This document shows, piece by piece, positions 1-64,000 of a DNA stretch of 64,000 nt; the first letter of the stretch is position 1, and every line of letters begins with the position of its first letter. The translations under genes and the position numbers were made by a program. The notes below the pieces were generated by a model. It made no database searches. It was given only the letters and a program-made list of their open reading frames with translations, and was not told the DNA's origin. The stretch is from an uncultured Thermoplasmata archaeon (GTDB taxonomy: Archaea > Thermoplasmatota > Thermoplasmata > UBA10834): the NCBI GenBank assembly GCA_963719945.1, contig CAVRDX010000004.1:288001-352000 (forward strand), in the 5' to 3' direction.

Positions 1-2586
1 GTAGTAGTCCAACTGGAGGCTGACTTCCGTTCCCGCCATCGGGGCGATCGACCTTACCCTGACGATCAGACCATCGGATGTCCTCTCGATCGGGTCCTTG
101 AGCATTATCTGGTTGGCGTTGCATTGCGAGCCGTCCACACTGTACCTGAACAGTTCCCAGTTCCCGGTGCTCGTGCCTATTACACCATTGCCATTCAGAT
201 CTATCCAGTCGTGCATCTCGAGCCAATACTCGACATTCTGAACATAGTCCTGTTCAGGGTCGGTCTGCTCGTACGGGATGTACATAGTGACCTCCAGGAG
301 GTCCGTGGATGCAGGCACGTAAGTCGTGATATCGACATATATGTCTGATCTGGGCTTTGTGACGAAGTTCAGGGTGTCACTGCCGGTCTTGAGCAGGATC
401 TCTGGCGATACGACCACCTCAGCATCCTCTGTGCCGAAGTTGTTCGAAGTCACTCCCTGGATCGCTTCCTGTCCGGGCAGCATGAAGTTCGGGAACATCT
501 CGTAGCTCTGACCGTAGACATCGCCTGGATAGACGACACCCTCGGTGAAGACCTCTCCCTGAGTCGTGGAAACCACGCCTGCTGCACCGCTCATGGCATC
601 GGTGAAAGTCTTCGCGTTCAGCCAGCCAGATCCTTGCTTGAACGGATCGAAGTGCATGTCATCGGCAGATGCTAGCAGGACCGCCTTGGCGTAATCCTTC
701 ACAGGTATCGCGCCTTCGTTCGCGAGCTTATATGCCTGGTATCCGAGAGCTGCGCCTCCTGCTGCAGTCGGCGTCGCATGGCTCGTCCCGCTTCCAAGCT
801 GCGAGTGCCTGTACCCGTTCCCTATTGCTTCGTTCACCATGACGCTCATGCTCGGGTCATAGTTGAGCGGAGCCGGTTCCATGGAGTACATGCCAGAAGC
901 GATGATCTCGGAGTTCAGCTTGCCGTTCCTTCCAGGTCCGGAGTTCGAGAACGGCGCCACGTCTCCCCACTGCGCATTGCCTGCGGGTTCGTAGCCCATG
1001 ATGCCTCTGTACTGCATCGTCGTACCCGCACCAACATGGACCGAGGTGTAATCGGTCACACTGTGAACAGTACCGTATCCGGGCCCACCGTTTCCGGAGG
1101 ACCAGAACCATAGTGTCGGTCCTGACATCGAGATCGTGGTGGCGATCATATCTATCAGCTGATAGCCCGCGGCCACAGTGGTATCTGACCATCCGTAGCT
1201 GTTCGTGACTATGTCGGCCTCATCGCCGGTTCCCAGGATCCCATCAACACCGAATTGCGCAAACAGCCACGCGTTCACCGTACTTCCGGTGAATGGTATC
1301 GCTATGAGCTTCGCACCTGGTGCCATGCCCTCCAGCTGTCCGCCGTAGGTATAGCCATTCGCCAATGCTGCGGATGATGTCATAGTCCCATGCGTTCCCG
1401 CATAGGCTCCCATGAATGCTACCGCGTCGCCTGAGCCTGCAACGAACTCCGCTCCGTATGTCCATTCGGATGCGGGGTATTTGTTGACACCATCGCTGAT
1501 CCAGTAGACCATTCCACCGGAATAGTCGGCATATCCATCGCCAGCGTTCCATGCGGAGAAGTCGCTCTTCCCGGTGCTGGCATTGTACGCATCGAAATAC
1601 GATATCTCATCGCCCATGACGCACGCCTTGTCGTTGGTGAAATCGAAATCGCGTGTGACATCGACGTAGACCGTATCGTAGACGCCGGCCACCTGTGAGT
1701 CAATGACCAGTACCGCGATGGGTCCTCCCCAGAGCTGCTCAAGGGTCCAGTCAGGGCTGTATCCCATGTGGACCACACCGCTCTGGCTCGATAGAGCGTT
1801 GCCATCGACATCGGTCAGTCCCTTAATCAGGTACTTCGTGCCGTCGAACTTCACGTACTTGCTATTCTTGACTGTGATCTCGGTCGAAGTGTCTACCACG
1901 CCTCCGCCCGTGCTGCCGCTCGCCCATTGGCTGGCGGCATAGTCATCGTAGCAGATGGGCCATCCGGCATATGTGCCGGACTCATACCTTGCCTGCTGTC
2001 CTTGCAGGTCTGGATGAGCCATGTCGAACCCGTCGTCGATGTCGGCCAACAGTATCGTCTCGCCCGTGTAACCGTCCTCCCATGCGGCCACCGCGCCATG
2101 TACCTCATCTACATCGATATCCTCTGGCTGCGGTGCAGCTACAGCGGCGACCTCTTCCCTCGCGAGGTCTACTCTGTACGAATCGACCATTGGTCTCTCA
2201 TAAGCAAGGATGCTGGTCACTCCATCACTGTCTCCGAGCGCAAGGACCGTCTCCTTGTCCAGAGTCATGAGGCTCGTCAATTGGATGCCTGGAAATTCTT
2301 TTGCCTTTATCGGAGACAATCCTTCAGAGACCAGGAGTTCATTGACCATCTCCTTGTCCGATACGATCACATAGACTTCGAAGGGCCCGTCAGATTCCGA
2401 CAAATCATTCAAGAGTCCGGAATCGATCTTGGACCCGCCCACATAACCCACACTTCTCGCTACATCTCCGTTCACCGCTGCCTGCTCCGCAGCTATCGGT
2501 GCGGAGCCGAGAACGACGAACGATGTCATTACCATCAGAGATGCTAGCGCGAAACTCAGCGCGGCTTTCCTGAAAAACGTATTCAC
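1..2586 (-). CDS. Large secreted subtilisin-like (S8, pyrolysin-like) serine protease, 3' end outside window
   Basis: Absent from the ORF track, presumably because it runs off the edge. Manual translation: GTG start at 2586 after GGGGGAG, signal peptide (MNTFFRKAALSFALASLMVMTSFVVLGSAPIAA), catalytic Asp region ILLADIDDGFDMAHPDL, His region THGTMTSSAA, Ser region GSGTSHATP (Ser codon 783-781, in frame with the start and the window edge). Confidence 0.9.
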   Translation of the reverse strand, partial: MNTFFRKAALSFALASLMVMTSFVVLGSAPIAAEQAAVNGDVARSVGYVGGSKIDSGLLNDLSESDGPFEVYVIVSDKEMVNELLVSEGLSPIKAKEFPGIQLTSLMTLDKETVLALGDSDGVTSILAYERPMVDSYRVDLAREEVAAVAAPQPEDIDVDEVHGAVAAWEDGYTGETILLADIDDGFDMAHPDLQGQQARYESGTYAGWPICYDDYAASQWASGSTGGGVVDTSTEITVKNSKYVKFDGTKYLIKGLTDVDGNALSSQSGVVHMGYSPDWTLEQLWGGPIAVLVIDSQVAGVYDTVYVDVTRDFDFTNDKACVMGDEISYFDAYNASTGKSDFSAWNAGDGYADYSGGMVYWISDGVNKYPASEWTYGAEFVAGSGDAVAFMGAYAGTHGTMTSSAALANGYTYGGQLEGMAPGAKLIAIPFTGSTVNAWLFAQFGVDGILGTGDEADIVTNSYGWSDTTVAAGYQLIDMIATTISMSGPTLWFWSSGNGGPGYGTVHSVTDYTSVHVGAGTTMQYRGIMGYEPAGNAQWGDVAPFSNSGPGRNGKLNSEIIASGMYSMEPAPLNYDPSMSVMVNEAIGNGYRHSQLGSGTSHATPTAAGGAALGYQAYKLANEGAIPVKDYAKAVLLASADDMHFDPFKQGSGWLNAKTFTDAMSGAAGVVSTTQGEVFTEGVVYPGDVYGQSYEMFPNFMLPGQEAIQGVTSNNFGTEDAEVVVSPEILLKTGSDTLNFVTKPRSDIYVDITTYVPASTDLLEVTMYIPYEQTDPEQDYVQNVEYWLEMHDWIDLNGNGVIGTSTGNWELFRYSVDGSQCNANQIMLKDPIERTSDGLIVRVRSIAPMAGTEVSLQLDYY

Positions 2587-2876
2587 TGTTTACTCCCCCT
2601 ATACCTGACCACTCTGAGAGTGGTCATAACCGGTCAGTCCGAAACCGCAATTAGCGGTATTATACTCTATCGGTCAAAGGGTGGGGTCAGTAGTACGAAA
2701 ACTGAAGGAAATCGGTGCGTAAATGAACATGTGCGCGATTGCTGTCAAATCCCACTTTTCATGCCGTAAAATGTCGGAGATAGTCAATCGAAAGACGGTG
2801 TCACTTATCAATATTAAAGTACGAAGACGATTTCCCGTCCATTATAATCATCGGAGTCCGAGAATGGAATGATACA

Positions 2877-4451
2877 ATGAACAAGTACTCTCCAAAACCT
2901 TGGATCGTCCATGGCGCGAATGAGCCCAGTGATAGAATCACTGCCAAACGGATTGGGAAATTGCTCCTCAGCAAGCAGAGGATCGGCCTCTTGCTAGGCC
3001 CTCTGATGTTCGCAATCATCGTGCTCATTCCAGAGCCACAGTCCATGATAGACGCTGCATCGAACGTTGGTGCATCTGATCGTGCTCCTCAGATTGCATT
3101 GGGCACACTTCTCTGGGTCCTCATCTGGTGGGTCTCGGAATGTGTTCCGCTGGGGATTGCCGCGTTGATCCCTCCGATAGTCTTCTCGATGTCGCGGATA
3201 GTCGGCTGGAAGACATCGCTCACATCCTTCACTGACCCAATAATTTGGATATTCATGGCCGGTTTCGTTCTTGCTGCGGCATTCAGGAAGTGGGATCTGG
3301 ACCGCCGAATCGCGGTGAAGCTAGGCCTGCTGTACAAGGGCAAGAATCCCATGATAGCCGCATTCTTTGTCGCGGCCTTGCCTGTCTTCATACTCACGCT
3401 TACCGGTTCCATCACGGCATCGACTGCAGTCGTGTTCCCTTTCCTGATCGCATATCTCTCGATGGCTGGAGTCAAATCCGGTGGCAGGTACAGTGAGGCT
3501 TGTATGCTCGTGCTCGCTCAAGCGGCGACCGCAGGCGCGATGCTGCTCCTCATCAGCACTCCACCCAACTTGATTGCCAAGAGTACTGCAGCGGAATTCG
3601 GGAACATCGACATCACTTTCTTGGACTGGCTAATTATCGGGACACCCCATGCTCTGATCGGCCTTCTCATCACTTGGGTGGTCGTTTTCAAAGTCTTGAA
3701 GCCCGAGGAGAAGAGTGTCGCCGTGGACCGCGACAAGATGATTGCTCTGTCCAAACAGCTTGGCCGTATGAGTAAGGGGGAGAAGGTTGTAGTCGGCCTG
3801 TTGCTCACAGCGATCAGCTTGTGGGTGCTCCCCTCAGTAGTCAAGATACTGGCGGGCTACAACGAAGGTCTTCAGCCTCTTTCCAACGATCTGACTGCCA
3901 TAATGCCGGAGGCGATGCCTGCGGTCTTGGTGATTCTGCTGGCTGGTCTCATAAAGGTCAAGGGAGAACCGGTTCTCAAATGGGAGGAGCTTGCTCGAGG
4001 TATTGACTGGAACATCGTCTTCCTATTCGGAGGCGGCATCGCTCTGGGCATCGGACTCGCAGAGAGTGGGTTCGCGAATTGGCTCGCTACTGGCGTCAGT
4101 AGCGCCCTGGGGCCGGATCCGAGTGCATGGGCGATCTTCGCGATGTCATGTGTGCTCGGGTTCTTGTTGACATATGCTGCATCGAACACGGCCGCTGCGT
4201 TGATCACCTGTCCCATAGCTGCGACCCTCGCATTAGGTGCAGGAGTGTCCCCGATCCCGCCGATCATTGGAGCCGCCCTCGCCTGTTCCATATCTAGTGC
4301 CATCCCGTCGACGACGCCCCCGATGGCGATCGTCTACAGCTCGGGATATGTCAAGATGTGGAGCATGTTCAAGGTAGGGATCATTTCAGATTTGCTCAGG
4401 CTGGGCGTGTTGATATTGATCGGCCCATTCCTTGCCAATCTGCTGCTGTAA
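2877..4451 (+). CDS. SLC13/DASS family sodium:dicarboxylate or sulfate symporter
   Basis: 524 aa, many TM helices, motifs WWVSECVPLG, ISTPPNLI, ASNTAAA, STTPPMAIVY. Confidence 0.9.
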   Translation: MNKYSPKPWIVHGANEPSDRITAKRIGKLLLSKQRIGLLLGPLMFAIIVLIPEPQSMIDAASNVGASDRAPQIALGTLLWVLIWWVSECVPLGIAALIPPIVFSMSRIVGWKTSLTSFTDPIIWIFMAGFVLAAAFRKWDLDRRIAVKLGLLYKGKNPMIAAFFVAALPVFILTLTGSITASTAVVFPFLIAYLSMAGVKSGGRYSEACMLVLAQAATAGAMLLLISTPPNLIAKSTAAEFGNIDITFLDWLIIGTPHALIGLLITWVVVFKVLKPEEKSVAVDRDKMIALSKQLGRMSKGEKVVVGLLLTAISLWVLPSVVKILAGYNEGLQPLSNDLTAIMPEAMPAVLVILLAGLIKVKGEPVLKWEELARGIDWNIVFLFGGGIALGIGLAESGFANWLATGVSSALGPDPSAWAIFAMSCVLGFLLTYAASNTAAALITCPIAATLALGAGVSPIPPIIGAALACSISSAIPSTTPPMAIVYSSGYVKMWSMFKVGIISDLLRLGVLILIGPFLANLLL

Positions 4452-4578
4452 TCGGTCGCGTAATCATCTGGCGCGCGTCCGTTGAGCGCATGCCCGAGCG
4501 CGTGCGCGCGTGGCCAAGTGTGCCCATCATGCATGCTTAAATACGATTGGAACACAAGTGTACGTATAGGGATGCACG

Positions 4579-5736
4579 ATGCCACTGGATTTCATCAGCA
4601 GCGCGCTTAGCAGGAATAGTGAGCGTTCGTCTTCCGAGCAATCGAATGACGATCTTGAGATTGAGAAGATTGCAGCGGGCCTAAATGTCCGTATCAAACT
4701 TGTTGGCTGTGGCGGAGCTGGTTCGAACACCGTCACCAGGTGTTACGAGGACGATCTCTCTGGCGTTGAGATGATCGCGATCAATACCGATGCCAAACAT
4801 CTTCTATCCGTCAAATGCGGTCGGAAACTACTAATCGGAAAAGTCCTCACCAGGGGAATGGGTGCCGGTGCTAGACCAGAGATCGGTGAGAAGGCCGCGA
4901 TGGAGAATGAGCGCGAGATAGGCGAGTTCATGAAGGAGGCGCAGATCGTCTTTGTCACCGCCGGTATGGGTGGCGGAACCGGCACGAGTTCATCGTTCGT
5001 CGCGTCGCGTCTCGCAAAGGAGGCACGCGCACTCACCATTGGTATCGTCACTCTTCCGTTCAAATCCGAAGGGCAGATGCGAATGGATAATGCGCTGTCA
5101 GGATTGACGCGCTTGTCGAAAGTATGCGACACTACGATCGTGATACCGAACGATACGCTGCTCGAACTAGTCCCCAACCTTCCTGTACAGGCTGCGTTCA
5201 AAGTAGCTGACGAACTTCTTCTGCAGACAATTCGGGGATTGACCGAGATGCTCACTCGCTCAGGATTGGTGAATGTTGATTTCGCGGACCTGAGGACGAT
5301 CATGGATGAAGGCGGAGTCTCGTTGATCGGTGTGGGTGAGTCAGATAGTGCTCCAGGCGACAGGATGGATGAAGCAGTCAACGAGGCAATGACTTCGCCG
5401 TTGCTGGGAATGATGGATCTGAAAGAGGCCAAGGGTGCATTGATCAGGGTCGTTGGCGGTCCGGACATGACCATCGAAGAAGCAGCGAGGGCTGCGGAGA
5501 TCATCTCAGGTAGACTGAGGCAAAATGGTCGGTTGATCTGGGGCTGCTCCCTCGAACCGGAGATGTCTGGCCGAGTCAAGATACTACTCATAGCGACAGG
5601 GGCGAAATCGCAGTACGTGCTTCGGAGAGATGGAGAAGATCCGGTCATGCAGTCGGCATGCCAGGATTACCGTGGCGAAATCAACCTGCCACCGGATATC
5701 CGTTCGGACGAAGACCTTGCGATGTTCGTCAGATGA
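4579..5736 (+). CDS. ftsZ: Cell division protein FtsZ (divergent paralog)
   Basis: GCGGAGSN, AINTDA, AGMGGGTGT tubulin signature, TLPFKSEG, IPND, T7 loop NVDFAD. Confidence 0.92.
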   Translation: MPLDFISSALSRNSERSSSEQSNDDLEIEKIAAGLNVRIKLVGCGGAGSNTVTRCYEDDLSGVEMIAINTDAKHLLSVKCGRKLLIGKVLTRGMGAGARPEIGEKAAMENEREIGEFMKEAQIVFVTAGMGGGTGTSSSFVASRLAKEARALTIGIVTLPFKSEGQMRMDNALSGLTRLSKVCDTTIVIPNDTLLELVPNLPVQAAFKVADELLLQTIRGLTEMLTRSGLVNVDFADLRTIMDEGGVSLIGVGESDSAPGDRMDEAVNEAMTSPLLGMMDLKEAKGALIRVVGGPDMTIEEAARAAEIISGRLRQNGRLIWGCSLEPEMSGRVKILLIATGAKSQYVLRRDGEDPVMQSACQDYRGEINLPPDIRSDEDLAMFVR

Positions 5737-5743
5737 ATCCGTG

Positions 5744-7648
5744 TCATATCCCTAGAATGATGTGAGCCGCTGTTCCCATGATGAGCGCTATTGAGACGGA
5801 TCCCAACGCGACTAGGACTGTGCTCTTCATACCGAACTCCTTCACCATCACAGCGAACGCAGCGATGCACGGCAGGAATATGGCCATCACGAGTGCGAAC
5901 ACGAACATCTGTTCAGGGGACAGCTGAAGTGCGAGGTTGCTCGTTCCGAACAGTATCATCAACATCTGCAGTGCCATCTCCTTCCTGAGTATGCCGAACA
6001 CCAATGCGATCACGGTGACACCAGGAAGTCCTAGCAGAGTCATCATGAACCATTCGGATGGACCTATCAATTTGTCCAGCCAGCCGATCACCATCATCGT
6101 CTCAAGGACGATGCTGCCTGCAAGCAGAAGCGGGAAAGCTATCGTGAGGAACTCCTTGACGCGTAGGTATGTTTTCGACAAAATCTGCATCAAGGATGGA
6201 GTTCTCAGATCGGGTATCTCGAGGAATAATCCCGTCGGTTCGAACTTGATAATCTTATGCATCGCATAGCCGAGCGCGACCAGGATGCCCCCTAGTATGA
6301 AATATATCAGTAGCGCCCACCAGACACCTGCGTAATTCCCGACGGTTCCGATGATGATTGCAGTCTGCGCAGAGCAAGGCACCGCTATCGTGATGAGGGT
6401 GGCGAGGATCAGTCGCTCTCTCTTCGACCCCATCGCCCTGGTGGCGAGTATTGCCGGCACATTGCATCCATACCCAACGACCATCGGGATTACAGCTCGT
6501 CCGTGAAGGCCGAATCTGTGCATGACGCCATCGAGCAAAGAGACGACCCTTACGAGATATCCAGTGTCTTCAAGGACTGCAAGCATCAGGTAGAATACCA
6601 GTATGTACGGAACGACGATTGCTAGCATAGCCTCGATGCTAAGGTAGATCCCTTCGACGATTCCTTTTGCGATATCACTGGATAAACCGTTTTCAAAATC
6701 GTTGAAGGGTTGTCTAGCAAGGTCTGAATATGTCCCCACTAGCAATCCCTCGATTGCACCGCCGACGAATACCAGGATCAGGAATATTGACGCCAGTACC
6801 GCTACGAGGATCGGGATTCCAGTCGCGGGTCGAAGGGTCAAGTCTGAGATCAGGCTCCTGTCACGCCTCGCCGTGGCAACCTTACCGATGGCTTCATTCG
6901 AGATTCTGCCAGCTTCCCCAAATCTGTCCCTTTGAATGTGGACTATGACATCCTCGCCATGCTGCTTTTCGAAGTTCTTCCGCATCTCCTCAATGAGTGT
7001 TGCGACCTCTGGCGTGGTCTTCTCCATCACCTTCGGATCCCCGCTCAGCAATCTGATAGCGGCTGCTCTCAACGGGATGTCCCATCTACTTTCATCGAGT
7101 CGGGATTCGATCTTTCTGATCATCTCTTCTATGTGCGAATCGTAGCGGACCTTGAACTTGCTCTTCTTTCTAAGCTGGACTGAAGTGAACAAAAGCGAAT
7201 CGATCCCTTCTCCAGTGGTTGCCACTGTCGGGATGACTGGAATCGATAGAATCCTTTCGAGTCGCTCGACATCGATTATGAGCTTCTTCTTCCTCATGAT
7301 GTCGTACATGTTCAGCGAAGCGACGACATTGTATCCCGATTCTATGAGCTCGAAGAGGAACACAAGATTCCTCTCCAATCTAGAGGAATCGAGCACTGCA
7401 ATGACTGTATCTGGCCTTCTTTTGAAGAGAAGATCCGTGGCGACCCGTTCGTCATCAGTATTTCCGTCGAGTGAATATGTTCCCGGAAGGTCGATCACCG
7501 TGATAGTTGACCCCATGAACTTTGCCTGTCCTTCTGAGAATTCGACCGTGGTTCCAGGATAGTTGGAACTGATTACTCCTACTCCAGTCAGTTTTCCGAA
7601 TATCTGGCTCTTGCCAACATTCGGGTTCCCTGCGAGAGCGATCTCCAC
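5744..7648 (-). CDS. feoB: Ferrous iron transport protein B
   Basis: GNPNVGKS, NYPGTTVE, DLPGTYSL, membrane domain with GYGCNVPA and VPCSAQ. Confidence 0.96.
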   Translation of the reverse strand: MEIALAGNPNVGKSQIFGKLTGVGVISSNYPGTTVEFSEGQAKFMGSTITVIDLPGTYSLDGNTDDERVATDLLFKRRPDTVIAVLDSSRLERNLVFLFELIESGYNVVASLNMYDIMRKKKLIIDVERLERILSIPVIPTVATTGEGIDSLLFTSVQLRKKSKFKVRYDSHIEEMIRKIESRLDESRWDIPLRAAAIRLLSGDPKVMEKTTPEVATLIEEMRKNFEKQHGEDVIVHIQRDRFGEAGRISNEAIGKVATARRDRSLISDLTLRPATGIPILVAVLASIFLILVFVGGAIEGLLVGTYSDLARQPFNDFENGLSSDIAKGIVEGIYLSIEAMLAIVVPYILVFYLMLAVLEDTGYLVRVVSLLDGVMHRFGLHGRAVIPMVVGYGCNVPAILATRAMGSKRERLILATLITIAVPCSAQTAIIIGTVGNYAGVWWALLIYFILGGILVALGYAMHKIIKFEPTGLFLEIPDLRTPSLMQILSKTYLRVKEFLTIAFPLLLAGSIVLETMMVIGWLDKLIGPSEWFMMTLLGLPGVTVIALVFGILRKEMALQMLMILFGTSNLALQLSPEQMFVFALVMAIFLPCIAAFAVMVKEFGMKSTVLVALGSVSIALIMGTAAHIILGI

Positions 7649-7657
7649 CCCATCACC

Positions 7658-8326
7658 TCAAGAAGCCCTCATGATCCGAAGGGTCGCTCCGATATCCCTG
7701 GCGATCGCCACCTTCGTGCCTTTCACGGAGACGATTATTGGTCCTCCCATTGGGATCTTCTTCTCCATCTTCACCTCAGAGCCCGGAACGAACCCCATCG
7801 CTAGTATCCTGCATAATTCGTCCTTGTTGGTCGACTCCAGATGTGAGACGGTTCCCACCTCTCCCTCGTCGAGATCCAGCAGAAGCACAGTATCGTTCGC
7901 GCATTTCTCACAAGGTATCCCCCGACCACATTTCGGTATCTTCTTGCCGTGGGGACATTCGGATGGATGGTTCAACAATCTGCAGAGCTGCTGTTCCGCT
8001 TCATCTGACAATGCATGCTCCATCTTGCACGCCTGTTCATGTCTGGAATTGCCTCTGATCCCAACATAATCATGCAGGAACCTTTCGAGGAGTCTATGCT
8101 TTCTGGTGACATTGCACGCTATTCTGCGCCCCTTCGGCTTAAGGGTGACTCCCTTGTACTTTTCATGACTGACATAGCCCTGCTTGGCGAGTTTCTGTAT
8201 CATCTCGGTCACGGAGGCGGGTGAGATGGCCAGTGCCTCCGCTATGTCCGAAGTCCTTGCCAGGCCGCCATCCTCTGTCAGGCTGTATACTATCTTGAGG
8301 TACTGCTCAGTTATCTCCGAGGCCAT
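7658..8326 (-). CDS. DtxR/MntR-family metal-dependent repressor with C-terminal FeoA domain
   Basis: EQYLKIVY wHTH, RKHRLLERFL, ACKMEHALS, CPHGKKIP, FeoA-like MGFVPGSEV tail. Confidence 0.93.
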   Translation of the reverse strand: MASEITEQYLKIVYSLTEDGGLARTSDIAEALAISPASVTEMIQKLAKQGYVSHEKYKGVTLKPKGRRIACNVTRKHRLLERFLHDYVGIRGNSRHEQACKMEHALSDEAEQQLCRLLNHPSECPHGKKIPKCGRGIPCEKCANDTVLLLDLDEGEVGTVSHLESTNKDELCRILAMGFVPGSEVKMEKKIPMGGPIIVSVKGTKVAIARDIGATLRIMRAS

Positions 8327-8336
8327 CTGAAGGGAA

Positions 8337-8358
8337 TTAGGCTGACCTAAATTATAAA
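8337..8358 (-). promoter_or_regulatory. DtxR/MntR-type operator TTAGG-N4-CCTAA plus TATA box
   Basis: Palindrome TTAGGCTGACCTAA at 8337-8350 between TTTATAA (minus strand, 8358-8352) and the ATG at 8326. Confidence 0.8.
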
Positions 8359-8415
8359 CCTTGCTCCTGTGTGTGATCAGCTCCGAGGTCGTTCAACCTG
8401 GGTTCTGAGCTCTTT

Positions 8416-8625
8416 TCATTTCCGATGGTCAAGGTACCTCTTGAATGGGTATGTCTTCAGCTTGATGTCCCTCTCCCCATCAGGAGGATATTCCTCATTA
8501 TATTCCATCTTAGCAACATCGAGTTCCTTCTCGTTCAGAGAGGATGGTTTTATTCCATAATTCTGAACGAGCCAAGTCTCAAAATCGAATTTCAGCCAAA
8601 CCACCATAAATGGAAGCACTAACAT
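8416..8625 (-). CDS. Small hypothetical protein
   Basis: 69-aa ORF filling the gap between operons; no recognisable motif; start uncertain. Confidence 0.4.
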   Translation of the reverse strand: MLVLPFMVVWLKFDFETWLVQNYGIKPSSLNEKELDVAKMEYNEEYPPDGERDIKLKTYPFKRYLDHRK

Positions 8626-8640
8626 GGGAATTAAACCCTT

Positions 8641-9538
8641 TCATGAAACGTCAGTTTTTTCGAGTAGCCCGGATAATCGCTCCCAACACTCGTTCATCGC
8701 ATCGATGGCAGGACATTTCAATCGATCATCGATGACGTTTCCCTTTTGCCATCTCTTTCGCCAAGATCTCATCGTACGGTATCTTGCCAAGGAAATCAAC
8801 GCCTCTCTCCATTGCCATTCTCTCAATGGAACCCGTGGCGTCAGCGTTGATGTCTGCCCTATTCACGACGATGGCAGCTCTGATCCCAAAACCATGTACC
8901 AGGTCCAGTATTCTCTCGAGATCGCTGAGGCCAGAATTGGTCGGTTCAGTGACAACCACAGCAATGTTCGCGCCTGACAATGATGATATGACCGGGCATC
9001 CAACTCCCGGTGGTCCATCAACGAGAATGAATGGAAGATCATGTTCTCTTGCCATCATCCGGGCTTTTTGTTTTACTATCGCCACCAGCTTTCCCGAGTT
9101 CTCGGCACCTGGTTCCAGGAGCGCATGTATCATTGTTCCGCAGTCGGTTTCTGAGACGAACCAATCACCGACATACCTGTCCTTCATCTCGACTGCCCCA
9201 TTGTCACATATCCTGGCACATAGAGCGCATCCTTCACACGCATCTGCATCTATTCTGACCTTGCCAATGCCAGGATTGCCTGTGCTTAGTATGGCATCGA
9301 ATCTGCATGCAGGGATGCACCAACCACAACTGGAGCACATGGTATCATTTATCTCCGCAATCTTCGAACCGATGAAACGCTCACTCTGAACCATCTTTGG
9401 CCTAAGCATCAGATGAAGGTTCGGCGCATCGACGTCACAATCCGCCAGCACTTTATCATGCATCACAGAGGCCAGAAATCCTAGAAATGTGGTCTTGCCA
9501 GTTCCACCTTTTCCGCTTATTACGACGATTTCCTTCAT
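8641..9538 (-). CDS. MinD-superfamily P-loop ATPase with inserted 2x[4Fe-4S] ferredoxin (apparent frameshift near 8738-8747)
   Basis: SGKGGTGKT, DCDVDAPN, CSSCGWC/CEGCALC, DGPPGVGCP. The plausible C-terminus (NVIDDRLKCPAIDAMNECWERL) continues in the next frame to 8641. Confidence 0.88.
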
Positions 9539-10395
9539 CGAGATGCCTCCTTCAGAATGCAGTCTCTTAGCTCCGAGAATACACTAGCATATTCCGGAAG
9601 GTCCGAGATGATTCCTCCTTTCGAGTAGATCTCGGCAATCCTTCTATCAAGGGGTAATGTGCCAGCTACTGGCACATCTAGCGATTCACATAGCTTGCGG
9701 ACATTTGGGCCGGGGAGACCATACTTGTTGATGAACACCATCGTGGGTATGTCGAGCTTTCTTGTCACGTTTAGCGCCAGCTTCAGGTCATGGATCCCAA
9801 ACGGAGTGGGCTCGGTCACCAGAACGCAGATGTCTGCTCCTCTGATGCTCTCCACCGCTGTGCATGCTGTCCCAGGCGGGCAATCTATTATCGTTACATA
9901 ATCGCCAGGGATCGCCCTCTTCACCTTCTTTATCAATGAGGTAGCCGTTGCCTCGCCCACCTTCAACCTCCCATACAGGAGGTTCAGTATGCCTCCATTC
10001 GCTCTGACGATGGCACCCATCATATGGTCCTTCTCAATGATCGCATCTTCCGGACAGAGCATCGTGCATGCGCCACAGCCATGGCAGAGTTCTTCGAATA
10101 CCATGACTTCCTTGGGCAGCACGACGATGGCATGGAATTCACATACTTTGCCGCAATTCCCGCATAGCGTGCATTTGTCTCGGTCTATTTTTGGCACGGG
10201 TCTGTAGGCAGCTTGCTCCGAATTGGAGGTGGCGCCTGCAAAGATGTGGCAGTTGGGCTCTTCCACATCCAGATCAACGAGAAGAGAACCATCAGTCACT
10301 GCTGCGAGGTTGGTGGCGACCAGGGTCTTTCCAGTCCCTCCCTTTCCGCTGGCTATCGCTATTCTGATTGGATCTCCTCCATTACACGAGGGCAT
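9535..10395 (-). CDS. MinD-superfamily P-loop ATPase with inserted ferredoxin (partner paralog)
   Basis: ASGKGGTGKT, DLDVEEPNCH, CTLCGNC/CHGCGAC, DCPPGTAC, TEPTPFGIHDL; start uncertain. Confidence 0.9.
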   Translation of the reverse strand: MPSCNGGDPIRIAIASGKGGTGKTLVATNLAAVTDGSLLVDLDVEEPNCHIFAGATSNSEQAAYRPVPKIDRDKCTLCGNCGKVCEFHAIVVLPKEVMVFEELCHGCGACTMLCPEDAIIEKDHMMGAIVRANGGILNLLYGRLKVGEATATSLIKKVKRAIPGDYVTIIDCPPGTACTAVESIRGADICVLVTEPTPFGIHDLKLALNVTRKLDIPTMVFINKYGLPGPNVRKLCESLDVPVAGTLPLDRRIAEIYSKGGIISDLPEYASVFSELRDCILKEASR

Positions 10396-10397
10396 GA

Positions 10398-10757
10398 TCA
10401 GTGGTGATGATCCTTGCATGCGATATCATGTGTCGCTGGCTGCAGCTTACCCTCGGTCCACAGCTTGATTGCGTCTCTCGCAGTTCCGGTCGCTCCTACG
10501 AATACTTCGATGTTGAACGACTGGAGCATGTCGATTGCCCTTGGTCCAAGGCCAGCGCATAGCATGATCCGAGCACCGGTTTTCGCTATGTGCTCTGGTG
10601 GTTTTCCAAGGCCACCCATGTGCTCGCTCCTGTTCTTCACGATCAAAACATCGTTGCTGTCGAGGTCCACTACCGTGAACGTCGGCGCGCGGCCGAAGTG
10701 ATCGCTCACAAGATCATCCAATCCACCTTTGTCCATTGTTGGTATGCAGAGTTTCAT
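10398..10757 (-). CDS. NifB/NifX-family (FeMo-co-type) cluster-binding protein
   Basis: HFGRAPTF, GLGPRA, C-terminal CKDHHH. Confidence 0.88.
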   Translation of the reverse strand: MKLCIPTMDKGGLDDLVSDHFGRAPTFTVVDLDSNDVLIVKNRSEHMGGLGKPPEHIAKTGARIMLCAGLGPRAIDMLQSFNIEVFVGATGTARDAIKLWTEGKLQPATHDIACKDHHH

Positions 10758-10915
10758 CTGTTAGCACTCCTGTTCTTTTCGATCTTATCTTTGAATCGCA
10801 TCCTCCACCCTTCTCTGAGTATTTTGGTGGAGCCGCAGCAAAAGCATTTATCGGGTTTCTCGGGCATGGCAATATCGAGTCCGCATGCACCACATCTGAA
10901 TCTGAGGATTCTCAA
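10754..10915 (-). CDS. Small Cys-rich zinc-ribbon protein (53 aa)
   Basis: TTG start overlapping the upstream TGA (TTGA) after GGGGA; FRCGACG...KCFCCGS. Confidence 0.65.
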   Translation of the reverse strand: MRILRFRCGACGLDIAMPEKPDKCFCCGSTKILREGWRMRFKDKIEKNRSANR

Positions 10916-11379
10916 TTCGTCCCCTTCTTGGTTTTTGAATTTCTTCCTTCGCAATCTCTTATTGCATTCCTGAACGCGATTATGGCGAGGTTGGCGCAAT
11001 GCCTGTGATCCTCCGGAAGCCCTCCCAGCGAGTGTTCGAGTTCCTCCGCCCTCAGCTTCTTTGCCTCGTCGATGGTCTTGCCAGAAACCATCTTTGTCAG
11101 CCGACTTCCGCAGGCTATAGTCGCGCCGCAGCCATCAGTATAGAATACACATCGCGTTATGCGGCCGTCCTCCACTCTTATCCATATCTCCATTGTGTCC
11201 TTGCATAGACCATCTGCGATGCCATTCCCATTTGCTTCGTCGATAGGACCTACGTTCGCCGGATTCCTGAACTCAGCGATGACCTCTTTTGAATAGATCG
11301 CTGATTCATCCGCATCGATTACGGCCATTATGTTATCGACGAGTCTGTCGAGTTCGGAGGCTTCTTGTTCGTCGCTCAT
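10912..11379 (-). CDS. IscU/NifU-type Fe-S cluster assembly scaffold
   Basis: FRNPANVG and three conserved Cys (GLCKDTM, DGCGAT, HRHCANLA). Confidence 0.9.
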   Translation of the reverse strand: MSDEQEASELDRLVDNIMAVIDADESAIYSKEVIAEFRNPANVGPIDEANGNGIADGLCKDTMEIWIRVEDGRITRCVFYTDGCGATIACGSRLTKMVSGKTIDEAKKLRAEELEHSLGGLPEDHRHCANLAIIAFRNAIRDCEGRNSKTKKGTN

Positions 11380-11386
11380 GGCACCC

Positions 11387-11809
11387 TCATCCATTTGGAT
11401 TCGGCCCATGCGGACCACGACCATGATGCCCAGGGGATGTCCATGACGCCATCTGCGTCAGTTCTCCTTTCTTGAATGCATCAACTGCAGACCCGACCGT
11501 CCCTACGCATCTCGTGAATGCAGCGACACCGCTGCCGTTCAAAACCATGAAAGCGTTAGGTCCAAGATGTCCAGTGATCACCACTCCGACTCCAAGGTCC
11601 ACGACCTTCTGAGCCGCCTGAGTGCCGGCTCCACTGCCGGAGTCCTGGCCAGGGTTTCTTACCGCTCGATGTGATCCATCTGTCTCGAACACGACGAAGT
11701 AATTGCATCGGCCGAATCGTGGATCAAGAGGTGAATCTATCGAATCACCAGTCGCACTCACTGCTATGCATCGCTTGTCTTCGTCTCTTGCAGACTCTCT
11801 CGAATTCAT
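11387..11809 (-). CDS. NifB/NifX-family cluster-binding protein
   Basis: DPRFGRCNYF, GAGTQAAQ, ITGHLGPNA; ATG 11809 after GGAGTG. Confidence 0.88.
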   Translation of the reverse strand: MNSRESARDEDKRCIAVSATGDSIDSPLDPRFGRCNYFVVFETDGSHRAVRNPGQDSGSGAGTQAAQKVVDLGVGVVITGHLGPNAFMVLNGSGVAAFTRCVGTVGSAVDAFKKGELTQMASWTSPGHHGRGPHGPNPNG

Positions 11810-11813
11810 GTAT

Positions 11814-12144
11814 TCACTCCCAACATTGAGTCCCACGCATTCTTGAGCCACAATATGGACACAAAGTCCTGTTGCATGGCACGCCTCTTGTTGCGTGAGG
11901 CACTCGTTTCCCGCACTTCGGGCACACGCATAAGGTGGACCCGAACTCGGAACAGTCGTCACTTGAGGATTCTTGGTTCTCCGCCAATCCTTCCCCTCCA
12001 GAATCTTTGAGGGCGCATCCGTCTCGGATTGCCAAGATTGCATCCACACTGACATGGTCTGCCTCTAGATCCGAATCCTGGGTCACCGGATTTGTGATAT
12101 TCGCGGTTGTATCCAGCACCACGTCCTCCGATACCTCTCCTCAT
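11814..12144 (-). CDS. Gly/Arg-rich protein with C-terminal CVCPKC...PC...CPYC motif (apparent frameshift)
   Basis: N-terminal MRRGIGGRGAG (ORF 11959-12144) and C-terminal Cys cluster (ORF 11814-12122) lie in adjacent frames. This architecture is typical of small proteins in such operons. Confidence 0.65.
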
Positions 12145-13005
12145 CTAGCTCACCTCTTTTTCAACCAACTTGATGATCCTGTCCGTGATTGGTTCGAAAG
12201 CCTTTGACGCACCATTCGAGCCACCTGCAAATGGCTTGCCCTCATCACCGCTCTTGGCAATCTCGGGATCGATAGGAAGCTTTCCAAGGATTGATATGGA
12301 GAGATCTTTGACAGCTCTCTCGACGCCGCCGTCCTCGAACAGCTTTATTTCCTTTCCACAATGCGGGCATTGCAGGCCATACATGTTCTCAACAAGTCCC
12401 AGTGTTCTCAGTCCGACTGCCTTCGCGAAATTGATGGATTTCCTGACGCTGAGGAGGGCGACATCCTGAGGCGTGGTCACTATGATTGTCCCGTCGGGGG
12501 ATGGGACGAGCTGGGCCACGCTCAATGGCTCATCTCCAGTCCCTGGAGGCAGGTCGACGATCAGATAATCAAGTTCACCCCAGGATACCTCTTCGAGAAA
12601 CTGCTTTATCGCGCCCATCTTCACAGGCCCTCGCCAGATCACCGGCGAGTCTTTGTCCTTGAGCAAGAATGCAATCGAAACGACCTTGATCGATGATCCG
12701 AAGATGGCAGGCATGATCTTGCCGTTCTCGTCTATGTTCAATGGCAGATTCGGCAATCCCAACATTTTGGGCACGCTTGGGCCATGCATGTCCGCATCAA
12801 GCAGACCGACTTTCCTTCCTTTCTTGGCTAATCCTGCAGCGAGATTCACGGCAACAGTGGATTTCCCAACGCCGCCCTTGCCGCTCATCACTATGATCTT
12901 GTGTTTGACCCCTCTGAGGTTCTCCTCTGCGCTGTTGCCGGATTTATCCTTGGAGGGAGCTGTCTGCTTTCCAGTGAATGCGTTCATACTATCGACACTC
13001 TCCAT
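12145..13005 (-). CDS. mrp: Mrp/ApbC/NBP35 Fe-S carrier ATPase
   Basis: SGKGGVGKS, DADMHGPS, VIWRGP, DLPPGTGD, ENM...CPHC. Confidence 0.95.
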   Translation of the reverse strand: MESVDSMNAFTGKQTAPSKDKSGNSAEENLRGVKHKIIVMSGKGGVGKSTVAVNLAAGLAKKGRKVGLLDADMHGPSVPKMLGLPNLPLNIDENGKIMPAIFGSSIKVVSIAFLLKDKDSPVIWRGPVKMGAIKQFLEEVSWGELDYLIVDLPPGTGDEPLSVAQLVPSPDGTIIVTTPQDVALLSVRKSINFAKAVGLRTLGLVENMYGLQCPHCGKEIKLFEDGGVERAVKDLSISILGKLPIDPEIAKSGDEGKPFAGGSNGASKAFEPITDRIIKLVEKEVS

Positions 13006-13010
13006 CTGAT

Positions 13011-13397
13011 CTAGCAGGTGAACACTCGGTCTGCATCAGCAGCCTCAGCAGCGAAATCCATGAGGTTGATGAACTCGACTCCCTCGATGAACGCTTTCTT
13101 GTCTATGCCCCTTGTTTCAAGGCAAGGGATGCAGACCTGGACTTTGCCACCGCTCTGCACGAACGCGTCGATCATCTGCTTCACAGGTGCCATGCCCTCT
13201 ACCGACTTGAGCTTCTCCGCAAAACCCTTCTGGACAAGCTTGACCCCGCTTCCGGTCAAGAACACCTTCGTCTTGATGCCAAGCGCGGATGATGCGCCTG
13301 CACAAGCGAAGGTCATGGTCGCTCTTTCGACATCCTCGTCTCCGTGCGTTCCAACAACGATGAACGACTTCTTGCTGTAATCTTTAGCTTCTGACAT
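13011..13397 (-). CDS. DsrE-family protein
   Basis: 128 aa, VFLTGSGV, VCIPCLETRG. Confidence 0.85.
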   Translation of the reverse strand: MSEAKDYSKKSFIVVGTHGDEDVERATMTFACAGASSALGIKTKVFLTGSGVKLVQKGFAEKLKSVEGMAPVKQMIDAFVQSGGKVQVCIPCLETRGIDKKAFIEGVEFINLMDFAAEAADADRVFTC

Positions 13398-13471
13398 TCT
13401 GATACCTATGTGATACTAGCGGCATCAGGGTCAAGTCAGGAACGGCGAACAAGTTCGCCGCCCGCCAAATA

Positions 13472-14065
13472 TCAATCTTCAGAAAGGCCAAACCTGTTCT
13501 CCTTGTAGTACGCGCTGTATATGGCTCCAATTGGGTTGTGCGCGAGCACTCGATCCTTCACTATGAGTGTCGTCACAGGTGCCTTCGAGTGTTTCGTGAA
13601 GAGTATGTCGTGCCCGATGCACAGGCCGATCGCGATGTTCATTTCAGTGCCTACCTCTGCGAGGCACATGGCTTGACCGATTGGATTGCAGACTGCTTCA
13701 TTGGCGCTATCTCCATGCATCTTGACCACTCCAAGGTCAGCCTTGTCTATTCCGCAGACCTTGCAGCATACTGAATGGACTTCGAAGTCGTTCTTCTGCA
13801 GGATATCCGTGATGGTTCTTGCCTCCGATGAAAGGCCGACACAGAATGCCACCCCGAGCTTCTTCATTCCCATCTCTTTCGCGTAGATGATCAGCTCTTC
13901 GAGTCTCGTTAGCTTCATGTAGTGCTCGGCTTCGATCTTGCCTGAGACGAGCATGGATTCGAGGTCGAACCCTTCGTACTCTCTCTTGGCCTTCTGCGCC
14001 AAACCGAAGCAGTCTTTACCCTCGTAGCAGTCCTTCTTGTCGCAATGCGCGCAATCCGTTCGCAT
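13472..14065 (-). CDS. DUF1847-family Cys-rich metal-binding protein
   Basis: CAHC start, TRLEE, AFCVGL, CCKVCG, CNPIGQA, GLCIGHD, KDRVLAHNP. Confidence 0.88.
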   Translation of the reverse strand: MRTDCAHCDKKDCYEGKDCFGLAQKAKREYEGFDLESMLVSGKIEAEHYMKLTRLEELIIYAKEMGMKKLGVAFCVGLSSEARTITDILQKNDFEVHSVCCKVCGIDKADLGVVKMHGDSANEAVCNPIGQAMCLAEVGTEMNIAIGLCIGHDILFTKHSKAPVTTLIVKDRVLAHNPIGAIYSAYYKENRFGLSED

Positions 14066-14096
14066 CTTCCACACCTTCCTTCGTCTCGCAGCAGTA

Positions 14097-14741
14097 TCAG
14101 CAGATCTCTCCAATATGGCTCGCAACAAGCTTCCTCTCAGCCCTTCGCAAGATGACATCGAGAGTCGCTTTTGATATCTCCAACTTCTTCGCGAGCTTAT
14201 CGAGCGTGACCTTCCTCGGAATTTCGAAATATCCTGACTGGAACGCGATCTGGAGCACTTTCTCCTGGGCAACAGTCAGTTCGGAGGCGGTTCTCATGAC
14301 CGATACTTTCTCCACCTCGACGGTGCAACCCAAATCCTTGACCTTGGCCACAAGGTCTGTCAGAACCGCAGCATTTGGAGCTATCACGTTCCATTGCATG
14401 ACGCCGTTCTCGCGGTTGGATGCGGAATCTAGAAAACATCCAGAATCGGCCATCAATCTGCAGGCTGCACAAGTCTGGAGTTCCACGGTGCCGATGTGTC
14501 GACCAGGCCCTGCGCTTGTGAGCTGCACGTTGCAGTTCGGTTCGATGGCGCGTATCTTATCGACAAGCTCCTCTTGCGTGATCCCAGGATCCGTATCTAT
14601 CTGGAGGAGGCTCTGTCCGCCGGTACCGTTCTTCGGTATGCATCTGAGTATCTTCACTGAGAGGTCGCAACTGCTCGCGAGGCACCCTATCCAGTTGCCT
14701 GGTATCTTGATAAGAAGTGACGCGAATCTCAAACCGATCAT
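14097..14741 (-). CDS. HTH_10 (Bat-type HTH) transcriptional regulator
   Basis: LTVAQEKVLQIAFQSGYFEIPRKVTLDKLA...LRRAERK; ATGA overlap with the upstream gene; CAAC motif. Confidence 0.88.
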   Translation of the reverse strand: MIGLRFASLLIKIPGNWIGCLASSCDLSVKILRCIPKNGTGGQSLLQIDTDPGITQEELVDKIRAIEPNCNVQLTSAGPGRHIGTVELQTCAACRLMADSGCFLDSASNRENGVMQWNVIAPNAAVLTDLVAKVKDLGCTVEVEKVSVMRTASELTVAQEKVLQIAFQSGYFEIPRKVTLDKLAKKLEISKATLDVILRRAERKLVASHIGEIC

Positions 14742-15095
14742 CCGTTTCCTTCTGCCGTCGTCTCGATCGATTCTGACTCCGGTCCTTTCGAGCGGACGGG
14801 TCGATTGTATGCGGGACATTCCTCGCGAATCTTGAGTGCAGAACCGTCGATCAACGATTTTGCCGCCTTATATCTGGCGCTCGACAATATTCGATTAAAT
14901 GTCGGTTGTGACACGTCCATCTTCTCTGCGGATTGACCTTGTGAAAATCCTTCCAGATCCGACAATCTGAGTGCCTCTAGTTCATCCAAGTTCCATCTCT
15001 ATGCTTGATAGTTCGTTCAAGGGAGTCCCTTGTGGTTTGAATATCTTGTAATTGGGGTCCAGGCAGACCTTTCTGCATCTCTTTGGTCTAGGCAC
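14738..15095 (-). CDS. DUF134-family putative DNA-binding protein (apparent frameshift at 14986-14987)
   Basis: GTG start MPRPKRCRKV...FKPQG, then DELEALRLSDLEGFSQGQSAEKMDVSQPTFNRILSSAR in the next frame. Confidence 0.85.
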
Positions 15096-15096
15096 G

Positions 15097-15118
15097 GTTA
15101 TGAATAATAATTCATAAC
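15097..15118. promoter_or_regulatory. Perfect inverted repeat, candidate operator of the DUF134 operon
   Basis: GTTATGAAT-AATA-ATTCATAAC immediately upstream of the GTG at 15095. Confidence 0.7.
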
Positions 15119-15242
15119 TACTTTAATCTTGTCCATGAATAACCTCGAGGTCGAGCAGTCATACCGAACCTCAGGCTAGGCATCTGCGTCGATCATCACG
15201 AACGTGTCCCGATGGAATTGAAAATCATCGTCGATTATTATG

Positions 15243-15266
15243 CATCATTTATATAGTCAAATGATG
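15243..15266 (+). promoter_or_regulatory. Inverted repeat overlapping a TATA box upstream of the response-regulator operon
   Basis: CATCATTT-N8-AAATGATG with TTTATATA at 15248-15255. Confidence 0.55.
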
Positions 15267-15514
15267 ACCTCAGATGCTTTGATTCCTGATGCGTGTTTTA
15301 TGAGTGAGGCGAAACCATTAACACCCGTAAACCTCCATATCTATTCCTAGGACTCTTGGCATTCGCTGAGAGGGTAGGTGGTTTGTTTCATGGAGCGACC
15401 AGTAGATCGGTCCACCGGTGCCTCTGCATCCAGAGGCCGGGGAACCCATTGAGCTGACAGGCTACCGACTGTTGACCATCTCCGTCCGGTTCAGAGATGG
15501 TGCATGGAGGTGAG

Positions 15515-15973
15515 ATGGTGGATAGACAGAATATTGGAGACCCGATCAAAATATTGTTGGTGGAGGACAATCCAGGGGATGTTCGACTCACCGTAGAACT
15601 CTTCAAGGAATGCAAGATAAGAAACGACATGTTTGTCGTCAACGACGGCATAGAAGCAATGGAATACCTGAGACACGCGGGGAAGTACGCCGATTCGAAA
15701 CATCCGGACTTGATACTTCTGGACCTCAACCTTCCACGTAAGGATGGACGCGAGGTTCTAAAAGAGATCAAGACCGATGAGAAACTGAAGCGGATCCCCG
15801 TTGTCATCCTGACCACGTCCAGGGCAGAGGCGGACATAATCAGGACCTACGATTCATACGCAAATTGCTATGTCACGAAACCTGTGAACCTCGACGAGTT
15901 CATGAAAGTCGTTCAATCTATCGAGTCATTCTGGCTTTCTATAGTGAAGCTGCCTCCTGATGGCACGAGGTGA
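15515..15973 (+). CDS. Single-domain response regulator (Rcp1-type)
   Basis: [43 protein letters not shown]; GGAGGTGA RBS. Confidence 0.93.
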
Positions 15974-15983
15974 ACCTTAGGGT

Positions 15984-17838
15984 ATGTTGAGCGTACTGCT
16001 TATAGAAGACAACCAGGGCGATGTCCGCTTGATTCGGGAAATGATCAGGGAGAGAGAGACCGTCTCTCTATTCGCCCTCGAATACGTATCGACATTAGAG
16101 GACGGACTGGAGGCCATCGACAATGGACACTTCGATATCATCCTACTCGACTTGGGATTGCCAGACAGCCAGGGATTGAATACCCTGAGGACGTTGCGGT
16201 CCAAAGCCCCGAAGTCGCCTATTGTCATCATCACCGGACTTGCGGATGAAGTCACTGGGATATCTTCCTTGGAAATAGGCGCAGATGATTTTCTGAATAA
16301 GAGGGAGCTGAACGCAAGCTATCTGACCCATGCGATATTGTATGCGATTCAGAGAAAGGCCTTGACTGAGAAGTTGAAGCTGAGCGACGCATCGGTCGAA
16401 TCTGCGAACAGCGGGCTTATTGTAGCTGGACCGAAGTGGGAGATACAACATGCGAATTTGTCCGCTTCACAATACCTAGGCTACACCCAGACAGAGCTTC
16501 ATAATCAGTTATTGACCAAGTTCTCGAAGGATGAATCTAAACTCGTTGCTGGGCTGAGATCCGTTGTGATGACTTCAAGCTGGAGCGATGAGATCGAGAT
16601 GATTCGAAAGGATGGCGATCCGTTGCTGGCCGAAGTGTCAGCCACCGCTGTCAAGGACGAATCTGGCAAAGTCACGTACATAATCGTCTCCTTCTCGGAC
16701 ATTTCTGCTCTGAGGGCTGCGGAGCATGAGCTTCAAGCCACAGAGAAGAAGTATCAGCACCTATTCACTATTGCAATGGAAGGATTCTGGGTGATTGATC
16801 CTTCTGCCAAGACTATCCTAGCTAATCCCAGGATGGCTGAGATGCTCGGATACACTTCTGAGGAAATGGCTGGCAGAAGCCTCTTCGAGTTCATGGATGG
16901 CGAGAGCAAGGAGCTCATCAATATGCTCCTGCGGCCGCGGAAGTCTGGCATGTCTGAGAAACACGAAATCACTTTCGTGAAGAAGGACGGATCCGCGCTG
17001 TATGCCCTTCTGCACGCCACGCCGATCATGGATCCGGATGGTTCGTATTCTGGAGCACTTGCGTGCGTCGCAGACATATCTGATCGCAAGCGATATGAGA
17101 TTGAGCTTAAGGAACGAACCGAAGAGGCCGAGGCGCAGCGGCAGCGGGCTCGCACATATTTCGATTTGCTGGCACACGACATTGCAAACCTGATCTCGCC
17201 TATTCAGCTATATTGCGATCTCACCCGCCTTGAGAAGAATCATTCCTCGGAGACTCTGCTTCGGGCTAAGCGTTTGTCAGACCAATCGAAAAGAGCATCA
17301 TCATTGATCATCAACCTCAGAATGCTGGAGGAGCTTGAGCGAGTCGGCCCAGGGAACGTCGAATCGATCGACCTCATTGAAGTAATTGCGGATGTGAACG
17401 AGAAGGCAAGGTCGGAGTATTGGTCGAAGAGCGTCAGTCTGAAGATCGTTGGTCACAAAGGGGAAAGCGTCCATGTTAAAGGTGGCACATGGACGAAGCA
17501 TGTCATATCCGAGATTATCAACAATTCGGTCAAGCACTCCGATAGCAACGCTGTCAATATCCGCATCAGCATTTCAGAGGTTGACTGTGGGTCCGGAATT
17601 GAAGGTTGGCAGATTGATTTCAGTGACGATGGCCCTGGCATTCCAAACGATATGAAGGATCTTCTCTTCTCTACGTTTCGACCCAATGAGGCGTTTCAAG
17701 CGAGGAGTCGCTACGAACATGTCTTTCTGTTCCAGTTTCGTCAAGCATTTTGGAGGCGAGATAATAATCGGCGACCGAATTGAATCCCACCCTGAGAAAG
17801 GTGCCAAGATCACATTGAGATTGCCAAAAGGTGAGTGA
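15984..17838 (+). CDS. Hybrid sensor kinase REC-PAS-PAS-HisKA-HATPase (apparent frameshift near 17676)
   Basis: REC (LLDLGLPD), two PAS/PAC, H-box LAHDIAN, N-box NNSVKHS, DDGPGIP. The C-terminus KHFGGEIII...KGAKITLRLP is in the next frame, ending at TGA 17838. Confidence 0.88.
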
Positions 17839-18277
17839 CTTGAAAGCAGGAATATTCGTTGTCGAAGATGAGGCAGCCTTCTTCGAGATATACAATGCGG
17901 TATTTTCGTTGCTTGGGCTCGAATTGGTCGGTTGGGCGTACAGCGGCGAGGAGGGCATTGACAAGTTCAAGCAACTGGATGCCTGTCCCGCGCTGGTCAT
18001 AATGGATCACAGGCTTCCTGGGAAGAATGGCATAGAGACGATGCTCGAGATGTCTCGCATATGGCCTGATGTCAAGACGTTGTTTGTGAGCGCGGACGGA
18101 TCGGTTAGGGGAGATGCGCTTTGCCATGGTGCGCTTGACTTCATTCAGAAACCGTTCGAGTTGCGTGATTTCATGGTAGCGATCAAAAAGAGCATACCGG
18201 GGTTCTCCACCAAGATTGACGGTGAGAAGGCCAACGTTCGGAAGTTGAAGTCAGACCATGTCATTGAGTCAACCTGA
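17831..18277 (+). CDS. Single-domain response regulator
   Basis: VVEDE, IMDHRLPGKNG, FVSAD, FIQKPF. Confidence 0.9.
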   Translation: MSDLKAGIFVVEDEAAFFEIYNAVFSLLGLELVGWAYSGEEGIDKFKQLDACPALVIMDHRLPGKNGIETMLEMSRIWPDVKTLFVSADGSVRGDALCHGALDFIQKPFELRDFMVAIKKSIPGFSTKIDGEKANVRKLKSDHVIEST

Positions 18278-18329
18278 GGACCATTATCATTTGGATGGTG
18301 ACACTCTGATCGACGGATTATTTCCAGGG

Positions 18330-20313
18330 TCATGCAATTCCTGTCGATCCCTCTATTCCATCCGGTATGCTGAAAATAAACCTTGCTCCTTTTCCGGGCT
18401 CAGATTCTAACCAGATCTTGCCGCCATGCCGCTCGACTATCTTCTTGCATATCGCGAGTCCGATGCCTGTCCCGGAATATTTACGACCTGCGTGCAATCG
18501 CTGGAATATGATGAATATCCGTTCCGAATATTGCGCTTCAATTCCTATCCCATTGTCCTGGACTGAGAATACCCATTCGCCAATCCCTCGTTCTGCAGAG
18601 ATGTGGATTCGGGGGGTGTCATCCCCTCGGAATTTCATTGCATTGCTGAGCAGATTCTGGAGCAACTGCACGAGCTGACCTGGATCGGCTACAACAATCG
18701 GAAGCGGGCCAGTAGTGATGATGGCCCCGTTGTCTTCTATCGCCATCTTCAAATTGAGCATTGATTCCTTGAGGACATTATTGAAATCGATCTTGGAGAA
18801 CTGCTTTCCTCGCGTTCCAACCCTCGAGAATGCAAGCAGATCATTTATCATTCCTTGAAGCCGGTTTGCTCCATCAACAGCATATCCGATGAATTCATCC
18901 GCATCGTCATCCAGCTTCCCTTCGTATCGTCGAGACAGGAGTTCCAGATAGCTGGCGATCATGCGAAGCGGTTCCTGCAAATCATGAGATGCGATATATG
19001 CGAATTGCTGGAGCTCGTCATTGGACCTCTTCAACTCTACATTGGCCAAGTCTAGTTCCACGGTCCTCTCCTGTATCTTCTTCTCCATGTCGTCCCGATA
19101 CTCCTTGAGGCTCGCGGTCATCTCGTTGAATGTGGATGCGAGCTCACCGATCTCGTCTCTGGAACTGTATGTCGACCCTCCTATCGAGATTCCCTCCAGA
19201 AACGTCTCGAGCTGCTCCCGTGAACAGTCTGATAGGTCTTATGACGGATCGCATCGAGAAATATGCTACGACCCCTCCTAATGCCAATAGCACCGCTGTT
19301 ATCTGTATTGCGACATTGCGCAGCTCGTGTGCGGGAGCGAGCACTTCGTTGAGGTTGTAGCCGACGAGGATGATCCATCCGAATCCACCATAATTCAGAT
19401 ATCCTGGCGAAGTGGCATAGGAATAAAGCACATCGCATCCTCCTTCAGTCGTGACGAATGATCCAGTCTCGCCATCCAATTGTACAAAGTAACTCTTATC
19501 CGAGATGTTTTCCAAGGTGGCATATGCATCCGAAGAGTACAATAGTCTACCATCTGGAGTGACCGCCTTGATCACTCTGCTGGCATATGGTGACGGCGTC
19601 AGTTCTATCTCGGTTTCCCTGACAATGCCAATCAGGTTCACGATGCCCTTCATGACGCCGACCATGGTTCCGCTACTATCTTCTATTCTCACACATACGC
19701 TGACTCCGTATGTGCGAGAGCAATCATCGTAGCCCATGTCGCTGATGTAACTCCCGTTCTCCACAGTAGCGTGCCACCATTCATCATCCTGCAGATACTC
19801 GGTCACTCTAGAAGACATAGCAATAGTCGCTCCATACATGTTGGTGATGAGGACATTATTGTAGACATCGTATCCTCTCTCCACGAGGTTTTTATCAACC
19901 AACCGTTCCTTGATTATTTTGGAAAGGTTATTGTTCTCGATTGATTGAATGAGCTCTGAAGTCTCATCGAACGGCACGGAGTGCCACTCAGAATCGATTT
20001 CTGCGATGTATGCTTCGAGATCCGGTAACTCACCGAAATCAATGTTCGATTGTGACACAGCATCGACGAGTTCCGAGTCTTGGGACAGGAGGTCGATGGC
20101 ATAATGTTTCAATAATATGCCTCTATCCAGGCTGAACGAGGATTTCCACGCGACAGCAATCGTGCCCTCCGCAGTTGTGTTCTTCAGGGTTTCGCTGTTC
20201 TGTATAAGAACCAACCATGTGAGTCCGCTCATTAAGACAAGTACAGCTATGAATCCGACACCCAACTTGAATGTCACACCGGATCCGAACTGGAGTTTGG
20301 TATCGCTGGTCAT
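18330..20313 (-). CDS. Membrane sensor histidine kinase TM-Cache-TM-HAMP-HisKA-HATPase (apparent frameshift at 19163-19164)
   Basis: Two TMs flanking a Cache-like domain; HAMP split (RRVDIQ|SRDEIGELASTFNEM); SHDLQEPLRMI, NLLSNAMKF, DNGIGI, GTGIGLAIC. Confidence 0.9.
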
Positions 20314-21548
20314 TGATACACCAACTCTTCATTGATTACCTTTGCTGGGAAGAGGGGGATTGCGAAGTTGTGGTCACCAGGAGACACGCATATATTTCCA
20401 AGGACCCCGTTGTAGACGAAACCTTTCAACAGCAGGTTGCGCACGTTCTCCCTCGACACCTCTTGGTCGATAAGGAGGCTGGATAGGAATTTGATTGCAT
20501 CATATCCAGATGCACCTTGATGCGTTATCGAACGGTTATACAAGGCCTGGAAGCTGTTCTCGAGCCGGTCAGAGTACGAATAGGCTGGCCGGTATATGTT
20601 CGGCGCTGAAACATAAGCCCCGTTCGCGACCATTAGTTCTCTGACGGACGGAGTGGCTGCTCCGCTCCCGAGGAAGATGTGTCCCGCGTAGTCGGAATCT
20701 CTTAGCTCCTGGAGTATACCTTCATAGTAGCTAGTCAATCCGACCGCGAAGATCGCGTCATTCTCGGAAAGGTTCTGTACCTGCAATGAGAAATCATCCG
20801 CCCATGGCTCAAATCCTTCGTACTCGAACTGAATTCCTCTCGACTCGATTTCGGGTAGGAATGCGTTGAGAACCGAGTTGCCATACTCATCGTTGATATA
20901 GATGAGTCCCAGCTTCCCGATTTCAAGGGAATCCATCTTGATCAGGGCTGGTCGGACTTCCTCCTGCGCACCGAAGTAGTATCGGAAGACCCAATCCCTT
21001 CCGGCTGTCACGGTGTCAGATGAAGTGACAACCGCGACAAGAGGCGTTTCATTCTCTTCCGCGAGCGGCGCGAGTGCAATGGAGATTGAGCTCACTGCCG
21101 AGATGTACATGAGGGGATGGTACTCGTTCTCGATATCTGCATAGATTTCGACTGCCTTCGATGAGTTGGACTCGCAATCCCTTATGATTAGCTGAATTTC
21201 CCTTCCGTTCAGATGGTTTCTTGTATTGATTTCGTCAACTGCGATGAGCAACGCATCCCTGACGTCTATTGTGGATGCAGCTCCTGCGCCAGTAAGCGAG
21301 AGTATGACGCCTATCCTGATAGGTTCCTTATTCCCATCAACAAAATATTCCACGGAGAAGAACGCCGTGGCTGAGAGGATTATGATTATGAACACTGCTA
21401 ATAATCGATAGTATGTGCGGCCATTCGCATTCTTTTGCTTGCTCCGCAACCTTCTCTGCCTAGTTTTCTCTACTGGATCTGTAATGCTTTCCACCATTCC
21501 AGATAGCGTGCGTCGCGCTGCTAATCCGACTGATTGGTCGGATCTCAT
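20310..21548 (-). CDS. Membrane-anchored LivK-like (branched-chain amino acid type) substrate-binding protein
   Basis: TM anchor then IRIGVILSLTG, AVDEIN, WVFRY, NDEYG, GYDA; ATGA overlap with the kinase; start uncertain. Confidence 0.88.
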   Translation of the reverse strand: MRSDQSVGLAARRTLSGMVESITDPVEKTRQRRLRSKQKNANGRTYYRLLAVFIIIILSATAFFSVEYFVDGNKEPIRIGVILSLTGAGAASTIDVRDALLIAVDEINTRNHLNGREIQLIIRDCESNSSKAVEIYADIENEYHPLMYISAVSSISIALAPLAEENETPLVAVVTSSDTVTAGRDWVFRYYFGAQEEVRPALIKMDSLEIGKLGLIYINDEYGNSVLNAFLPEIESRGIQFEYEGFEPWADDFSLQVQNLSENDAIFAVGLTSYYEGILQELRDSDYAGHIFLGSGAATPSVRELMVANGAYVSAPNIYRPAYSYSDRLENSFQALYNRSITHQGASGYDAIKFLSSLLIDQEVSRENVRNLLLKGFVYNGVLGNICVSPGDHNFAIPLFPAKVINEELVYQ

Positions 21549-21690
21549 CGAACCCAGCCCCCCCATCTATCGACAAGAGGCACAATAATGATATCGGTGA
21601 GCTGTGCGTCTTTGGATATCATATCCACTCACCCGCCCGCCCTGGCTGACTGTAGGGTGTGTATTTGTTCAGCCGCAGAAACAATGGATA

Positions 21691-21763
21691 TGGGCCCAAC
21701 CGGATTTGAACCGGTGATCTACGCCGTGTAAGGGCGTTGTCATAACCGCTAGACCATGGGCCC
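21691..21763 (-). tRNA. tRNA-Val(TAC)
   Basis: GGGCCCA...TGGGCCC-A acceptor stem, anticodon arm ACGCC-CTTACAC-GGCGT, T-loop GGTTCAAATCC. Confidence 0.96.
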
Positions 21764-21817
21764 GTTGGGGCGGACCAGTTTATGCCCTACCTGTTCTTAA
21801 AACATTCTCAGCCCGGT

Positions 21818-22399
21818 TCAGCGTTTCGCAGCATCGAAGCCCATGGCGAATGCCTGGAGGTTCTCCTCGAGCTTCCTCGGTATATTCATCTTTACCGAGT
21901 TCTCGAAATGCTCCCTTGGGATTCCTGTTACACCGGTCCCTGCCAGCGCTCCGACCATGACGACGTTCGATGATATCGGCACGCCAGCCTTCTCTGCGAT
22001 CTCCCCCGAGTCGATCATGAAGACTCGGGCCGAGGTCTCTTCCATCTTCTTCTTGATCTCTTCGAGCTCCGGATACCTCATCTTCTGCGTGGACACGCTC
22101 AGGGGCACGACCCTCTCAGTGGAGCTGATGACCACGGTCTTCTTAGATGACTTGCAGACCGCTCTCTCGGTCTCCAAGAGTTCAAGCGAGAGTATTACAT
22201 CCGCGTCGCCATCGGTTATCAATGGGCTTGCATGGTCGCCGATCCTCGCAGTGCAGACGACGGACCCGCCTCTCTGGGCCATGCCGTGCGTCTCGCTCAT
22301 TATCACGCCTTTGCCCGCTAGGATCGCTGCATCGCCGATTATCTTGGATGCGGTGATTATCCCCTGGCCACCAACACCTACGAGGTAGATGTCGACCAT
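21818..22399 (-). CDS. iorB: Indolepyruvate:ferredoxin oxidoreductase beta subunit
   Basis: GVGGQGII, SETHGMAQRGGSV, NVVMVGA. Confidence 0.95.
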   Translation of the reverse strand: MVDIYLVGVGGQGIITASKIIGDAAILAGKGVIMSETHGMAQRGGSVVCTARIGDHASPLITDGDADVILSLELLETERAVCKSSKKTVVISSTERVVPLSVSTQKMRYPELEEIKKKMEETSARVFMIDSGEIAEKAGVPISSNVVMVGALAGTGVTGIPREHFENSVKMNIPRKLEENLQAFAMGFDAAKR

Positions 22400-24249
22400 C
22401 ACTGCACCTCCTTGATAGCATTGTATGGACAGACATTCGCACATACTCCGCAGCCCGCGCATTGAGCCTCGTCTATGGTCTGCACCTTGTCGACGCTCGA
22501 TATCGCTGGGCATTGGAACTTCGTGACACAGGTCCTGCACTTCTTGCAGTCGGCCTGGTCGATGAAGTGCTTCTTGATGATGGCCCCTTTCTCGTCCCTC
22601 TTGACGATGAGGGCGCATTCTCTTCTGGCGATTATGACTGTGATGCTATCCTGAGCGAGTGCCTCTTTGATGGTCTCGGTCATCAAAGCGACATCATACG
22701 GATCGACGGTTCTGATCCACTTCACCCCACATCCCTTAACGACATCCTCTATCGGCAGGGATATCGCTTCGGGATTGCAGGGGTCTCTGCCGCTTCCAGG
22801 GTGAGGTTGATGCCCGGTCATCGCGGTCGTGCGGTTGTCGAGGATCATCAACAGGAACTTGTGTCTCTGATGGACCGCATTCAACAATCCCGGTATACCG
22901 GAGTGGAAGAATGTCGAGTCGCCTATGAATGAGATGATCGGCAGATCGTTCACCTTTGCGAGTCCTCCCGCGGTACCGACGCTGGAGCCCATGCATACGA
23001 GGAAGTCCGCGGCGCTGTACGGCGGCGCGACCCCCAATGTGTAGCAGCCGATATCCGATGCGAAGATCGCCTTCTTGTTAGTGGCCTTGTTGACCGCGAA
23101 GTAAGTCGCACTGTGTGGGCATCCTGCACATAGTACTGGCGGGCGCTTTGGCAGGTCTTCAGGGAGTTCGCATTTCTTCTGGTCTCCCGCGCTTCCAAGA
23201 CCGAATGCATTTCTCAAACCTTTCGCCACGATATCCTGATCGAATTCGTGCGCTCTCGGGAACACTCCATCGAGCTTCCCTACCACCTTGGTCTTCAACC
23301 CATCTCTCTGGATGATAGCCCTTATCGCAGTCTCCAGGATCGGCTCGAGCTCCTCGACCACAGTGACGATCTCGTGGGACTTCAGGAATTCTGTAACTTT
23401 TCTGACAGGCAGCGGATTGGAGAATCCTAGCTTCAGTAGGTCGACTGATAGTGAAAGGCTGACCGCTGCATCCGAAGCGTAATTCGCGGCGACGGAGGAT
23501 GCTATCATACCGAACTTCTCGGAACCGCCTTTTATTTTGATGGATCGGTTGAACTCTGAAACCTCAGCGATCTCTTGAGCCTTCTTGAGCTGCTCGAGCA
23601 ACACCAAGTGCCTGACCCGGGCGACTGCAGGGACCGTCACGAATCTCGTGGGGTCCTTGATGAACTCCTTCTTCTTTGGACCTTGGACAATCTTACCTAC
23701 ATTTACGGGTCCGCGCACGTGCGACACGCGCGTAGTCGTACGTAGCATCACAGGTTGCTCGAGCTTCTCAGAGATCTCGAACGCCTTCTTCGTCATCTCG
23801 TAGCATTCCTGTGGTGATGCAGGCTCGAAGAGCGGGAACCCTCCGAGAAGTGAATAGTACCTGTTGTCCTGTTCGTTCTGACTCGAGTGACATGACGGAT
23901 CATCCGCGGTAACTAGCACGAAGCCGCCTCTGGTGCCCGTGTACGCGAAAGTCATCAGAGGATCCGCGGCTACGTTGACCCCTACATGTTTCATGCTGAC
24001 GATGGCTCTCACGCCTGAAGCAGCCGCCCCCATGGCAATCTCGGCCGCGACTTTCTCGTTGACCGAATATTCGAAGTATATTCCCGCATCCTTGGCCACG
24101 CGCGCGAGCGTGTCACCTATCTCAGACGCTGGCGTGCCTGGATATGTTGTGGCGACTGATATCCCTGCCTCCAAGGCCCCCCTCGCGATCGCCTCATTTC
24201 CGAGTAGAAGGATCTTGGACCCTGGTTCGGATGACAGAACCTTGTCCAT
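22399..24249 (-). CDS. iorA: Indolepyruvate:ferredoxin oxidoreductase alpha subunit
   Basis: LGNEAIARG, YPGTPASE, MKHVG, SSQNEQD, LCAGCPH, DIGCY, GDSTFFH, TAMTGHQ, C-terminal ferredoxin. Confidence 0.96.
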   Translation of the reverse strand: MDKVLSSEPGSKILLLGNEAIARGALEAGISVATTYPGTPASEIGDTLARVAKDAGIYFEYSVNEKVAAEIAMGAAASGVRAIVSMKHVGVNVAADPLMTFAYTGTRGGFVLVTADDPSCHSSQNEQDNRYYSLLGGFPLFEPASPQECYEMTKKAFEISEKLEQPVMLRTTTRVSHVRGPVNVGKIVQGPKKKEFIKDPTRFVTVPAVARVRHLVLLEQLKKAQEIAEVSEFNRSIKIKGGSEKFGMIASSVAANYASDAAVSLSLSVDLLKLGFSNPLPVRKVTEFLKSHEIVTVVEELEPILETAIRAIIQRDGLKTKVVGKLDGVFPRAHEFDQDIVAKGLRNAFGLGSAGDQKKCELPEDLPKRPPVLCAGCPHSATYFAVNKATNKKAIFASDIGCYTLGVAPPYSAADFLVCMGSSVGTAGGLAKVNDLPIISFIGDSTFFHSGIPGLLNAVHQRHKFLLMILDNRTTAMTGHQPHPGSGRDPCNPEAISLPIEDVVKGCGVKWIRTVDPYDVALMTETIKEALAQDSITVIIARRECALIVKRDEKGAIIKKHFIDQADCKKCRTCVTKFQCPAISSVDKVQTIDEAQCAGCGVCANVCPYNAIKEVQ

Positions 24250-24540
24250 GGTGTTCCTGTTAACGATTTCCAAAGGAAATACCTTTTCGAGTGACCATTA
24301 TCGTGCATTCGACTGATTTAGCGACCGAGAAATAGGATGGCTCGGCACCTAAAAATAGGGACATCGCAGATTCTCCCTCGTCTGCGATTCTAGCGAACTT
24401 CGATTACTCCAGGGGACATATACATGGATCACGGTGCCAGGGACAACAGTCTTAACAGTGGACAGGGATTCTACGGAAGCAACTACAAGGGAACACAACA
24501 TAAGGTGATCAAATCCAAGACGGTCGATCATCAGAGGCCA

Positions 24541-26082
24541 ATGAACCGCAGATTTGTACAGAAACGATTGGTTCTGGCGTTCGTATCATTTGGCATCGTC
24601 GCATCAATGGCACTTCTTGCTTTGAATGGCCTTCACCTTCCATCATTCGGCAAGGCACCTTCTGTGCCTGACTCTGACGAACCGGTATATTCTTACGACT
24701 GGCCAGTCGACTACCTCAACGACACTGTGATACCTATTGGCACTATCCATTCTGATTTCTCGACCTATGATGAGACTGATGTGGCTGTTCAGGGAAATGT
24801 GACGGCTGCCCCTGACGAATATGACAATGGTTGCTTTTTCATACAGGATTCCACAGGCGGACTCATGGTACGGACCGCAGGTTCGGGATTCACGTTCAAC
24901 CTCAACAGAGGGGATTATGTTAGATTGTATGGGACGGTGGCGCAGACTGTCCAGGGCATGCACGTGATAGAGGATGCCCAGAGCTATTGGCTGATGGGTA
25001 CCGGTAACACCGTCTATGTACAGCACATGTACAACTCATCGCTCGTGGCTGCATCGGATCAGGGGATGCTTGTCAAGATGAACGGATACCTGACCAACTT
25101 CAGCTACGACAACACTTCCCATACCGTTCCAGATTGGGAGAAGGTTTCGTGCACATCCACCCTGTGGATGTATAGTCGCAACTTCACAGTGCAGGCGACA
25201 AACTTCACACTCTCTGATTACGATGGATTTGCGATGGTGACCGGAGTGATGTTCTATGTTGATGGTTCATACGCACTGAATCCGCGGTCATCCTCGGACA
25301 TAGATCATGGTGACGGGCCTTATTGGACACCAAACGTTGATGGCTATCTTGACGATTGGACCTCGTCCGAGATGGCCGTCGACGATTCTGACAGCGATGC
25401 CAATATCGTTGGCTACGAAATGAAGTGTTTGTACACAACGTGGGACTCAGAATTCCTTCACATAGGTGTAGAGTATGCCATCGGAGAATACGGTTCGGCA
25501 ATAGTGTATATTGACGCAATCCCTGGGCAAGGGGCTAGTAATGTGTCAGCCTTGACAGATATGTGGGGATGGGATCCGTTTGCTTGCTCCAGGCACCTGG
25601 AGTTCCGAGACGGTTTCGAAGCGGATTATATGCTTCTCAGATACGAGGACGGATATCCTGTCCTCCTCAGGTTGATCTCGAACGGATTGTATGAGGACGC
25701 GACATTGGGGATGGCTGCCTTGGCCACCGGAACCGTGGATGGTGGGAGTGCATTCATCGAAGCAGCAATCCCCTGGACTACGATATTTGGAATGGATCCT
25801 GGTGAAGTCCCACTCGGGTCAACCATCCGCATGGTTGCAGTGGTCACTGGTGGATCGGATACCAATGTATTCGACTCCGCGCCAGATTCCGTGCTAATAC
25901 CAACATGGTACGACTGGACCAAGCTGTACTACTTCTACGACTTCTGCATAGATTGCGATCTTGACGGTTACCCTGATGATTACAGCTCGGGATTCGCGAT
26001 ACCCGAATTTTCCATCCTGATAGTCGTCCCGATGATGGTCGCGATGGTGTTGGTGGTTCGCGCTAGAAGGAAGAAGACCTAG
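24541..26082 (+). CDS. Surface protein with OB-fold-like and DOMON/CBM9-like regions and a PEF-CTERM sorting signal
   Basis: N-terminal signal/TM; FFIQDSTGGL...RGDYVRLYGTV; VDGYLDDW; C-terminus IPEF + TM + RARRKKT. Confidence 0.8.
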   Translation: MNRRFVQKRLVLAFVSFGIVASMALLALNGLHLPSFGKAPSVPDSDEPVYSYDWPVDYLNDTVIPIGTIHSDFSTYDETDVAVQGNVTAAPDEYDNGCFFIQDSTGGLMVRTAGSGFTFNLNRGDYVRLYGTVAQTVQGMHVIEDAQSYWLMGTGNTVYVQHMYNSSLVAASDQGMLVKMNGYLTNFSYDNTSHTVPDWEKVSCTSTLWMYSRNFTVQATNFTLSDYDGFAMVTGVMFYVDGSYALNPRSSSDIDHGDGPYWTPNVDGYLDDWTSSEMAVDDSDSDANIVGYEMKCLYTTWDSEFLHIGVEYAIGEYGSAIVYIDAIPGQGASNVSALTDMWGWDPFACSRHLEFRDGFEADYMLLRYEDGYPVLLRLISNGLYEDATLGMAALATGTVDGGSAFIEAAIPWTTIFGMDPGEVPLGSTIRMVAVVTGGSDTNVFDSAPDSVLIPTWYDWTKLYYFYDFCIDCDLDGYPDDYSSGFAIPEFSILIVVPMMVAMVLVVRARRKKT

Positions 26083-26115
26083 ATTTGAAATAGTCATGGT
26101 CTGATTGAGAATGCG

Positions 26116-27378
26116 TTGACTGGAAGGACGATCGCGGAGAAGATTATAGGCAGGTCAGCGGGTTATCCCGAGGCGAGGGAAGGGCAGATCCTCGAAGCTT
26201 CCCCAGATCTGGTGATGTCTCACGAGAACACGTTCCTGGTGAACAAATCATTCTCGGAGCTCGGCAGAGAACGCCCTTGGGACCCTGAGAAGATTGTCAT
26301 AGTCCTCGATCACCGTACCCCGGCAAACACTACGCAGACCGCGACGGTGCACTCGAAGATCAGGGAGATAGTGAAAGGCTTTGGCATCAATAGATTCTAT
26401 GATGCCGGGGAAGGGATATGTCATCAGCTTCTGGTGGAGAAGCGGCTTGCACGCCCTGGCCAATTGATTCTGGGCACGGACTCCCACACTACCACGGCAG
26501 GCGCAATCGGAGCATTCGCTACAGGCATTGGCGCCACCGAGATGGCGGGTGTCTGGGCAACTGGCCGCATATGGCTGAAGGTTCCTAAGTCCATCATGAT
26601 CAATATATTCGGTACGATGCCGAAAGGAGTATTCGCCAAGGATATTGCGTTGTACCTTGCAGGAATAATGGGTCCGTCTGGGGCAGAGTACAAGTGCATG
26701 GAGTTCACTGGAGAACTCATCCCTTCGATGTCCATCTCGAGTAGGATGGTTCTCTGCAACATGAGCATGGAGATGGGGGCGAAGGGTGCGGTGATGCCTT
26801 GTGACGATGTCACTCGGTCGTGGTATCGAGGTCACACGGATTCCGAACTGATTCCAGTCTCCTCGGATGAGAATGCGCGTTACGATAACTGGATCGACAT
26901 CGAAGTCGATGGCCTCACGCCGATGGTGTCTGGTCCTCACAAGGTGGAAGCCGTCAAATCTGTTGAGAAGATGAAGGGCAAAGTAATCGATCAGGCCTTT
27001 ATAGGTACCTGTACAAATGGACGACTAGAAGATCTCGAGGCGGCAGCGATGATCCTGAAAGGCCAGAAGGTCTCACCCAACTGCAGGTTGATAGTCGCTC
27101 CAGCTTCGAGGGATATCCTGACGGAGGCTGCAGACAGAGGATACGTGCAGATCATACTGAAAGCGGGCGGAACCATTCTACCACCTGGATGCGGACCGTG
27201 TCTCGGGTCTCACGGAGGAGTCCTCGGGCCGAAAGAGGTGTGCATATCGTCCAGCAACAGGAACTTCCCAGGAAGGATGGGATCCGACATCGCCGAGATA
27301 TACCTCGCTAGTCCAGCAACCGTGGCTGCGAGCGCGATCGTCGGAAGGATAACCGATCCGAGGAGTGTGATGCGATGA
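26116..27378 (+). CDS. 3-isopropylmalate dehydratase/homoaconitase family large subunit
   Basis: TIAEKI, LDH, GEGICHQ, GTDSHT, IGTCTNGR, PGCGPCLG, SNRNFPGRMG, LASPA. Confidence 0.93.
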   Translation: MTGRTIAEKIIGRSAGYPEAREGQILEASPDLVMSHENTFLVNKSFSELGRERPWDPEKIVIVLDHRTPANTTQTATVHSKIREIVKGFGINRFYDAGEGICHQLLVEKRLARPGQLILGTDSHTTTAGAIGAFATGIGATEMAGVWATGRIWLKVPKSIMINIFGTMPKGVFAKDIALYLAGIMGPSGAEYKCMEFTGELIPSMSISSRMVLCNMSMEMGAKGAVMPCDDVTRSWYRGHTDSELIPVSSDENARYDNWIDIEVDGLTPMVSGPHKVEAVKSVEKMKGKVIDQAFIGTCTNGRLEDLEAAAMILKGQKVSPNCRLIVAPASRDILTEAADRGYVQIILKAGGTILPPGCGPCLGSHGGVLGPKEVCISSSNRNFPGRMGSDIAEIYLASPATVAASAIVGRITDPRSVMR

Positions 27379-27878
27379 ACGTAAAGGGCAGAGTCTGGTT
27401 GTTCGGTGACGATGTGAATACCGATTTGATAATCCCGGGCCGATACCTTGACAATTACGATCCTTCGCACCTTGCAGCGCACGCGATGGAGGGTGCGAAT
27501 AAGGAGTTCGCGTCGAAAGTCTCTCCTGGAGATATCGTTGTCGCGGGGTGCAATTTCGGATGCGGTTCGAGCAGGGAACAAGCAGTGATCGCCTTGAAGC
27601 AATCTGGCGTGTCGGCCGTGATCGCGAAGTCATTCGCGAGGATATTCTACAGGAACGCGATCAACCTCGGCCTTCACGCAGTGGAATGTGATGATGCAGC
27701 TAGCGTATTCTCGGATGGCGAGATCGCTCTGCTGGATATCGATGCTCATACGATGTGCTCCGAGAACGGATCCAGTCGCGTGGAGCTCAAAGAGATCCCA
27801 CACCACGCAAAGAAGATCATCGACTCCGGAGGACTCATACCTCATCTGAAGTCTCAGATCGGAAAGAGGGAGCATTGA
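27375..27878 (+). CDS. 3-isopropylmalate dehydratase/homoaconitase family small subunit
   Basis: FGDDVNTDLIIPG, NFGCGSSREQA, SFARIFYRNAINLG. Confidence 0.93.
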   Translation: MNVKGRVWLFGDDVNTDLIIPGRYLDNYDPSHLAAHAMEGANKEFASKVSPGDIVVAGCNFGCGSSREQAVIALKQSGVSAVIAKSFARIFYRNAINLGLHAVECDDAASVFSDGEIALLDIDAHTMCSENGSSRVELKEIPHHAKKIIDSGGLIPHLKSQIGKREH

Positions 27879-28094
27879 CGGTCGAAACGAACCAGAACGG
27901 TGGAATCATATTCTTCATTTAGCCCGATCTCCTATCGAAATGGCAGACTTCGTGGTCGAGGACACTTTCGGATATCTCGGGCTAGCGATACTGTTATTCA
28001 TAGTCGTTTACGTGATTTTGCGCCTTCTGACGCATCGGCACTGACGCTCCCATCCTGCAAAGGCTATTATATGCCAGACTAATCACCGCATTGC

Positions 28095-28171
28095 GGGCCC
28101 GTGGGGTAGTTAGGATATCCTTCTGGCCTTCGAAGCCGGTGACGTGGGTTCAAATCCCACCGGGCCCGCCA
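28095..28171 (+). tRNA. tRNA-Arg(TCG), CCA encoded
   Basis: GGGCCCG...CGGGCCC-G-CCA, anticodon arm CTGGC-CTTCGAA-GCCGG, T-loop GGTTCAAATCC. Confidence 0.96.
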
Positions 28172-28234
28172 GACTTCCCAAATACTTATTGTGGGAAGGG
28201 TCATATAGGTGGAATTGGGTCGTAGCGTGGGGAC

Positions 28235-28870
28235 ATGGCATCGAAAGCGCGACTATTTCAAGTAAATCGACGAATGCTGTACGGAATTCTGGCTCTCGCA
28301 GTTGCCGTTACTGTGATTTTGGCTGGTATCTTGTACTATCTGGATGCCCACCGATACCCGTCCGAAGAAACTCCTCTCGTGTTGCGCTCCTGGGGAATCA
28401 GCTGGGTCATGGAGCAGGAAGATCTCGATCATCTATTTCTAGTGTCTCCGTTTGAGAACATTAGTTTGTTGTGGACCGATTTCGGTGGCGTCTATTACGG
28501 GAGCCCACCTCTGAATTCGACATTCCCTCGGGTGAGCATATCTCAATTCGAGCTGCCGGACAACGTGACAACATTGTTCGAGACTTACATCGTCGGTTGG
28601 CATTCCGACAACACTGTGAATGGAGTCCGCATCATTGGCGCGTACGGAGTCTTCATAACGGACGAGAATGAGAACGGCTTGTTTGACTATGGGGACGCAA
28701 TCTCTCTCTTCTATGGAGTCTATGAGAATGGCACACTGACTCAACAGGGATTTCAAAGCGCTACTGAATATGGCATAGGACTATACTCTTCAGAAAATCT
28801 CTTGCATTCATCCATACAGTTCAAGTACGCAATCCATCACGAAAGGCTTTACGCCTGGGCATCAAATTAG
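28235..28870 (+). CDS. Membrane-anchored hypothetical exported protein (cassette 1 cargo)
   Basis: Single N-terminal TM; acidic DENENGLFDYGD loop resembling a Ca-binding DxDxDG motif; GGGGA RBS. Confidence 0.75.
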   Translation: MASKARLFQVNRRMLYGILALAVAVTVILAGILYYLDAHRYPSEETPLVLRSWGISWVMEQEDLDHLFLVSPFENISLLWTDFGGVYYGSPPLNSTFPRVSISQFELPDNVTTLFETYIVGWHSDNTVNGVRIIGAYGVFITDENENGLFDYGDAISLFYGVYENGTLTQQGFQSATEYGIGLYSSENLLHSSIQFKYAIHHERLYAWASN

Positions 28871-28896
28871 CCTGAAGATTGGATGGAAAGAAAGAG

Positions 28897-28988
28897 GGTT
28901 TTGTGCCCGAGTGCATCTTCCCCGTGATTGAATCTCTGAGTTAGACTACTGGTCTAGCGGCATGGCGATACCCACCGGGCCCGCCACC
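28897..28988 (+). repeat. Conserved ~90-bp cassette-end element with tRNA-Arg 3' core, copy 1
   Basis: 28925-28988 aligns ungapped to 30587-30650 at 51/64 positions, last 27 identical; similarity continues upstream (TTTGTG..CGARTGCATC..CCC). Confidence 0.9.
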
Positions 28989-29090
28989 ATCCATAGCCAG
29001 TAATCAAGTCTCGCTTCTCAATCAGGGTCTTTAGTGTGCCGGGGTTCCTACCATTTACCGAAGGTTCGTGGGCCAAGGATTCGGTTTGAA

Positions 29091-30467
29091 TCACCGGTCC
29101 TCATGAAGTCCCGTGACATCCATCCATTCCTGGTGTTCTCTCCTCTTCCTACGTCTATGCATTATTAGGCCCACGACCGCGACAGCAACGAATCCGACTA
29201 GAGCCGTCCGCAAGCCAGAATCGTACAGCGCGTACTCAAATCGATCTGGGTCGAGCTGGCTGGTCACATAGACAGTCACAGAAGTCTCGCCACTATCTGG
29301 AATGCGCACCTTTTGATAATAGACCACGTGTACATCCCGGCTCTCATCTGTCGCGATCGCGATGCTCTCCTCCCAAGACCATCCTTGACAATCGTCTAGT
29401 ATCTGCACCTTCCATGCTCCATCTGCGTTCGTACAGTATCTCACGGTGTGGTTGGCAGTCTCTCCATCATAGTCCTCGACAAAATACCCCATGTGGATAT
29501 CTCCGTCTGAGTCGACTGTGATCGCCACACCTGTACCATATCCTTTCTCATTTCCCCCATATGCCACATCTTCGCTTTCCCAATCGCCATCAGCATTGGT
29601 GAAGTAGCATAAGCTGTAATTGTCTCCCTTGCTTCTGTAAGCGCTGATGTACGCATTACCTGAGGCGTCATGACAGAGCGATTTCTCGCCAGGGTATCCG
29701 CCCAGATTTGGAATAACGGTGGCGTCAGTCAACTCGCCGTTCGATATGACACTGTAATTGAGTTGCCATGAGATGATAGTGTCCCATCCTAACAGGTCGT
29801 AGGTCGTATAGATCATGCCTATTGATCCGTCCGGGCGACTGTCGACATCATCGATTGAGAATACTCTGTACGGAATATATGACTCCTTTAGAATCGTGCT
29901 GTCCCAGCCTTGCGGAGTGCGTATCATATCGATGATGGATGAATTCATGTTCACGGTTGACTGCCCGGTATCTCTTGAGTAAATCAGGTGGACATTGTCC
30001 TGAGCATCGATTGCAACCTTGGCAGACGAAGGGTACCCCGTTATGTTGATCATCTCGCTTTCCCATTCACCGCCAGCGTTTGTGGCAAATAAGATGTGCT
30101 GACCATATAAGTTCATGACCGGTTTGTACAACGATGTGCACACGTATACTCTATCTTGGGAATCCAGTGCTATCGAAGCACCCTCATGGTCCCAGGATAG
30201 ATATGACAAGCAGGTGAGGTCCCATTCGCCTCCTACTCTCTGTCCGTAAAGGAGTGCATAATATGGACCGTATACTCCGATGTATGCGAGCTGAAGCTCT
30301 CCTTCAGAATCCCACGCCAACTGGTAGAACCCGTCTCCGGCAGATGTGTAACCGAGTTCTTGAGTTGGCCACCGAGAACTTGTCATGTACTCCCAGGCAA
30401 AGCTCGATGTGAAAACCAGGGCGGCTACGACAACTATGCCAACAGTTGCTTTCCTAGTTGTGTCCAT
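29091..30467 (-). CDS. Exported beta-propeller-like repeat protein with N- and C-terminal TM (cassette 2 cargo)
   Basis: Repeats F/YxTNAxGxWxxE and SIAxDSxxxVHxxY; ATG 30467 after GGAGTGG; C-terminal TM followed by HRRRKRR. Confidence 0.85.
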   Translation of the reverse strand: MDTTRKATVGIVVVAALVFTSSFAWEYMTSSRWPTQELGYTSAGDGFYQLAWDSEGELQLAYIGVYGPYYALLYGQRVGGEWDLTCLSYLSWDHEGASIALDSQDRVYVCTSLYKPVMNLYGQHILFATNAGGEWESEMINITGYPSSAKVAIDAQDNVHLIYSRDTGQSTVNMNSSIIDMIRTPQGWDSTILKESYIPYRVFSIDDVDSRPDGSIGMIYTTYDLLGWDTIISWQLNYSVISNGELTDATVIPNLGGYPGEKSLCHDASGNAYISAYRSKGDNYSLCYFTNADGDWESEDVAYGGNEKGYGTGVAITVDSDGDIHMGYFVEDYDGETANHTVRYCTNADGAWKVQILDDCQGWSWEESIAIATDESRDVHVVYYQKVRIPDSGETSVTVYVTSQLDPDRFEYALYDSGLRTALVGFVAVAVVGLIMHRRRKRREHQEWMDVTGLHEDR

Positions 30468-30559
30468 TTCCACTCCACCGTGCAAATCCCAAGATGCTTT
30501 TTCAGTATTAAGAATCCACGTGTGCTGCAGAGTCGATATGCACGAAGAGAACTGTAAGT

Positions 30560-30650
30560 GGTTTGTGTCGAATGCATCATACCCATTGATTGAACCTCCG
30601 TGTCTGACTACTGGCACGGAATGATGGCGATACCCACCGGGCCCGCCACC
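30560..30650 (+). repeat. Conserved ~90-bp cassette-end element with tRNA-Arg 3' core, copy 2
   Basis: TGATTGAAcCTCcGtGTctGACTACTGG-N9-ATGGCGATACCCACCGGGCCCGCCACC, see copy 1. Confidence 0.9.
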
Positions 30651-30768
30651 CTTTCATCATGGGTTGAGCTAGTGAATCTCTATGTGGGCGAACACAATCA
30701 AAGACAGCTATTAATTGCTCCACATGGTTCTGCAGTACGATGATTGGTCGTGATGCGGAGAACGATGT

Positions 30769-31770
30769 ATGATGTCTAGAAGAACTCATGCGGGTTGGCA
30801 AGTACGCCGAGCATCTTCTGACGATGCAGGGCCCATAGTGGCGCTAATCAACGCCCACGCGCGGCACTACTATGGCGAGGACCGTATTGGATTGGATGAA
30901 GTGAGGACGTGGTTCACCTCCCCGGGCGTAGGACAGGACGACACGCAATCTTGGTGGTGGGATGACGGCACGCTTGTGGCTTATGCACAGGTCTACCGAC
31001 CTGGATTTCCGGGTATGTGGGACGTACTACACGATGTTACGGTTCACCCAGATGAGGCTGGTAACGACGAGCTTTGGAACGATGCCTTTGCATGGTGTGA
31101 CCAGTATCAATGGAAGCTGCGACATCAGTCTAGCACATCACATACGAGCATGGTCTGCGGGGCTCGCATCCATGAGAACGACGTAGACAAGCGTAGACAA
31201 TACGAATCACGGGACTTCAAACATATTCGAAACGAGACTCTGATGCGGATTAGATTTCCAGAGGTCGTGTCGAAGGACGTGGCAAATCCAAGCGGGGTCA
31301 CGATACGCGAACTCGACCTGGAGACTGATATGGATGCCTATGCGATGGCTTATGGAGAGGCGTTTCGCGATCACTGGGGCCACGTCGACATTCCGCAAGA
31401 CGAGCAGGTGCGCAGAAAGAAGGCGGAGTTCAAGTCCTGGGGTCAGATGTACGTGCCAGGCCTGTGGTTCGTCGCTCTTGACGGTGACACAATCGTGGGG
31501 AGCGTCGGCAGCTTCCTGAACTTCGGCAATGTCCCAGGACGCTGCTATCTCTATCATGTATTCGTGCGTCGCGCCTGGCGTAACCGCAGGATAGCTACGA
31601 CGCTTCTCCGCACCACATTCCATGAGCTGCAGCAACGCGGTGGGAGGATCGTTGAGCTGCATGTCGATTCTGACAACATGACGTACGGCCTTGAGCTCTA
31701 TCGCGGTCTTGGTATGAAACCGGTTTGGCACCAACGTTTGTACGAGAAGGCGGTCCCGATATCCTGCTAA
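30769..31770 (+). CDS. Tandem GNAT N-acetyltransferase (MshD-like architecture)
   Basis: EAFRDHWG, VFVRRAWRNRRIATTLL, LHVDSDN..GLELYRGLGM. Confidence 0.85.
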   Translation: MMSRRTHAGWQVRRASSDDAGPIVALINAHARHYYGEDRIGLDEVRTWFTSPGVGQDDTQSWWWDDGTLVAYAQVYRPGFPGMWDVLHDVTVHPDEAGNDELWNDAFAWCDQYQWKLRHQSSTSHTSMVCGARIHENDVDKRRQYESRDFKHIRNETLMRIRFPEVVSKDVANPSGVTIRELDLETDMDAYAMAYGEAFRDHWGHVDIPQDEQVRRKKAEFKSWGQMYVPGLWFVALDGDTIVGSVGSFLNFGNVPGRCYLYHVFVRRAWRNRRIATTLLRTTFHELQQRGGRIVELHVDSDNMTYGLELYRGLGMKPVWHQRLYEKAVPISC

Positions 31771-31899
31771 CAGCCATCGTCTTCATGCTATTCTCATCGT
31801 AGCTCGCCCTGGTATGATAGAGCCTCCCTGAAATATCTCCGCTGATAACCGTTGCATCGATAATCCATATCTTTTCAGTCACTGCCAGTATCTGAATGA

Positions 31900-32658
31900 C
31901 TAGGCGAGTTCCTTCTCGCGGAACAGGTACGCGCCGAGGACAAGGAATATGATCGTCAGAACGATTATCACGAGGACTGAGTCGAAGAAGCCAGTGGCCT
32001 GTTCGTAATGGCTGATGCTTCCATAGTCGACCCATTCGAAGCCTATGCTTCTCAGATAATGTCTGATGGACGCTTTCTGTATCACGCCAGGGAGCGATCC
32101 TATGAATGCTTCCCATATGAATGCGTAGAAAAGGCCGAAGAACACCGGCTTCTTGAACAGAACGCCCATGGATAGGAACAGTGCAGAATACACAACCGAA
32201 CCAATGATGACAAGGCCTGTGAATGCAAGGTATATGCTCAGGCTATCTGAGTCGATCCCTTTCTGAGAGAAGAACGCAAGGAACCCTGCGGTGTTGATGA
32301 TGATCATGGATATTGCGACTGCTATCACCAATGGCACGTAATAGCCGGCATACGAGTATGCTCGGTCGAGAGGCGCAGTGGCCACGTGCGTGATGCTCTT
32401 GTCATCTATCTCGTCACGGATCAGTGACGAGCCGTAGATCATAGCCATCACAGGCATGAAGAACAGAAGTATGAGTGTGTCGAGGAGATTGACCCCCTCG
32501 TCCAGTGGCTCAACATCCTGTGTGCCCGCATATCCCATCACGGCTGCGACGAACACCGCGACCAGCGCGGAAATCACTGCTTTTCGGCTGAACAGCAGCT
32601 TCTTGATGGAGTACCGTGTTATCGCGATTATCCCGGTGAATGCTCTGTCAAGATCCAT
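31900..32658 (-). CDS. ABC-2 type exporter permease
   Basis: About six TMs, IRDEIDDKSI, ends FREKEL. Confidence 0.88.
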   Translation of the reverse strand: MDLDRAFTGIIAITRYSIKKLLFSRKAVISALVAVFVAAVMGYAGTQDVEPLDEGVNLLDTLILLFFMPVMAMIYGSSLIRDEIDDKSITHVATAPLDRAYSYAGYYVPLVIAVAISMIIINTAGFLAFFSQKGIDSDSLSIYLAFTGLVIIGSVVYSALFLSMGVLFKKPVFFGLFYAFIWEAFIGSLPGVIQKASIRHYLRSIGFEWVDYGSISHYEQATGFFDSVLVIIVLTIIFLVLGAYLFREKELA

Positions 32659-32660
32659 AT

Positions 32661-33611
32661 CTATCTCCCCACCAGGTATCTGAATATGGCTTCCAGGTTG
32701 TCGTCAAGACTGTACATTGTGCGGACAGCGCAGCCGGACTGTTGGACTAGTTCGGGAAGCCTGTTGAAGAAGTCGTCTGGTCTCAAGACCTGGACGGTTA
32801 TGCTGTTCCTGTCATCGCCGTACGCGACGGATACGGTGTAACCCTCGCCCAACAGTATCTTTGCCAGAGACTCTATTCCCTCGCCTTCCACGATAATGTT
32901 GTGTGGATGCTTGTCGATCAGGTCCCTTATCTCTGAAATGTCTCCCGTCGCGACTGCTCGACCTTTGTAGATCAATACCACATCATGGGTCATCCTCTCT
33001 ATCTCGAACAGGACATGAGAGCTGACTACTACACTGTGACCATGGTCCTTGTTGAGGCTCTTTATGAGATCGATCAACTCTTTCCTCACGAGGGGGTCGG
33101 TGCCGCTCAACGGTTCGTCCAGGATCAGCAGGTCTGGGTCGTGTATCAGGGCTCCAGCGATCTTCATCCTCTGCTTCATCCCTCTGCTGTAGCCGCCAGT
33201 CTTCCTATCCAACGCACGCCTCATCTCCACGAGGTCGGACACCTCTGCCGTTCTCTTCGAGAGCGCGTCGCCCTTCATGCCGTGAAGTCCGCCTATCAGT
33301 CGTAGGTACTCTCGTCCAGTGGCTTCTGTCGGGAGCGACTCGTAATCCGGGCAGAACCCGATGGACGAATGCAGGGGGGCGTTCCTCCATGGTCTCTCGC
33401 CCAGCACAGTTATGTTGCCTGCATTCGGTCTTATGAGCCCGAGTGCAAGCTTGAACAGAGTGCTCTTTCCTGAGCCGTTGGGTCCAACTATGCCAGTGAT
33501 TCCTGGTCGGATCCTGAGGTTGAAATTGTTCACCCCTATCACCTCGCCGTACCACTTGCTGAGCGCGGCCGTTTCGATGACGGTGTCAGATTCGGATGCG
33601 CGTCCGGTCAT
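32661..33611 (-). CDS. ABC exporter ATP-binding protein
   Basis: GPNGSGKST, YSRGMKQR, LILDEP, SSH. Confidence 0.95.
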   Translation of the reverse strand: MTGRASESDTVIETAALSKWYGEVIGVNNFNLRIRPGITGIVGPNGSGKSTLFKLALGLIRPNAGNITVLGERPWRNAPLHSSIGFCPDYESLPTEATGREYLRLIGGLHGMKGDALSKRTAEVSDLVEMRRALDRKTGGYSRGMKQRMKIAGALIHDPDLLILDEPLSGTDPLVRKELIDLIKSLNKDHGHSVVVSSHVLFEIERMTHDVVLIYKGRAVATGDISEIRDLIDKHPHNIIVEGEGIESLAKILLGEGYTVSVAYGDDRNSITVQVLRPDDFFNRLPELVQQSGCAVRTMYSLDDNLEAIFRYLVGR

Positions 33612-34429
33612 TTTCCGATCACCTGCCTCTGTATCTTCATCCACACGATCACTGAAGGCACTACGATGAACGCTGCGATGAATGCGGCAAGCCCCGCTCC
33701 TGGGATCTCCGTCGGCAGACCAAATCCGAATATCCAGTCGATGGCATATGAGAGTGATTCTACGGGGCTCACCACGCCCCATGCTGGGTCGAAATCTGAG
33801 AATATCCCCGAGACCAGGGTCAGGGCGAAGAACGACATGAATGTCCCGACGGCTGCGTAGCTCTTGCGTTTGGTGAACGAGGAGATCATGAGACCGTAAG
33901 GTACGAAGAACACGGTGACCAGGGTTCCCGCAACGACCGTTCGTCCGAGTATGCCCGCGCTGTGCCAGTAGTCATCCCCCGTCTGAGTGGCTATTGAGAC
34001 GATTCCTACCAGGACGGGCGGGATGGCGCACAGAACGCCCATGACTATCAGTGCCGCCCCAGTCTTGCCGATGAGATAATCCCTGACCTTGATCGCCCTG
34101 GAGAAATAGAGCACAAAGGAGCTGTTGGCAAAGTCCTCCGATATCAGGTCGGATGTGAGGACAGCTGCGAGCAGCATGGCGAATACTGTGAGGATCCCGT
34201 CTCCCATGTAACTGCTCATGACGTCTCCCTCTAGTCCTTCATGGGGTGAGAATACAGTCGTGAGGATCTGCATGACGTGGACTAGGAAGAAACCGAGGGC
34301 AAGGAGCACTATTACACCGACGGATCTGATCTTGTGGTTCAAGATGCTTCTTGCGATCACGTAGAACCTGGCGTTCTGAGCGGTCCTCTGTCCTTTCCAA
34401 GGGCGGTACTCGATCGGGTTAATTCCCAC
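33608..34429 (-). CDS. ABC-2 type exporter permease
   Basis: Multi-TM, LISEDF...LYFSRAI..DYLIGK; GTG start after GGAGGTGG. Confidence 0.88.
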   Translation of the reverse strand: MGINPIEYRPWKGQRTAQNARFYVIARSILNHKIRSVGVIVLLALGFFLVHVMQILTTVFSPHEGLEGDVMSSYMGDGILTVFAMLLAAVLTSDLISEDFANSSFVLYFSRAIKVRDYLIGKTGAALIVMGVLCAIPPVLVGIVSIATQTGDDYWHSAGILGRTVVAGTLVTVFFVPYGLMISSFTKRKSYAAVGTFMSFFALTLVSGIFSDFDPAWGVVSPVESLSYAIDWIFGFGLPTEIPGAGLAAFIAAFIVVPSVIVWMKIQRQVIGK

Positions 34430-35420
34430 CCGCACCACCTCCCTTGAAAGAGCTGAGGAACACATCCTCCAGACTCAGTCTATCCGGACGGAATCTTCTG
34501 ATCTGCACGTTGTTCTCGTGGGCGATCTTGAACACCCTCTTCCCATCCGAACACCCTCGCACGGTGAATGCGATCTGGTTCCACCCCTCCTCTTTTCTGT
34601 CCACGATTTCACAGATCTGCGCGAGCGCGTCGACGAATTTGGTCATGGCTTGTTCGTCTCCTCGCACGGTCAGTTTCTGGAGGTCTTCTTCACCGGCCAT
34701 GAGGGCTTCCATCTTCCCTTGTCGAACGAGCTTACCATTGCTGATTATGACCGCATATTCGCAGACTAATTCGACTTCTTGGAGGATGTGTGACGATACG
34801 ATGACCGTCTTTTCGGAGGCCCCTATCTTCTTGATCAGGTCGAGCATCTCCTCCCTTCCGTTCGGGTCCATGCCGCTAGTCGGCTCGTCGAGGAACAAGA
34901 GAGATGGGTCATGGATCACCGCCTGCGCCAGTTTGATCCTCTGCTTCATTCCGGTAGAGTATGATTTGATGAGCCTGTACCTCTCCTCACCGATGCCGAC
35001 GAAATCCAGCACCTCATGTGTCCGCTGTATGGCATCCTTTGAGGACATGCCGGAGATCTTGCCCATGTAGGAAACGAGCTCGACGGAACTCATGCTAGGG
35101 ATGAGACAATCGTGCTCCGGCATGTAGCCGATGTCGTCCCTTATCTGCAGATACTGTAGCTGTGAATCGAGACCGCTGACGGAGATTCTTCCCTTGTCGA
35201 GAGAAACGAGTCCCAAGGAAGCTTTGATGAACGTGCTCTTCCCAGCTCCGTTCGGTCCTAGCAGGCCGATTATACCTCTGGGAATGTCCACCGTGAAGTC
35301 ATCGAGAGCAACGACTGGACCAAACCGAACGGTCACCCCCAACGCCGAGAGATGGGGTGAACTGCTCCTATTCTTGTCCTCTGGTTGATGAGCCACTTCC
35401 CCTGGCATCAACAAGTGCAT
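34419..35420 (-). CDS. ABC exporter ATP-binding protein
   Basis: GPNGAGKST, YSTGMKQR, LFLDEPT, SSH; start uncertain. Confidence 0.95.
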   Translation of the reverse strand: MHLLMPGEVAHQPEDKNRSSSPHLSALGVTVRFGPVVALDDFTVDIPRGIIGLLGPNGAGKSTFIKASLGLVSLDKGRISVSGLDSQLQYLQIRDDIGYMPEHDCLIPSMSSVELVSYMGKISGMSSKDAIQRTHEVLDFVGIGEERYRLIKSYSTGMKQRIKLAQAVIHDPSLLFLDEPTSGMDPNGREEMLDLIKKIGASEKTVIVSSHILQEVELVCEYAVIISNGKLVRQGKMEALMAGEEDLQKLTVRGDEQAMTKFVDALAQICEIVDRKEEGWNQIAFTVRGCSDGKRVFKIAHENNVQIRRFRPDRLSLEDVFLSSFKGGGAGGN

Positions 35421-35465
35421 GGGCTCGGAGATATAAGCATTTAAGCAAGGATTGCGGAGGTCTAT

Positions 35466-36434
35466 TCAGGACAGTTCGATCGTTCCGATCACTCTGAGCT
35501 TCCCGCCTTCTAGATGTGCGACGATCCCCCTCGACCCCGGTTTGAATACGAGGTCCTTCTGCATCGTAAGTGTGAGTGTCAGGGATCTCCAATTTTCGCC
35601 TTCAGTTGATACATCGTCCACCCTAGCTGGCGAGAATTGCATCCAATGACCGATATGAACTACCATCCCGCTCTTGAGTTGCGAGGGCCAGTACTTCACT
35701 ACCTGGCACTTCCCTTTGAGCGATGATCTGCATACAAGGTCGTCGTCGGTCGTAAGCACCATACCCCTATCGAGGTCCCCTGCTGAGACACCCTTGAGCG
35801 CGAGACCGACACGGTCTCCCCTGACCGCCCAGTCATAATCGTCATCGTGCTTCTGTATCGACCTTACGATTGCCTGCTTGTCTGTTGGGAGGACCTTCAT
35901 CGAGTCATGTTTCTTCATGTGTCCGTCCGCGACTCGTCCGAGTACGACCGTTCCCACACCTTTGACGTCGAAGTAGTGGTCGATCGGGACGGAACCTTTA
36001 GATGCACCAGTTGGTTCGGACCCATCGAGTCCCTCCGCTTCCTTGAGCAAGAGTTCCCTTATCTTAACCGGATCATCTTCGATTATGTCGTATTGCTCCA
36101 GCGCAGTGCCCTTGATGAACGGTGCGAACTGTTCCTTCGTGATATAGTTGCGTGGGAGTATCCAACCCTTCTTGACCCCTGCGCAATCAAGCATGATGAC
36201 GCATTCGCCGAATGTATGGTCGATCTTGTCCACGACCAATACAGCGCAGTCCGCCATCGAAACGACATGGAACAAGGATGATAGACGGTCGGGGTACTTG
36301 GTCGGCTCCACGCAAGTGAGCGTGGTCTCCCCCTTCTTGACATCATAGAATGTCATATCTGACTCTGTCGATTTCTTGCCTATTCCCTTGGAGAATTCAG
36401 GGGAGCCAAGAATGGCCACTGTCAGGTTGCTCAT
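35466..36434 (-). CDS. Archaeal SelB-like (aSelBL) elongation-factor homolog with truncated G domain
   Basis: No GxxxxGKT; N-terminal IGKKSTESD; EF-Tu domain II motifs IDHYFDVKGVGTVVLG, VRSIQKHD, GDRVGLAL. Confidence 0.85.
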   Translation of the reverse strand: MSNLTVAILGSPEFSKGIGKKSTESDMTFYDVKKGETTLTCVEPTKYPDRLSSLFHVVSMADCAVLVVDKIDHTFGECVIMLDCAGVKKGWILPRNYITKEQFAPFIKGTALEQYDIIEDDPVKIRELLLKEAEGLDGSEPTGASKGSVPIDHYFDVKGVGTVVLGRVADGHMKKHDSMKVLPTDKQAIVRSIQKHDDDYDWAVRGDRVGLALKGVSAGDLDRGMVLTTDDDLVCRSSLKGKCQVVKYWPSQLKSGMVVHIGHWMQFSPARVDDVSTEGENWRSLTLTLTMQKDLVFKPGSRGIVAHLEGGKLRVIGTIELS

Positions 36435-36533
36435 CTAGTCCCGTGTAGGATGCCCTGATAATCAATTTTTCTAAGCAACATATATGCAATATATCCGAAC
36501 AAGCGATTTGGGTACTGGAGCGGTGGTGTAGAG

Positions 36534-37574
36534 ATGGATGAGAAAGGGTTTGCCAGATTCTGCAAGACCAGCAAGCGGTTGCGAAGGCATCTGGACGATA
36601 AGGGCATAGCGGACAACATTGCGGCGGTCAAGGAGTTCGACTCGTTCCTGAGGAAGAATCGCAAGCGAAGGGGCATGGGCACCGCCACTGAGGCAGACAT
36701 CGAGGCGTATTCCGAGCATCTCATCAAGTCCGGGAAGAACACCTGGGACACTTACATATCGTTGCTTAGATACGCCCGGTTCTTGGATGCCAGGAAAGTC
36801 GAATTGTCGATTCTCAATCTCTTGGATGGGGTGAATGTCCTCCCCGATCTCTCTAACACCCTCAAGAAGAGGGTGGGTGCCAGGAGACAGGCGGAAATCC
36901 TGGGTGGGTTGGAATTGCCCACGCTCGGAAGCCCGAATACGGGCTGGCCCGTGATAACGAAGCAATTCATGGAACGTCTGGAAGGGAATCTCACTCAGAA
37001 GCGTTGCAGGAGTCTTCTGCTGACGGGACCACATGCCGGTCCACCAGAGGATTATCAGTTCGAACGGGAGCTATTCTTGAAGTCGAAGGACCTCGACGAT
37101 TTCTTGAAAAAGAGACACAGACAATCGGTCAAGACTCTGGAGACTCACATGAAGGAGAAGACTCTCTTCTACACTCAAGAGATAGACAAGAATGTGCTGG
37201 AGTTCGTCAGAGGGAATCAGGAGATAATGGGCGGAGTGAGGGTAGGCGATGTCATCTATGAGACAAAGATTCCGTACATGACCCGTGAATACCTCGCAGA
37301 AAGCGACACAAAGATGAAGCGGTATTACGGTTGCCACTGTCCATGGGCGCGCGAATCGATACTATCGGGCGTCAATATCCCATCCGATTTCTGTTACTGC
37401 AGCGCAGGATATCACAAGCGTCCATGGGACGTGGTGTTTGGTCAGCCAGTCTGGGTTGATGTGGAACAATCGATCCTTGATGGCGACACAATATGCAGAT
37501 TCTCGATCCACATTCCAAAAGAGTATTCGAAACCTCCGGCGAAGAAGAAACAGCGCCGGAAGGCACGTCGATGA
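36534..37574 (+). CDS. Hypothetical protein with C-terminal Cys-rich DUF6144/V4R-like domain
   Basis: YYGCHCPWAR, FCYCSAG, SILDGDTICRFSI. Confidence 0.75.
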   Translation: MDEKGFARFCKTSKRLRRHLDDKGIADNIAAVKEFDSFLRKNRKRRGMGTATEADIEAYSEHLIKSGKNTWDTYISLLRYARFLDARKVELSILNLLDGVNVLPDLSNTLKKRVGARRQAEILGGLELPTLGSPNTGWPVITKQFMERLEGNLTQKRCRSLLLTGPHAGPPEDYQFERELFLKSKDLDDFLKKRHRQSVKTLETHMKEKTLFYTQEIDKNVLEFVRGNQEIMGGVRVGDVIYETKIPYMTREYLAESDTKMKRYYGCHCPWARESILSGVNIPSDFCYCSAGYHKRPWDVVFGQPVWVDVEQSILDGDTICRFSIHIPKEYSKPPAKKKQRRKARR

Positions 37575-37608
37575 GTATTATGGTGGACTCCCGATGATCA
37601 TACGGTGA

Positions 37609-37929
37609 TCATCGGTACTTTGAGTATCTATCCAGAAGATCGAGGATATCGTCTGTGGTGTGTTCTGGAAATGAACCGAGCTTCTCCTGATCAAGGACAT
37701 ACTCTCTGGCGGCTGCAATCGAAATACGGGATGCCTTCGCTATCACGGATGCGACTACGGTGGAAGCGACCGCCTCGTCGATTTTGTGGTCGGTCATGAT
37801 GTCTCTTATCGCGTATCTGAACGTTGAGACCCTGTTCAGGTTCAACATCGGTATCCTCTCACTATCCGGATTTACGCGTCTTCTCACATTCGTGTTCTTG
37901 CGTCCCTGGTACTTCCTGCGATATGCCAA
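37609..37929 (-). CDS. Conserved hypothetical protein with basic N-terminus
   Basis: 106 aa, TTG start after GGAGAGG, TATA-like TTTAAG upstream. Confidence 0.7.
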   Translation of the reverse strand: MAYRRKYQGRKNTNVRRRVNPDSERIPMLNLNRVSTFRYAIRDIMTDHKIDEAVASTVVASVIAKASRISIAAAREYVLDQEKLGSFPEHTTDDILDLLDRYSKYR

Positions 37930-38015
37930 TAATACCTCTCCGTATGAATATCCATACTTCTCCTTGATACTTAAATATTGACTGGTTTTGTCCGGTGATT
38001 TGGGGCGTCAGCCTC

Positions 38016-40051
38016 TCAATATGTGACAAGCCCCATCTTCTTGAGATCGCTCATGAACCTCAAAGCATGTTCATGTGCGGTCGGTCCGAATTCTGCTGAG
38101 ACGACATCCATTATCTCTTGGAGATTCCTCTTTCCGTCGATGAGATTCACCATGTCGTAGGCTTTTCTCGAGAAATCGCGATCACTGCTCTTCGACCTCA
38201 TGGTACCATTGATAATCGTCCCCGAGTTCTTCGGCCATGTAATCCGAATCGACCGTACCCTTGAACAATCTCCTTGGAACGATGCCTCTGACTTCGATCT
38301 CGATCTCAGTCTCTTTCAATCTCTTCGGTATCATCACATTCTTGTCAGCCGTGATGGTATCGATGATGTGTTCGAACCTCAAGCTCTCTCGCGCACCATG
38401 TGTTTCGATATCGTTCACCTGCTCGGCGACAAAATCGCGCAAGGATTCAGAATCGTGTAATCTGCAGACAGATCTTATCGCACCTGCTTCCCGGGATGTG
38501 ATCTGTCGGATGCACATCCGGTGATGTCTGATGAGCTTCGCCAGCTCCTCTCCTGTCTTCTTGGACTGCTTCGGAGAATCGATCTTGGCGAACAGTTCCT
38601 CTGATGCATGCCGCACACGATCCGTCACCCTCTTCATACCTTCAGCACAGGTGTTTGCAGCCAACTCTATCGCTGTGCGCTCGTCCGCATTGGCTACCGT
38701 GAGAATGGCTGTCGCAGCAGCAAACCCAGCTCTCCTTAGGCTATCCTCGCTGACCTTATCCATCGTATCCATGCTGGTATGGTAGAACTTGTCCGGCCAT
38801 TGTGTGAGGCTTGCACACGGGACACCGGTCGTCGATTCGCAGAATTCGGAATGGTCGCTTCCTCCAGTATAGGGCGTTCGCGCATATCTGAAATTGCTGA
38901 TCATTCCGAGCTTGACTCTGTCATCGTACGCTTCGTTCGCCTTCTCTATCGCAGAGAAGACGAGATCGTTCAGATACGAAGGTATCGAATCTGGTGTGCA
39001 ATCAAGGCAGAGAGTGGACCCGCATAACTCCTGATTCTCACCCACCATGTCCAAGTTGATTGCCGCCAACAGTCTTTCTCTCATCTCAGGGTGCGTCGAT
39101 AGTAGCGCCACTGAGCCGACCGTCTCGGGCAACCACAGGAATCTGATGGTCCTTTTTGGTCGTTTCATCTTTCCTGATTTGATGAGTGCCATTAGAGGTA
39201 CGTGCGATTTCCATTAGCAATCCGCAACCTGATGCGTTATCGTTCGCCCCAGGTTTCGGATGACATAGATGTGCGACCAAGAGTATCTCTTCGTCAGGCT
39301 TCTCGGACCCCTTTATCGATGCAGAGAGGACCTCGTATTTTCCGAGCATCAGTTTCGCATCCACTTCCGCATGCAGTTTCACTGGCTTACCTGATTGGAG
39401 AATCTTGCGCAGCTCGTTCCCCTGGCGTTTGCTGATCGAGAATCCGAATCTTATCTTGTTCTTGTTACCTGCATTTGGCCATATGCCTTGATACGAATGC
39501 GCGTCAGGGATGTCTACATTCTCTCTGAATTTGGAGAACTCATAGGATAGGCTGTCAGTGATCACACCGGCAGCTCCTCTCTTAACCACGGCGTGCTCGT
39601 GCACCAGTTTCGCTCGGCCAGTCGCAAGGACGATCTTTCCCTTCACCTGCTTTCCCTTGTAGTCCTTGTCTGAGGTGCCCATTCCAACATCTATCAATCT
39701 CGCGGTGACACCGCCTTCTGGGGTTTTGTTGCTGTATGTGTGGAGTGATTGTGGGATGTCCCGGAACCTGGCAATTATTCTCTCCTCAGGTTCCAGCAGC
39801 CTGAGTTCCGCATCGTTCACTGACCATCCCAAAGTCGTCACATGTGTCCAATATCTGTGCTTACCATCAGCGACGAATCGCTCGACAAAGATATCTTCTA
39901 GGCCGATCCTGGAGAGTTCATCCTTCACATACTCAACAGCATCATGATACATCACGGATGCCTGAATCCTATGAAATTTAGTCAATCTCTCGACGAAGGC
40001 TTTTGCGCTCACGCCTGACAGCTCCGCCTTCAGAATCCTATCTGTTTTCAT
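38016..40051 (-). CDS. M28-family aminopeptidase with PA domain (DUF4910-like); two apparent frameshifts (~39197, ~38202)
   Basis: AHLCHPKPGANDNASG, then WLPETVG, INLDMVG, GGSDH, FYHTSMD, then a wHTH-like tail NLIDGKRNLQEI, in three successive frames. Confidence 0.87.
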
Positions 40052-40185
40052 AGTCAGCCCAGATTGTGCAGAACACTCTTCCCCATATGAATATTTTGTA
40101 CCAGAACCATCTCCGTGGGTGTGTCGAGACAAATGCTCATCGCCAAGATACTCTTTATCTGGAATCTGAATGATACGGTCTGTCG

Positions 40186-41349
40186 ATGTCCCGCAAGATA
40201 TTGGCAGTCGTTATGATCTTCATCATATTCTTCGCAATGTTGATTGTTATCGCTCTGATGCAACCTTCTGGGAATAATGCGCAGACCACTCTGACCAGGG
40301 AAGAAACCATTCCTGAAGATGCAGTGAAAGGTACTCCCGTCAATGATCTCTACCCACCGATATTGAATTCCGATGAGTGGGAGACGCCCGTCCCCATGGA
40401 AGGACCGATCAACACAGCAGGTGCAGAGGATTCTCCTTTCATCACTCCTGACGGCGGAAGGTTCTTCTTCTTTTTCACACCAGATGTATCCGTACCTGTC
40501 GAGGAACAGCTCATGGATGGTGTGACAGGCATATGGTGGTCTCAGCTCTCAGGTGGCATTTGGACCGAACCCGTGAGGATATTGCTGAACGACGACGTGG
40601 CTCTGGATGGTTGTGCCTTTGTTCAGGGCAATGTCCTTTGGTTCGCATCCGTCCGTGTCGGGAACATCGGCGAGATCGATATCTACACTGCTAGTTACGT
40701 GAACGGTATATGGACTGATATTGAGAATGCCGGGACTGTGCTGAACGACGACCTCGATATCGGGGAGTTCCATATCACCGCAGATGGCAGTACGATCTAT
40801 TATGGTGGACCGGGAGAGACGGGCAGCGATCTTGACATTTGGTGCGCGCACAGATCCGGTGATAGTTGGGTCTCTCCCGCGAGAGTGCCCAACGTCAACA
40901 GCGACGGCAACGAGAATATGCCGTTCATTTCTGCCGATGGTGAAGAACTATGGTTCACAAGCGACAGCCACGAGTATCCAGGTCCCGCAGTGTTCCGTTC
41001 TCTGTGGAACGGGTCAGGATGGGATGCGCCTGAAGAGATCGTCACAAGATTTGCCGGTGAGCCGACCCTGGACGAAGACGGCAACCTCTACTTCATCCAT
41101 CACTATTTCGACTCTGATATGAACATGATCGAAGCTGACGTGTACGTAGCATACAAGAAGCAATCCGTGAGTGCGTTCGATCTCTACGATGTTTGTTCAG
41201 AGGATTGCGAGGATTCGGATGCATGCTACATCTGTGACTGCACATGCTGTGAGGAATCGTTCGATTCATTCTTGGTATGTGCAGTCTGGTCGATCAACGA
41301 TGCTTTCGAAGGGAGGACTGTTGATGAATTGTCCGAAGTGTGGGACTAA
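40186..41349 (+). CDS. Membrane-anchored PD40/TolB-like beta-propeller protein with a Cys/Asp-rich tail
   Basis: INTAGAEDSPFITPDG, VNSDGNENMPFISADG repeats; N-terminal TM. Confidence 0.85.
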   Translation: MSRKILAVVMIFIIFFAMLIVIALMQPSGNNAQTTLTREETIPEDAVKGTPVNDLYPPILNSDEWETPVPMEGPINTAGAEDSPFITPDGGRFFFFFTPDVSVPVEEQLMDGVTGIWWSQLSGGIWTEPVRILLNDDVALDGCAFVQGNVLWFASVRVGNIGEIDIYTASYVNGIWTDIENAGTVLNDDLDIGEFHITADGSTIYYGGPGETGSDLDIWCAHRSGDSWVSPARVPNVNSDGNENMPFISADGEELWFTSDSHEYPGPAVFRSLWNGSGWDAPEEIVTRFAGEPTLDEDGNLYFIHHYFDSDMNMIEADVYVAYKKQSVSAFDLYDVCSEDCEDSDACYICDCTCCEESFDSFLVCAVWSINDAFEGRTVDELSEVWD

Positions 41350-41533
41350 GATGGAGCATGGATATCTCGCAGCCGGCAGCACTTCTTCAGGGGCCATGAC
41401 CCGGTTGGAATGGTTCGATCGCAAGCCGACGGTCCCCTTGGTGGGGTCAGTCCCACTGACAAGGTATGCCTCGATTGGCAATGCAGAAGGGTACAGGTGC
41501 GCGGGTTGTAGGATGGTCTTGGCATCTTATTGA
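41324..41533 (+). CDS. Small zinc-ribbon protein (DUF6487-like)
   Basis: MNCPKCGTKMEHGYL...YRCAGCR; GGGAGG RBS. Confidence 0.75.
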   Translation: MNCPKCGTKMEHGYLAAGSTSSGAMTRLEWFDRKPTVPLVGSVPLTRYASIGNAEGYRCAGCRMVLASY

Positions 41534-41544
41534 TGGAGAACGGA

Positions 41545-42189
41545 TTATTCCTCATCGTCATCCTCAGGCGCTGGTCTCGTCCTCCTCCTGGAGATGATCA
41601 GCATCAATATGATGGACGCAGCGCTGATCAGGACGATCGCAATCGCGATGACTGTTGATAGATAGAACACGCTCTCTATGTCGATGTGGATTGACTGAAG
41701 CAATGGATCGAGCACGCTCTCTCCTATCGTGAGATGCGCACCCATGGAACCGGCTACCGAGATGGCGGCGTATGATGCAAACGTAATCATTACGAAAAGA
41801 CTCGACATGAGCGGGCTATTGTAAACGGCGATTCCGAACTTCGACCTGGTCACTACAACGATGCACCAGAGCACAGTCCCGAGCACTGTCAACATGATCT
41901 TATTCTGGACCAGTGGGGAATCGAGCAATGCATCGACTGGCCATGCTAACATGCCGGTTATTGCTGATAGAATGAGGCCGACGACTCCTGCGATGGATGC
42001 GACATACCCCGCAGCATCGGTATAGACGATCATCTTATCGAATCGTTCCGACCGATCGCTGGAGCATCTGACCCCTCGCCTCTTGATCATTGATGCAGCT
42101 GCTGTGACCAAGATGCAGGCGAATGCTAGGGTGAGGAATCCTGCATGGAGCTCTGCCGTCAGTGAATGGAGCGCGCTCATGCTCACCAA
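41545..42189 (-). CDS. Polytopic membrane protein with intramembrane His residues (DUF2231/cytochrome-b-like)
   Basis: About five TMs; LHSLTAELHAG, SAITGMLAW, GSMGAHLT. Confidence 0.7.
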   Translation of the reverse strand: MVSMSALHSLTAELHAGFLTLAFACILVTAAASMIKRRGVRCSSDRSERFDKMIVYTDAAGYVASIAGVVGLILSAITGMLAWPVDALLDSPLVQNKIMLTVLGTVLWCIVVVTRSKFGIAVYNSPLMSSLFVMITFASYAAISVAGSMGAHLTIGESVLDPLLQSIHIDIESVFYLSTVIAIAIVLISAASIILMLIISRRRTRPAPEDDDEE

Positions 42190-43119
42190 CTAATCATCTC
42201 CTTCGTCCGTTTTTCCATGCATTATGCCCATCATCGCTATTGTCGCGACACAAAGGGCGATCGCCGCAGCAGAGATTGCGATGATCGTCAGAACCCACGA
42301 TGTCATCTCCTTGTCGTTGTCGAATATCACCTGGATATCAGTCCAGCCTACTCGGCCAGCAATATCAATGGCGGTTATGTTGAGTTCATGAGAGCCATCC
42401 GAGTAGAGGGTCGTATCGATGCTCCATTCAAATGGTTCATCCGATAGATTACTCACCATCACGCCATCGATTCTGAGGATAACATACTCGACATCATCGT
42501 AGCTCTGTATCGTAGCAGCCAATTCGTCTATGCCTTCCGCAGTCTGTCCACTTAGGTGCGATGTAATGGATATGTGCGGGGCCAATGTGCTTGGATCGCG
42601 ACTGTTCTCGAGCACTGTGAAAGTCAAGCCTTGGGCATAATCTGTCACATAGCTCCCGCCGTCCCCATGCATCTCTCTTGCATAGAGGGATACGGTGCAG
42701 TTGGCAACAGGGGCCATGAGGGTCCAGGTCATTGAGACGGATCCTGCATATGATGCCACTTGATAGTAGTTATAGCTCGTAATCCCGCCAGGATCTTTGA
42801 TTATTGTCCAGCCTTGACTTGCAAGGCTGCTGTTCTCGCCTCCAAGCGCGGAGAGTATCATGACACCTAGTGGCGTACCATCCGCTTCCGCTCCAGTCAC
42901 GTTGACCGTGACGTTGATCAAGTCGTGAGGCTCAATCAATCGAAGCGGAGTCCACATGGTGATCGTCGCGGAACTCTCATCATCGTGACACGACCCACCG
43001 CAACCGTAATCATAACTTCCTGGAAGTGGCCCTCCAGGATAGGCGACCATCGTAGGCGCCAAGAAAACGAACGCAGATGATATCGCGAGAATGATGATCA
43101 CAACGCTCCTGATTCTCAA
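42190..43119 (-). CDS. Surface protein with CxxxCH motif, Reeler-like and Ig-like domains and C-terminal TM
   Basis: Signal peptide, GCGGSCH at 43002-42985, Ig-like PFEWSIDTTLYSDGSHELNITAID; TTG start after GGGAGG. Confidence 0.8.
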   Translation of the reverse strand: MRIRSVVIIILAISSAFVFLAPTMVAYPGGPLPGSYDYGCGGSCHDDESSATITMWTPLRLIEPHDLINVTVNVTGAEADGTPLGVMILSALGGENSSLASQGWTIIKDPGGITSYNYYQVASYAGSVSMTWTLMAPVANCTVSLYAREMHGDGGSYVTDYAQGLTFTVLENSRDPSTLAPHISITSHLSGQTAEGIDELAATIQSYDDVEYVILRIDGVMVSNLSDEPFEWSIDTTLYSDGSHELNITAIDIAGRVGWTDIQVIFDNDKEMTSWVLTIIAISAAAIALCVATIAMMGIMHGKTDEGDD

Positions 43120-43292
43120 ATCGGCCCTCCCATGCTGTTCGCGAGACTGGCATCTAATCGTTTGGATATGTTGAGCCACATGGTTGATTCGGAATAAAAA
43201 GCCCTGCTATTCCATGAAAACGCACTTCGAGCAATCCATGCGATGGTTTGATTTCCAACGATGTCAATCATCGCCCGAAGAGCTAGGGCCGT

Positions 43293-45327
43293 ATGGATCT
43301 AGGAAATCTGCTATTGGTCATCGCCGCCACCGCGCTGATATCCGGAATATTCACGCGCATCGTTCAATCGAGATTTGGTGGGATCCTGCCAGGCCGCGTA
43401 TCGACTTCATTGCTCCTGGTGTCTGTGTTCGCGATCTCATTGTCGTTGTTCTACACGTGTTTTCCTCTTCGCATCTTCCGACATGAGCTACGATTATGTG
43501 TGGTCAAAATCTTCTACAGATACCTCCCTTCCTTACAGGATATCCGCAGTTTGGTCCGGTGGGGAGGGTGCTGTGCTGCTATGGACCTGGTTCATGTCCC
43601 TGGTTGTTCTGGCCGGCATATGTTATGATCGACGAGCTAATCTCAACGCGTCCTACAGGTCTTTCTTCATCATCGTATCTGCATCGATAGTCCTTTTATT
43701 CGCTCTGATCCTCATAGGTATGGACCTTTTTGCAGCGACGGATTCGGCGGCACTCGCGTCGTGTCCGGACGGTTGCGGTCTCAAGCCTGTTCTCGCAACT
43801 CCGGAGATGGCATTGCATCCGCCAGTGATATTCGCTAGCTATGCGTCGTGTCTCGGACTGTTCGCGGCATCGATTTCCTTCTTCTGGGCGAGGGAGTCCG
43901 ATTGGAGTTCAATCTCGCTGTCATGGGGACGTGTGACTTGGATCCTGCTGACCCTCGGCATAGGCATAGGGTCAGTATGGGCGTATTACGTTATCGGCTG
44001 GGGTGGATATTGGTACTGGGACCCGGTCGAGACCGTCTCTTTGATTCCGTTCTTGCTCGTGAGTGCGTTCCTGCATACGCTCCGGAGGAATCGTGAAAAA
44101 AGGGAATACATGATGTCCGCGCCTCTCCTAGGTGCCCTGTCCTTCTGTTCGATAATATTCGCCACATTCGTTACGCGCACTGGAGGAATATGGGGGTCCT
44201 CCATTCACACATATGGTTCGTCATCTGATCTCCCCCTGGGATCTCGTTTGCTCGACGCGATCGGGAACGATCCAACCGTTATGGGCATATTCTCTTTGTT
44301 GGTCGTATCGATCTCTCTCACCGTCGTGTCTGCTGTGTTCGCATACAGATACACGGGAGCATCGACCAACCACGGCCATGCCAATCGATTGAGCGACCTC
44401 ATCAACGACAGGAACTCCATCATGGCATCAGTGATATTGCTCGTCACGATCGCCATCATGCTGGTCGCCTTTCTAGTCAAGAACGCCGATGCGTCCGCGA
44501 GCGATAATTATGCGGAACTCAATCAGAAGATGTCAGTATTCTTCTGCCTCCTCATGTTGACCCTAGCAGTGTCGTCTGTGTGGCGAGTCATCGGAAGGAG
44601 AAACGCCTTGTTGTTGTCCGTCGGAGCGTCATCGTTTTCAGTCATATTGGCAGCCTACTCCTATGTGACCGGCTCGTTCGACACGCTCCTCGCATTCACC
44701 GTTCCGATCTACGCGCTGGCAATCGGATCGATCATCGTCAAAGTGTCTAATATGAAATATCGTGGTCGGCTGAAGCCCCATCTATACAAACTGGGGCCCG
44801 AATTGGTTCACTTCGGCATTGCACTCATACTACTGAGTTCGATCGCATCCTCTCAGCTGGCTTCCCGACCCATTCAGGGCGAATGGACAAGCATAGACTT
44901 GGGTGGAGAGTTGGCGGCCGGCGGATACACGATCAGATTGCTGTCGCTTGAGCTGGTCGAGGACGAATACGTCGAATCTGGGTGGACGGTCACTGCGGAG
45001 GCTAGGGCGACCTTGGGCATAATGCGATCAGACGGCAGCGTTGGTGCGGTCGTTGTATTGAGGGATCTGTACGGTATCGCGGAAGGCTCAGGTATGGTGT
45101 CCAAGTTGGACAGCGATGTCTACGTCCATAGCTCGATTGTGTCCGACCTTTGCCTCGGTTTCGAATGGTCTACGGAGATGACGGCCATCGTCTACATGAA
45201 AGTGGTCCCTATGATGAGTGGTCTTTGGGTTGGGTTGGTCATCGCCGTGTCAGGCGCCACTATCCGTATGATGACGTGGTCTTCCACATCGACATCTAGG
45301 CAAGTGACGACCGTGCAAGAGGATTAG
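43293..45327 (+). CDS. ccmF: Cytochrome c biogenesis heme lyase CcmF (apparent frameshift at 43460-43463)
   Basis: WSGGEGAVLLW, ALHPP, WWD motif WAYYVIGWGGYWYWDPVE, FLHT, TRTGG..SIHTY. Confidence 0.92.
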
Positions 45328-45448
45328 ACCCCAGCCAAGTCCGGAATGCCGTTCAAGAATCATGCTCTGCAACAATCGTTGATAGAAATGAAATGCGGAA
45401 CCCTGGTGATTCCAGGGTTCCTGGATTTTGATGGGTTTATCTTTTCGC

Positions 45449-46792
45449 CTATTCTGCTCTGTTCTTGTTGACGATCTTGATGCACTCTTCGAGTATCTCA
45501 AGACCCTTGTTGAGCAGTTCCTCGGGCACGTTCAGAGGAGGTATGTATCTCACGACGGACTTTCCGCACGGGAGCAGCATCAGACCCTTCTTGAACGCCA
45601 GCTCGGTGATCTTGTCCCTGCTCGCAGCTGCGTGCTTCTTCGTCTTCCTGTCCTGGACGAACTCATGAGCGAGCATCATACCGATACCTCTCGTGTCACC
45701 GATGATCTCGTACTTCTCCTGCATCTCGACGAGCCTCTTCTTCGTTTCCTTACCCAGCTTGGCTGCGCGGTCCAGGAGTTTCTCCTCCTCGATCACTTTG
45801 AGTGCCGCCAGACCTGCTGCGTGTGACAACGATGCTCCTCCGAATGTGTTGGAGTGCCTTCCGTACCTGTCGAAGTTCAACTTTGCGTCGACGATCGTCG
45901 CACCGAGTGGGAGACCGCCTCCGAGGGACTTCGCGCTGCAGATGATGTCGGGCGCGACATCGAAGTGTTCAGCCGCCCACATCTTGCCGGTCCTTCCTAT
46001 TCCGGATTGGACCTCATCGTCGATGAACAGACACTTGTGCTTCCTTGTCAGCTTGAAGACACCCTGCACGAACTCCTTTGGCGGGACGACATATCCGCCC
46101 TCACCCTGGATGACCTCCATGCTGATCGCGGCGAGGTCGTTCGGCGGGATCTGGTTCTCGAAGTACACATCCTCGATTGCGCTGACGCAGCGCATGTTGC
46201 AGCTCGGGTACTCGAGGTTGTACAGACATCTGTAGCAGTATGCGTACGGGACATGGTATACGCCGGGCATGAGTGTCGCGGTGTATCCCTCTCTCTGGAC
46301 CCACTTGCTAGCGGTCATTGACATCGCGCCGGTCGTCCTGCCGTGGAACGCGCCCATGAAATCCATGAGTACCTGCTTGCCAGTCGCGCGCTTCGCGATC
46401 TTGATCGCGGACTCGAACGACTCGGCGCCAGTGTTGGAGAAGAAAACCATCTTCTTGTTCGCGCCAGGAGCGGTCTTGGCAAGCCTCTCAGCCATCTCGT
46501 TCTGCAGTTTGCAGTAGAAGTCAGTACCCGCGACATGCGTGTACTTGTCGACCTGGTCCTTGATTGCCTGGACGACCTTCGGATGCCTCGCACCGACGTT
46601 CAGAACGCCGACGCCTGCATAGAAATCGATGTACTTGTTGCCATCAATGTCCTCTATGACGGTTCCCTCAGCCTTCTTGAATACCAGCGGCCAGGACTTC
46701 GTGGCCTTCACGATCCACTCGTCATCCTTGGCGACTGCCTTCTTTGCCTCCGGTCCCGGGGGCTCTACTTTGATATCAGGTACTTTCTCCAT
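45449..46792 (-). CDS. Class III PLP aminotransferase (4-aminobutyrate/acetylornithine type)
   Basis: AFHGRT, EVIQGEGG, DEVQSGIGRTG, SAKSLGGG, HSNTFGG. Confidence 0.95.
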   Translation of the reverse strand: MEKVPDIKVEPPGPEAKKAVAKDDEWIVKATKSWPLVFKKAEGTVIEDIDGNKYIDFYAGVGVLNVGARHPKVVQAIKDQVDKYTHVAGTDFYCKLQNEMAERLAKTAPGANKKMVFFSNTGAESFESAIKIAKRATGKQVLMDFMGAFHGRTTGAMSMTASKWVQREGYTATLMPGVYHVPYAYCYRCLYNLEYPSCNMRCVSAIEDVYFENQIPPNDLAAISMEVIQGEGGYVVPPKEFVQGVFKLTRKHKCLFIDDEVQSGIGRTGKMWAAEHFDVAPDIICSAKSLGGGLPLGATIVDAKLNFDRYGRHSNTFGGASLSHAAGLAALKVIEEEKLLDRAAKLGKETKKRLVEMQEKYEIIGDTRGIGMMLAHEFVQDRKTKKHAAASRDKITELAFKKGLMLLPCGKSVVRYIPPLNVPEELLNKGLEILEECIKIVNKNRAE

Positions 46793-47081
46793 GAGAAAAC
46801 TCTCCCTTGTTTTTCCGTAAGCACATGCCTGATAAATCGATTATGGTAATACACAACTATTCGGGGTGAAAAATATCCGATTTCGAACCCGGGAATACGA
46901 AAACCGGATGAATTCGAAGAATTTGGCCGAATATGATCGTTTTCGGGGTTTCTTCTTCACCGCCTCGCGCGTTCGTTCATATTCCTCAAATAGGCGTGAT
47001 GGTCTCCCATACCTAGCAGGGGACCCCAAACGTATATAAAGGGGTCACATTTTAGGGGATATCTCCGCAGAGGCTGTAGAT

Positions 47082-47258
47082 TTGAGGTTTACCAGATTCG
47101 AGAAGGCACGGATTATCGGCGCTAGAGCGCTCCAAATCAGCATGGGAGCACCCGTGTTGATGGACATCGGCGACGATAGTATCATAGACCCGATCGAGAT
47201 GGCTATCCGCGAATACGACATGAAAGTCATCCCAATGACTGTCAAGAGAGAAGACTGA
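47082..47258 (+). CDS. rpoK: DNA-directed RNA polymerase subunit K (Rpo6)
   Basis: Below the ORF-track cutoff; manual translation [24 protein letters not shown]...IPMTVKRED (58 aa, TTG start); TATATAAA upstream. Confidence 0.95.
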
Positions 47259-47267
47259 GGTATCACG

Positions 47268-47909
47268 ATGGATGAGGTAGTAGCAGAGACAACGACGACG
47301 ATTGAACCGCAGGGACAGCAGCTGCTCATACCAGAGGAGGTCTACCTCACTTCCGGCGTTCATATCGGAACCCAGCAGAAGAGCGCCGACATGAAGGATT
47401 TCATCTTCAAGGTCAGGACCGATGGTCTGTACGTTCTGGATGTCAAGAAGACGGATGAGCGCATACGCGTCGCCTCGAACTTCCTTGCGAAGTACGATCC
47501 GTCGAAGATCCTGTTGGTATCTGCAAGGCAGTACGGACAGAAACCCGCCAAGGTGTTCGCCAAGATCGTCGGCACACACGTGGTTGCAGGCAGATTCGTC
47601 CCCGGCTCATTGACCAACCCGATACTTCCGAACTTCGTTGAGCCCGAAGTCATATTCGTCACCGACCCCGCGGCAGATGAGCAAGCCCTCAGGGAAGCGC
47701 TCAGCGTGGGCATACCGATCGTTGGCATCTGCGATGCCAATAACGAGACGAGGAACGTCGACCTGGTCATCCCATCGAACAACAAGGGTAGGAGGGCATT
47801 GGCGACGATCTATTGGCTCTTGGCAAGAGAGGTCCTGAAGGCCCGTGGAGTCGTCAAGAACGACGAGGACTTCAAGCCTACAGTAGAGGAATTCGAGGCG
47901 TCCCTCTAG
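47268..47909 (+). CDS. rps2: 30S ribosomal protein S2 (uS2)
   Basis: [30 protein letters not shown]. Confidence 0.97.
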
Positions 47910-47984
47910 TGGGGCCCTCTATCATTCCCATCCATTTCTTGGGCAAACTATTACATTGTCTAGCCGATATTCTACCATCGGGGT

Positions 47985-48809
47985 TTGTTGGTGGTCAGAC
48001 ATCCAGCCGTTGCCGGACAGTTTTACGAAGGTGATGAGCTCTCGCTCATCAGGCAGATCGAATCATGCTATCTGGGCAATCTCGGACCTGGAAAGCTGCC
48101 TGAATTGAGGAACGGTCCCAGACGGATCAAGGGAGGAATAGCCCCCCATGCCGGATACATGTTCTCGGGTATGGTCGCGGCCCATCTCTATGGGCGGATC
48201 GCACAGGACGGTCTTCCGGAGACCTTCATCATATTGGGCCCCAATCACACGGGCAGGGGCACTGGCATGGCTATCACTGCGGAGGATTTCGAGACGCCTC
48301 TCGGCACCGTCAGCGTGGACAAGGAGCTTGCGAAGGCGATCAGGAAGGATCTGATAGATGTCGATCCAGAAGCCCATTATTTCGAACATTCGATCGAAGT
48401 GCAGCTGCCGTTCCTGCAGCATCTGTCGAGGGGCATCAAGATCGTCCCCATATGCATGGGTTTTCAGGACTACGATGCCTCGAAATCGGTCGGCGAGATA
48501 ATAAGAGACTCAGCGAAGGGGAAGGATATCATCGTCATAGCATCCACGGATTTCTCACATTATGTCACGAAGGGCACTGCTAAGGTGAAGGATTCGAAGG
48601 CTCTCGACGCCATCATGTCGATGGAGCCTAAGAAGCTGTACGAGGTCGTCAGAGACGAGAACATCTCGATGTGCGGCTACGGTCCTGTCATGGCGATGAT
48701 GATCGCATCAGGAGCCAACAAAGGGAAGGTCTTGAAGTATGCGACCTCTGGAGACGTCCGTCCGATGAGGGACGTGGTCGGCTACGCGTCCGCGGTCTTC
48801 GAAAAGTAA
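47985..48809 (+). CDS. MEMO1-family protein
   Basis: PAVAGQFY, PHAGYMFSG, GPNHTG, EHSIEVQLPFL, STDFSHY, SMCGYGP. Confidence 0.95.
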   Translation: MLVVRHPAVAGQFYEGDELSLIRQIESCYLGNLGPGKLPELRNGPRRIKGGIAPHAGYMFSGMVAAHLYGRIAQDGLPETFIILGPNHTGRGTGMAITAEDFETPLGTVSVDKELAKAIRKDLIDVDPEAHYFEHSIEVQLPFLQHLSRGIKIVPICMGFQDYDASKSVGEIIRDSAKGKDIIVIASTDFSHYVTKGTAKVKDSKALDAIMSMEPKKLYEVVRDENISMCGYGPVMAMMIASGANKGKVLKYATSGDVRPMRDVVGYASAVFEK

Positions 48810-48839
48810 CATTAGGCCGCATCGATATCAGAGGGTCCC

Positions 48840-49379
48840 ATGTTCAGACCGAAGATAACATCCGCTGCGATACTTCTGATGTTCGTGTTGACTTCGATCT
48901 GGCTCATACTTGTCATCGTCGCTCCTATGCTGGTCCCGAGCAATACGCTGACCAATCTGTCGGGACGGGTGGGATACCACGACAACGAGGCCCTCTTCTC
49001 GCAGCTCGACCCGATCCCGCATGCGATCTATTGGATCGGGGACGGAGAGTGTCACCAGCTGGCAGACAGAAGCTACTTCATAAACGGGAACCAGATGCCG
49101 TTCTGTGCGAGGGACCTCGGATTGTTCATCGGTCTCGCCTTAGGTTCGGGGGTCATGACCTTCTACAGATACAAGGTGCATCCAGCATTCGTCTTGATGG
49201 GTCTGGTTCCGCTTGCGTTGGACGGCGGCGTTCAATTGTTGACGGACTACGAATCCAACAACACGCTCAGGATGATAACCGGTTTCATCGCAGGCTTCGT
49301 CTTGGCGTTGCTCCTGGCGCACTTCATGTTCGCGTTGCAGGAAGATGCGCCTCGTGAATCGAGCAAACCTTCGCAGTGA
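48840..49379 (+). CDS. DUF2085-family membrane protein
   Basis: CHQLADRS, PFCARDLG, DGGVQ, SNNTLRMITG. Confidence 0.88.
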   Translation: MFRPKITSAAILLMFVLTSIWLILVIVAPMLVPSNTLTNLSGRVGYHDNEALFSQLDPIPHAIYWIGDGECHQLADRSYFINGNQMPFCARDLGLFIGLALGSGVMTFYRYKVHPAFVLMGLVPLALDGGVQLLTDYESNNTLRMITGFIAGFVLALLLAHFMFALQEDAPRESSKPSQ

Positions 49380-49462
49380 CGCGTGGAATTCCATGTGGAA
49401 ATATGATATAGTGTGGATCCGATGATGGCGCGGTCCAGCAGAGCCGACAATCGCCGGACCAT

Positions 49463-50011
49463 ATGGTGAACATCATGGAAAGACCTCCTGGAGTTGCCCC
49501 GTTCTTGGAACCATCTCCTCAGCCGGTACAGACACCTTCGAACCGAAACTGCATCACATGCGGTCGCGCTATCGCTTGGCAGTCGAATGTATGCCCATAC
49601 TGCGGTCACGACTATAGGCTCGCAGTGGGACCACCGCTAAAGCCCAGGTCTTCGAAGCCTGCGGTGGCAGGCGTCCTCATCCTCCTGGCTGGTCTCTTTG
49701 CGTTGGGCCAGGGCATGTTCCTTGCTATGGCGGACAATGCGTTCATAGAGAGCATGGATCAAGCCACTTTGAACGAGGCGGGCTATTCGATATCTGAGAT
49801 CAGAGAACTCATGAATGCCTGTGGCCTGATCGGCATGCTGTTCGGTGTGATAGCGATCATAGGCGGGGCGATCGCTTTCACCCGCAAGCATTACATGTTG
49901 GCCATGATGGGAGCGGTATTCGCGATCCTCGGATTCGGATTCATAATAGGTTCGGTCTTTGGCCTGATTGGTATAATACTGCTCGTGATGTCGAAGCAGG
50001 AATTCGAATGA
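49463..50011 (+). CDS. Zinc-ribbon plus multi-TM membrane protein, paralog 1
   Basis: CITCGRAI..NVCPYCGHDY, TMs, ends SKQEF. Confidence 0.85.
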   Translation: MVNIMERPPGVAPFLEPSPQPVQTPSNRNCITCGRAIAWQSNVCPYCGHDYRLAVGPPLKPRSSKPAVAGVLILLAGLFALGQGMFLAMADNAFIESMDQATLNEAGYSISEIRELMNACGLIGMLFGVIAIIGGAIAFTRKHYMLAMMGAVFAILGFGFIIGSVFGLIGIILLVMSKQEFE

Positions 50012-50164
50012 ACCGAATGTCTAGATGATCGTGCCTATCAGTAGACTGGCAGATGTCCGTTTCGAGGGACAATAAAATCATAGAAACTGTTTTATAATTT
50101 CCTTTGCCATTTCATATTCGGACTGGTGGGGTGCACCCACCTATCCTATTCAGGAGGTAAAAAC

Positions 50165-50617
50165 TTGACATCAGCACCTGTTAGCACTCCCTCTAGGAAC
50201 TGTGTTTCCTGTGGTCGTTCGATTTCTTGGGACGCGAACGTGTGTCCATATTGTGGTCACGATTTCAGAGTGGCAATGGCTGGACCTGCAGGTATGCAGA
50301 AGAAGGACTCGTCGATGCCGCTCGTAGCTGGAATACTGTTGATAATCTGCAGCTTGGGATACTTCGGTATCGGGATATGGTTCATGGGCGCCGGGACATC
50401 GATCATGGGTTTGACCGAGGACGTTGGCGGAGACATATTTGCTGCTTGTGGCGCTCTGATTGCGGTCCTCGGCGTCATAGTGCTCTTGGGCGGCGTGTTC
50501 TCGATTCAGAAGAGGCATTTCGGCCTGGCATTGGTCGCTTCGATACTCTCCCTCGGGACAATGTTGGGGATCGTAGCCCTGATTTTGGTCATCATTTCGA
50601 AGGACGAGTTCACGTAG
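50165..50617 (+). CDS. Zinc-ribbon plus multi-TM membrane protein, paralog 2
   Basis: CVSCGRSI..NVCPYCGHDF, ends SKDEF; TTG start after GGAGGT. Confidence 0.85.
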   Translation: MTSAPVSTPSRNCVSCGRSISWDANVCPYCGHDFRVAMAGPAGMQKKDSSMPLVAGILLIICSLGYFGIGIWFMGAGTSIMGLTEDVGGDIFAACGALIAVLGVIVLLGGVFSIQKRHFGLALVASILSLGTMLGIVALILVIISKDEFT

Positions 50618-50747
50618 GAACCAGCGTCCGAAACCCCTTCAGTAAACCATTCCAGTTCATTTTCCAGAGAATCAATGTTGGAAAGCTATCTAGTCGCGAA
50701 ATCTCTTTCATTGTCAGAAGCAGCCGGACTATCTCAGAATCGGTGGT

Positions 50748-51137
50748 GTGCTGGTCATCATCTCGTCAATATTGACTCTCGTGTTCGTCATCTCACACCG
50801 ATCCTACTACGAGGACGATAACTCATCGTCTTTCTTGAGCGCATCCCAATCCCTGTTAGATGCCTTCCTATTCTTGCACTGCATCTCCGGGATTTCAGGA
50901 GTCTTTGGTGGAATACTCGCTCTACTGAAGACGAGATACCGATTGTCTCTGGCTCTATGTCTGATAAGCTCGCTCGGATTGGCTTTCATGTTGTCGCTCG
51001 CAGGCTCGGCGCTTATAGCCATATCAAAGAATGATTTCAGTGAGATGAGATTGAAGAAGAGTGTTGATTGGCTTGATAACAACCCTGCATCTGGAGACCA
51101 ACTCGAACATAACACGATGGTCCGCAGAGGTGGATGA
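50748..51137 (+). CDS. Related membrane protein lacking the zinc ribbon (start uncertain)
   Basis: GGILAL..RYRLSL..ISKNDF matches the paralog C-terminus. Confidence 0.6.
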   Translation: MLVIISSILTLVFVISHRSYYEDDNSSSFLSASQSLLDAFLFLHCISGISGVFGGILALLKTRYRLSLALCLISSLGLAFMLSLAGSALIAISKNDFSEMRLKKSVDWLDNNPASGDQLEHNTMVRRGG

Positions 51138-51138
51138 G

Positions 51139-51639
51139 ATGGTGTCTTCACAACGCTGCATTGGCTGTGACCTGCAAGTGCCAGACGATTCCAGGTTCTG
51201 CCCGCATTGTGGCTTCAACCTCAGGGTCCTCACCGAAGACCTCGTTGCTCCCAACAAGGATGATAACTTGCTCAAGATATCAGGAGTCCTCCTCATACTC
51301 ATAGGCATATCGACCATCGTGAGTTCGGCACTCTTGATCTATTTCTACATCGATTTGGCGGGGAGTGATGATATCAGCGATGTGACCGCCCATCAGCTGA
51401 TGCTGCTGTCGGTGAATATGCTCGTTGGTGGAATCATAGTCACAGGCGGGATTCGCGCGATGACGGGCAACAACTTCGTCTTTGTGATCATATGCAGCGT
51501 CCTCGCCCTGTCGAACTCCTACTACGTATTATTATTGGCCTCGTACTTCAGCTCCAGCACATACGTATCCTTTAGCGGAGCGATCAGTCTGGCCGCTGTC
51601 ATATTCATAGTGTCCATCAGGGATAGATTCGTGAGTTGA
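51139..51639 (+). CDS. Zinc-ribbon plus multi-TM membrane protein, paralog 4
   Basis: CIGC..FCPHCG, four TMs, ends IRDRF; GAGGTGG RBS. Confidence 0.8.
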   Translation: MVSSQRCIGCDLQVPDDSRFCPHCGFNLRVLTEDLVAPNKDDNLLKISGVLLILIGISTIVSSALLIYFYIDLAGSDDISDVTAHQLMLLSVNMLVGGIIVTGGIRAMTGNNFVFVIICSVLALSNSYYVLLLASYFSSSTYVSFSGAISLAAVIFIVSIRDRFVS

Positions 51640-51667
51640 GGTTCTCCGTGCCAGCCACACGACCCGT

Positions 51668-52606
51668 TCAGATCCTCTTTATCATGCCGAGCTCTGGCTC
51701 GTAGACGTCGCCCTTGTCTAGGAGGCTCGCGACGATCTCCTCAAGCCGCACCTTGTCGATCTTCTTCGACTTCGCGGCTTCCACCAGCTTGTCCCATTGG
51801 GCCCCTTTGCCTCCGGAGCTCAGGCCATCTATGAGCGCGAGCACGGTGCCATCCTCGTCGGTGCCGACCTCGACATCGCTCATCTCGTCCTCGCCAGAAG
51901 CTTTCTCCTTCTTCGCGGCTGCGGGCATGGCCTTCTGCTTCGGGACCGCTGGCGATGGTGCACTCTCCTCCGCGTGGTTAGACCACTTCTCTGGGAGGAC
52001 TGACCGGAGGGCTTCTCGGACCGAGTTCCTGAATCGTTCCAGGTCTATGTCCTTGTAGTACTCGACCGCCTTTACGACGCCGTCCGCCAGATTCTCGGGA
52101 TATCCGAGCTTCATCAGTTCGTTGACGCTCGGTTCGGCCATCTGCATCGCGTCCCTGACGGCGTCGATCCTGAGAAGCGTGCTCTTGGCCGCCTCGAGGA
52201 TCCAATGATCCCTCATCTCGGCGTCGACCTCGATGACGTTCTCGGGCCTGATGCTGAGGTACTTCACCCCTTCCTCCGGGGAGTACGCCCTGCTCTTCCC
52301 GACGACGGCGGCGAACGCCGGAGGCGACATCTTCGACAGGGACCTGGCCGCAGTCGGTTGATACTCGCCGGCTGATACGTAGAATGTACCTGTCGGATCA
52401 GTTATCTTCGCCCTGTACCTCGACTTACCTTCCCCACCTACCTCTTCTATGTCTGTGGCCACACCGACGATCATCATCCTGTTGACCTTCGCTCCGAGCG
52501 GGGTGATTATGTATGATGCGGGTTTCTCGCCCTCGCCCGTGTACTCCAATGTGGATGAGTTGTACTCCTCGGCGAATATCCGCCACGCGACCTCGCGGGC
52601 GTTCAT
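51668..52606 (-). CDS. RPA-associated OB-fold protein (RPA32-like) with C-terminal winged helix
   Basis: REVAWRIFA, TPLGAKVNR, DPTGTF, IRPE, GDVYEP; directly downstream of RPA. Confidence 0.9.
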   Translation of the reverse strand: MNAREVAWRIFAEEYNSSTLEYTGEGEKPASYIITPLGAKVNRMMIVGVATDIEEVGGEGKSRYRAKITDPTGTFYVSAGEYQPTAARSLSKMSPPAFAAVVGKSRAYSPEEGVKYLSIRPENVIEVDAEMRDHWILEAAKSTLLRIDAVRDAMQMAEPSVNELMKLGYPENLADGVVKAVEYYKDIDLERFRNSVREALRSVLPEKWSNHAEESAPSPAVPKQKAMPAAAKKEKASGEDEMSDVEVGTDEDGTVLALIDGLSSGGKGAQWDKLVEAAKSKKIDKVRLEEIVASLLDKGDVYEPELGMIKRI

Positions 52607-53922
52607 CTGCTATCCTCCAGGTCGACAAGGAGTTTCTCGACTTCCTGTTTGACATCGTCGAATCCGAGCCTGGCGTCCCTGACTATCATAGAGAGGCCGT
52701 AATCGTCAGAAGTCACGTTCCCTGAGAGGGTGATGATCTTCAGCATCAGCCGCTCCTCCACTATGTCCTTGACGATGTCGAAGTTCATGGCCTGCTTCGC
52801 CTTCTCCATGCACTCGTCGAGGGTCGTGTCGGCCAGGTTCTCCGTGAGTTCGCGCCCTATGACCACGCTGACAGCTCCACTGCCGTCGTCAACTATGGCC
52901 TTGATCCTTAGGTCCGGCACTCCATCCACGCGTCCGTGTACTTTGCACATGCCCTTCTGGAGCGCGCGCTTGCACTCCGGGCATCTCATGATGAGCCCAG
53001 AGCCGTCACGCACCTCTATCAGGGCGCCCTTGATCGTCACATCGGCCGCCCCTCCCTTGGAGACTATGTCGGATATCATGGACATACCGGTCTTCTGGAG
53101 CTCTTCGATCGTCGGGAACTTCTCCTTCACCTTCGTGACGTCTGCGCGGTCGTCGAAGTTGAGCTGCGGGATGCCCCTCCAGCCTTTCACGGTCCCTTTC
53201 GATATCCTGAGTATGTCCCCTTGTTTCACTTTGAAATCAGACCACGCGGTGAACTGCACCTTGCCGGTCTCGTCAGCTATCACGCCAGAGAATATCTTCT
53301 TCGGCTCGCCCTTGACCACGACTTCCCTGTCCTCGACCGAGAGCACGCGGCCCTTGGTCTGCACATAGCCCATGCCCTCTCGGAGGTCGTTGATGGTAAC
53401 GATCTTCGGAGGACCGTCGGCGACCTGTATATCCCCGATCGTGGCCGCATCCTCCTTCTTGATGGTCACCCTGTTGCCGAAATTGATCTGCACACGTCCC
53501 TGGTACTCCCTCGTGTACGCACCCTTGACTGAGATGACCTCTCCCTTCGACAGCTGCAGCCCCTCGGTCTCCCAGGCGGTGTACGGAAGGGTCGTGGACT
53601 CGTCACCTATGAATCCGTAGATTATCCTCTTCTTCTCGCCCTTCGAAGTGATCTCCTTGTCATTCGCCGAGAGCACCTTAGCGACGAAATCGACGTTCGG
53701 CTCGTTGGGCCGTATCTCAGCCAACTTCCTCTGAAAACCCACGGAGAAGTCCTTCATCTCGCCACCGTATCTCTTCACGATGGTCTCCTTGGCCTTTGGT
53801 ATGCTGAGCCTGTAGACGTCGACGTATTTCTTCAGCTCTTCAGCGATCTCATCCTCAGACAACTTATCCCCGAGCGCCCTGGCGATCTCTTGTACGTGGG
53901 GCGCTAGATTTTCTATCTCCAT
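52603..53922 (-). CDS. rpa: Replication protein A (multi OB-fold with zinc finger)
   Basis: OB repeats (GDES..YTAW, ADETG..FTAW), CPEC..CKVH, DLRIKAIVDDG. Confidence 0.92.
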   Translation of the reverse strand: MEIENLAPHVQEIARALGDKLSEDEIAEELKKYVDVYRLSIPKAKETIVKRYGGEMKDFSVGFQRKLAEIRPNEPNVDFVAKVLSANDKEITSKGEKKRIIYGFIGDESTTLPYTAWETEGLQLSKGEVISVKGAYTREYQGRVQINFGNRVTIKKEDAATIGDIQVADGPPKIVTINDLREGMGYVQTKGRVLSVEDREVVVKGEPKKIFSGVIADETGKVQFTAWSDFKVKQGDILRISKGTVKGWRGIPQLNFDDRADVTKVKEKFPTIEELQKTGMSMISDIVSKGGAADVTIKGALIEVRDGSGLIMRCPECKRALQKGMCKVHGRVDGVPDLRIKAIVDDGSGAVSVVIGRELTENLADTTLDECMEKAKQAMNFDIVKDIVEERLMLKIITLSGNVTSDDYGLSMIVRDARLGFDDVKQEVEKLLVDLEDSR

Positions 53923-54102
53923 TATAAATCCCCCAATGTTGTGGAGCAGCCGTTTTGTTCTCTGCTGCTGAGTATGGGAGTGTGGATTGCTCATATAAAT
54001 GGGTCTGTTAGAGGTACGCGAAAGTAGGGGGTCAGTACGCATGATTCCGAGCAAAGGTTATTGAAATGGAGGGGTATCACGGTCTAGTCGGGGGATACTA
54101 GC

Positions 54103-55347
54103 GTGAGGTTTAGGAAGGGGAGATTGGCAGCCTGTATGTTTATCGGACTCTTGATCATGATGCCCGTGAGCGTCCTGGGTCTGCCACAAGCGAACGATGA
54201 TGATGTCAAGGAATGGACGATGCTCGTGTTCTGGTGCGCAGACAACAACCTGGAGTTCTGCACTGAGTTCGCGATGGACGCTTGGGAGCGGTCGCTCACG
54301 AGCAATGAAGAGGTCAACGTGGTCGCGATGGTAGACCTCCTCTCTGTCGAAGGCACCTGGATATACGAAGTCAAGGACGGGGATTCGAAAGTGGTCAAGG
54401 AATATCCAGAACTCAACACTTCGGATCCGGCTGTGCTGAAGATGTTCGTGAATTATGGACTGGACATGTATCCTTCCGAGAAGACCCTATTGGTCGTGCA
54501 GGACCACGGCTATGGATGGCGTGGGATGTGCAAGGACGAGACCAACGGTAGCTCGTTGATGTCGGTGGACGGTCTCGCGAACGCCCTGCTCGACGTCAAG
54601 AACGACCGGGACGGCAAAGGCGTCGACATCCTGGCGTTCGATGCATGCAGCATGTCGACCATAGAGGTCGCCTACGAATTCAGGGACGCGGTATCGTATC
54701 TGGTGGCCTCGCAGACAGTGGTGCCATACGACGGCCTTCCGTACATGATGACGGTGAGCGACATGGTCGCATATCCAGAGATGTCTCCCGAAGAACTCGC
54801 AGCGGACATCGTGGAGGATTATGTCGAGTATTACAGTGACAAGCAGGCCTACGAGCACATCTATTCATATAATCAGGATTTCTCCACAGTCGCCGCGCTG
54901 AACATGTCCTACATGGGGGATGTCGGAGACGCGTTCATAACGTTCACTGAGGTGTTGTCATCCGAGATGGACAAACACCTGAAGCATGTGATGTCTGCCC
55001 GCATGGACGCCACGCTCGGCATCTGGGCGAACATAGGCGGATGGGAGTGGCAACCGGACCTCGGTGTGTTCATGGAGGATCTCGTGGGTGTGATCAGTCC
55101 GGAACTCGATGCTGCAATCGAGGACTACTTCGAGGCGCTAGACGACGCGATGGTGCTCGAGGCACACAGTGACAGGTACGACGACAAGGTCCATGGCCTG
55201 AACGTGTTCTTCCCGCCGTCTCAGTCGATGTATGATTCGTGCGCCTATTGGTGGGCGATGCAGTTCGTGTACCACGAGAGCAATCTGGACATCGTCTCGG
55301 AATCTCAATGGTACCAGTGCCTGATGACATACTACGGCACGGTCTGA
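54103..55347 (+). CDS. Secreted clostripain-family (C11) cysteine peptidase
   Basis: Signal peptide, WT..F..ADNNLE, QDHGYGW (His), FDACSM (Cys). Confidence 0.92.
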   Translation: MRFRKGRLAACMFIGLLIMMPVSVLGLPQANDDDVKEWTMLVFWCADNNLEFCTEFAMDAWERSLTSNEEVNVVAMVDLLSVEGTWIYEVKDGDSKVVKEYPELNTSDPAVLKMFVNYGLDMYPSEKTLLVVQDHGYGWRGMCKDETNGSSLMSVDGLANALLDVKNDRDGKGVDILAFDACSMSTIEVAYEFRDAVSYLVASQTVVPYDGLPYMMTVSDMVAYPEMSPEELAADIVEDYVEYYSDKQAYEHIYSYNQDFSTVAALNMSYMGDVGDAFITFTEVLSSEMDKHLKHVMSARMDATLGIWANIGGWEWQPDLGVFMEDLVGVISPELDAAIEDYFEALDDAMVLEAHSDRYDDKVHGLNVFFPPSQSMYDSCAYWWAMQFVYHESNLDIVSESQWYQCLMTYYGTV

Positions 55348-55362
55348 TACGAGGGTGACAGT

Positions 55363-56124
55363 TCACTCGTCCGGGATGGAGCCGAGTCTATCGGCTTGCC
55401 AGCCAACGAGGGAGATCCGCTCCCTACCCATCAGCTGGTCCACTCCATCGTATCTTTCCCTCATGGCCTCCATGGCCTGCTCGTGCACATCGTCCGGGAC
55501 GTCCCATTGGTCGGAGAAAGTCCTGGTCTGGTAATTCTCGATCATCACGCCCGCATGGACGGGGTGGATGTGCCTTGCGATCTCCCTGGATGTGTCCGGT
55601 TCTAGCACCTCCGTGAGCTCGATCTCCCTGAGTCCCAGGTCTATCAACGGATACCCTAGCTCTTCGCAAGTGTCCGCGTAGAACCGTCTGAGATCCTCCA
55701 CTTCGGAGTCCTCTTTGGAGAAAACGACCGAGAGCATCCGCCCTGTGGTGACCCTGGCGATCTCCTGCAATGCGCCCTCCCAGTCCGATATGAGATGCAT
55801 GACATGGACGCTTATCGCGTCCTCGAAGGAATCGTCGGCGAACGGGAGACAGCACATGTCCGCTCGGACGAGGTCGGCCGTCCCCTTCTGAGCCGCCTTG
55901 CCCAACATGCGTTTCGATAAGTCCACCCCGATGACGGAGAACCCCATTTCCTGGAGCGGCTTCGCGAACCTGCCAGTACCGACTCCTGCATCCAATGTCC
56001 TGCCGTCCACGCTGAGTTCCTGTTCGAGCGCTCTGACGATGGTCGTCATGATGTCGTCAGGGTACTTCCTCGTCTCGTCGAACTTGTCGGCGACCCGGTC
56101 GAACGATTTGGAATTATCCGTCAT
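55363..56124 (-). CDS. Class I SAM-dependent methyltransferase
   Basis: LDAGVGTGR, GVDLS..ML, LPFADDSF. Confidence 0.92.
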   Translation of the reverse strand: MTDNSKSFDRVADKFDETRKYPDDIMTTIVRALEQELSVDGRTLDAGVGTGRFAKPLQEMGFSVIGVDLSKRMLGKAAQKGTADLVRADMCCLPFADDSFEDAISVHVMHLISDWEGALQEIARVTTGRMLSVVFSKEDSEVEDLRRFYADTCEELGYPLIDLGLREIELTEVLEPDTSREIARHIHPVHAGVMIENYQTRTFSDQWDVPDDVHEQAMEAMRERYDGVDQLMGRERISLVGWQADRLGSIPDE

Positions 56125-56225
56125 GGTCCCATTGGGCAATCATGTGCCTGGTAATTCAATGATGCGATTGCGACGACCTAGCTCGCGCTGGAATATCGAG
56201 ATAATAAAAGATGAAGTTTGAGAAC

Positions 56226-56837
56226 TCACTGCGTGAATGTCTCGCCCTTCTCGTACTTCTCCCTGAGGTGCTTGAGGATGATCTCCCTGTCCCTCCTCAG
56301 GTGGCTCTCGTACCAGACCTTGATGACATCCGCGAGTATCTCGTGGTACTTCTTCTCGTCGAACTTGGCGATCGGCAAGTCCATGAGCACGTAGTTGCTG
56401 AAGATCCTCTTCCATCCAGCGTACTTGTAGTAGTGCTCTCCCTCGCAAAATTCGAATGCGAGCCTGAAATTGGTCTGGCTGTCGACACTGTAGAACCATG
56501 CCTTGAGCGAGTCTCCGACCCTTCCCTGGGTGCGGTCCGTGAGCGCGACGTTCTCTACGCCGCCGAAGTTGAAGTCCGGCTTGAGGTCCCACTGCTCAGG
56601 ATACACGACGAAGTGGGCGAAATTGGACGGCTCGGGCGACATCGTGTAGTGCACGTTGATCTTGTTGAACCTGATCCAGATTCTGAAGAGGTCCTGTAGT
56701 AGGTTCCTGTTGATCGCTATCTTTGATGTGTTCTGCTCGACCAGGTTGTCGGTGATCTGGAGTGTCTTCTTCTCGAGCTCCTCGTCGAGCGTTGCGAACC
56801 AATCAGCTTCTTTCTCTTCGGCCTTGGCCATGCGCAT
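56226..56837 (-). CDS. Conserved hypothetical soluble protein
   Basis: 203-aa ORF with strong C/G-ending codon usage; no family recognised. Confidence 0.8.
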   Translation of the reverse strand: MRMAKAEEKEADWFATLDEELEKKTLQITDNLVEQNTSKIAINRNLLQDLFRIWIRFNKINVHYTMSPEPSNFAHFVVYPEQWDLKPDFNFGGVENVALTDRTQGRVGDSLKAWFYSVDSQTNFRLAFEFCEGEHYYKYAGWKRIFSNYVLMDLPIAKFDEKKYHEILADVIKVWYESHLRRDREIILKHLREKYEKGETFTQ

Positions 56838-57003
56838 CCCTTTGAATGGTCATGATATTACATGAATATAAGACTTTGGTATTTATTCAGAACGACGATT
56901 ATTTTTCTGGCTACCCCTGATTTGCCGTTCGGAAGGGTCTTCGCGCAAACGGCTTCCCACAGCAACGTAGAAGTAACCAAATCTGGTTCACGGAAGAGAT
57001 ACC

Positions 57004-57513
57004 ATGGACTTCTGGGATTCGCTAATCACTTGGTTGGACCAGTATCAGGCAGATCCCGTCACCTACCTGTTCCTTTTCTTCCTCTTCTGCATCGCCGCGG
57101 CAATCATACTCCCGATACCCGTGGAGATACTGCTGGTCGTGCCAGGCGTCCCATTCGTGTACAAAGCGATAGTCATGGGCCTCGGGAAAGGTGTCGGGGC
57201 ATTTGCCGTATTCTACATAGGTGGGGAGATCGAACAGGTCGTGCGGAGGTTCTCTCGATGGCGATGGTTCAAGTGGCTTCTAGATAAGAGCGAGATATTC
57301 GTCAGAAGGTACGGGTATGTCGCGATGTATCTGATAATGTCCATACCTGGCATGGTGGACACCATACCCCTCTACATATTCTCGATCCTGAACAAAGAGG
57401 GCGAGCTCATGACGCTCAAAGGCTTCGTCATCGTCAATGTGATGGCTGGGATGACCCGGGCGGCGCTGATCTACACACTGTTCTTCATCTTCGACATACA
57501 GCTCTTCGGCTGA
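57004..57513 (+). CDS. DedA/VTT (YqaA-like) membrane protein
   Basis: ILPIPVE, RRYG, SIPG..D. Confidence 0.82.
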   Translation: MDFWDSLITWLDQYQADPVTYLFLFFLFCIAAAIILPIPVEILLVVPGVPFVYKAIVMGLGKGVGAFAVFYIGGEIEQVVRRFSRWRWFKWLLDKSEIFVRRYGYVAMYLIMSIPGMVDTIPLYIFSILNKEGELMTLKGFVIVNVMAGMTRAALIYTLFFIFDIQLFG

Positions 57514-57545
57514 TAATCTATCAGAAGCCTTTAATTGCGTACAGG

Positions 57546-57932
57546 GTGATTCTCGGCCGTCGAGGTATCTGGATGGATGTCGGCGCTCCCGAGGCAGGTC
57601 TGCCTATCGGCAAGGATATGATCGCGGTACTGGGCATGCACGAGGTGCTCGTGAGGAAGTATGAGGCATCTCCTATCAAGCTCAAGTTCGTCCTGGATTC
57701 ACAACGCAGGGAACGAGTGGACGGCCATTTCGAGATGGAGTACGAGTTCAGCAGCGGCTCCGAGCTGTCCATACGCGCGAAACTGAACGGGAACGATATG
57801 GTGTTCGAAATCTACAAGGCCCGTGGCCGGTTCAACTTCTCGATCGACATCCGCAAGTGCGTCAGCGACGACCTGGTGCCGATATCAAAGTCAGAATACG
57901 AGGACATGGTCGCCCACTGGCTCCGTGCTTGA
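57546..57932 (+). CDS. Hypothetical protein
   Basis: 128-aa ORF with coding-like codon use; start uncertain. Confidence 0.7.
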   Translation: MILGRRGIWMDVGAPEAGLPIGKDMIAVLGMHEVLVRKYEASPIKLKFVLDSQRRERVDGHFEMEYEFSSGSELSIRAKLNGNDMVFEIYKARGRFNFSIDIRKCVSDDLVPISKSEYEDMVAHWLRA

Positions 57933-57936
57933 ACGG

Positions 57937-58689
57937 TCAGGTGATCTTCTCAACGGTCTTCAGCATCACGAGGTTGTTTTCCATCTCCAGTTCGAAGAGC
58001 TTCTGCGGCACGGTCGTCATCCTCATCTTGGGGATGCTCAGATAGTGCCTCATCCTGTCTCCTGAGCGGTCGGTCCTGATCTCCATGACGCCGTCGAAAT
58101 CGTGGGCCATCATGCTGAACAATTCCTCCCTGATGCCTATCGGGAACGTATGAAAGACGACGGTCTCGAACGCCCGGAGGTCGGCGAAAGCTCTCCTTCC
58201 CCACCGCATGATCTCTATCGGCGATCGCCCTGTCAGTGTGCCGGGGACGCTCTCGCAGACCGCCCTCAGACCTTTCAGGTTCGACAGCCGCTCAACGGCC
58301 GTCGCCAGACCGTCCTGGAGCATGCGCTCGTCGTCTACCTCTGTGACGGGTATTATCTTGTGCTGTATCTCCTGCTCGACGCCCATGGCAGAAGTCCGCT
58401 TGTGAAGGGAGTAACAATCGAGTATGATGAGCTGGTCGTTCGCGACGGCTTCCAGCATATCGAACCCCTGCTGCTTCATGCTCCTCATCAGGCTTGCGAC
58501 AGGTCGTGACAGACAGCAATAGATCGCGGGGAAACCGTGCTTCACGCCCTCGGCTATGAACTGCTGTAGAATACATTCCGTGAAATTCGACGGCTCCGCC
58601 CTGATGGCGACCGTCGAATTGGTCGGTATCCCACCCTGCAGAAGCGTGTCCAATCCATGGACGCCGCATGGCACCCTTGCGATTATCAT
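57937..58689 (-). CDS. KaiC/RAD55-like RecA-fold protein with degenerate Walker motifs
   Basis: GLDTLLQGGIP, ILDCYS, DGVMEI, IPKMR; Walker A position reads AEPSNFTE. Confidence 0.85.
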   Translation of the reverse strand: MIIARVPCGVHGLDTLLQGGIPTNSTVAIRAEPSNFTECILQQFIAEGVKHGFPAIYCCLSRPVASLMRSMKQQGFDMLEAVANDQLIILDCYSLHKRTSAMGVEQEIQHKIIPVTEVDDERMLQDGLATAVERLSNLKGLRAVCESVPGTLTGRSPIEIMRWGRRAFADLRAFETVVFHTFPIGIREELFSMMAHDFDGVMEIRTDRSGDRMRHYLSIPKMRMTTVPQKLFELEMENNLVMLKTVEKIT

Positions 58690-58759
58690 CTTCCTCTGCG
58701 TGGGATGGCCGCCGTGAGTATTTGCCGTTTGCTGCAGCCTGCGACGTTGCGGGTGCCCC

Positions 58760-59722
58760 TCATCTGCTGGGCGGCGACTCTATCACGGTCTCGGGTTCGT
58801 CCTTGTGTGCGAACCTGATGAGCAGGACTGCCGTTATGACGAGGGCGATGCCAGCGATCTGTATCCCGTTGATCGCCTCGTTTATGATGATGACTGCGAG
58901 TATGACGCCAGCGACAGGCTCGATGCCTGCGATTATGCTCGCCTTGCTGGCCTCGATGTGTCCGAGTGCCATCATGGCCACCACGAATGCGATCGTGCCT
59001 GGCACCAGTCCGATGAGGAAGATGTACAGCCAGGCATCCGTGCTGAGAGAAGTCTCGATCAGAGCGAAAGGATTGACTATCACGATCAGGGCCGGAAGCA
59101 TCAGTATGGACATGTACAGCGCGACCGTGTTGGACGAGTACTTCACCATGAACTTCTTCGCCCAGAGATAGTAGACCGCCGCGGCTACTGCCGTGAAGAG
59201 GCCGAGTCCTATCCCCCAGATGTTGAGCCGCATGTTTTCGAGGTCGTAGGCCCCAGCGATCAGGATCGCTCCTATGAATGTCAGTGGGAGCGCGACCGCC
59301 TTGACCGCCGTCATCTTCTCACCGAGGAGGAACACCGAGGCGACGGTGACCATGCTGGGATAGGTGTACAGGAGTATGACTGCGGTCGCGACCGATGTCA
59401 TGTCGATCGCGTTGTACCATGCGAGCGAGAAGAGCGCACCCGTGATGGTTGCGAATATGAACAACGCAGGGAGGTCTCGCGCGCTCACCCTGAACGCCTT
59501 CTTGTCGAACACGGCGAGGATGACTATGAGCACAATCGTGCCTGACAGTGCTGCGAACACGGCCACCTCGTTTGCAGTCGCACCTTTTTCGTCTATGACG
59601 ATCTTCGTCAATGTGCCCGAAGTGCCCCACAGCACTGCCGCTGCTGCCATCATCCCATATGCCATGTTCTTGGTTATCTTCACCACAGCGGGCACCTTTG
59701 ACAGGGGTACGGCAATTCCCAT
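58760..59722 (-). CDS. EamA/DMT family transporter
   Basis: About ten TMs, LWGT, LLYTYP, IEPV. Confidence 0.92.
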   Translation of the reverse strand: MGIAVPLSKVPAVVKITKNMAYGMMAAAAVLWGTSGTLTKIVIDEKGATANEVAVFAALSGTIVLIVILAVFDKKAFRVSARDLPALFIFATITGALFSLAWYNAIDMTSVATAVILLYTYPSMVTVASVFLLGEKMTAVKAVALPLTFIGAILIAGAYDLENMRLNIWGIGLGLFTAVAAAVYYLWAKKFMVKYSSNTVALYMSILMLPALIVIVNPFALIETSLSTDAWLYIFLIGLVPGTIAFVVAMMALGHIEASKASIIAGIEPVAGVILAVIIINEAINGIQIAGIALVITAVLLIRFAHKDEPETVIESPPSR

Positions 59723-59893
59723 GATGAACCTACCCCTGAGTCCTTATGAACGTGAGGCTGTAAGGCAACAGTGTTATAAGATATCACGGTGTTTACGGAC
59801 ACCGCGCGGGATTGCAGATCTTTTGGGGGAGAAGCATGGCGAACACCTCGATTCTGGTTCGTGGTGTCAGCTCTGGAGCTAATCGATGACTCA

Positions 59894-61180
59894 TCATTCC
59901 GCGGCATGCATCTTCTTGCCAACACTGTTCTTGCCCAGTATCAGCAGCAGCGGTACCGCGACCAATGCCATGACTGCTCCGTATGTGAAGGTTGCAGACG
60001 GTCCGTAACCGTCCCAGAGGAGCCCAGCTATTATGCCTCCTGGGAGCATGACAAGCCCCACTGCCGTGTGGAACGCTCCTAGTGCGGAGCCTCTGAGGTC
60101 CCGTGGGACGAAATCCACCACATATGCTTTGAGCACACCCTCAGACGATCCTTTGTAGACACCGAACAGCGAGAAGCCAAGTATGAGCAGCAGCAGAGAG
60201 TGCGCCGAGGCCATTACCATCGATGTGACGGCGAACAGCAGGAAAGACACCACGATGACCGGTTTTCTCCCGATCCTGTCCGATAGGCTGCCTGATGGTA
60301 TGGCTACGAGGACGAAGACTATGTTGAACAGGACATAGAGGAGGATCGCTGTGACATTTGAGAACTCTGAGTCGATCGCCTGGAGGATGAAGAAAGCGTA
60401 GCTGATCTCGCCGATATAGAAGACCATCACGACAACGATTATCGACCAGAAATCCTTGCTCAGGCCCCGCATCTCAGCGACGAACTTGCGCTTTCTGGTG
60501 GTTCGTGCGCCCGCCTTCTCCTTGACGAACAGTGCGACGAGGACGGCGGCGAACGCGGGTATCGTTGCGAAGATGAATATGAGTCTGTACTGGGAAAGCT
60601 CCTCCATACTGGATGCATAGGCGAGTATTATCAGCGCGATGATCGGGCCTATCACTGCGCCCGTCGAATCCATCGCCTTGTGGAACCCGAATGCCTTGCC
60701 CATCTTCTCAGGCGCTGTCGAATCCGCTATGAGCGCATCCCTGGGTGCGCTCCTTATCCCCTTCCCTATGCGCTCGGTGATCCTGATGCCAAGGACCTGC
60801 CACGGCAGGGTGGCGAGTATCAATCCTGGTTTGACCGCCGAACTTGCCCCGTATCCTCCCAGTATGAATGGCTTGCGCCGGTCGAACCTGTCAGAATACC
60901 ATCCAGAGGCGACCTTGATCAGGGATGCGGTAGTCTCCGCAGCTCCCTCTATCAGCCCGATTACGAGGCCCGTGGCCCCTATGGCCGTCAGGAACATCGG
61001 GAGGATGGGGATGATCATCTCGCTGCTCATGTCCGTGAGCAGGCTCACGATACCGAGGATCAACACGTTCGTGCTGACTCCTGTGAGCAGCCGTTTCTTG
61101 GTCTTGCTGCCTCGAGCGCCTTCACCCTCGACGGTTATGTTCTCGCCCTCTTGTAGATCGGTGAGGGTTGAGCGGCTCAC
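59894..61180 (-). CDS. MFS transporter
   Basis: DMSSEMI, GWYSDRFDRRK, APRDALIA, GSLSDRIGRK. Confidence 0.94.
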   Translation of the reverse strand: MSRSTLTDLQEGENITVEGEGARGSKTKKRLLTGVSTNVLILGIVSLLTDMSSEMIIPILPMFLTAIGATGLVIGLIEGAAETTASLIKVASGWYSDRFDRRKPFILGGYGASSAVKPGLILATLPWQVLGIRITERIGKGIRSAPRDALIADSTAPEKMGKAFGFHKAMDSTGAVIGPIIALIILAYASSMEELSQYRLIFIFATIPAFAAVLVALFVKEKAGARTTRKRKFVAEMRGLSKDFWSIIVVVMVFYIGEISYAFFILQAIDSEFSNVTAILLYVLFNIVFVLVAIPSGSLSDRIGRKPVIVVSFLLFAVTSMVMASAHSLLLLILGFSLFGVYKGSSEGVLKAYVVDFVPRDLRGSALGAFHTAVGLVMLPGGIIAGLLWDGYGPSATFTYGAVMALVAVPLLLILGKNSVGKKMHAAE

Positions 61181-61399
61181 GAGATATTAGGTTATGGCTT
61201 CTGTAAGGGTGGCCACGGTCTTGATACGAATGCCCCGGTCCTGACCACAGTTCTCAGCAAGATGGACACCTCTTCTCGGAAGCCAGAACATGAGATGCTG
61301 AAGGAAAAGCCAGTACTCGATTCTATGGTGCTTCTTCTTACCAGGTTTATAAGTCTATAAAGGACAAGCTTTAAATCAATCAATAGAATATGTGCGACA

Positions 61400-62470
61400 A
61401 TGGTTCCAAGGGAACGCATCCAGAAGATACTCGAGAGCTACGATAGGAACAAGCTCACAATAGCGACAGCGTGCTCTCACACATCTCTTCAGATTTTCGA
61501 CGGTGCCCGAAAAGAAGGTCTTAAGACGCTGGGCATAACCGTCGGTCAGAACACCAAGTTCTACGATGCCTTCCCTAAGGGCAAACCCGATGAGTTCTTC
61601 AAGGTCAAGTCCTACCTCGACCTTCTTGACATGAAAGACGAGCTACTGGCCAGGAACGTCATCATCGTCCCCCACGGCTCGTTCGTCGAGTACATGACTC
61701 CCAGGAACTTCGAGGAACTTGAAGTCCCCACATTCGGGAACAGGCGTGTGCTCGAGTGGGAGAGCAACCGTGAGATGGAGCGCGAATGGCTGACATCCGC
61801 CGGAGTCGAGATGCCGAACAGGATCGAGGACCCGAAGATGATCGACCGGCCTGTCCTCGTGAAGTACGATGGTGCGAAGGGTGGAAGGGGCTTCTTCATC
61901 GCGAAGGATTATCCCGACTTCAAGCTCGGCATAGATCACACGCAGCGCTTCACGATACAGGAATACATCCTCGGCACCAGGTACTACATACACTACTTCT
62001 ACTCGCCAATAAGGTCTGAGGGGTATCAGCTCAAGAAGGGTATCCTCGAGATGCTCAGCGTCGACAGGAGGGACGAGTCGAACGTAGATGAGATGTACAA
62101 GCTAGGCGCGCAGGAAGAACTGAAGAAGCTGGGGTTCTATCCGTCGTTCGTAGTCACCGGCAACATACCGGTCGTCGTGCGCGAGTCATTGCTGCCCAAG
62201 CTCTTGGAGATGGGCGAGAGGATCATCGAACGCTCGATCGATTTGTTCGGCGGCATGATCGGTCCGTTCTGCATAGAGAGCATCGTCACTGATGACCTCA
62301 AGATCAAGGTGTTCGAGATATCGTCCAGGATCGTCGCGGGGACGAACCCGTTCATCTCGGGGTCGCCATACGCGGACCTGATCGAGCCTGGTCTGTCGAC
62401 TGGACGCCGTATCGCCCAGGAACTGAAGTTGGCCAACGAGAAGGACATGCTCATGGAGGTGCTGTCTTGA
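61400..62470 (+). CDS. purP: Formate-dependent FAICAR synthetase (ATP-grasp)
   Basis: CSHTSLQI..GARKEG, PHGSF, GAKGGRG, VVTGNIP..RESLL, FEISSRIVAGTN. Confidence 0.92.
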   Translation: MVPRERIQKILESYDRNKLTIATACSHTSLQIFDGARKEGLKTLGITVGQNTKFYDAFPKGKPDEFFKVKSYLDLLDMKDELLARNVIIVPHGSFVEYMTPRNFEELEVPTFGNRRVLEWESNREMEREWLTSAGVEMPNRIEDPKMIDRPVLVKYDGAKGGRGFFIAKDYPDFKLGIDHTQRFTIQEYILGTRYYIHYFYSPIRSEGYQLKKGILEMLSVDRRDESNVDEMYKLGAQEELKKLGFYPSFVVTGNIPVVVRESLLPKLLEMGERIIERSIDLFGGMIGPFCIESIVTDDLKIKVFEISSRIVAGTNPFISGSPYADLIEPGLSTGRRIAQELKLANEKDMLMEVLS

Positions 62471-63258
62471 ACAGACAATTCTTCTTCATAATTGCGGATT
62501 CTGAACTTGAACTGATTCCTGAGGAGCTGTTGAATGAACGATGCATATTGAACAACGCGCGCGCTCGTGGCAAGGCACCGGAGAAGATACTTCTCGACGC
62601 CTCGCATCACCATCCTGCGTTCACCAAGCTCAGGGAATCCGACAGGCGTGGAAGACCCGATATCATACATTTCTACCTCATGCTGTGCCTCGACTCCGAC
62701 CTGTCCGCTCAGGGCAGGCTCAGGACCTTCGTGCATACGAGGAACGACGATGTCATCGCCATCAACCCGGAGACGAGACTTCCTCCGAGCTTCCCGAGGT
62801 TCGTCGGACTCATCGAGACCGTCTTCGAGAAACAGATAGTCCCGTCGACCGAGAACCCGCTTCTGGAATTGAGGCAGAAAGTCCCTCTCGCGACGCTTGT
62901 GCAGGCGCTCAAGCCAGACACTGTCATAGTGATGGACGACAATGGCGAGAAGGCTGAACTGCTCCCAGAGAAGTTCGCCAACCTCGAAGGAGAGCGCGTA
63001 GTCGTGATCGTCGGAGGTTTCTCGAAAGGGACGTTCCGATCCGATCTTTCGAAACTGAAGCCCATCAGATATTCTCTCGGAGACAGGTTGATGAAGGTCT
63101 GGACGGTCACTTCAAAAGTGCTCTGCGCGATAGACATGTCGGAGAAGATGGCCGATGTGTTCGTGAAGAAACCGGAGTCGGAGCCCAAGCCCAAGGAGAA
63201 GGCAAAGCCTAAGAAAGCTTCAAAACCTCGTCCCGCTCCGAAGAAGAAAGCGGCATAG
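62467..63258 (+). CDS. nep1: 16S rRNA pseudouridine N1-methyltransferase (Nep1/Emg1, SPOUT)
   Basis: LLDASHH, RGRPDIIH, RLP..F.RF.GL, VGGFSKG. Confidence 0.92.
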   Translation: MNRQFFFIIADSELELIPEELLNERCILNNARARGKAPEKILLDASHHHPAFTKLRESDRRGRPDIIHFYLMLCLDSDLSAQGRLRTFVHTRNDDVIAINPETRLPPSFPRFVGLIETVFEKQIVPSTENPLLELRQKVPLATLVQALKPDTVIVMDDNGEKAELLPEKFANLEGERVVVIVGGFSKGTFRSDLSKLKPIRYSLGDRLMKVWTVTSKVLCAIDMSEKMADVFVKKPESEPKPKEKAKPKKASKPRPAPKKKAA

Positions 63259-64000
63259 AGACACCGCCACTTATGGCCACGGACCGGTTCTTTCCGCGGA
63301 CGACCCTGCCGATTATCGCAGCGTCTATCTTTCTTCTATTGAGCGCTCGCACGAAGCGGACGGCATCATCCTTTGAGAATGTGGCGAGGAGTGCCCCGGA
63401 GCCCAGCAGTCCCAGCGGATCGATCCCGTAATGAGCGCAGATCTTGCGCGTCTCATCCAATATCGGCACCTCGTCGATCCAGAGCTCGACCGATTTTCCA
63501 GATGCATCCGCGAGCTCGTTCACGCCCATAGCAACGCCGCCCTCGGTAGGGTCGTGCATCGCATGCACGTGATATTCAAGCGCGAGCAGAGCTTCTCTCG
63601 CGATGGACAGGCCAGGATCCGTCAAGAACCGGGAAGCACGGTCCACGGTCTTCTTGCCGAGAACGCTCAGGAGTTCGGTTCGCCTCTCTCTGGCGATCAG
63701 CGCAGTGCCTTCGATCCCCGCGCCCTTCGTGAGGATGATCGAGTCCCCGACCTTCGCTCCCGAAGTCAATATCGGTTTCCGGCCGATCAGCACTCCGTGC
63801 ATGTCGCCGACGACTATCGGATGATCTATCCCCGGGGTCACTTCGGTATGCCCACCGGTGACCGCCACCCCGAGACCCTTTGCAGCGGACGAGATCTGTT
63901 TGAATATCTCTTCGACGAGTCTCTCATCCGATCCTTCGGGCAGCAATATTGTCGCCTGGAACCAGCAGGGCTTCGCGCCCCTTGTCGCCACATCGTTCGC
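63209..64000 (-). CDS. AIR synthase/HypE-like family protein, 5' end outside window
   Basis: ANDVATRGA at the edge, GGHTEVT, MHDPTEGG, DPLGLLGSG. Confidence 0.88.
   Translation of the reverse strand, partial: ANDVATRGAKPCWFQATILLPEGSDERLVEEIFKQISSAAKGLGVAVTGGHTEVTPGIDHPIVVGDMHGVLIGRKPILTSGAKVGDSIILTKGAGIEGTALIARERRTELLSVLGKKTVDRASRFLTDPGLSIAREALLALEYHVHAMHDPTEGGVAMGVNELADASGKSVELWIDEVPILDETRKICAHYGIDPLGLLGSGALLATFSKDDAVRFVRALNRRKIDAAIIGRVVRGKNRSVAISGGVSMPLSSSERDEVLKLS

Follow-up and report, generated by a model that had tools for sequence, protein, structure and literature searches.

Single-gene units framed by a putative palindromic integrase site form a probable accretion island at tRNA-Arg(TCG) in an uncultured Thermoplasmata archaeon

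The window analysed here, a 64,000-nucleotide stretch of DNA from an uncultured Thermoplasmata archaeon, contains a tRNA-Arg(TCG) gene (28095–28171, + strand; ARAGORN; Rfam tRNA, 59 bits), which is the integration target (attB/attL) of the locus. The last 16 nucleotides of the gene (28156–28171, + strand) constitute the core CCCACCGGGCCCGCCA, for which a pattern search found three exact matches, at 28156, 28971 and 30633, all on the + strand. Three matches were reached in none of 100 shuffles. The recurrence of the tRNA 3′ end at the two downstream positions, reported in the initial annotation, was confirmed as exact. Core copy 1 (28971–28986, + strand) and core copy 2 (30633–30648, + strand), the distal attR-type junction, each match the tRNA 3′ end in 16 of 16 positions. 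Both are enclosed in an exact 27-nucleotide block (28962–28988 and 30624–30650), and the two distal copies are approximately 78% identical across 90 nucleotides. The conserved arm upstream of both distal copies, which the same annotation had described, is indeed present there and absent from the tRNA gene itself.

Two units follow the tRNA gene on the + strand, unit 1 (28172–28988) and unit 2 (28987–30650); in the latter, the two arms and the two flanking cores are intact. Each unit is filled by one intact open reading frame, the two frames are unrelated, and neither encodes an integrase; this agrees with the earlier description of the units, the sizes of which are now set at 817 and 1664 bp. 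Cargo gene 1 (labelled cas1; 28235–28870, + strand) encodes a 211-residue protein with one N-terminal hydrophobic helix, which is probably membrane-anchored and for which neither a Pfam family nor an Atlas look-alike was found. The protein shares 91% amino acid identity with its counterpart in the sister species G010, and unit 1 and the first unit in that species are 94% identical across 910 bp. Relatives of cas1 with 27–31% identity occur in three further genomes, in one case directly upstream of an arm. Cargo gene 2 (cas2; 29091–30467, − strand) encodes a 458-residue protein, probably a surface protein, with a signal or anchor at the N-terminus, a repeat-rich β-propeller-like body that has a weak, sub-threshold match to BNR_4, and, at the C-terminus, a hydrophobic helix and then an RRRKRR stretch. 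A search of the PDB gave no relative of this protein. Homologues of cas2 are patchily distributed, with 55–64% identity, in the genomes G009, G019 and G065.

Unit 2 is followed by a species-specific segment (30651–31824), which contains a GNAT acetyltransferase gene (30769–31770, + strand) and no arms, and which is replaced by other DNA in the sister species. The flank common to the sister species resumes about 80–140 nucleotides before an ABC-2 permease gene (31900–32658, − strand). The tRNA-Val(TAC) gene of the window was considered as the site of a second island, and no repeated core was found there.

The arm preceding core copy 1, named P arm copy a (28897–28970, + strand; CM R1 85.8 bits, E 8e-25; nhmmer E 2e-10), is non-coding, carries the motifs TGATTGA and CTACTGG, and is itself preceded by a purine-rich run. 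P arm copy b (30560–30632, + strand; CM R1 83.1 bits, E 6e-24) precedes core copy 2. The conserved, non-coding P arms are about 65–74 nucleotides long. An inverted copy of the arm, the P′ arm of unit 2 (28987–29050, − strand), lies directly behind core copy 1 and was recognised by nhmmer (E 0.002), by its translation and by the geometry of the palindrome. Together, P and P′ form the imperfect palindrome TGATTGA-N17-CTGG-N44-CCAG-N17-TCAATCA, the centre of symmetry of which is located inside the core, and this geometry is found identically in three genomes and with two core types. No P′ arm was recognisable by nhmmer at the tRNA-proximal end of unit 1, and none follows core copy 2. In the P orientation, the arm has stops in all frames and 1-nucleotide indels between copies, so that the initial statement that no reading frame is conserved between the two copies holds for this orientation. 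A coding remnant in the P orientation was ruled out, and only the inverted P′ arm yields an integrase tail. On the − strand, the P′ arm of the window encodes ..TLIEKRDLITGYGW, which is similar to the C-terminal tails of integrases from related genomes; the stop codon has been lost, but the arm still reads LIEKRDLITGYG.

In related genomes, a tyrosine-integrase gene ends in the P′ arm, with the tail ..LIE...GYA*, and the arm is positioned directly behind a tRNA gene in G005, G006, G017, G026 and G036. The stop codon of the integrase is located about 2–3 nucleotides from the end of the tRNA, and the reading frame is full-length and intact in the integrated state. Integrases with the tail encoded by P′ were found at Arg-CCT in G004, at Arg-TCG in G027, and at a P-core-P′ junction in G006. 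The same tail abuts tRNA genes in other Thermoplasmata, including Methanomassiliicoccales. Judged from these sequences, the P arm makes up one half of attP in ordinary tyrosine-integrase elements and shares homology with the 3′ end of the integrase gene, and the arms may act as integrase-binding sites. The genome under study has matches to PF00589 only on other contigs and none in the window. A tyrosine recombinase encoded elsewhere in the genome, for which the initial annotation had suggested a search, does exist: the only element-type integrase of the assembly is on contig C2 (21651–22748). However, its core is that of tRNA-Leu(CAG), and no integrase with an Arg-TCG core was found in this assembly, which is 87% complete.

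Among the 46 genomes from this Thermoplasmata family, 33 contain the arm, which was not found in any of the 135 genomes sampled from 28 other families of the class. The arms often occur in same-strand runs with a spacing of 0.5–2.5 kb, and are joined to cores of Arg-TCG, Arg-CCT, Pro-CGG, Ile-GAT, Val-GAC and Leu-CAG. Four more arms, with other cores, are present on contigs C1 and C2 of this genome, in which the Arg-type element has no copies beyond the two described. Twenty-five units were mapped, most of which hold one intact reading frame: nineteen are without any trace of an integrase, three contain integrase remnants, and three contain a full integrase. The median size of the integrase-less units is about 1 kb. 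The comparison behind tRNA-Arg(TCG) that the initial annotation had proposed shows different cargo in different combinations among relatives. Within genus g1, the units at this tRNA are cas1 and cas2 here (G000), cas1 and casX in G010, casY and casX in G006, and casZ in G005. On one metagenome contig, two units come after tRNA-Arg, and both carry P′ and P. When metagenomes were scanned for an empty site, or for a variant without unit 1, only two contigs were returned, both from related species, and no variant of this species.

Based on these features, we consider it probable that the locus is a small accretion island produced by site-specific recombination of tyrosine-integrase elements at the 3′ end of tRNA-Arg(TCG), and its content is best read as integrase-less derivatives that accreted in a CIME-like or tycheposon-like manner. 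The attP of such an element would consist of the P arm and the inverted P′ arm around a core that has the same sequence as the tRNA 3′ end. In autonomous members, P′ would provide the last approximately 20 codons of the integrase, with the gene reading towards the core. Integration would restore the tRNA gene, leaving P′ beside it and placing P with a copy of the core at the far end, and units would stack by repeated integration. At least some of the units may have arisen by loss of the integrase, because integrase remnants adjoin some arms. Unit 2 holds all the cis sites that would be expected for excision; since both arms and perfect cores are kept, it could be excised or re-inserted by an integrase acting in trans, and such mobilisation is plausible by analogy with bacterial CIMEs. 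Unit 1 either never had a P′ arm or no longer has it, and is probably fixed. In G018, the distances between arms with Arg-type cores and the tRNA gene are 70 kb and 1.3 Mb, and core types are mixed in one run; simple accretion at a single tRNA gene does not account for these arms. To the initial annotation, the combination of a shared arm and differing one-gene cargo had suggested an integron-like gene-capture system. The existence of att-bounded modules without integrases stands, whereas the arm belongs to the attP of ordinary tRNA-integrating elements.

The units of the accretion island could also be inert. Two full-length insertions may have been trimmed by deletion, and the differences between species may have been generated by homologous recombination at the repeats of about 90 bp or by DNA uptake instead of by site-specific recombination of the small units; we assign this a slightly less than even chance. 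The family contains C-terminal integrase fragments in many different lengths, among them a 68-residue remnant at tRNA-Arg(TCG) in G026. The distal cores of G006 have decayed, with 3–4 mismatches, as is expected of relics and not of maintained sites. The missing P′ arm of unit 1 and the position of the cas2 homologue of G019, which has no detectable arms, point in the same direction, and integrase loss from archaeal integrated elements is documented (PMC8371274). However, in unit 2 precisely the minimal arm is kept on either side, along with perfect cores, and most of the 25 mapped units are whole single genes closely framed by arms, not fragments.

The opposite possibility, and the reading of the initial annotation, is a working gene-capture system, in which single-gene cassettes of about 1 kb are maintained in a recombination-proficient state and are excised, re-inserted and reordered in trans by a recombinase encoded elsewhere, with the tRNA gene as an integron-like platform. 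We regard this only as a tentative proposal. The predominance of small units with one reading frame and the intact sites of unit 2 are consistent with it, as is the 27-nucleotide block, which is the same in the two copies despite a 22% difference between the arms. The non-coding P arms are about 70–78% identical across genera, the housekeeping proteins of which are only about 60–65% identical. The sister species differ in their combinations of units, and relatives of cas2 reside directly behind tRNA-Arg(TCG) in another genus (G019) and beside tRNA-Ala in a third (G065). It is conceivable, though we rather doubt it, that a cassette system with inverted arms of about 65 nucleotides and trans-acting tyrosine integrases serves several tRNA genes throughout the Thermoplasmata family. 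The arm might then, with similar reserve, be seen as a common handle and the tRNA-derived core as an address label. Against gene capture, the cognate integrase was not found in this genome, the integrase remnants and decayed cores match passive decay, and few insertions or losses suffice for the differences between species. Some of the units may still be mobile.

A small RNA or tRNA-like 3′ processing signal in the element of about 91 nucleotides, with a 5′ GGGUUUG pairing with the acceptor 3′ strand, is very improbable and was rejected, since 85% of the cells in the 7-bp stem are pairable among 66 distinct copies but shuffled controls reach 83.8%, with 50 of 500 shuffles equal or better and thus no covariation of the acceptor-like stem, RNAalifold gave no convincing fold, Rfam gave no match, and the inverted copies across the core encode an integrase tail.

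Gene flow in uncultured Thermoplasmata has been poorly understood so far. A concrete cis site, defined by arm, core and spacing, and a matching integrase family account for variable islands behind several tRNA genes throughout the family. The geometry of the site and its overlap with the integrase tail can be used for in vitro recombination tests and for the automated detection of islands. If the small units are mobile in trans, they would represent an integron-like archaeal capture system with an origin independent of IntI and attC. Even as relics, the arrays illustrate the capture and retention of single surface-protein genes behind tRNA genes.

The likeness to an integron, proposed in the initial annotation, is one of outcome only. 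Membership in integrons or CALINs was rejected with respect to IntI, attC and attI: integrases of the family reach 22–32 bits on TIGR02249 (cut-off 265) and 45–63 bits on the XerA model (cut-off 220), folding of P-core-P′ as single-stranded DNA gave no improvement on shuffled sequences (z −0.60 and +0.96) and thus no attC-like hairpin, and the array begins at the 3′ end of a tRNA gene. Integrons, including those described from archaea by Ghaly et al., and CALINs similarly comprise small, mostly single-gene, promoter-poor modules ending in a conserved imperfect palindrome, and a nearby integrase is often missing from their arrays as well (10.1101/2022.02.06.479319). In contrast to integrons, the two halves of the palindrome described here belong to neighbouring units on either side of a tRNA-derived core, the site is conserved by sequence, not as a hairpin, and the platform is a tRNA gene instead of attI.

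Tandem accretion accompanied by integrase loss has already been described in bacteria and archaea (PMC5704250, 10.1101/2020.12.28.424599, PMC8371274). In archaeal integrated elements, tyrosine recombinases target tRNA 3′ ends, and tandem integration and post-integration loss of the integrase lead to gene capture (PMC8371274). In SSV-type elements, the att core is contained in the integrase reading frame, and integration splits the gene. Because the stop codon is positioned just outside the core, the integrase of the family is not split on integration and is not SSV-type, in the distinction between pNOB8-type and SSV-type integrases (She et al. 2001, cited in PMC8371274). That review mentions neither the use of an integrase 3′ end as an att arm, mirrored by an inverted non-coding copy at the opposite end, nor family-wide arrays of units of about 1 kb. 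The tycheposons of Prochlorococcus form islands at tRNA genes, in which newcomers push older units distally and which contain partial tRNAs, integrase fragments and adaptive-type cargo (10.1101/2020.12.28.424599). The locus resembles them in its tyrosine-recombinase elements at tRNA genes, a likeness judged on island architecture, and differs in integrase lineage, host domain, the conserved pair of arms and the dominance of integrase-less single-gene units. CIMEs have lost their integration genes and kept attL and attR. Successive site-specific integrations pile them up at the 3′ end of a target gene, and a related integrase could in principle mobilise them; tandem accretion at the att sites of ICESt1/ICESt3-type islands has been reviewed (PMC5704250). 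Unit 2 likewise lacks an integration gene and retains attL and attR, and unit 1 does so in part, without P′. Unlike CIMEs, the units reside in an archaeon, carry no conjugation genes and are mostly single-gene units of about 1 kb, and their arms form a palindrome of about 65 nucleotides that overlaps the 3′ coding end of the integrase, with one arm family addressing several tRNA targets.

The tRNA-Arg(TCG) gene (28095–28171; called by ARAGORN, with Rfam in agreement) ends with the 16-nt core CCCACCGGGCCCGCCA, which has exact matches at 28156, 28971 and 30633 of the 64-kb window, all on the plus strand; 0/100 shuffles contained that many. The two distal copies are approximately 78% identical across 90 nt, including a 27-nt identical block (28962–28988 and 30624–30650), and the arm upstream of their cores, denoted P, is missing from the tRNA gene itself. 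The intervals are 817 and 1664 bp long, and each is filled by one ORF. Cargo gene 1 (28235–28870, plus strand) encodes 211 residues with an N-terminal hydrophobic helix and has no Pfam family. Cargo gene 2 (29091–30467, minus strand) encodes 458 residues: a signal or anchor at the N-terminus, then a body rich in repeats that matches BNR_4 below threshold, and at the C-terminal end a helix with a basic stretch behind it. Core copy 1 is followed by an inverted arm, P′ (28987–29050; nhmmer E 0.002). Unit 2 (28987–30650) has kept all of its cis sites, namely core, P′, P and core, and the central 27-nt block of these sites is identical in both copies; no P′ was detected in unit 1 (28172–28988), which is common to the source genome G000 and its congener G010. 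Genes of the aconitase-family large and small subunits flank the island upstream, and GNAT acetyltransferase and ABC-2 transporter genes flank it downstream. No integrase lies near the two units; PF00589 matches occur elsewhere in the assembly only. The initial annotation, which had described the recurring tRNA tail, the shared arm absent from the tRNA, and two small integrase-less units with single genes in opposite orientations, was right in every detail checked. An inverted repeat, CTTCCCA-N11-TGGGAAG (28174–28198), is positioned directly 3′ of the tRNA and is kept in G010; it may serve as a terminator for the tRNA or belong to the promoter region of cargo gene 1.

The source genome G000 (1.78 Mb, four contigs, 87% complete; the window spans C4 288001–352000) was compared with MAGs deposited as Thermoplasmata or Thermoplasmatota. 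The profile search suggested in the initial annotation yielded more copies of the arm: nine copies were used to build a sequence-only covariance model, which detected the arm in 33 of the family's 46 genomes, with all four genera represented, and in 0 of 135 sampled genomes from 28 other families of the class. Genomes contain several copies, often in same-strand runs with a spacing of 0.5–2.5 kb, and four more arms, joined to different cores, are present in G000 on contigs C1 and C2. The alignment of 68 matches defines a conserved arm of about 57–65 nt, GGGTTTR..CCGAGC.CA..CCC.CTGATTGAA-N11-GAC.TACTGGC. The sequence after the arm varies, and corresponds to the 3′ end of tRNA-Arg(TCG), tRNA-Arg(CCT) or other tRNAs, sometimes including the T-loop; arms were found downstream of tRNAs Arg(TCG), Arg(CCT), Pro(CGG), Ile(GAT) and Val(GAC). 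After many cores in another genus, g2 (loci L027, about 9335–9375; L061, about 7290–7330; L053; L063; L072), P′ gives way to a second conserved motif (approximately GGAAAAGCCCATAGG.GAGGAAAGGCGAT), and the start of unit 1 (about 28191–28219, GGGAAGGGTCATATAGGTGGAATTGGG) bears a loose likeness to this motif. It may represent a promoter or a further type of left end.

P′ is located directly 3′ of the tRNA in G005, G006, G017, G026 and G036. The geometry of complete junctions, TGATTGA-N17-CTGG-N44-CCAG-N16/17-TCAATCA, is the same in three genomes from three genera with two core types. The midpoint of this palindrome is inside the tRNA-derived core, the expected place of strand exchange. In G004, a 377-residue tyrosine recombinase (PF00589, 52.7 bits) is encoded directly behind tRNA-Arg(CCT) and transcribed toward it; a P arm and core follow about 6.9 kb on, and then two units (1.3 and 2.3 kb) that lack an integrase. 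The C-terminus of the G004 integrase, ..SPLIEPRADYTGYA*, is encoded by P′. The G006 integrase, 51% identical to that of G004, ends with ..TPQIEKENDYTGYA* within a P-core-P′ junction, and one in G027, with 37% identity, terminates in ..SRLIERDKYLSGYA* roughly 2 nt away from the 3′ end of tRNA-Arg(TCG) itself. The P′ of the window, translated on the minus strand, still reads ..TLIEKRDLITGYGW. Because these tails are encoded by P′, the P arm repeats the last ~20 integrase codons in inverted, non-coding form, which explains why the initial annotation found no reading frame conserved between the two copies. The family integrases are generic tyrosine recombinases with scores far under the XerA and IntI family cut-offs. 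Since their stop codon is outside the core, the gene stays unsplit by integration, and the elements are therefore not of the SSV type. Integrases of the same lineage ending with ..GYA* or ..GYG* occur in MAGs of Methanomassiliicoccales and other Thermoplasmata, with stop codons 1–3 nt from convergent genes of tRNAs Pro-CGG, Gly-TCC, Glu-TTC and Arg-CCT (loci L111, L113, L115 and L116), so the overlap of integrase tail and attachment site may hold across the class. In G004, the autonomous element of 6.9 kb behind tRNA-Arg(CCT) also encodes a serine recombinase (locus L060, 3653–4471, minus strand; Resolvase domain, 138 bits, and HTH_7), which directly adjoins the tyrosine integrase.

Small units without an integrase are the rule. 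Among 25 mapped units, delimited by a tRNA or arm and the next same-strand arm, the median size is ~1.04 kb. No trace of an integrase is present in nineteen of them; three contain C-terminal integrase remnants of 46–68 residues, one of them at tRNA-Arg(TCG) of G026, and three, of 3.3–7.8 kb, encode a full integrase. A family-wide protein search identified dozens of C-terminal integrase fragments of varying lengths. Most small units contain a single intact ORF, in either orientation, that occupies 60–90% of their length. A metagenome contig from a related species carries two units behind tRNA-Arg(TCG), about 1.0 and 1.2 kb long; each has P′, P and one ORF, and the two ORFs have opposite orientations.

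Comparison of the gene content downstream of tRNA-Arg(TCG), as had been proposed, showed that unit combinations differ among four species of the genus, all with the same flanks (the aconitase genes at one end, the ABC-2 permease at the opposite end). G000 has cas1 then cas2 (units 1 and 2; cas denotes cassettes, not CRISPR genes), G010 has cas1 (94% nucleotide identity over 910 bp) then casX, G006 has casY then casX (85% over ~1 kb), and G005 has casZ. The stretch from the last core to the permease is species-specific in G000 (30651–31824, with the GNAT acetyltransferase gene), a common 1.4-kb segment in G005 and G010, and 2.7 kb of other DNA in G006. No arms were detected in 30651–31824, so the variable island reaches past the recognisable units. 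Homologues of cas2 are patchy, with 55–64% amino acid identity in G009, G019 and G065; that of G019 is directly behind tRNA-Arg(TCG) with no detectable arms, and that of G065 is beside tRNA-Ala. In G036, an arm at a different locus is immediately preceded by a distant relative of cas1.

The locus is best read as the product of accretion: derivatives of a family of tRNA-integrating elements, devoid of the integrase gene, would have piled up behind tRNA-Arg(TCG). The small units may retain mobility. In support of this, unit 2 has intact sites, single genes are tightly framed by arms, the differences between species are modular, and arms are conserved between genera with housekeeping proteins of only about 60–65% identity; the integrase remnants adjoining some arms and the decayed cores of G006 argue against it. 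So does the integrase complement of the source genome. The PF00589 search of this 87% complete assembly identified only a XerA-like gene (C1) and one element-type integrase, and no Arg-specific integrase. The element-type integrase (locus L077; C2, 21651–22748) has 365 residues and is 34–38% identical to the G004 and G006 integrases; behind it come a short arm (CTGATTGAAGATTGGCCAGT) and then a core equal to the 3′ end of tRNA-Leu(CAG) (region C2 21651–22900). The matching tRNA-Leu(CAG) is close to the end of C1 (900492–900577), and a tRNA-Leu(CAG) island may bridge the two contigs. G018, a complete genome, has arms with cores of the Arg(TCG) type at distances of 70 kb and 1.3 Mb from tRNA-Arg(TCG) (L061 and L027, about 347–369 kb; L028, about 1.622 Mb), and in one same-strand run the cores are of more than one tRNA type. 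These observations are not accounted for by simple accretion at a single tRNA.

The reading of the initial annotation is supported in part. Units without an integrase are stacked at the tRNA, but the array is not an integron, by its integrase, site type and platform: published archaeal integrons are classical IntI/attC systems (10.1101/2022.02.06.479319), whereas the family integrases score far below the IntI cut-off, the sites are of a different type, and the array is built on the 3′ end of a tRNA gene. We found no paper in the open-access text on the arm, the integrase-tail overlap or such arrays in Thermoplasmata. The closest analogues of the tRNA-Arg array are the CIMEs and tandem accretion of streptococcal ICE and IME biology (PMC5704250), together with the tRNA islands built by tycheposons, where partial tRNAs and pieces of integrases are present (10.1101/2020.12.28.424599), and archaeal integrated elements, for which tandem integration and integrase loss have been noted (PMC8371274).
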